25,004 bases of DNA, taken from IMG/VR virus record IMGVR_UViG_3300032329_000232, positions 1 to 25,004 of that record, one strand, 5' to 3'. The number at the start of each line of letters is the position of its first letter. Position 1 is the first letter of the stretch. The notes under the pieces are model-generated. The model made no database searches and was not told where the DNA came from. It saw only the letters and a list, made by a program, of their open reading frames with translations. Shown in pieces: positions 1 through 25,004 of the stretch. Both the position numbers and the translations under genes were made by a program. Source of the DNA: a virus (lineage: Duplodnaviria > Caudoviricetes).

Positions 1-117
1 GAAATTGACGGTCAGGTTTACATCTGCGCTGACTTCGGATTCGAAAAGATTGAAGACGTTGAAATCAAGAAGATTGAAGACACAATTTTCTCAGTGAGCA
101 AGAAGGAGGTGGCTTAA
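1..117 (+). CDS. partial hypothetical protein (C-terminus; weakly YodL-like)
   Basis: Frame 1 is open from the window edge: [18 protein letters not shown]...KKEVA*. The stop overlaps the next ATG (TAATG). Confidence 0.6.
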
Positions 118-278
118 TGAATTTGCATCAAGCAAAGCAAATCGTAGGCAACCAGCCAAGTTGGGCCTTGAAAAATATGGTCAAAGCCCTCAAGATGCTT
201 CCAGCGCTTAACACAGCCGAAGATGAAATTCGGTTAGAAGCGGCAAAGGTAGTCCTCAAAAGTCGAAAGGGGAAATAA
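117..278 (+). CDS. small hypothetical protein (53 aa), not in the ORF track
   Basis: AGGAGGT RBS; [25 protein letters not shown]...; TAATG overlaps at both ends. Confidence 0.8.
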
Positions 279-922
279 TGTCAAAAGGATACGAAGATTT
301 GTTTGAGCAATTGATGGATGAACGCAACGTCGAACTTCACCCGGACCTCCAGCCATATCTTGAAGATGGCGTTCTTGGTCCGCAATTGCGTCACCCGCTT
401 GTTTATGCAGTTCCGCTATGGACAAAGGCTCATGCAAATCACATGTACGAGCAAAAGCAAATGGACTTAAAAATGGCGATTGCAGAAAAAAAGTACAGCC
501 AAATCGTTTACTTGCATGAACGTCCTTATCGCCTAGATGCGTTTATCAAAATCGCAAAAGATATGCCGGACCACAAATACTGGTCGCTACTTGCATCAGT
601 GTGGACCGATACAGAAAACGCATGGCAGAACCTTCCAACATGGCGAGCGCTATTTTGGTCAAAGCGTCCGGGCCGTGAAAACCTAATGGATGCGAATGAG
701 CGCTTCACACTTGCGAATCTCCCGGAGACCGTTGAGATTTACAGAGGATGCGAGCCCGGGGTCAACGAGGACGGCCTCTCATGGACCTTAGACCCGGAGA
801 AGGCTAAGTTCTTCGCTGATAGGTTCGGGAAGCCCGGAAAGGTGCTTCAGAAGACCGTAAACAAGGCTGAAATAGTCGCGCTGTTCCAAGGTCGCAATGA
901 GTCTGAAGTCATCTGCCTTTAA
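278..922 (+). CDS. putative ADP-ribosyltransferase-fold protein (R-S-E type)
   Basis: The C-terminal half has EIYRG ... GLSWT(LDPEKAKFFA) ... NESEV, matching the ART R / S-x-T / ExE layout. Confidence 0.55.
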   Translation: MSKGYEDLFEQLMDERNVELHPDLQPYLEDGVLGPQLRHPLVYAVPLWTKAHANHMYEQKQMDLKMAIAEKKYSQIVYLHERPYRLDAFIKIAKDMPDHKYWSLLASVWTDTENAWQNLPTWRALFWSKRPGRENLMDANERFTLANLPETVEIYRGCEPGVNEDGLSWTLDPEKAKFFADRFGKPGKVLQKTVNKAEIVALFQGRNESEVICL

Positions 923-969
923 TGTGACCTAAATCACATAACCTAAGCATGATTCTTATTCAAATGAGT

Positions 970-999
970 TTGACTTAATACTAAACCCGGGTTTATAAT
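970..999 (+). promoter_or_regulatory. sigma70/SigA-type early promoter with palindromic operator
   Basis: TTGACT(970-975)-18 nt-TATAAT(994-999); perfect palindrome TAAACCCGGGTTTA at 982-995. Confidence 0.8.
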
Positions 1000-1040
1000 A
1001 TGAATGTAGGGACAGGGAGTTCCTAGAGCGGGGGTTGGAA

Positions 1041-1202
1041 ATGTTCAAGAAAGTTTACGAAGTGGAGTTTCGGGGCCAGCGCCAGAAGTACCAGTTCGAG
1101 AGCAAGCAAGAGGCTCAGGACTACGCATTGGTGGTTGCGGCTTTCGGAAGCAAGCAATACAGAATCCAACAAATCATCGTCAAGGTCGAGGAGGCAGTTT
1201 AA
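1041..1202 (+). CDS. small hypothetical protein (53 aa)
   Basis: MFKKVYEVEFRGQRQKYQFESKQEAQDYA...; GGGGG RBS; first gene after the promoter; abuts the next ATG. Confidence 0.75.
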   Translation: MFKKVYEVEFRGQRQKYQFESKQEAQDYALVVAAFGSKQYRIQQIIVKVEEAV

Positions 1203-1610
1203 ATGACTCAAGTAATTGAAAAGAAAAAAGCATTCACAAAGAATCAGTGCCACAACATTTACGTTGAGGCTTACGAAGCGGGTCTCAAGGCTGGCAACGA
1301 AGTCGGCGTCCAAAAGTTCATCGTTGGTGATGCTATTGGATTGAGTGACGAAATCGATTACAGCAAGCCAACTTACGTTTTGAACGGATTGTGCGGATTC
1401 GCTTGGGTCAACATCAAGCCAGCGCGTGGCGCGTTCGTTAACTACTTGAAGGCTCGCGGTGTCGGTAGCAAGGGTTACTACGGCGGGTACGAAATCTGGG
1501 TCAGCGAATTCGGACAGAGCGTGGACCGCAAAGCGGCGTTTGCAAGTGCGTTCGCTGAAGTGTTAAAGAAATACGGAATCGCCGCTTACGGCGCAAGCCG
1601 CTTGGACTAG
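1203..1610 (+). CDS. hypothetical phage early protein
   Basis: 135-aa ORF with GAGGAGG RBS and a CGFAWV motif. Confidence 0.85.
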   Translation: MTQVIEKKKAFTKNQCHNIYVEAYEAGLKAGNEVGVQKFIVGDAIGLSDEIDYSKPTYVLNGLCGFAWVNIKPARGAFVNYLKARGVGSKGYYGGYEIWVSEFGQSVDRKAAFASAFAEVLKKYGIAAYGASRLD

Positions 1611-1622
1611 GAGGGAAATCAC

Positions 1623-1796
1623 ATGACTCTTTCATTCGAAACAGAAAACTATAAGTGGGTTTGTGAGTGCGGTAAGCGCGGAAACCGTTTGATTTTTGGT
1701 AAGGCTTGCCAAGCATCAGATAGACACATTAAAGAACACGAAAGAAAACTTGAGTGGGGCTTTTCAATTAACTTAATTAAGGAGGAAATCAAATGA
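1623..1796 (+). CDS. small putative Zn-binding protein (57 aa)
   Basis: AGGAGG RBS; WVCECG...H...H; ATGA overlap with the next gene. Confidence 0.7.
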   Translation: MTLSFETENYKWVCECGKRGNRLIFGKACQASDRHIKEHERKLEWGFSINLIKEEIK

Positions 1797-1996
1797 CAAA
1801 AGTAATTGACGCAAGAGGATTTGAGATTCAAGAACTAGGTTTCGGCGTGGTCATCTATGAAGATATCGCCGGATATGCAGTCGTCAAGGTTGACGGCAAA
1901 GTAAAGAAGCGTTTCACAAATAAAAAAGAAAACGCTTGGTCTGATGCTTACAGATTCGCTTCAGATATTTTCTTCGAAAAGCAAAGGGGGGCATAA
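1793..1996 (+). CDS. hypothetical protein
   Basis: AAGGAGG RBS, 67 aa. Confidence 0.8.
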   Translation: MTKVIDARGFEIQELGFGVVIYEDIAGYAVVKVDGKVKKRFTNKKENAWSDAYRFASDIFFEKQRGA

Positions 1997-1998
1997 AA

Positions 1999-2370
1999 AT
2001 GACAACAGCAACAATTGAAAAAGTAATTCCAAAAGTCGGGGACATTCTTTACTCCTCATGGGGTTATGACCAGACAAACATTGAATTCTTCAAGGTCGTA
2101 AAGACCAGCGAATTCTCAGTGTGGATTCAAAAGGTCGGCTCAGAAGTAGTCGCGGTTACTGGATGGGCGCACCAAGATGTCGTCCCAACCGATTCCTCAA
2201 CCTATGAGGTCAAGAACTGGGATGCGCCGGGCTACAGCACCAACGTTTATCCAATTAGGCGCCACAAAATCCAGTGGTCCTCATTTTCAGGATACGGCGT
2301 GAGCCTTAACTCCTATGCGGCGGCCTTCTTATGGGACGGTAAGCCAAAGGGTCAAAGTCAGACCTGCTAA
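1999..2370 (+). CDS. hypothetical phage protein (KVGDILYSSWGYDQTN type)
   Basis: 123-aa ORF with RBS and an SH3/KOW-like start VGDIL. Confidence 0.85.
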   Translation: MTTATIEKVIPKVGDILYSSWGYDQTNIEFFKVVKTSEFSVWIQKVGSEVVAVTGWAHQDVVPTDSSTYEVKNWDAPGYSTNVYPIRRHKIQWSSFSGYGVSLNSYAAAFLWDGKPKGQSQTC

Positions 2371-2380
2371 TCAAATGAAC

Positions 2381-2410
2381 TTGACAGTAAACCTAACTTG
2401 GGTTTACTGT
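2381..2410 (+). promoter_or_regulatory. early promoter overlapped by a long inverted repeat
   Basis: TTGACA(2381-2386)-18 nt-TACTGT(2405-2410); inverted repeat ACAGTAAACC-N7-GGTTTACTGT at 2384-2410. Confidence 0.7.
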
Positions 2411-2446
2411 TCAGGTAAGTAAATCAACCACGAAGGAGAAAAAAAT

Positions 2447-3430
2447 ATGGCACATAATCTCGAAATCGTAAATGGCGAAGGTGCGTTTTATTCCTATCGT
2501 CAACCCGCATGGCATGCACTTGGCACAGTTTGCGAAGATGCAAAAAATGCTCAAGAAGCGCTTGAAATCGCAAAACTAGATTGGACCGTTGAGAAGTATC
2601 CAATTTTTGCAACAGGTCCTGATGGCGTTCAACTTCAGATTGAAGATAAGTTCGCAACAGGTCGCGTTCACAAAGAACTTGGATTTGGAACTCTTGGCGT
2701 CGTAGGTAATTATTACGAGCCCGTCCAAAACATCGACGCTTTCTCATTCTGCGACAACATCGCATTCGAAGGCGGATTTGGATTTGAAACTGCTGGGTCC
2801 CTAGATGGTGGCCGCCGCACTTTCCTATCTATGCAAATGCCAGAAGCCATTGAACTAGCCGGAGGCCGCGACATCGTTAATCTTTATTTGATGATTGTGA
2901 ACTCACATGATGGCACTTCACCACTAACAGCGGCAGTAACTCCGGTTCGCCCGGTCTGCGCTAACACAGTTAAGTTCGCTCTTGATAAGGCGGTCTCAAC
3001 TTACAAAGTACGTCACACAAAGAATGCTCAAGGTAAGGTCGAAGAAGCAAAGGCCGCTCTTGGCATGACACTCAAGTACAAGGATGAATTCAACGTTCTT
3101 GCTAATCGCTTGATTGATACTGAAATGAATAAGAGCGAGTTTATTAATTACGTCCGACAGGTTCTCCCGGTAGCACCTGAAGATAATGAAATAAACAAGC
3201 GCACATTGGAAATCTGGAACAACAAGTTCGACGATATTGTGAAGTTGTGGGATGCACCTACACAAGACAACATTCGCGGAACTGCATGGGCCGGATATAA
3301 CGCAGTTGTTGAGTACGCCGATTGGATTTCAGTAATCCGCGGTAAGGATGAAGCGCAACGTCGAGGACAGCGCATCATTGAAGGTACAAACAATTCGCTG
3401 AAGGATAAGGCGCTCGCGCTACTTGTTTGA
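2447..3430 (+). CDS. DUF932/DUF945-family phage/plasmid protein (TIGR03299-like)
   Basis: MAHNLE..., PAWHALG, ETAGSL.GGRR, NSHDGT, VRPVCANT, RHT, GTAWAGYNAVVEY motifs. Confidence 0.85.
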   Translation: MAHNLEIVNGEGAFYSYRQPAWHALGTVCEDAKNAQEALEIAKLDWTVEKYPIFATGPDGVQLQIEDKFATGRVHKELGFGTLGVVGNYYEPVQNIDAFSFCDNIAFEGGFGFETAGSLDGGRRTFLSMQMPEAIELAGGRDIVNLYLMIVNSHDGTSPLTAAVTPVRPVCANTVKFALDKAVSTYKVRHTKNAQGKVEEAKAALGMTLKYKDEFNVLANRLIDTEMNKSEFINYVRQVLPVAPEDNEINKRTLEIWNNKFDDIVKLWDAPTQDNIRGTAWAGYNAVVEYADWISVIRGKDEAQRRGQRIIEGTNNSLKDKALALLV

Positions 3431-3436
3431 TAAGTT

Positions 3437-3460
3437 GGGGCTCGGGTAACTCCGAGCCCC
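3437..3460 (+). terminator. GC-rich hairpin, probable terminator or stabiliser
   Basis: GGGGCTCGG-gtaact-CCGAGCCCC just after the stop; weak pyrimidine tail. Confidence 0.6.
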
Positions 3461-3484
3461 TCTCCATACCACGAAGGAGGAAAG

Positions 3485-3862
3485 ATGGTGCAAGATACAT
3501 TGGACTTCTCCCCAAAGCCCGAAATAATTCACTGCCCTTGTTGCATCGCGAATAAGGCCGCTAGGAGGCCCGTAGAAGCAAATGTAATTCAGTTAGGTAA
3601 GAACAGTCCAAGGACTTCTAGGGATGCGGCTAGGGCTGTTCTACCCCGGTCCGGCACTAAAAGAGCCCGGGTGTTTGACCTCATCGCGGGCGCGGGCGAG
3701 CGCGGGCTTTGTGACCACGAAATCGAATCGCTGACCGGGTGGTTGCATCAATCGGCTTCATCGATTAGAAATAGCCTGATGAATGACGGCTGGATTAAAG
3801 ATTCAGGATTGCGTCGCAAGACACCTCAAGGGAATGGAGCGATTGCATGGGTGAAGGCATAA
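3485..3862 (+). CDS. putative winged-helix DNA-binding protein
   Basis: PRTSRDAA...GLCDHEI...SASSIRNSLMNDGWIKDSGLRRKT.....AIAW; AAGGAGG RBS. Confidence 0.7.
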   Translation: MVQDTLDFSPKPEIIHCPCCIANKAARRPVEANVIQLGKNSPRTSRDAARAVLPRSGTKRARVFDLIAGAGERGLCDHEIESLTGWLHQSASSIRNSLMNDGWIKDSGLRRKTPQGNGAIAWVKA

Positions 3863-4026
3863 CCACAATTAAGTATTTAAAAGATTCAGAAGGTACTATT
3901 TGCGCAAAGATTAAAGAAGACCACAAAGGTCGAGTTGTTGACGTGATTACTTTTAACGACGCAAAAGAACAGCGCTGGGAAATCATTGAAACAAAAACCG
4001 AATATGACGTATGGGGCAAAAAATGA
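3847..4026 (+). CDS. small hypothetical protein (59 aa)
   Basis: GGAG RBS; MGEGITTIKYLKDSEG...; fills the gap and overlaps the next ATG at 4023. Confidence 0.6.
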   Translation: MGEGITTIKYLKDSEGTICAKIKEDHKGRVVDVITFNDAKEQRWEIIETKTEYDVWGKK

Positions 4027-4208
4027 GTTTGTTGAACAAATTAATTCCTAAATGGATTTTTGAGATTTATCCGCTATGGCGAACTTACAAATGCCCGCAT
4101 TGCTATGGAGTCTTTCAAGTTAAAGGAATAACATCAGAAAATTACGAATGCTTTTGGTGTGAAGGTGTTTACATGACGGAGCAAACTACTGAAGGGAAAA
4201 CAAAATGA
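4023..4208 (+). CDS. small Zn-ribbon protein
   Basis: CPHC...CFWC; start placed at the ATGA overlap (4023) rather than 4011. Confidence 0.65.
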   Translation: MSLLNKLIPKWIFEIYPLWRTYKCPHCYGVFQVKGITSENYECFWCEGVYMTEQTTEGKTK

Positions 4209-4357
4209 TGCTATGGATACTTGGAGTCTTTTGCGGTTTTATTGCAGGGGGCTCATTAATGCTATGGCTCTGGCACGTTGATGCACAAAATGCAAGACGA
4301 TTCAGAGACATAACCGAGACCGGAGGGTGTCCGGCATTTAGGGGGAGTGATGATTAA
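4205..4357 (+). CDS. small membrane protein (50 aa)
   Basis: MMLWILGVFCGFIAGGSLMLWLW hydrophobic N-terminus; coupled to both neighbours. Confidence 0.6.
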   Translation: MMLWILGVFCGFIAGGSLMLWLWHVDAQNARRFRDITETGGCPAFRGSDD

Positions 4358-4487
4358 GCAAGTTCAAATAGGTAAGAGATATTTAATGGTCGGCGGTAAC
4401 TTAAGCAGTTTCTCGGTAGGTTTTACAATTGATAAATACGGCTTTGCTATCAACCTAGGTTTTATATGGATTGCGTTTGAATTGTAA
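4350..4487 (+). CDS. small hydrophobic protein (45 aa)
   Basis: GGGGAG RBS; MIKQVQIGKRYLMVGGNLSSFSVGFTIDKYGFAINLGFIWIAFEL. Confidence 0.6.
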   Translation: MIKQVQIGKRYLMVGGNLSSFSVGFTIDKYGFAINLGFIWIAFEL

Positions 4488-4585
4488 TGCCCGTCAGGCG
4501 GCATTAACCTAAGTTTAGACACGCCGTAAGACTAAACACGGGTATTGATATTCATGTTATTATTTATTTCCAAGGAGGTAAGGCT

Positions 4586-4906
4586 ATGTCTATCTATTCA
4601 GCGACAGCACTACCGTCACTCGACTTACTTGGTGGCGTGGAAACTATTCAGCGACTCTTGAAACCACATACAGAGATTACAAAGATTGCATGGGACGAAC
4701 ATAACTCCCGTACAGTTGCAGTTCTCAAAACTCAAGGTGCGCAAAACGCTCTTAATACAATTGCAGAAGCAATGAAACCATTTGATGCACCTTTGCTTGA
4801 ATGCCGTTCACTTGCACATGCAGTTGTACACGCAAAAGCGCTTGCTCATTCGAATAACCTTGTAGATTTTGAGGGTTTTGATTCAGAAGACCCGTATCGT
4901 CTATAA
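4586..4906 (+). CDS. hypothetical protein
   Basis: Strong AAGGAGGT RBS; 106 aa. Confidence 0.85.
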   Translation: MSIYSATALPSLDLLGGVETIQRLLKPHTEITKIAWDEHNSRTVAVLKTQGAQNALNTIAEAMKPFDAPLLECRSLAHAVVHAKALAHSNNLVDFEGFDSEDPYRL

Positions 4907-4907
4907 T
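4878..4907 (+). promoter_or_regulatory. putative promoter for the transglycosylase gene
   Basis: TTGATT(4878-4883)-18 nt-TATAAT(4902-4907). Confidence 0.45.
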
Positions 4908-4937
4908 TTTTGCTGTAACCTTTTAGCACCCAAGTAA

Positions 4938-5029
4938 CAGTCGTCTAAGCCATAGGCGGTAGAAAGACCTTCAACCCGAAGGCATCTTAACCTTTACAAA
5001 AACCACGTTAGGTAAAGGCTAAGAAACTG
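4938..5029 (+). ncRNA. putative structured RNA or 5' leader (three hairpins in a closing stem)
   Basis: CGTCTA/TAGGCG (4942-4958), CCTTC/GAAGG (4968-4982), TCTTAACCTTTAC/GTAAAGGCTAAGA (4985-5024), closed by CAGT/ACTG. Confidence 0.4.
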
Positions 5030-5045
5030 CGTCGATAGGTGAACG

Positions 5046-5489
5046 GTGAATATAAAAAAATATGAACACCTCATTGTTATTGGAATCGTATCCGCGATAA
5101 TCGGAGCCGGAGTCGGCGGTTATTTAACCCCACATCCAGCAATTCCTGAAAAACCCATTGTTAAAAAAGTTGAACCGCAAGGTCTAACTCCCGAAAGCGC
5201 TCGCAAACTTGCTCTCTCGAAGTTAGATGATTACGGCTGGACTAAAACTCAGTGGACATGCCTCAATCAAATGTGGGGCAAAGAGTCGGCTTGGAATTAC
5301 AAATCTTCTTCGGTTACGAAGGACCACGGAATTCCTCAACGCCACATGGCAAGTAACACCAAGGCTGAAATCCACGCCTTTCAATCTGACCCAGTGGCTC
5401 AAATTAATTGGGGACTCAAATATATTAAAAGTCGTTACCAAACACCTTGCCGGGCTTGGAAATTTTGGCAGGCCAATCACTGGTATTGA
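5046..5489 (+). CDS. membrane-anchored lytic transglycosylase (SLT/lysozyme-like)
   Basis: N-terminal TM segment; CL..MW.KESAWN (catalytic Glu), HGIPQ, QINWGLKYIKSRY.TPCRAW.FW...HWY. Confidence 0.85.
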   Translation: MNIKKYEHLIVIGIVSAIIGAGVGGYLTPHPAIPEKPIVKKVEPQGLTPESARKLALSKLDDYGWTKTQWTCLNQMWGKESAWNYKSSSVTKDHGIPQRHMASNTKAEIHAFQSDPVAQINWGLKYIKSRYQTPCRAWKFWQANHWY

Positions 5490-5514
5490 GCCGGGGCTAA
5501 GTTAGACTCCCGTT

Positions 5515-6069
5515 ATGACAACAATCGTGGCTATCCAGTATGCGGATGGTGTCGTAATGGGGTCTGACAGCCTTGTAACGGCCGACAAAAAATACAACCA
5601 CCCAAGAATGGCTAAATTAACTACGACTGGCCCTTATCTAATTGCTGGAAGTGGCGAAGTAGCCGCTTGCGATATTGTGCAACATATCTGGGAACCTCCT
5701 ATTCCTACTATTGCAGACAAAAAAGACCTTTATCATTTTATGATTTCAGTTGTCATCCCGTCCATAAAAAAATGTTTTAAAGAAAACGAATATAAGTGGG
5801 ATGCGGAAGACGATGAGACGAAATTTGCTTTTCTCATTGCTATTGATGGCGAAGTTTTTGAAATTGCAGATGATTTATCTGTTTGTTTAGATGCGGCAGG
5901 ATTCTATGGAATCGGCTCCGGTTCTTCTCTGGCACTTGGAGCATTAAAGGCTCAAGCCGAAATGCCCGTTGCTTTACAGATAGCCGCTGATATCGACCCT
6001 TACACGGCGCCGCCTTTTATTTACCACACGCAGAAGAAACCAATTTTAAAGAAAAAGACTGTAAAATAA
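5515..6069 (+). CDS. Ntn-hydrolase, proteasome-beta/HslV-like peptidase
   Basis: N-terminal MTTIVA (Thr nucleophile), GSDS, GIGSGS.LALGAL, D.YT. Confidence 0.8.
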   Translation: MTTIVAIQYADGVVMGSDSLVTADKKYNHPRMAKLTTTGPYLIAGSGEVAACDIVQHIWEPPIPTIADKKDLYHFMISVVIPSIKKCFKENEYKWDAEDDETKFAFLIAIDGEVFEIADDLSVCLDAAGFYGIGSGSSLALGALKAQAEMPVALQIAADIDPYTAPPFIYHTQKKPILKKKTVK

Positions 6070-6073
6070 ATTT

Positions 6074-6328
6074 ATGGCAATTCCATTCGTAACACACGAT
6101 GTTGCTCGTTCTATCTATGAATATGCGGGGACAGACGGACTTCCGCCTTTTGAAGACCTGCCACCTACAGTTCAAATCTCTTATATTGAAGAAGCCGAAG
6201 CCGCACTAAAATCTGTTTGCAAACATATTAACTTTTTATCAACTCAAGTTGAATACAGCCCCAACCAACCTATGATTATGGCAATAATGAAAGCCATATC
6301 AGATACGTTGCAACCGCACAATGGCTGA
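6074..6328 (+). CDS. hypothetical protein
   Basis: 84-aa ORF in the operon. Confidence 0.75.
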   Translation: MAIPFVTHDVARSIYEYAGTDGLPPFEDLPPTVQISYIEEAEAALKSVCKHINFLSTQVEYSPNQPMIMAIMKAISDTLQPHNG

Positions 6329-6437
6329 TTCAAAAATCTATCGTTGTAAGTGTGGCGAGTGGCTTTATGGCGATAATGAATGTACGGTCTGCGACATCTT
6401 AGATAAGATTCAAAAACCGAAAAAGTCCAAGGACTGA
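6321..6437 (+). CDS. tiny Zn-ribbon protein (38 aa)
   Basis: MADSKIYRCKCGEWLYGDNECTVCDILD...; CxC...CxxC. Confidence 0.6.
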   Translation: MADSKIYRCKCGEWLYGDNECTVCDILDKIQKPKKSKD

Positions 6438-6467
6438 AGTACCCTTAGACCTAAGCAAGAGGGGTAG

Positions 6468-6731
6468 ATGATGGACAACGAATCGGACGAAAAACTAGAA
6501 GCAGTAAATAAAGCCGTTCAGGACTTATCCACCCTTCTTGCCCCTAATGGTGCTTTGTGTACCACTTGGATATTAATTACCGAATGGGTGGACACTGACG
6601 GTAATTTCTGGTTTAGTTCTCATGCTGAACCGGACCAACCCGTTTGGCGTCAATCAGGAATGCTCGACCACGCGAAGTCATACATGATTCAAAAACATTA
6701 CGAAGGTGTAATTAATGATGACGACAACTAG
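6468..6731 (+). CDS. hypothetical actinophage-type protein
   Basis: GAGGGG RBS; W.LITEWVD.DG...QP.WR..GML. Confidence 0.8.
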   Translation: MMDNESDEKLEAVNKAVQDLSTLLAPNGALCTTWILITEWVDTDGNFWFSSHAEPDQPVWRQSGMLDHAKSYMIQKHYEGVINDDDN

Positions 6732-6745
6732 CGTGGGTTATTTAA

Positions 6746-7060
6746 TTGAGTAAAGCCCCCAAATATCCAAAAACAATTGGCTCGGAGCCTTGTGCTACAA
6801 CTGACCCTGAGATATGGTTTCCGGAACGCTCCAATCAATACTTAAAGGTCATGGCAATTGCTAAAAGTCTTTGTCAGACCTGTCCGATAATGTATGAATG
6901 CGCCGAATATGCAATTCACACAGATGTCGAAGGTGTATGGGGCGGAACAAACGAGAAGGAACGCAGAGCGATTCAACAAGCAAAAAAGATTGAAGTCTTT
7001 CGATTCGTAAAGATGACATCTCAGATGCTTGACCAAATGGCGGCATCAAGCCGAAACTGA
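6746..7060 (+). CDS. whiB: WhiB-family Fe-S transcription factor
   Basis: Four Cys (C...DPEIWFP...CQTCP...C) and the GVWGG motif. Confidence 0.93.
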   Translation: MSKAPKYPKTIGSEPCATTDPEIWFPERSNQYLKVMAIAKSLCQTCPIMYECAEYAIHTDVEGVWGGTNEKERRAIQQAKKIEVFRFVKMTSQMLDQMAASSRN

Positions 7061-7073
7061 CGAAAGGCAGATT

Positions 7074-7550
7074 ATGTCAACCCAAGTAACGTTAATAGGA
7101 AATCTAGTATCAGACCCGGAATTAAAGTTCACACAACAAGGCAAGGCACTTGTTAAATTCACAGTAGTAACCGCAGACCGTTATAAAAATGCAGACGGAG
7201 TATGGGAAGACCGAAATACAACATTCTGGAATTGTGTTGCATGGGACCAACTTGCAGAACATGTAGCAGATTCACTTGCTAAGGGTGACAAAGCAATTGT
7301 CAATGGTAAGTCTTATCAGAAATCATGGGAAGATGAGAAGACCGGAGAGAAGCGCTCGCGTACCGAAGTAGAAGCAAAAGAAGTAGGCGCCGCATTAAGT
7401 CGAGCAACGGCCCGCATAACAAGATTGCAAAACAAATCCGCTGTAACTTCAACTGCACCAGTAAACAATGACCCTTGGGCGGTAACACCAAAAGAAAATG
7501 ACCCTTGGAATACGCCATTTGCCAACTCGGAAGACATTCCCCCGTTTTAA
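7074..7550 (+). CDS. ssb: single-stranded DNA-binding protein
   Basis: VTLIGNLVSDPELKFT, W...AE....SL.KGD, DPW repeats, acidic DIPPF tail; ATG 7074 follows GAAAGG. Confidence 0.95.
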   Translation: MSTQVTLIGNLVSDPELKFTQQGKALVKFTVVTADRYKNADGVWEDRNTTFWNCVAWDQLAEHVADSLAKGDKAIVNGKSYQKSWEDEKTGEKRSRTEVEAKEVGAALSRATARITRLQNKSAVTSTAPVNNDPWAVTPKENDPWNTPFANSEDIPPF

Positions 7551-7579
7551 GAATTGACTAAGTGTATGCTTATTCAATT

Positions 7580-7726
7580 ATGGATGTATCTGCCGAAACC
7601 TCAATCACGCCGCTTGTTGACTCGGCTATCAGACTAAACGAGGTTTATAAATCTTTACTAAAAGGCGGATTTACGGCAGACGAGGCATTATCCTTGATTG
7701 CTAAAATGACCAAGGCAACAGATTAG
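7580..7726 (+). CDS. small hypothetical protein (48 aa)
   Basis: MDVSAETSITPLVDSAIRLNEVYKSLLKGGFTADEALSLIAKMTKATD; fills the gap before the portal. Confidence 0.65.
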   Translation: MDVSAETSITPLVDSAIRLNEVYKSLLKGGFTADEALSLIAKMTKATD

Positions 7727-7734
7727 GACTTCAA

Positions 7735-9006
7735 ATGGCTAAACCTGATTTAACAGAGTTAGGCACCTCCGGCTTACGCCGTTCGGGTGGCTTTGTCCAT
7801 GAGGAATTTCTTAATCAACTTCGCGGCCGCAGGGGCTTTCTTGTCTATCGAGAGATGGCAGACAATGACCCGGTTATTGGCTCAATCCTTTATGCAATTG
7901 AAAAAGTAATCCTTCGTCTCGAATGGCGCGTTGACCCACTGGACGATTCACCCGAAGCAGAAGAAATTAGAAACTTTGTTGATGAGTGCATGGAAGACAT
8001 GTCTGATTCATGGGACCAAACTCTCGCCTCAATTCTTTCTATGCTGGTCTATGGTTTCTCTTTCCACGAAATCGTTTACAAAATACGTAAGGGCGAATCA
8101 AAAGACCCTAAGTTTAATTCAAAGCATAATGATGGAAAAGTTGGATGGCGTAAGTTTGCTATTCGTTCTCAAGAATCTTTGAATAACTGGATGATGGACC
8201 CTGAAGGCGGAATTCAAGGTTATCGTCAGATTGACCCAGCAGGCGGCGGCTTCCGTGAAATTCCTATTGATAAAGGTTTGCTATTCCGTACTAACGTGAA
8301 TAAGAATAACCCTGAAGGACGCTCATTACTTCGTAACTGTTTCCGTCCTTGGTACTACAAGCGCCGCATTGAAGAAATCGAAGCAATTGGTATCGAGCGC
8401 GACCTAGCGGGATTACCTGTTGCAAAAGTTCCACCTGAGTATTTATCTTCAGGCGCAACAGCCGCTCAACAATCTGTCTTGGCTGAAATTACAACTATTG
8501 TTCAAAACATTAAGCGAAATGAACAAGAGGGCGTTATCTTCCCAATGATGTATGACGAAAACGGAAAAGAAATGTTCTCACTTGAACTTCTTTCATCCGG
8601 CGGCTCACGTCAATTTGATACAGATAAGGTAATTGCTCGCTACGACCAGCGTATTTCAATGTCCGTTCTATCAGACTTTATTCTTTTGGGCCACGAAAAA
8701 GTTGGTTCATTTGCCCTTGGTTCACAAAAGATGGACCTATGGACAATGAGCGTTGAGGCTATTGCTAAGTCAATTGCTGAGGTTATGAATCAATATGCAA
8801 TTCCACGACTTCTCAAGTTAAACGGAATGAATACAGAACTTGCTCCATTCTTAACGTATGGTGAAGTTTCTTCAGTTGACTTGAATGAACTCAGCAACTA
8901 TGTACAGAAACTAATTGGTGCAGGTGTAATAACTCCTGATGCAGATTTAGAGGCTTACCTTCGTGAACAGGCGTCGTTGCCTCCAGCGGAGAACTTGGTG
9001 GACTAA
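7735..9006 (+). CDS. portal protein (DUF935 / Mu gp29-like)
   Basis: YREM...DP.I, YGFSFHEIVY, NPEGRSLLR....PWYYK, IERD..GLP, GSFALG; first gene of the head module. Confidence 0.9.
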   Translation: MAKPDLTELGTSGLRRSGGFVHEEFLNQLRGRRGFLVYREMADNDPVIGSILYAIEKVILRLEWRVDPLDDSPEAEEIRNFVDECMEDMSDSWDQTLASILSMLVYGFSFHEIVYKIRKGESKDPKFNSKHNDGKVGWRKFAIRSQESLNNWMMDPEGGIQGYRQIDPAGGGFREIPIDKGLLFRTNVNKNNPEGRSLLRNCFRPWYYKRRIEEIEAIGIERDLAGLPVAKVPPEYLSSGATAAQQSVLAEITTIVQNIKRNEQEGVIFPMMYDENGKEMFSLELLSSGGSRQFDTDKVIARYDQRISMSVLSDFILLGHEKVGSFALGSQKMDLWTMSVEAIAKSIAEVMNQYAIPRLLKLNGMNTELAPFLTYGEVSSVDLNELSNYVQKLIGAGVITPDADLEAYLREQASLPPAENLVD

Positions 9007-9927
9007 ATGCCATTTGTATTTAAAGCAAATGACAATCCGCAAGATGGCGCTCAACCTCCGTTAACTCCTGACGAAAAAGAAGTTGTTCAGATAATTAACA
9101 GTGCCGCCGCTGGAGTAAGTGATGCCTCAGTGAGCAGTGCAGTCCAAGCGGCTATTAGTACAGGCAACATTGAACGTGTTGTTGATACTTTCCCATGGGA
9201 AGCAACTGCGTTTACATTAAGTCAAACAGTATCGGCTTTCAAACGAGCAATAAAAGGCGATATTGGAAAAGGTTTTCCTAAAACTGGGTTCGTAGGGCGA
9301 TTTGATTACACAGACCCGCGCTCAACTGAATACGCTTTAAAACAGTCGGCAAAATTAGTTACAAATATGACTGGGCAAATGAAAGATAGAGTTAGAGAAG
9401 TCGTAGGACGCGCATTTACTGAAAACATTCCTGTTTACGATACTGCTAGAGAATTGCGTTCTGTTATTAATTTGACTAAGCGGCAAGAATTAACTTTAGG
9501 TAAATTCAATGACCTCAATCGCGCCCGTCTGATGGATGAGGGTTTATCCGGACGTAAGTTAGAAACCAAATTAAGCGAACTAACTGACCGCCAATATAAA
9601 AAAATGATTTCTCAGCGAAGCAAAGTAATTGCCCGAAATGAAATCCTTGAGGCAGAGAGCGCTGGACGAAGTTTAGGATTTGAACAAAGCGTTGAGCAAG
9701 GTTGGGCAAGCCCCGTTTCAATGAAGCGATGGAGTACCTCAACAGATGAGCGGACCTGCACTATTTGTATGCCTATGAATGGGATGAGCGTTCAATGGAA
9801 TCAGTATTTTCCCAATGGTGTTTTTGACCCACCCGCTCACATTATGTGCCGTTGCTCAATTTCGTTATTAGAACCGGATTCACCTTTAGCGCAAAATCAG
9901 ATGCCAACAGGCTTACTCAGAGAATAA
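9007..9927 (+). CDS. MuF / SPP1 gp7-like head morphogenesis protein
   Basis: RSKVIARNE, KRW....DERTC.IC, PPAHIMCRCS; directly after the portal; no C-terminal toxin extension. Confidence 0.9.
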   Translation: MPFVFKANDNPQDGAQPPLTPDEKEVVQIINSAAAGVSDASVSSAVQAAISTGNIERVVDTFPWEATAFTLSQTVSAFKRAIKGDIGKGFPKTGFVGRFDYTDPRSTEYALKQSAKLVTNMTGQMKDRVREVVGRAFTENIPVYDTARELRSVINLTKRQELTLGKFNDLNRARLMDEGLSGRKLETKLSELTDRQYKKMISQRSKVIARNEILEAESAGRSLGFEQSVEQGWASPVSMKRWSTSTDERTCTICMPMNGMSVQWNQYFPNGVFDPPAHIMCRCSISLLEPDSPLAQNQMPTGLLRE

Positions 9928-9945
9928 GTGTGAAAGAATACAACT

Positions 9946-11424
9946 ATGCCATATTCAATTAAAACCGACGCCGCCGACTGCAAAGGCTATGCCGTTGTTG
10001 ATGAAAATGGAAAAACGGTTGCCTGCCACACAAACCGTAAAGATGCCTTAAATAATCAAAGAGCGCTCTACGCAAATGTGCCTGATGCAAAACGCACCAA
10101 AAAAGAAGACCCAGCGGCAACGAGCAGTGGTCCGACAGTAAGTGATGTTCATGTGGATTACGGCATGGGCAGAGTTCGTATTAAGCGCCCTACTTTTTCT
10201 AAAAACATAGATGTACTTATTGCTCAACACTACAAACTGCATAATCAGACAAACGAGCCATCCGAAGCGCAACTCTATGTCCACCATAACATTTTAGATG
10301 AAGTACAGAAAGCCGGAATGGATTGTTACTGCTCATGCGGTAACTGGAGCCAACCTCTCGTAATTGAAAACGTAACCACAGATTTGAAAACTTTACAAAA
10401 AAGTGAAAACCCATCTTTAGTACCAGTCAAGCAAATTATTCAAACTGGCATTGATAATGGATACAAGTTCGCCGATGTTTTACAGATGCTTGATATTGGT
10501 GGATACATGATGGTCGTCCGACCAAAAGAAATAATTCAAACACCCTCTGACGCACCCGCCGTCGCAGATAACCTAGGTAAATCTATTCTTACAAAGATTA
10601 TGAACTTACTGGATAAGGTGAGCGAGCCGTCACTCGCTGGGAGCGTTGCTGAGGGTGGGACAGCAACTATTAAGGCTGATACACCTAACAGTTTTGTTCC
10701 CCCTAAAGCGGTGCAAGAAGAAGCAAAGCGAGCGCTTCAATGGATTAAAGACGGACATGCTGGAGATAACTTCACAGATGTAGGCCGCGCTCGCGCTTCA
10801 CAGTTAGCAAATGGCGAAGGCGTATCCCGAGACACAATTGCACGAATGAAATCTTTCCTTGCACGTCACTCAGTTGACTCTCAAGGTCAGGGTTACAGTC
10901 CCGGCGAAAAAGGATATCCGTCTCCGGGTCGAGTCTCTTATGCCGCATGGGGTGGAGACGCCGCAAAGTCTTGGACAGAAAAGATTTTTAATCAATACGA
11001 TTTAGCGAAGTCTTATGGGCAGATTGAATCAGTTTACAAAGCCGACGAAAAACGATTTACTCTTGGCCCTTGGTATATCCCAAATCAACAAGACGCACAT
11101 GGCGAATGGACCGACACTTCAGAACTTCAAAACGCTTTATGGAATTATGTAAAGAGCGGGGACCGTCGTATTCGTCTTCAGCACAATAAAAATGTTGTTG
11201 CGGGCGAATGGCTTGAAACAATGACATGGCCTTACCCGGTCACAGTCCCAATAACAAAAGCCGATGGAAGTATGAGCGAATACACTTATCCAACCGGAAC
11301 GGTTTTTATGGGAGTTCAGTGGGAACCTTGGGCGTGGGAATTAGTCAAAAAGGGTAAGTTAACAGGGTATTCTATTGGTGGGAAAGCGGAGAGACTGTTA
11401 GTAGATTTGCCGGAGGAAAATTAA
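9946..11424 (+). CDS. multidomain polyprotein with C-terminal XkdF-type prohead serine protease
   Basis: From about 11041: DAHGEW, IRLQH, W..VKKGKLTGYSIGG. Extra N-terminal (CKGYAVV..CH..ALYAN) and central (PPKAV..ARA.QLA..RM.SFLARH..AWGG) domains. Confidence 0.85.
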   Translation: MPYSIKTDAADCKGYAVVDENGKTVACHTNRKDALNNQRALYANVPDAKRTKKEDPAATSSGPTVSDVHVDYGMGRVRIKRPTFSKNIDVLIAQHYKLHNQTNEPSEAQLYVHHNILDEVQKAGMDCYCSCGNWSQPLVIENVTTDLKTLQKSENPSLVPVKQIIQTGIDNGYKFADVLQMLDIGGYMMVVRPKEIIQTPSDAPAVADNLGKSILTKIMNLLDKVSEPSLAGSVAEGGTATIKADTPNSFVPPKAVQEEAKRALQWIKDGHAGDNFTDVGRARASQLANGEGVSRDTIARMKSFLARHSVDSQGQGYSPGEKGYPSPGRVSYAAWGGDAAKSWTEKIFNQYDLAKSYGQIESVYKADEKRFTLGPWYIPNQQDAHGEWTDTSELQNALWNYVKSGDRRIRLQHNKNVVAGEWLETMTWPYPVTVPITKADGSMSEYTYPTGTVFMGVQWEPWAWELVKKGKLTGYSIGGKAERLLVDLPEEN

Positions 11425-11706
11425 ATGTCAGATAATCCAGTGCGCATAAATGATTATTTTGCCGGACCAGTTACAAAAGAATCTTCTTTCAAGGTTGGGG
11501 ATATGGTTTCTTGGTCTTCTTCAGGTGGGCAAGCAGAAGGAAAAATTACACGCGTTATTCGCGAGGGCAAATTAAACATTCCTAATTCTTCTTTCACAAT
11601 TACTGGCACCCCAGATGACCCTGCCGCAATGATTCGCGTTTATCGTAATGAAAAACCAACCGATACCTTGGTTGGACATAAAACTTCTTCTTTAAAAAAA
11701 AAGTAA
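11425..11706 (+). CDS. Tudor/SH3-like protein (DUF2945 / Hva1-TUDOR-like)
   Basis: FKVGDMVSWSSSGGQAEGKITRV...VGHK.SSL; ends in the slippery run TTTAAAAAAAAAG TAA. Confidence 0.75.
   Translation: MSDNPVRINDYFAGPVTKESSFKVGDMVSWSSSGGQAEGKITRVIREGKLNIPNSSFTITGTPDDPAAMIRVYRNEKPTDTLVGHKTSSLKKK
11691..11703 (+). other. candidate -1 frameshift or slippage site T TTA AAA AAA AAG
   Basis: A_AAA_AAG heptamer (11697-11703) in the correct phase just before the stop; the -1 frame reads VTSLQKYNPNHDGSGRFSSGGGG into ORF 11772. Confidence 0.65.
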
Positions 11707-12227
11707 CTAGCCTCCAAAAATATAATCCCAATCACGATGGAAGCGGACGCTTCTCATCAGGCGGTGGGGGCATGGGCGCCGGAGTTGCCTCATCAATCCT
11801 AGAGCGCGTTAAAGCCAATGGTGGCCTATCGGTCAATATGGTCAATGGCTCAGAACCTACTAGCGGGTATATGGTCGCTAAAGGAACTGAATATGGAAAA
11901 ACCGTGAGCGCAGATGATTTCTATGACCCACAAAAGGGACCTAAGATTCTTGCTGACTATATGAAGCAAAATAAAGCGGACCTAGGGACTGGAAAGAACT
12001 ACCTAGGTTTATGGCATAATACCGAGGATGGAAAAGTGTATCTGGATGTATCGCAAAACATTTTGAGTAAGACCGAGGCAATATCAGCGGGACAGTCCCG
12101 CAACCAAATTTCTATTTGGGATGTAGCAAACTTTGCAGAAGTACAAACTGGAGGTACAGGTGTCACAAAAAAAGAAGTTGGAAGTCGTGGAAATCCCGGC
12201 GAACATTTCAACAATGACGGACGCTGA
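11703..12227 (+). CDS. tagged cargo 1: putative enzyme (possibly SAM-lyase-like); reading frame extends upstream of ATG 11772
   Basis: Tag at 11718-11771; body has GYMVA, YLGLWH...GKVYLDVS...A...G...NQISIWD. Confidence 0.75.
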   Translation, partial: VTSLQKYNPNHDGSGRFSSGGGGMGAGVASSILERVKANGGLSVNMVNGSEPTSGYMVAKGTEYGKTVSADDFYDPQKGPKILADYMKQNKADLGTGKNYLGLWHNTEDGKVYLDVSQNILSKTEAISAGQSRNQISIWDVANFAEVQTGGTGVTKKEVGSRGNPGEHFNNDGR

Positions 12228-12279
12228 AATAGATGCGTTCGCTAAAAGTATCTGGGACGGTCTCGAAAAACCGAAGTAA
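12160..12279 (+). CDS. hidden overlapping 39-aa peptide
   Basis: GGAGGT at 12150-12155, GTG at 12160; MSQKKKLEVVEIPANISTMTDAEIDAFAKSIWDGLEKPK*. Confidence 0.6.
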   Translation: MSQKKKLEVVEIPANISTMTDAEIDAFAKSIWDGLEKPK

Positions 12280-13258
12280 TCTCGCTAAGTACAACCCGAA
12301 TCACGACGCCAATGGTCGCTTTGCGTCAGGCGGGGGCTCTCTCGCGGGCGGGGGCGCGGGCGGGGGTGTTCAACCCGCTGACCCTAAGAATGGTTATGTG
12401 ACTGCCGATGAAGCAACATTAACTGAGGGAACTTTTAATGAGGAAACTCAAGCCGATGAATTAGCGGCTACTTATGAAAACAAATACAACGTTGATAAAA
12501 ATGGCAATCCAATTGGCACAACAAAAGCAGAAATAGATGCTCTCGACAGTTATTCTCGCAATGGATACAAAGACATTAATGCTGAGTTGCGCGGACAAAA
12601 TGTAAAGCAAGAACTTGATGTAGCGGAAGCCACACAAATTATTGAAAATGACGAAAGTATGTATCTTCAAGCAATCGACCAATGGTCAGAACAAAGCGAT
12701 TCTGGTAAAAGTATGGGCGATATGAGTGAAGCGGATTTGAAAGATGCGATGTATTTATATGCCGCAAACCATGGCAAAGAATTGCTTGATAGAATAAACA
12801 CGGGTAATACCCCGAAGGCACTTGCAATCAAAGAACAGGTTGCTCATTTAGATGGTCTCATTGCTACGGCCCCTGTTGCTTTTGGTGATAAACCCCTGTA
12901 TCGTGTTTTTGACAATAAAGTATTAGCGGATTTAAAACCGGGTGACGTAGTGACGGATAAAGGTTTTCTTTCGACAACAAGAACAAACATAATCCACGAA
13001 GATAATTCTTCAGCCCGCACATGGCTAAGTGCAATTGACAGGACTCCAGATACAGGCGGAATCATTCTTCCTAACAAAAGTAAGAATGGTAAAGGAATTG
13101 CGGTAGATGCTTTTAGAACCGCAGTGGGTGAGAGCAATCCTGTTTTAGACGATGAACGGGAAGTCTTGCTTCCTCGTAGCACTCCTTTACTCTTTCTTGG
13201 ATATACAAACATGGGCGTTGAAGATAGAGCCCCAGTATTTCAAAGGATGGACGGATGA
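12233..13258 (+). CDS. tagged cargo 2: VIP2/ExoS-type ADP-ribosyltransferase
   Basis: Tag at 12287; Y....YKDINAELR, LYRV, DKGFLSTT, DEREVLLPR (R-STT-ExE). The start codon is uncertain. Confidence 0.88.
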   Translation: MRSLKVSGTVSKNRSNLAKYNPNHDANGRFASGGGSLAGGGAGGGVQPADPKNGYVTADEATLTEGTFNEETQADELAATYENKYNVDKNGNPIGTTKAEIDALDSYSRNGYKDINAELRGQNVKQELDVAEATQIIENDESMYLQAIDQWSEQSDSGKSMGDMSEADLKDAMYLYAANHGKELLDRINTGNTPKALAIKEQVAHLDGLIATAPVAFGDKPLYRVFDNKVLADLKPGDVVTDKGFLSTTRTNIIHEDNSSARTWLSAIDRTPDTGGIILPNKSKNGKGIAVDAFRTAVGESNPVLDDEREVLLPRSTPLLFLGYTNMGVEDRAPVFQRMDG

Positions 13259-14031
13259 GTAAATTTAAAACTATGCCCGGCGACCTTGAGATTAATCGGC
13301 TGGGAACTATTATTCAAAAATACAATCCCAACCACGGAGCAGATGGTCGTTTTGCTTCCGGTGGAGCGGGCGGCGGGGCAGGTAATACTCCTGTAAACGA
13401 GGGAGATATTCATTTAAATCACTTTGAAAAGAAAGTGGATAAAGCCTATGGGACCGGAGAGGAAGCCTTCTCTATTGCTCATACAGGCGACCAATCAACC
13501 GCTTCTCTAGGTGAGTATCTTGCAAGAGGTCATACCGTCAATGACAATTTGAGAAATTCAGCAAGTATGGGTGAAGCCGGATATATTGATTTTGGCGATG
13601 GAAAGTCTTATGCAGATGGAGGAACGGTAAAAGGTTTAGACCACGCGATTGACATTGCCCCTCCTATCCCAAATACACTTGTATGGCGCACAACAAGCGC
13701 CGACGCAATTAGGGGTCTCAAAAAAGGTGGTGTTTATATGGATAAGGGATTTACTTCCACGACAGCCGCAGATATAACTCACCCCGAGAATGGTAAACTT
13801 TTGCTAACTCTTGCAACAGTATCTAGCGGTAAAAAATCCATTATGGAAATTAATACCGGAAAAGGAAAGGGGATTTACATGCCTAAGATGTTCCCCGGAC
13901 AACCTATTGCAGATTTTGAAAAAGAATTTTTGATGCCCCGTAATACCAAGATGAAATATCTTGGCCCTGATTACAGACCTTCATCCGGTGGCAACTGGCT
14001 GGAAATACATAGATTTAAGGTGGTGGATTAA
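13255..14031 (+). CDS. tagged cargo 3: VIP2-type ADP-ribosyltransferase
   Basis: Tag at 13318; VNDNLR, VWRT, DKGFTSTT, FEKEFLMPRNTK. Confidence 0.85.
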   Translation: MSKFKTMPGDLEINRLGTIIQKYNPNHGADGRFASGGAGGGAGNTPVNEGDIHLNHFEKKVDKAYGTGEEAFSIAHTGDQSTASLGEYLARGHTVNDNLRNSASMGEAGYIDFGDGKSYADGGTVKGLDHAIDIAPPIPNTLVWRTTSADAIRGLKKGGVYMDKGFTSTTAADITHPENGKLLLTLATVSSGKKSIMEINTGKGKGIYMPKMFPGQPIADFEKEFLMPRNTKMKYLGPDYRPSSGGNWLEIHRFKVVD

Positions 14032-14960
14032 TGGACCCTCGCGAAAGATTTACTATGAAGCCGGGTGACTTTACTGTTGTCACCGAGCCCGTTGAAAAAT
14101 ATAACCCTAATCACGATGCGCGTGGTCGTTTTGGCTCAGGTGGAGCAGGTGGAGGCGCGGGCGCAATGGTTGCTCCTAGCACTAATCCCCGTAAAGGTAT
14201 GGGTGATATTCCTTTATCTCAGGACACAGTTGCAGAAATGCAAGGCGGTTCAGCCTCTGAGCATATTGTTAAAGATGCAAACGGCAATTATATGTTCACT
14301 CCAGAGCGCCAAGCGCTACACGATAAAATTATTAAAGAATCAGTTGATGGTGTTCCAACTTCCGCCGACCCAACTTTTACAGTTATGGGTGGAGGGCCAG
14401 CCGCTGGCAAGTCTTCACTTATCCGCGATGGCGGAGTAAAAATTGCGCCCAACTCGGTTGAGGTAAATGCTGACCTATGTAAAGAAAAGTTGCCAGAATG
14501 GCAAACTGCTGGAAGTAGCAGAGCGCAATTTACCCATGAAGAATCTTCATATCTTGCAAAGCGCACACAGGCGGCGGCATTTGAAAGACAACAAAACGTT
14601 TTGCTTGATGGAACCGGAGATACTTCGCCCGCTTCTATGAATAAAAAAATTGATGGCGCTCGCAATGCTGGTTACAAAGTAGAAGCACATTATGTAACTT
14701 TGCCAACAGACCTAGCAATTAAAAATGCTAGAGCCCGCGGTGAAAAGACTGGACGATTTGTTCCTGATGAGGTTGTTCGCGCAACCCACGTTGGTGTATC
14801 TCAAACCTTTCCGGCAATCGCCCATAAATTTGATAGCGTGAAGTTATACGACACTTCATCTCAAGGTAAGCCTCGCTTGATTCTTTCAGGCGTAAAAGGG
14901 GCAATTAATGTTATTGACCCAAAGGGGTACAACGACTTTCTAGCGAAAGGCAATGAATAA
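14031..14960 (+). CDS. tagged cargo 4: zeta-toxin-family P-loop kinase
   Basis: Tag at 14097; GGGPAAGKSS Walker A, VNAD..K..LPE, HEESS, LLDGT, R....GRFVP. Confidence 0.88.
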   Translation: MDPRERFTMKPGDFTVVTEPVEKYNPNHDARGRFGSGGAGGGAGAMVAPSTNPRKGMGDIPLSQDTVAEMQGGSASEHIVKDANGNYMFTPERQALHDKIIKESVDGVPTSADPTFTVMGGGPAAGKSSLIRDGGVKIAPNSVEVNADLCKEKLPEWQTAGSSRAQFTHEESSYLAKRTQAAAFERQQNVLLDGTGDTSPASMNKKIDGARNAGYKVEAHYVTLPTDLAIKNARARGEKTGRFVPDEVVRATHVGVSQTFPAIAHKFDSVKLYDTSSQGKPRLILSGVKGAINVIDPKGYNDFLAKGNE

Positions 14961-15154
14961 TGGCAAGCACTAAACCACGCGTAGAACGCATGTACCTTGA
15001 AATACTTTTAGGCATTAGTCAAAACAAATCACTTTTGCAACCTCTAAATGCTAAAGAGGTGGCACAATGGTCTCTTATAGAACAGCAAGTTAAAGACATT
15101 CGCGATAAGGGCGGAGAGTTCGAAATCCCTAACGAGATTCCGAGCGCGGACTAA
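14960..15154 (+). CDS. small protein coupled to the zeta toxin (candidate antitoxin)
   Basis: 64 aa, TAATG overlap with the zeta stop, acidic C-terminus. Confidence 0.7.
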   Translation: MASTKPRVERMYLEILLGISQNKSLLQPLNAKEVAQWSLIEQQVKDIRDKGGEFEIPNEIPSAD

Positions 15155-15163
15155 GGGGTTAAA

Positions 15164-15685
15164 ATGGCGCAAGACCAACAGTGGTTCTTTGTACAAAATG
15201 CAGAAATGGGTATGGACCCAGAAGACAGCGAGACCGCTCCTCCAGATTTGATTACTAGCCTTCGTACTTTATTGGGCAACACCGTCAGTGTTTATTTCCG
15301 CGCCCACGGATATCATTGGAATGTTAAAGGCACAAACTTTGCCGCCTACCATGAGTTCTTTCAAGAAATCTACGAAGATATTTACGCTTCGATTGATGAC
15401 ACCGCAGAATGGCTTCGCAAGTTAGATGTTGATGCTGATTACCAACTAAGCGATTTCATTAACAATCGCGATATTCAAGATACGCCTGTTAAACCATGGA
15501 ATGCTATTCAAATGGTTAAGGATTTATACGATGCCATTGAAGCACTTGATGAATGCACAGAGCGTTGCCTAGAACTAGCAACAACGGCAGATGAGCAAGG
15601 TCTTATCAACTTCCTTGGTGGTCGTATCGACATGCTCGAGAAGTGGGAATGGCAACTCAAGGCCACATTTAGCGAGACTTTATAA
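15164..15685 (+). CDS. dps: Dps-family mini-ferritin
   Basis: AHGYHWNVKG.NF...HEFFQEIYE.....IDD.AE.LR ferroxidase signature; EK..WQL. Confidence 0.92.
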   Translation: MAQDQQWFFVQNAEMGMDPEDSETAPPDLITSLRTLLGNTVSVYFRAHGYHWNVKGTNFAAYHEFFQEIYEDIYASIDDTAEWLRKLDVDADYQLSDFINNRDIQDTPVKPWNAIQMVKDLYDAIEALDECTERCLELATTADEQGLINFLGGRIDMLEKWEWQLKATFSETL

Positions 15686-16107
15686 TGGCTATTGCTCTTT
15701 ACGAATATGTAGTTTCAGTTGTACAAAAATATAATCCTAACCACGGAGCAGGCGGACGTTTTGCTTCCGGTGGCGCGGGCGCGGGCGCAAGCGCTCCACT
15801 TCGCACCGATGGTGCCGCGGCCTTACACAGAAACCTTGCACCTAAATTAGAAGCAATTAATAACAAAATTGATGCCCTCCCTAAAGAACCAAAAATTGCA
15901 GGGGATATCGCGCAAGCAAAAGTTGGTCTAGCCTCAGCGGCAAAATCTCCAACTCCAAAAGGAAGCGCACAGGGAATTATGAACGCCCATCATGCTTTAG
16001 ATAGCGCCGCAAATAAAGTTGTTGGAAAACAAACACCGTTAGCGTTTCAAATTAAAGATATACGGCAAGATGCCAAATTCCTTGGCGAAGCCTTGATGAG
16101 ACCATAG
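15685..16107 (+). CDS. tagged cargo 5: small Ala-rich helical protein of unknown function
   Basis: Tag VVQK-YNPNHGAGGRFASGG at 15727; the body is not recognised. Confidence 0.8.
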   Translation: MAIALYEYVVSVVQKYNPNHGAGGRFASGGAGAGASAPLRTDGAAALHRNLAPKLEAINNKIDALPKEPKIAGDIAQAKVGLASAAKSPTPKGSAQGIMNAHHALDSAANKVVGKQTPLAFQIKDIRQDAKFLGEALMRP

Positions 16108-16114
16108 GACAAAA

Positions 16115-16522
16115 ATGAATAAACATGCTCACATCTATCAAATCACAAAGGCAACCTGTCCTACCGCTACTCAGAATGTAGCCACAAATTTAAAGAACCG
16201 ACAAAAGGCAATCAAGGATGCAAACTATGGTCCTCTTAATCCGGCAGAACCAAATGCCGATTACTGGCAGGCCAAGGCAGACCAATTTAAGACAACGGTA
16301 AAAGAAGCAAAAACTTCTCGTTGTGGTAATTGCGCGGCTTTTATTCAGACAAAAGATATGCTCGCATGTATTGATAAAGGATTAGCCGCTGGCGATTCTT
16401 CTAAGCAAAACGCTTGGGATACGATTGACGCTGGTAATCTTGGCTACTGCGAAGCATTTGACTTCAAATGCGCATCATCAAGAACTTGTGATGCTTGGAT
16501 AGCGGGGGGACCAGTTAAATGA
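16115..16522 (+). CDS. Cys-rich putative metal or Fe-S binding protein
   Basis: CP.AT, NYGPLNP, RCGNCAAF, GYC..FDFKC...RTCDAW. Confidence 0.8.
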   Translation: MNKHAHIYQITKATCPTATQNVATNLKNRQKAIKDANYGPLNPAEPNADYWQAKADQFKTTVKEAKTSRCGNCAAFIQTKDMLACIDKGLAAGDSSKQNAWDTIDAGNLGYCEAFDFKCASSRTCDAWIAGGPVK

Positions 16523-16704
16523 TTAAATTTCGTAAAGGCCAGACAATCATGGTAAAGCCTACAAGCGGGTCAGTTCGTCCTGCTCGTATTGCTTCAGTCA
16601 CTAGCCAGACATCACTTGTTGTTGTTTATGGCAAGGGAAACAAAGCAACAGTTACAGTTGCGGCATCTTCAAAGACAGGTAAGCACAAGTTAGCATCTGA
16701 GTAA
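16519..16704 (+). CDS. small basic beta-rich protein (paralog A)
   Basis: 61 aa, ATGA-coupled; similar to 16707-16892. Confidence 0.75.
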   Translation: MIKFRKGQTIMVKPTSGSVRPARIASVTSQTSLVVVYGKGNKATVTVAASSKTGKHKLASE

Positions 16705-16706
16705 CC

Positions 16707-16892
16707 ATGGCTAAAAAGATTCAAACGGGTACTGCCATTCATGTTAAAACCACGGCTGGCAGAATTCGTCATGCAATTGTTAAGACGGTAACTACGCAAG
16801 ATTCTCTCTCTGTTCAGATTGGTAAAGACATCGCTTTTGCTGTTACCCGGGCCGCCTCTACAACAATTCGCGGGACACAATTTAATCAATAA
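16707..16892 (+). CDS. small basic beta-rich protein (paralog B)
   Basis: 61 aa; pattern G..I.VK.T.G..R.A....VT.Q.SL.V..GK shared with paralog A. Confidence 0.75.
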   Translation: MAKKIQTGTAIHVKTTAGRIRHAIVKTVTTQDSLSVQIGKDIAFAVTRAASTTIRGTQFNQ

Positions 16893-17027
16893 GGGTTTCA
16901 CCCCCAAGTGCATTTCATGTGTTTCAAGCCTAAGAAACACTTACCCGCGTGATAGCCTTTTACTACCGATTTACAAGGTTGGGTTATATTATTTACTCAA
17001 ATGAATAATGCCCAGTATGGAGGAAAT

Positions 17028-17903
17028 ATGGCGAAGGCAACAAAAATGGTACGCCTTGCTATTGATGAAACAAGCGGCGTGGACCATCCGGCACACCTTT
17101 CCGAAGGTTGGCTCGTAATGAAATCCGCAAATGCTGAAGAAATCGAAGCAGTCATTGACTCAATAACCGAAACAACAATAACTAAGGAGGACTCAGTGTC
17201 CGATGAGAACACAGTTGTAACTGAGGACGCAGTAGTTGCAGAAGCAACTCCAACTGAGTCTCCAGCAGAAGACCAAGATGCAATAATCGCAGGACTTGAA
17301 GAAGAACTTGCAAAAGCAAAAGCCGCTAAGGCTATGCCTGAAGGTTCAGCCGCCGATGAAAAAGATGAAGAACAAATGGATGGCGAATCTGATGCCGCTT
17401 ATGCAAAGCGCATGAGAGACAAAAAAATGCAGGAAGAAAAGAAGCCAGTGGCAATGAAAAAGTCATTGGAATCTGTTGAGAAGGCATTCGCAGTTGAGAA
17501 GGCTCGCGCCGACGAAGCAGTTGCACTTCTTCAGAAAGAACGTGATGAGCGAGCAGACGCCGACTCAATCACAAAAGCAAAGAATTGGAACAATCTTCCT
17601 TTGGAAGCAGAGAAGGTCGGTCCAGCACTTCGTCGTTTGTCACTAATTGACGAAGACCTAGCAAAAAGCATTGAAGGCATTCTAAGTGCAGTCAATGAGC
17701 AAGCAAAAACATCAAACCTATTTGCTGAAATTGGAAAGTCTGTCGATTCATCCGCAGTGGATGCTTACGACCGTCTGACTGCACTAGCAAAGGCGGCAGT
17801 TGAATCAGGCGTAGCACCTTCATTTGAAGTTGCAATGGCTGACGCCGCACTAGCAAACACAGACCTTTACAAGCAATACCTCACCGAGAAGGGTGCTAAA
17901 TAA
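17028..17903 (+). CDS. capsid scaffolding protein with an N-terminal protease-like segment
   Basis: GGAGG RBS before ATG 17028; LAIDETSGVDHPA; acidic/coiled-coil body; LFAEIGKS; upstream of cement and capsid genes. Confidence 0.8.
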   Translation: MAKATKMVRLAIDETSGVDHPAHLSEGWLVMKSANAEEIEAVIDSITETTITKEDSVSDENTVVTEDAVVAEATPTESPAEDQDAIIAGLEEELAKAKAAKAMPEGSAADEKDEEQMDGESDAAYAKRMRDKKMQEEKKPVAMKKSLESVEKAFAVEKARADEAVALLQKERDERADADSITKAKNWNNLPLEAEKVGPALRRLSLIDEDLAKSIEGILSAVNEQAKTSNLFAEIGKSVDSSAVDAYDRLTALAKAAVESGVAPSFEVAMADAALANTDLYKQYLTEKGAK

Positions 17904-17905
17904 AC

Positions 17906-18304
17906 ATGGCATACGAGATTAATAATTATTCCGTAAGAGCAACCTTTGTTGCTGGTGCGGATTTGTCAGCAAAGCAATACACATTCGTTAAGTTGAACTC
18001 ATCAGGACAGGTAATTGCGGCCGCGGCGGCAACAGATGTTCCTATCGGAGTTCTACAAAACAACCCAGTTTCAGGTGCAGAAGCATCTGTACTAATCGTA
18101 GGCGGAACAAAGATTGTCGCGTCAGCCGCGGCAACACTTGGAACTGCACTAAACTTCGGAACAACTTCAGCAGGTAAGGCGGCTACTCTTGCAGTAACCG
18201 ATACCACTAAGTATGTTCTCGGTGTTTATCTTGAGGCACCAGCCGCTGATGGCGATATCGTTGCCGCAGTTGTTAACTGCGCTACACCAACAAGAGCGAA
18301 CTAA
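17906..18304 (+). CDS. capsid cement/decoration protein (DUF2190-like)
   Basis: AGADLS..QY.FVK, PIGVLQN.P, Ala/Gly-rich, GDIV; lies between scaffold and major capsid. Confidence 0.8.
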   Translation: MAYEINNYSVRATFVAGADLSAKQYTFVKLNSSGQVIAAAAATDVPIGVLQNNPVSGAEASVLIVGGTKIVASAAATLGTALNFGTTSAGKAATLAVTDTTKYVLGVYLEAPAADGDIVAAVVNCATPTRAN

Positions 18305-18318
18305 GGAGCCGAACTTAA

Positions 18319-19296
18319 ATGCCACAACCAACGTTAACCGACTCGCACATTGATGCGATTCTCACAAACATTTCTGTTGCTTACATGCAGAAGCAGGAAA
18401 ACTTTATCGCTGATAAGGTCTTCCCTGTAATTCCAGTTGACAAGAAGTCAAACAAGTATTTTGTTTACACAAAGAACGACTGGTTCCGCGATGAAGCACA
18501 GCGCCGAGCAGATGCAACCGAATCAGCAGGTTCAGGTTACTCACTCACAACCGCTACTTACAACACTGATGTCTTTGCATTCCATAAGGACATTGGCGAC
18601 CAAACACTTGCTAACTCAGATGCACCGTTGAATCCACTTCGCGAGGCTTCAGAGTTCGTAACACAACGTCTTCTACTTCGCAAGGAACTTCAGTTCGTAA
18701 CTGACTTCTTCACCACTGGTGTATGGGGTACAGATGTAAACGGAGTTTCAGGTTCACCATCAACTGGTGAAACTCGTCAGTGGTCTGATTACACAAACTC
18801 AGACCCAATCAACGATATCGAAGCCGCTAAGTCTTCAATTCTTTCAACAACAGGACAGGATGCAAATACTCTTGTTCTCGGATACGAAACATTCCGTCAG
18901 TTGAAGAATCACCCAGACCTAGTTGACCGTATCAAGTACACATCTTCACAGACAATCACAACCGACATGCTCGCGGCAATGTTTGACATTCCACGCGTTA
19001 TGGTTGCAAAGGCTGTTAAGGCAACAAACAAGGAAGGCGCAACAGGCGCTTACGGATTTGCATACGGCAAGGGCGCAATGCTCTGCCACGTTGCACAGAA
19101 TCCGGGCGTTCTTACACCTTCTGCTGGATACACATTCTCATGGACTGGCGTATCAGGTGGTCTTGGTGCAAACATCGGAACTTCATCATTCCGTATGGAA
19201 TCAATCAAGGCAACACGTGTTGAGGCTGAAATGGCTTTCGACAACAAGATTATTGGTTCAGACCTTGGTTATTTCTGGAACACAATCGTCGCTTAA
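18319..19296 (+). CDS. major capsid protein (HK97 fold, lambda gpE-like)
   Basis: HID..LTNIS.AY.Q...FIAD.VFP..PV.K, WSDY.NSDP..DI, L..HP; AAGGAG RBS; followed by a terminator. Confidence 0.92.
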   Translation: MPQPTLTDSHIDAILTNISVAYMQKQENFIADKVFPVIPVDKKSNKYFVYTKNDWFRDEAQRRADATESAGSGYSLTTATYNTDVFAFHKDIGDQTLANSDAPLNPLREASEFVTQRLLLRKELQFVTDFFTTGVWGTDVNGVSGSPSTGETRQWSDYTNSDPINDIEAAKSSILSTTGQDANTLVLGYETFRQLKNHPDLVDRIKYTSSQTITTDMLAAMFDIPRVMVAKAVKATNKEGATGAYGFAYGKGAMLCHVAQNPGVLTPSAGYTFSWTGVSGGLGANIGTSSFRMESIKATRVEAEMAFDNKIIGSDLGYFWNTIVA

Positions 19297-19306
19297 TTTG
19301 ATTAGT

Positions 19307-19344
19307 AAGGGAGGGGAGAGTCAGAAATGGCTCTCCCTTTCTTT
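19307..19344 (+). terminator. intrinsic terminator after the major capsid gene
   Basis: AAGGGAGGGGAGAGTCA-GAAA-TGGCTCTCCCTTTCTTT. Confidence 0.8.
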
Positions 19345-19361
19345 CATAGCAAAGGAATAAA

Positions 19362-19547
19362 ATGAAAGCAAAAATCCTCAAGAGATTAACAAATGACGGA
19401 AAAGAATTAGAAGTAGGAACAATCGTGGATGTAAGTGGATGGCGTAACGCTAGGTCACTTGAAGGTTCGCGGTATATTACTTTTGTAACTGAAGAAGAAG
19501 CAAAAGCGGCAGAACCAAAAGTTAAGAAAGCAACCGTAGAAAATTAA
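19362..19547 (+). CDS. small hypothetical protein following the capsid gene
   Basis: AAGGA RBS, 61 aa. Confidence 0.8.
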   Translation: MKAKILKRLTNDGKELEVGTIVDVSGWRNARSLEGSRYITFVTEEEAKAAEPKVKKATVEN

Positions 19548-19563
19548 AGCGTAGGGGTGGACC

Positions 19564-20136
19564 ATGGCAATTCCGAGCAATTTAAGTCTTGTAACTGTTA
19601 CAGGAACTTACATTGATATCTCTGGTGTGCCTATTGCTGGGCAGGTCAAGTTCACCCCTCGCGCTGTTCTTCGCAACGTAACATCAGACGTAATTCTTGT
19701 TAATAGCACAATTGTTGTAACTCTTAATGCTTATGGTTCTTTTTCTCAGCAACTTGTAGCATCTGATGACTCGGATGCCTCTCCTGTTGGATTCACTTAT
19801 TTAGTTGAAGAAGCATTCGTTGGCGGTCGCACATTTGATATGTTGCTACCAGCCTCGGTTCCGACTGTCGATTTAGCGGACGTTTCTCCTGCCGTAGCCA
19901 ATGATGGTACTGGCGCCCTTTATGTATCTCAATCAGAATTTCAAAGTTACTCAACTCGTCTTGGCGTCGTAGAAACTTCAGCATCGACCGTAAGCACTTA
20001 TTTTACGGCTTTAAACGCGGCCCTTGCTACCGCTATTGCTAATACAAACACGGCAGTATCTTTGACCTCAAGTTATGTAAAGGCTGTAGGAAACATAGGA
20101 GACAACGGCGTTCTTTATCCAGCAAGGGCGTTCTAA
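19564..20136 (+). CDS. putative virion structural protein
   Basis: N-terminal beta domain (TVTGTY....G.P..GQVKFTP) shared with 20228-21301. Confidence 0.7.
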   Translation: MAIPSNLSLVTVTGTYIDISGVPIAGQVKFTPRAVLRNVTSDVILVNSTIVVTLNAYGSFSQQLVASDDSDASPVGFTYLVEEAFVGGRTFDMLLPASVPTVDLADVSPAVANDGTGALYVSQSEFQSYSTRLGVVETSASTVSTYFTALNAALATAIANTNTAVSLTSSYVKAVGNIGDNGVLYPARAF

Positions 20137-20228
20137 TGTATTACCTAACACACATAACATTTCAAGGTGTTTTTCTTGTTTCATTAATTTCTTTAACAAT
20201 TATCGGGATGTGGTGGGCTGAGCGCTAA
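20136..20228 (+). CDS. 30-aa hydrophobic peptide
   Basis: MYYLTHITFQGVFLVSLISLTIIGMWWAER; TAATG overlaps at both ends. Confidence 0.65.
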   Translation: MYYLTHITFQGVFLVSLISLTIIGMWWAER

Positions 20229-21301
20229 TGGCATTACCCGGCAATATAACCCTTATTACTGTCACTGGTCAGTACCTTAATTTTCAAGGCAGTCCAGTTG
20301 ATGGTCAAATAAAGATTTATCCTTCCAAGGTTTTGATTGATGCGCTCGCTGACACAATTATCATCCCTGCCACGATTACTAAAGATTTAGTCAATGGTTC
20401 TTTTTCCGTAACGGTCCCAGTAACCAATGACCCGGATGTAAGTCCACTCAATTATTTTTATTATTTTGAAGAAGCATTTACTGGCGGCTCTACTTATATT
20501 ATTTATTTGCCTGCCACACTGGGGTCGGTTGTTGATATCACTGATATCCGTGTAGATGACAAAATTACTGAATACATCCAGCCGATTGCTTATCAATTAT
20601 GGCCTCCTCTACAACTTCGAACACAAGCCCTAGAAGCCTTTTATTCAGAGACCGGAGCGGTCCCAGCCCCGGGAACTTACGCATATCTTTATTTATATGC
20701 CGATACTTATGCCTCGCTCGCGAGCGCGTGGGGGACTTACGCAAATGCGGTCCGGACAAGTCTTTCATTTACACCCGCCCGATTGCAGGCAATTTTAGAC
20801 CGTATGACAAGGCTTCAGAACTACACAGCAACCTCAACAGACCTTCGGGATACAACCAACCTTGGGGTAGTTACTGAAAGCGGCTACAGGGCGGCTATGG
20901 CTAAATACGGCACATACACAAACTGGCAAAATGAATATGCCACTTACAACTTGATGACCGGAAGTTCATACACATGGACCTATTCCCAAATTGGAACTTT
21001 ACTCACCCAACTTGGTTTGGCTCTTACTGGTCAGGACCCCCGCGAAGTTTCTACTATTACAGATAACCTTTTGAGAATTACTCGTAGCGTTCAAGGAAGC
21101 GACTATGGTGCTTTAACTTTAACTCTTGCTACTAACGCTCAGGTTGCAACAAATTATAGTAGTTACCTTGACTTGCAAAACAGTGCAAATAGTGTCGGGT
21201 TCTCATACCCTGTCCGTGACTGGGCTGATAGACTTCGTACTAACGCAAACCGTCCACACGCTCTGCTTATGAAGGATTACAGGTATGGCATTAACGTATA
21301 A
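20228..21301 (+). CDS. putative virion structural protein
   Basis: Paralogous N-terminal domain followed by Tyr/Thr-rich pseudo-repeats. Confidence 0.7.
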   Translation: MALPGNITLITVTGQYLNFQGSPVDGQIKIYPSKVLIDALADTIIIPATITKDLVNGSFSVTVPVTNDPDVSPLNYFYYFEEAFTGGSTYIIYLPATLGSVVDITDIRVDDKITEYIQPIAYQLWPPLQLRTQALEAFYSETGAVPAPGTYAYLYLYADTYASLASAWGTYANAVRTSLSFTPARLQAILDRMTRLQNYTATSTDLRDTTNLGVVTESGYRAAMAKYGTYTNWQNEYATYNLMTGSSYTWTYSQIGTLLTQLGLALTGQDPREVSTITDNLLRITRSVQGSDYGALTLTLATNAQVATNYSSYLDLQNSANSVGFSYPVRDWADRLRTNANRPHALLMKDYRYGINV

Positions 21302-21614
21302 AGTTTTGGGGCAAGCGATTCCAGCGGCCTCAACCCTTGCTGACCTTTACACAGTACCATCAGGTACTTACGTGATTGTGAATTCAATCGTTATTTGTAA
21401 TACAAACTCTAGCGCGACAACCTTCCGTATTTCAGTGGCTCAAGATGGTGCGGCTGATACGCTTGCTCAGTACGTGGCACGTGAAATCCCTATAGCGGGT
21501 AATGCGACTACAGAATTTGCTATGGGAATTACAATGGATGCCGCTGACAGATTACGAGTTTACTCAACATCTGGCACTTGTTCGTTTAACGCTTTTGGCG
21601 TAGAGATTCAATAG
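21285..21614 (+). CDS. small virion-associated beta-sandwich protein
   Basis: YKVLGQ..P.....DLYTVP...S..ICN; related to 22156-22464. Confidence 0.7.
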   Translation: MALTYKVLGQAIPAASTLADLYTVPSGTYVIVNSIVICNTNSSATTFRISVAQDGAADTLAQYVAREIPIAGNATTEFAMGITMDAADRLRVYSTSGTCSFNAFGVEIQ

Positions 21615-21623
21615 GAGGCATAA

Positions 21624-22106
21624 ATGCCAACAACATCTGGCGGTATTAGATACCCGGCTTCTTCAGCGTCAATTAATATCCCTCAAGATATGCAGTACCT
21701 TGCTGAAGACGTTCAAACCTATATTAATGCTAATGCACTTACGGCCGCTGGTGTTTATACTCTTACAAATAAAAAAATTGGCGGCACAGGTCTAGGTTGG
21801 ACAGGTTCTTCAGGTCAAGGTGTTTATACAACGACATTGCAAGCGACTATTCCGACTGGTAATAACACTGTAACTATTCCAAACGCTTCTGGAACCGTAT
21901 CCCTTATTGCTCTTGCTGAAACTTTGTCAAATAAAACTTTTGCTAGTTCACTAGCAATTGCAGGCTCAGCCGCAGGAACCACAATCCTTCAGGCTCAAAA
22001 TACTGCTGGTGGCACTATCACGCTTCCAACTTCAGGTGGCACAATGGCCGTAACAGATGATATTGGTAACGGCGAAATTCTTGTCATCATGGGCGTTTAC
22101 GTCTAA
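21624..22106 (+). CDS. putative tail-fibre-related protein
   Basis: TT..GIRYP, TLTNK/TLSNKT and T.TLP...GT repeats typical of fibre shafts. Confidence 0.65.
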   Translation: MPTTSGGIRYPASSASINIPQDMQYLAEDVQTYINANALTAAGVYTLTNKKIGGTGLGWTGSSGQGVYTTTLQATIPTGNNTVTIPNASGTVSLIALAETLSNKTFASSLAIAGSAAGTTILQAQNTAGGTITLPTSGGTMAVTDDIGNGEILVIMGVYV

Positions 22107-22155
22107 CAATTAAACTTGTCTATGGCAGAATAAGCCTAGAAGAAAGAGGAAACTA

Positions 22156-22464
22156 ATGGCTGTAAATACACCGATAGCGTTGTTCCGAGGAAACGCTACG
22201 ACTAGCACTGGAACGACCCTTTATACTGTTCCTGCCTCAACTAAAACTATTATTACTAGCGTCTTGGTTGCTAATAACTCATCTTCTACACAAACATTTA
22301 CAATGGCGTTTGACGGTATTGCTATTGCAACAGCAACAAACCTTTTGGCTAATACAACTCAAGTAATCGATATGAAGCAGGTTCTTACAACCACCAAATT
22401 AATCACAGGTGGAGCGAGCGCAACTTCCGTTTCATTCCACATTAGCGGAATTGAGAGTGTATAA
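22156..22464 (+). CDS. small virion-associated beta-sandwich protein
   Basis: LFRG.A.....TLYTVP...V.FHISG.E. Confidence 0.7.
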   Translation: MAVNTPIALFRGNATTSTGTTLYTVPASTKTIITSVLVANNSSSTQTFTMAFDGIAIATATNLLANTTQVIDMKQVLTTTKLITGGASATSVSFHISGIESV

Positions 22465-22467
22465 CCT

Positions 22468-23349
22468 ATGGCATCCTCAACAATCCCAGCATCAGGTGGA
22501 GGCGGCCTTTCACCTAAGTATGTTAAATACACTTCTTCAGGAACATTTACTTTGCCCGATGGTTACGGTGCCGCAAAGCCGCTATTAATTGACATTCAAG
22601 TAATTGGCGGTGGTGGCGGTGGTGCGCCAGCAATTATGACTGGTGCAGGAGCAAACTTTGGTCGCACTTTTGCGTACGGTTATTACGGCAATAACTTCAA
22701 TGTTCGTTATGCAATTCCTAATGGTCAAAACTATGATGGTTCAAATGTTTATGATATTAAAGGCGGCGGCTCTGGCGGTCTTGCAAAGACACAAATGTAT
22801 TTGACTTCAAATCTTACAATCACAGTAGGAGCGGCAGGTTCTCGTTCAACTAGCGGAACTTTCAATGAAGTTACTCTAACTAACGGGGCTGATAACAGTT
22901 GGGCTAATGCTACAAACCGAAATAGTAATCACAGCATGAATACAAGTGGCGGTACTGGTGGAACTTCAACTGCTGGTTCGGTATCTGCGGCTGGCGGAAA
23001 CGGCGCAGTGACAAACTCAGTTAATATGAACTGGACTACTAATACTTCTGGTGCAAACTTTTCAGGTAACAACTCAGGTTCTCCTATTGTGAATACAAAC
23101 GCATTCACAATTACTGGAATGGGTGGAACTGCTGGTAACGGTGGAACGCCTTCAGGAACTGCTGGAGATGCAACACCACTTCTTGGAACGCTTGCTGGTG
23201 GCTCAGGAACTGCAAATTCAATTTTTGGTTCTTTTGGAATTGGTGGAAAGCGCGGAGATATTGGTACTAATACAGGCGTTGAAGGTACAGGCGGCGGTTC
23301 AGGTTCAGTCGGCGCACCGGGCGCAGTAATTATTACTTACTGGTCATAA
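22468..23349 (+). CDS. glycine-rich tail fibre/adhesin-like protein
   Basis: YTSSGTFT.P, VIGGGGGG, ITVGAAG, G.PGAVIITY: phage Gly-rich domain layout. Confidence 0.75.
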   Translation: MASSTIPASGGGGLSPKYVKYTSSGTFTLPDGYGAAKPLLIDIQVIGGGGGGAPAIMTGAGANFGRTFAYGYYGNNFNVRYAIPNGQNYDGSNVYDIKGGGSGGLAKTQMYLTSNLTITVGAAGSRSTSGTFNEVTLTNGADNSWANATNRNSNHSMNTSGGTGGTSTAGSVSAAGGNGAVTNSVNMNWTTNTSGANFSGNNSGSPIVNTNAFTITGMGGTAGNGGTPSGTAGDATPLLGTLAGGSGTANSIFGSFGIGGKRGDIGTNTGVEGTGGGSGSVGAPGAVIITYWS

Positions 23350-23358
23350 GGAGATAAA

Positions 23359-23754
23359 ATGACTGAAAAAACTGTTTTTGAATCTTTTGCACTTATTAAC
23401 GACAAAGACCAAGTTGTTAATCATATTCTTGTTGACAAAGATGCTTCTAATTTTGAAGAAATCATGGCTGTTCAATTAGAACATTGGGGTTGTGTTCGTT
23501 ATGTAGAAACATTTGATGATGAGCATTTAATTATTCTTGACCCAAGCCCCGAGATTTGGACAACTCACGAAGAAGGAAAAGGTTTTGTTTTGCCTAATGG
23601 TCAATGGACTGATGCGGAAACTGGCGAAACTTTTATTCCTGAAACAAAAAAGATTTCAGAATTGCCTGAAGATTCTTTACTCCTTGAAAAGAATAAAGCA
23701 AATCGTCCTGAAGGTTGGGTATTCCCACCTCACATCACATTGGTTGAAGGTTAA
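23359..23754 (+). CDS. acidic hypothetical protein (possible fibre-associated chaperone)
   Basis: AAGGAG RBS; FALI....VVN.I; directly follows the Gly-rich gene. Confidence 0.7.
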   Translation: MTEKTVFESFALINDKDQVVNHILVDKDASNFEEIMAVQLEHWGCVRYVETFDDEHLIILDPSPEIWTTHEEGKGFVLPNGQWTDAETGETFIPETKKISELPEDSLLLEKNKANRPEGWVFPPHITLVEG

Positions 23755-23769
23755 TCTTTGTAAGTCGTC

Positions 23770-23817
23770 TTGACTCTTAATAAAAAACCTCGTAGGTTCA
23801 TCCTATGGGGTTTTTTA
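23770..23817 (+). promoter_or_regulatory. overlapping intrinsic terminator and leaderless promoter
   Basis: Hairpin TAAAAAACCTCGTAGG-ttcat-CCTATGGGGTTTTTTA; TTGACT(23770)-17-TAGGTT(23793)-6-ATG(23805). Confidence 0.6.
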
Positions 23818-24539
23818 ATTTGCAAAAGAAAATAACTTTTATTCCTTATGTTAAGGAATTGCTCGATGTTGAGGCACCGCCAGTTTCGGCTTCATCAAAA
23901 TTGCCTGAGTGGTATAAAAAACTACCTCAATATGTTAATAATTCAGATAAACCTGTTAAAGCCTTGGGGCAAAAAGATTTAAAAACTTGCGTTCCTTTTA
24001 GAGATGCAATGATTACTGGTTACTTGCTTGTAACGCCAGCAGATTTAGAAGTTGCAATTGACGAACACGGGAACATTAGCGTTTTCTGGAATCAAGGACT
24101 TCCATTTGTAGTAGTTCATAAACGAGGACCCCTAGCAATTAATAATCAAGGCTATGGTATGCCTCATCCATTAGGAACTTCTCCAACAATGTTTGCGTGG
24201 CACGCAACTTGGGGAATTGAAACAAGTAAAGCAGATTCGGTTCTTGTTACTCACCCCCTTAATAGGCATGACCTTCCTTTTGTGACTACATCAGGAATTA
24301 TGGATTCAGGTTATATTAATGTTGCAGGAAACATTCCTTTCTTTTTTAAAGAAGGCTTTGAAGGTATTATTCCCAAAGGAACTCCTTATGCACAAGTAAT
24401 TCCTTTTCAGCGAAATGATTGGACTTCCAGTTTAGGTCAAGCCAATCAAGAAGAATACCTAAAGACAATGACTTTACGAGATTCATACCTTAATGGTTTT
24501 TATTCTCGGTTCCTTCGCCAGCCAAAGAATTACAAATGA
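23805..24539 (+). CDS. DUF6065-like conserved phage protein
   Basis: LPEWYK, K.CVPF.DA...GY, HPLNR.DLPF...GI.D, IPKGTP.AQVIPF.R..W. Confidence 0.65.
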   Translation: MGFFNLQKKITFIPYVKELLDVEAPPVSASSKLPEWYKKLPQYVNNSDKPVKALGQKDLKTCVPFRDAMITGYLLVTPADLEVAIDEHGNISVFWNQGLPFVVVHKRGPLAINNQGYGMPHPLGTSPTMFAWHATWGIETSKADSVLVTHPLNRHDLPFVTTSGIMDSGYINVAGNIPFFFKEGFEGIIPKGTPYAQVIPFQRNDWTSSLGQANQEEYLKTMTLRDSYLNGFYSRFLRQPKNYK

Positions 24540-25004
24540 AGACAATTTATTGGTCTCCTTTTGCTACACAAGAAATGTATCCTTCTGTTCAATTACTTTA
24601 TGACACACCCGACTCTTTAATAACTGATTTAATGCCTCGTCGAAACAAAGAGGCTAATGGCGATAATTGGTTTCAATGTCACGCTTTTCAAGCAAGTGTT
24701 AAAAATACATTTATTCTACGAAGTCCTTTTACCGCCGCTTTTGGTTTAGATAAGGACATGGGCGCTTTCCCGATAGGTCAAGAATCTGAACATAAAATGA
24801 GATTTATTACTAGAAAACAACCCTCGGTTATAAATGCAGAAACATTTGCGGCTAGAGGTATATGGATATTTTGGTCAGAAGAACCTTTAACAATTACAAC
24901 CAGTCCTGCTCATTACCATAAACCAGTATTTGATGGTTATTATGTTGGTGGCTCATACGATATAGGTAAATGGTTTAGACCTGTTGAAGCGGCTATTCAA
25001 TTAA
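24536..25004 (+). CDS. partial conserved phage protein (DIGKWFRP type), runs off the window
   Basis: ATGA overlap; MKTIYWSPF...QCHAF....KNTF...GSYDIGKWFRP; open to the window end. Confidence 0.75.
   Translation, partial: MKTIYWSPFATQEMYPSVQLLYDTPDSLITDLMPRRNKEANGDNWFQCHAFQASVKNTFILRSPFTAAFGLDKDMGAFPIGQESEHKMRFITRKQPSVINAETFAARGIWIFWSEEPLTITTSPAHYHKPVFDGYYVGGSYDIGKWFRPVEAAIQL

Follow-up and report, generated by a model that had tools for sequence, protein, structure and literature searches.

The window, that is, the whole 25,004-nt (25-kb) stretch of viral DNA analyzed here (41% complete), contains a head module in which the portal gene (from position 7735) is followed by MuF (9007), an XkdF-type protease (9946), Hva1-TUDOR (11425), the cargo genes, a gene at 17001 that probably encodes the scaffold, and the gene for the major capsid protein (18319) (Table 1). 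MuF is a separate gene with no fused toxin domain and does not encode a MuF toxin, and no family match was found for the scaffold gene in the domain search. On visual inspection, the gene at 6746 resembles WhiB, a likeness that would point to a host among the actinobacteria.

Table 1. Features of the head module and cargo array
Feature	Coordinates	Strand	Basis or remarks
MuF gene (306 aa)	9007-9927		PF04233 only
XkdF-type (S78) head maturation protease, presumed cutter	9946..11424	+	PF14550, E 2e-13
Five K/YNPNH..GRF tags (slash, putative cleavage site), starting at 11721, 12290, 13321, 14100, and 15730; putative capsid-targeting sequence located behind the cleavage site	11718..15762	+	sequence
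Micro-ORF of 21 aa, +1 frame, located where cargo 1 ends; likely partner of that cargo	12214..12279	+	homologs
ART1, tagged cargo with C-terminal VIP2-like (R-S-E) ADP-ribosyltransferase (ART) domain; presumed target of the peptide at 13261	12233..13258	+	PF03496, E 9e-08
ART2, tagged cargo with VIP2/C3-like ART fold	13255..14031	+	PF03496, 23.2 bits
ART2 leader, M1-K22, ending at a putative hydrophobic-x-K cleavage site ahead of the YNPNH tag	13255..13320	+	sequence
Peptide motif 1 (ART2 gene, residues 3-13), predicted to inhibit ART1	13261..13293	+	sequence pattern
Zeta-toxin-like P-loop kinase, cargo	14031..14960	+	PF06414, E 1e-26
Leader of the zeta-kinase gene, M1-K23	14031..14099	+	sequence
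Peptide motif 2 (zeta gene, residues 6-16), predicted to inhibit ART2	14046..14078	+	pattern and complex model
64-aa stand-alone gene after zeta; likely zeta partner	14960..15154	+	position and relatives
Probable scaffold protein	17001..17903	+	identity by position; rich in hydrophobic-x-K sites

In each of the five tagged genes, the tag is followed by a Gly-rich linker. We assembled a set of junctions from 186 loci and the window, comprising 358 tagged junctions, or 228 once identical ones were removed, and in 226 of these 228 the residue two positions before the junction lysine is hydrophobic. HK97-type proteases cut after lysine. The hydrophobic-x-K pattern, which was chosen after seeing the data, accounts for 10 of the 28 lysines in the scaffold and 6 of 37 in the protease; the corresponding values for the major capsid protein and the portal are only 1 of 17 and 1 of 21, respectively. 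A shared tag combined with a maturation-protease site pattern that recurs in the scaffold and protease is what protease-processed capsid cargo of the T4 internal-protein type would display, and cleavage after the junction lysine is predicted.

Both ARTs can be assigned to the VIP2/C3-like R-S-E class by their motifs and, for ART2, by its fold, with NAD-dependent activity being predicted. The R, STS/STT, and ExE motifs of this class are invariant in the alignments and present in both window proteins: ART1 retains intact LYRVF, FLSTT, and EREV motifs, and the catalytic residues of ART2 are R145, S168-T169-T170, and E222/E224. The PF03496 score of ART2 lies just below the cut-off of 23.4 bits, and the two ARTs share 30% identity across 129 residues. 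When modeled alone, ART2 adopts a confident ART fold (pLDDT 91), for which the best Foldseek matches are Plx2a, iota Ia, C3, and VIP2 (E about 1e-9 to 1e-10), with TM scores of 0.6-0.68 against Plx2a, iota Ia, CDTa, and VIP2. A single-protein search with ART1 recovered no viral relatives, and one with the ART of Gordonia phage ScarletRaider recovered none either. No hydrolase gene was detected among the open reading frames of the cargo array or by domain search.

Motif linkage to upstream ART genes

The ART2 gene begins MSKFKTMPGDLEI, with its start overlapping the stop codon of ART1, and the zeta-toxin gene begins MDPRERFTMKPGDFTV, with its start overlapping the stop codon of ART2. The sequence-only reading had proposed that the leaders of these two genes, each of which directly follows an ART gene, share a (K/R)F-x3-PGD motif. 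Indeed, when both strands of the window were searched, [KR]F-x3-PGD matched only at 13261 and 14046, with 0.03 matches expected and none of 100 shuffled windows yielding two. The leaders of cargos 1, 2, and 5 (tags at 11721, 12290, and 15730) lack the motif, and those starting at 12233 and 15685 score below 0 with a position-specific scoring matrix (PSSM), on which peptide motif 1, from a leader included in the training set, scores 21 bits. Across related loci, the proposed motif required redefinition: the [RK]F and D-hydrophobic-x-hydrophobic elements are conserved, but the strict PGD, present in just 6 of 116 ART-following leaders, is a lineage-level feature and was dropped as a defining trait. 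The wider conserved motif, [RK][FY]-x-(W/T/Y)-x-x-(G/D/E)-D-hydrophobic-x-hydrophobic, spans 11-12 residues and starts with Arg in 68 of 107 cases and with Lys in 34.

The motif goes with the ART genes, not with the protein to which it is attached, across distant phages and five gene architectures. A relaxed pattern, [RK][FY].{4,6}[DEG][ILVFM].[ILVF], which was written after inspecting part of the data, was found in 99 of 116 leaders behind a C-terminal ART and in 1 of 112 behind other genes (228 junctions). When the same junctions were split by the cargo of the leader itself, the motif was present in 22 of 98 leaders where that cargo is an ART vs. 78 of 130 otherwise. Two ART clusters supply 72 of the 116 ART junctions; counted per 50%-identity ART cluster, the motif is present in 14 of 22, with several of the misses looking degenerate by eye. 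Leader similarity correlates with the similarity of the upstream ARTs (Spearman 0.76) far better than with that of the leaders' own cargos (0.24; 1901 pairs). Thus, the earlier contention that the motif tracks the upstream enzyme holds well beyond the window. For instance, judging from the two loci closest to the window, members of the ART1 family carry a motif-like leader when an ART precedes them (locus L001) and an unrelated leader otherwise (the window and locus L002).

This linkage extends to loci that played no part in defining the motif. With a PSSM trained solely on the first junction set, we scored 79 new loci that had been retrieved via a different ART pattern. At a threshold of 8 bits, a downstream open reading frame was matched at 23 of 55 distinct independent ART ends, 4 of these being near-duplicates, vs. 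3 of 200 other long frames; one of the three control matches represents the same peptide read via an overlapping frame, and some of the controls are not real genes. A downstream partner that tracks the toxin family is characteristic of toxin-immunity pairs of the polymorphic-toxin type, but the association is not universal: the remaining 32 ART ends scored below 8 bits, and many phage ARTs have no adjacent peptide.

In a search that started from the motif, two DNA patterns for [RK]F-x-W-x-PGD retrieved 84 and 33 stretches. Among the 91 distinct viral matches with at least 400 nt upstream, 28 have an ART end within 350 nt upstream on the same strand, including 2 in the contig of an already known locus (L215), and 4 further viral matches have an ART directly downstream. 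Bacterial genomes were scanned by DNA pattern only, because the diverse ART alignments contain no stretch conserved enough for a locus search; none of 79 examined matches had an ART upstream (flanks were taken from 80 of the 120 matches listed, out of about 140 in all), a result that neither supports nor refutes the linkage because a 15-base pattern applied to 596 billion bases probably matches mostly by chance. A phage collection yielded 44 matches, and of the 8 records examined, 4 contain a clear motif and 4 (LadyBird, Marky, PhiXhv-12, and Manatee Spring phage) do not.

As anticipated from the window alone, the peptide occurs downstream of homologous phage ARTs in both fused and stand-alone forms. 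Stand-alone motif genes span 21-79 aa and include Araceli gp10 of Streptomyces phage Araceli, a 47-aa ORF of Bacillus phage S4-3, and genes of 21 aa (L260) and 25 aa (L202) with neither cargo nor tag; in GMA6 gp14, the motif resides in the leader. Elsewhere, it is found in cis at the C-terminus of the ART itself, as in ScarletRaider gp25, or of a MuF-ART fusion (L324), where it lies behind two hydrophobic-x-K sites. Some arrangements are more complex. In a tandem-ART polyprotein (L215), a 53-aa ORF that is nested in the +1 frame downstream of an internal ART domain and has a ribosome-binding-like site of its own encodes the motif; in L339, the motif gene precedes the ART; in L240, the motif is located, by eye, on the N-terminus of a probable prohead protease; and in a jumbo phage (L363), a 75-aa protein consists of three motif repeats and is encoded some 4 kb away from a stretch that contains at least 10 ART genes. 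None of the eight jumbo-phage ART genes scored has an adjacent peptide, 8 of 10 internal ART domains are not followed by the motif in any frame, and the T4-like ART arrays in L102, L248, and L265 lack such leaders.

Every upstream gene family, MuF included, has its own leader family, and the MuF-following leader is as conserved as the ART-following one; MuF is not a toxin, yet a conserved leader follows it. The dN/dS values of the leaders (0.07-0.18) indicate only that synonymous sites vary and are circular as a measure of constraint because the groups were picked by amino acid pattern. Constraint imposed by overlap with the ART reading frame was considered as well and rejected, given that the leaders overlap the stop codon by only a few bases.

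The same linkage could arise if cargo modules recombine at the tag, so that the stop-to-tag piece travels with the upstream gene and the leader supplies only a start codon and a protease site. The family-specific leaders, including that behind MuF, and the contigs of related strains, whose sequences display joints at the tag-linker repeats, fit this scenario, and recombination at the tag alone would account for the correlation of 0.76. Nevertheless, such hitchhiking appears very improbable: the motif is retained without a tag or cargo behind it; it occurs in another frame inside a polyprotein, ahead of an ART, and, repeated three times, at a distance from ART genes; it is kept across ARTs that share as little as about 30% identity or less; and the structural model described below docks the peptide in the active site. 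The variety of stand-alone, in-cis, nested, and triple-repeat forms is poorly explained by linkage alone.

Predicted complex of ART2 with the zeta leader

The proposal that the leader binds the upstream ART was examined by modeling one pair, with ART2 residues 49-258 (63-row alignment) and residues 1-30 encoded by the zeta gene (16-row alignment) as the input. The leader was placed in the NAD cleft with a complex score of 0.78, compared with 0.01 for the best of three controls, in agreement with the sequence-only reading; of the solved pairs, 116 of 157 reach the mark, as do 2 of 215 mismatched ones, but these counts are only roughly valid for a model built from our own alignments. At least 78% of the contacts agree among the runs, and the pLDDT of the partner is 71-76. 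In the model, peptide residue F7 contacts T146, S168-T170 (STT), and the catalytic E224 of ART2, M9 contacts residues 146-148, and residues 14-17 pair with strand G159-M162. Thus, the conserved motif positions are predicted to be the best-defined contacts and to be located in the NAD cleft: the conserved Phe would pack on the STT motif and the catalytic Glu, the next conserved hydrophobic residue (M here, W in many phages) on the strand bearing the catalytic Arg, and the (P)GD would form a turn after which the last four peptide residues add a strand to the ART sheet.

Because solved ART-immunity complexes, such as those of Tre1 (chains 6dre/6drh) and Lmo0066 (chain 8za7), are present in the PDB, the complex model may lean on the memory of a plugged ART cleft. 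The peptide profile matched no PDB sequence apart from one chance-level hit (E 1.9), and searches of Pfam and PHROG with 16 and 15 peptides or leaders assigned no family, the one weak hit being phrog_22878 (E 0.014). For a natural in-cis case (L068), whose tail lacks alignment depth, modeling with AlphaFold2 did not place the motif (pLDDT about 50).

Binding in itself would also be expected of a docking tether, whereby the peptide binds the upstream ART and chains cargos (MuF to cargo to cargo) for co-packaging, with inhibition being incidental. The predicted strand addition is a typical docking mode, the fusions in the window would connect ART1, ART2, and zeta, and the equal conservation of the MuF-following leader is in line with this possibility. 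We nonetheless regard a tether as improbable because every cargo carries its own tag, the 21-25-aa stand-alone forms have nothing to tether, and the predicted site is the catalytic cleft. Somewhat less probable still is a substrate decoy, in which the Arg of the RF element soaks up ADP-ribose, or an activator, in which the added strand completes the ART fold for activity. ExE-type ARTs are described as modifying arginine in the available text of two sources (PMC8120803, PMC11699363), and Arg is the commonest first residue; however, Lys takes its place in about one-third of the motifs, including that of the ART2 leader, catalysis would be blocked by the Phe at its predicted position in the NAD site, and ART2 folds confidently on its own.

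Relation to known toxin-immunity and head-packaged ART systems

Several known systems resemble the window in part. Small ORFs, proposed to confer immunity, lie behind MuF toxins in 89.4% of 191 cases (Jamet 2017, PMC5576092), and as in the window, an enzymatic toxin domain of the head module, often an ART, is followed by such an ORF; no family or motif is given for the ART partner in the available part of that study. The window differs in having a short tag instead of MuF, arrays of cargos, and a partner that consists of an 11-12-residue motif and may double as the leader of the cargo that follows. In the Bxa-Bsi-BAH system of a Bacteroides stercoris prophage, the phage head ART Bxa is toxic to bacteria and is blocked by Bsi, a demonstrated nonenzymatic inhibitor modeled in the active site (Alexei 2024, PMC11699363, as far as its accessible text goes). 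Bsi thus sets a precedent for nonenzymatic immunity to a phage head ART, but, compared by description only, it is a protein in its own right, at least 92 residues long and with K89 and E92 being key, encoded beside a hydrolase. Similarly, the short N-terminal extension of Tri1 obstructs the catalytic site of Tre1, an R-S-E ART (PMC8120803, available text), but this extension is fused to a DraG-like hydrolase and belongs to a type VI secretion effector-immunity pair.

A head-packaged ART is also known from phage T4: the ART Alt is packed in the head, undergoes processing by the prohead protease, and is injected (PMC9503650, PMC5512222, PMC8120803, in the parts available). Head-packaged ARTs have been surveyed (PMC9503650, PMC5512222), as have immunity families (PMC3482391); the accessible portions of these three sources contain no such peptide, and the supplementary tables of PMC3482391 and PMC5576092 could contain one. 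Overall, full-text searches of the main texts of openly accessible papers listed no description of the motif or of leader-fused immunity. Freshwater phages, some of them predicted to infect Actinobacteria, encode VIP2-like ARTs of the same enzyme family as those in the window, for which a eukaryotic (actin) target was proposed under the 'Trojan horse' label (Kavagutti 2019, PMC6802176, available text). A dedicated inhibitor made in the bacterial cell would point instead to bacterial targets.

In T4 internal proteins, the N-terminal piece that is removed is the capsid-targeting signal. In the window, by comparison, a conserved tag would remain after the putative cut, and what is removed would be a peptide predicted to inhibit another protein.

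Proposed immunity, arming, and the cargo chain

Taken together, we consider it likely, at a probability of about 0.78, that the motif behind ART genes is a cognate immunity peptide, predicted to sit in the NAD cleft of the upstream ART and to keep the enzyme inactive in the producing cell. By the same token, the peptides probably represent a new family of minimal linear-motif ART immunity peptides, with inhibition being predicted. ART1 would be blocked by the ART2 leader and ART2 by the zeta leader, and the overlapping stop and start codons suggest translational coupling, which would keep enzyme and peptide at a ratio of about 1:1.

How the enzymes would be released from inhibition is less certain, and we place the following scheme only slightly above even odds. 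The head protease would cut after hydrophobic-x-K, the freed peptide would be lost from the head by diffusion or would separate upon unfolding at ejection, and the active ART would be delivered to the next host, with arginine residues in bacterial proteins as its expected substrates. Because a cut at the lysine would separate the peptide from the cargo downstream but leave it bound to the ART, arming would require this further loss of the peptide.

The daisy chain envisaged by the sequence-only reading appears to extend to other cargos in the array. The 64-aa gene after zeta belongs to no Pfam or PHROG family, and its relatives are located behind six of the seven zeta homologs whose end was covered; in L232 and L240, a relative serves as the fused leader of the cargo that comes next, and apart from these two fusions, seen in the fetched loci, a protein search revealed no longer homolog. 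The micro-ORF at the end of cargo 1 is retained in 52 of 56 distinct cargo-1 homologs and is also nested within polyprotein linkers; in the window, the visible ART1 leader overlaps it in a third frame. Along with the family-specific leaders, these observations suggest that each enzyme-like cargo has a partner directly behind it, such that zeta would be blocked by the free 64-aa protein and cargo 1 by the free 21-aa peptide.

The broadest form of this proposal, to which we assign even chances, is that an unannotated family of linear-motif inhibitors of VIP2-like ARTs, 11-12 residues long, is widespread in phages, and that in this lineage the whole array is wired as a chain in which the antidote is the disposable propeptide of the next gene or an overprinted micro-ORF, with a single protease step at head maturation stripping the antidotes and arming all cargos. 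Repeat forms would then act in trans on many ARTs and could blunt the ARTs of competing phages.

If the immunity interpretation is correct, it offers an answer to the question of how phages make and package promiscuous ARTs without poisoning the producing cell, with an antidote that gene callers mostly miss because it is 21-60 aa long, encoded in a nested frame, or hidden in a leader. If the partner is, as a rule, the piece behind the stop codon, partners can also be predicted for several further cargo families annotated without a function. As a naturally occurring minimal peptide that fits the NAD cleft of R-S-E ARTs, it would represent a new inhibitor scaffold and should permit the cloning of otherwise toxic phage ARTs, for which cultured phages exist (Araceli, GMA6, and ScarletRaider), and the existence of a dedicated inhibitor would make the question of what these ARTs target testable.

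Short proteins behind cargo genes

Among loci L027-L186, fetched from other phages, the leaders (residues preceding the inferred cleavage at the tag lysine) that follow genes other than those for VIP2-like ADP-ribosyltransferases (ARTs) fall into at least six more families of 20-65 aa, each associated with a single upstream cargo family, and MuF genes in these loci are likewise followed by a short conserved leader. The leaders behind non-ART genes are candidate partners of uncharacterised enzymes. An overprinted micro-ORF of 19-49 aa is conserved behind the cargo-1 domain in 52 of 56 homologues (e.g., in L045, L093, and L108), frequently nested within a polyprotein linker. PHROG matches of cargo 1 itself were confined to families of unknown function.

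Other ART loci

In loci L236, L243, L247, and L266, ARTs are followed by a conserved acidic helical ORF of 66-68 aa that lacks the predicted inhibitor motif and possibly represents a second ART immunity family. The 244-kb T4-like phage of L363 carries at least 10 ART genes near that for a protein with three tandem motif repeats, a candidate trans-acting inhibitor. In the large phages of L102, L248, and L265, ART genes form tandem arrays, with T4-like N-terminal sequences.

Features and their coordinates
Feature	Location	Strand
75-aa protein, three tandem motif repeats	L363:1329-1556	minus
Candidate programmed -1 frameshift site	window 11691-11720
Cargo-1 micro-ORF, window copy	window 12214-12279
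Dps/ferritin-like gene	window 15164-15685

Tags and their reading frames

The cargo-1 tag of the window, the first of the array, lacks its own start codon and lies in the -1 frame relative to the TUDOR gene, after a run of nine A residues (slippery sequence A AAA AAG); in the relatives L001 and L002, it is fused in frame. No indel was found here in contigs from two other runs, and the region is a candidate for programmed -1 frameshifting. The Dps/ferritin-like gene lies within the cargo array but is untagged.

In the Gordonia phages GMA6 (L190) and ScarletRaider (L191), another tag, K-x-VRD-x-x-YWG-x-P-x-GTPI, is common to proteins of the head region and is located behind the leader, indicating that this arrangement also occurs with a tag of unrelated sequence.
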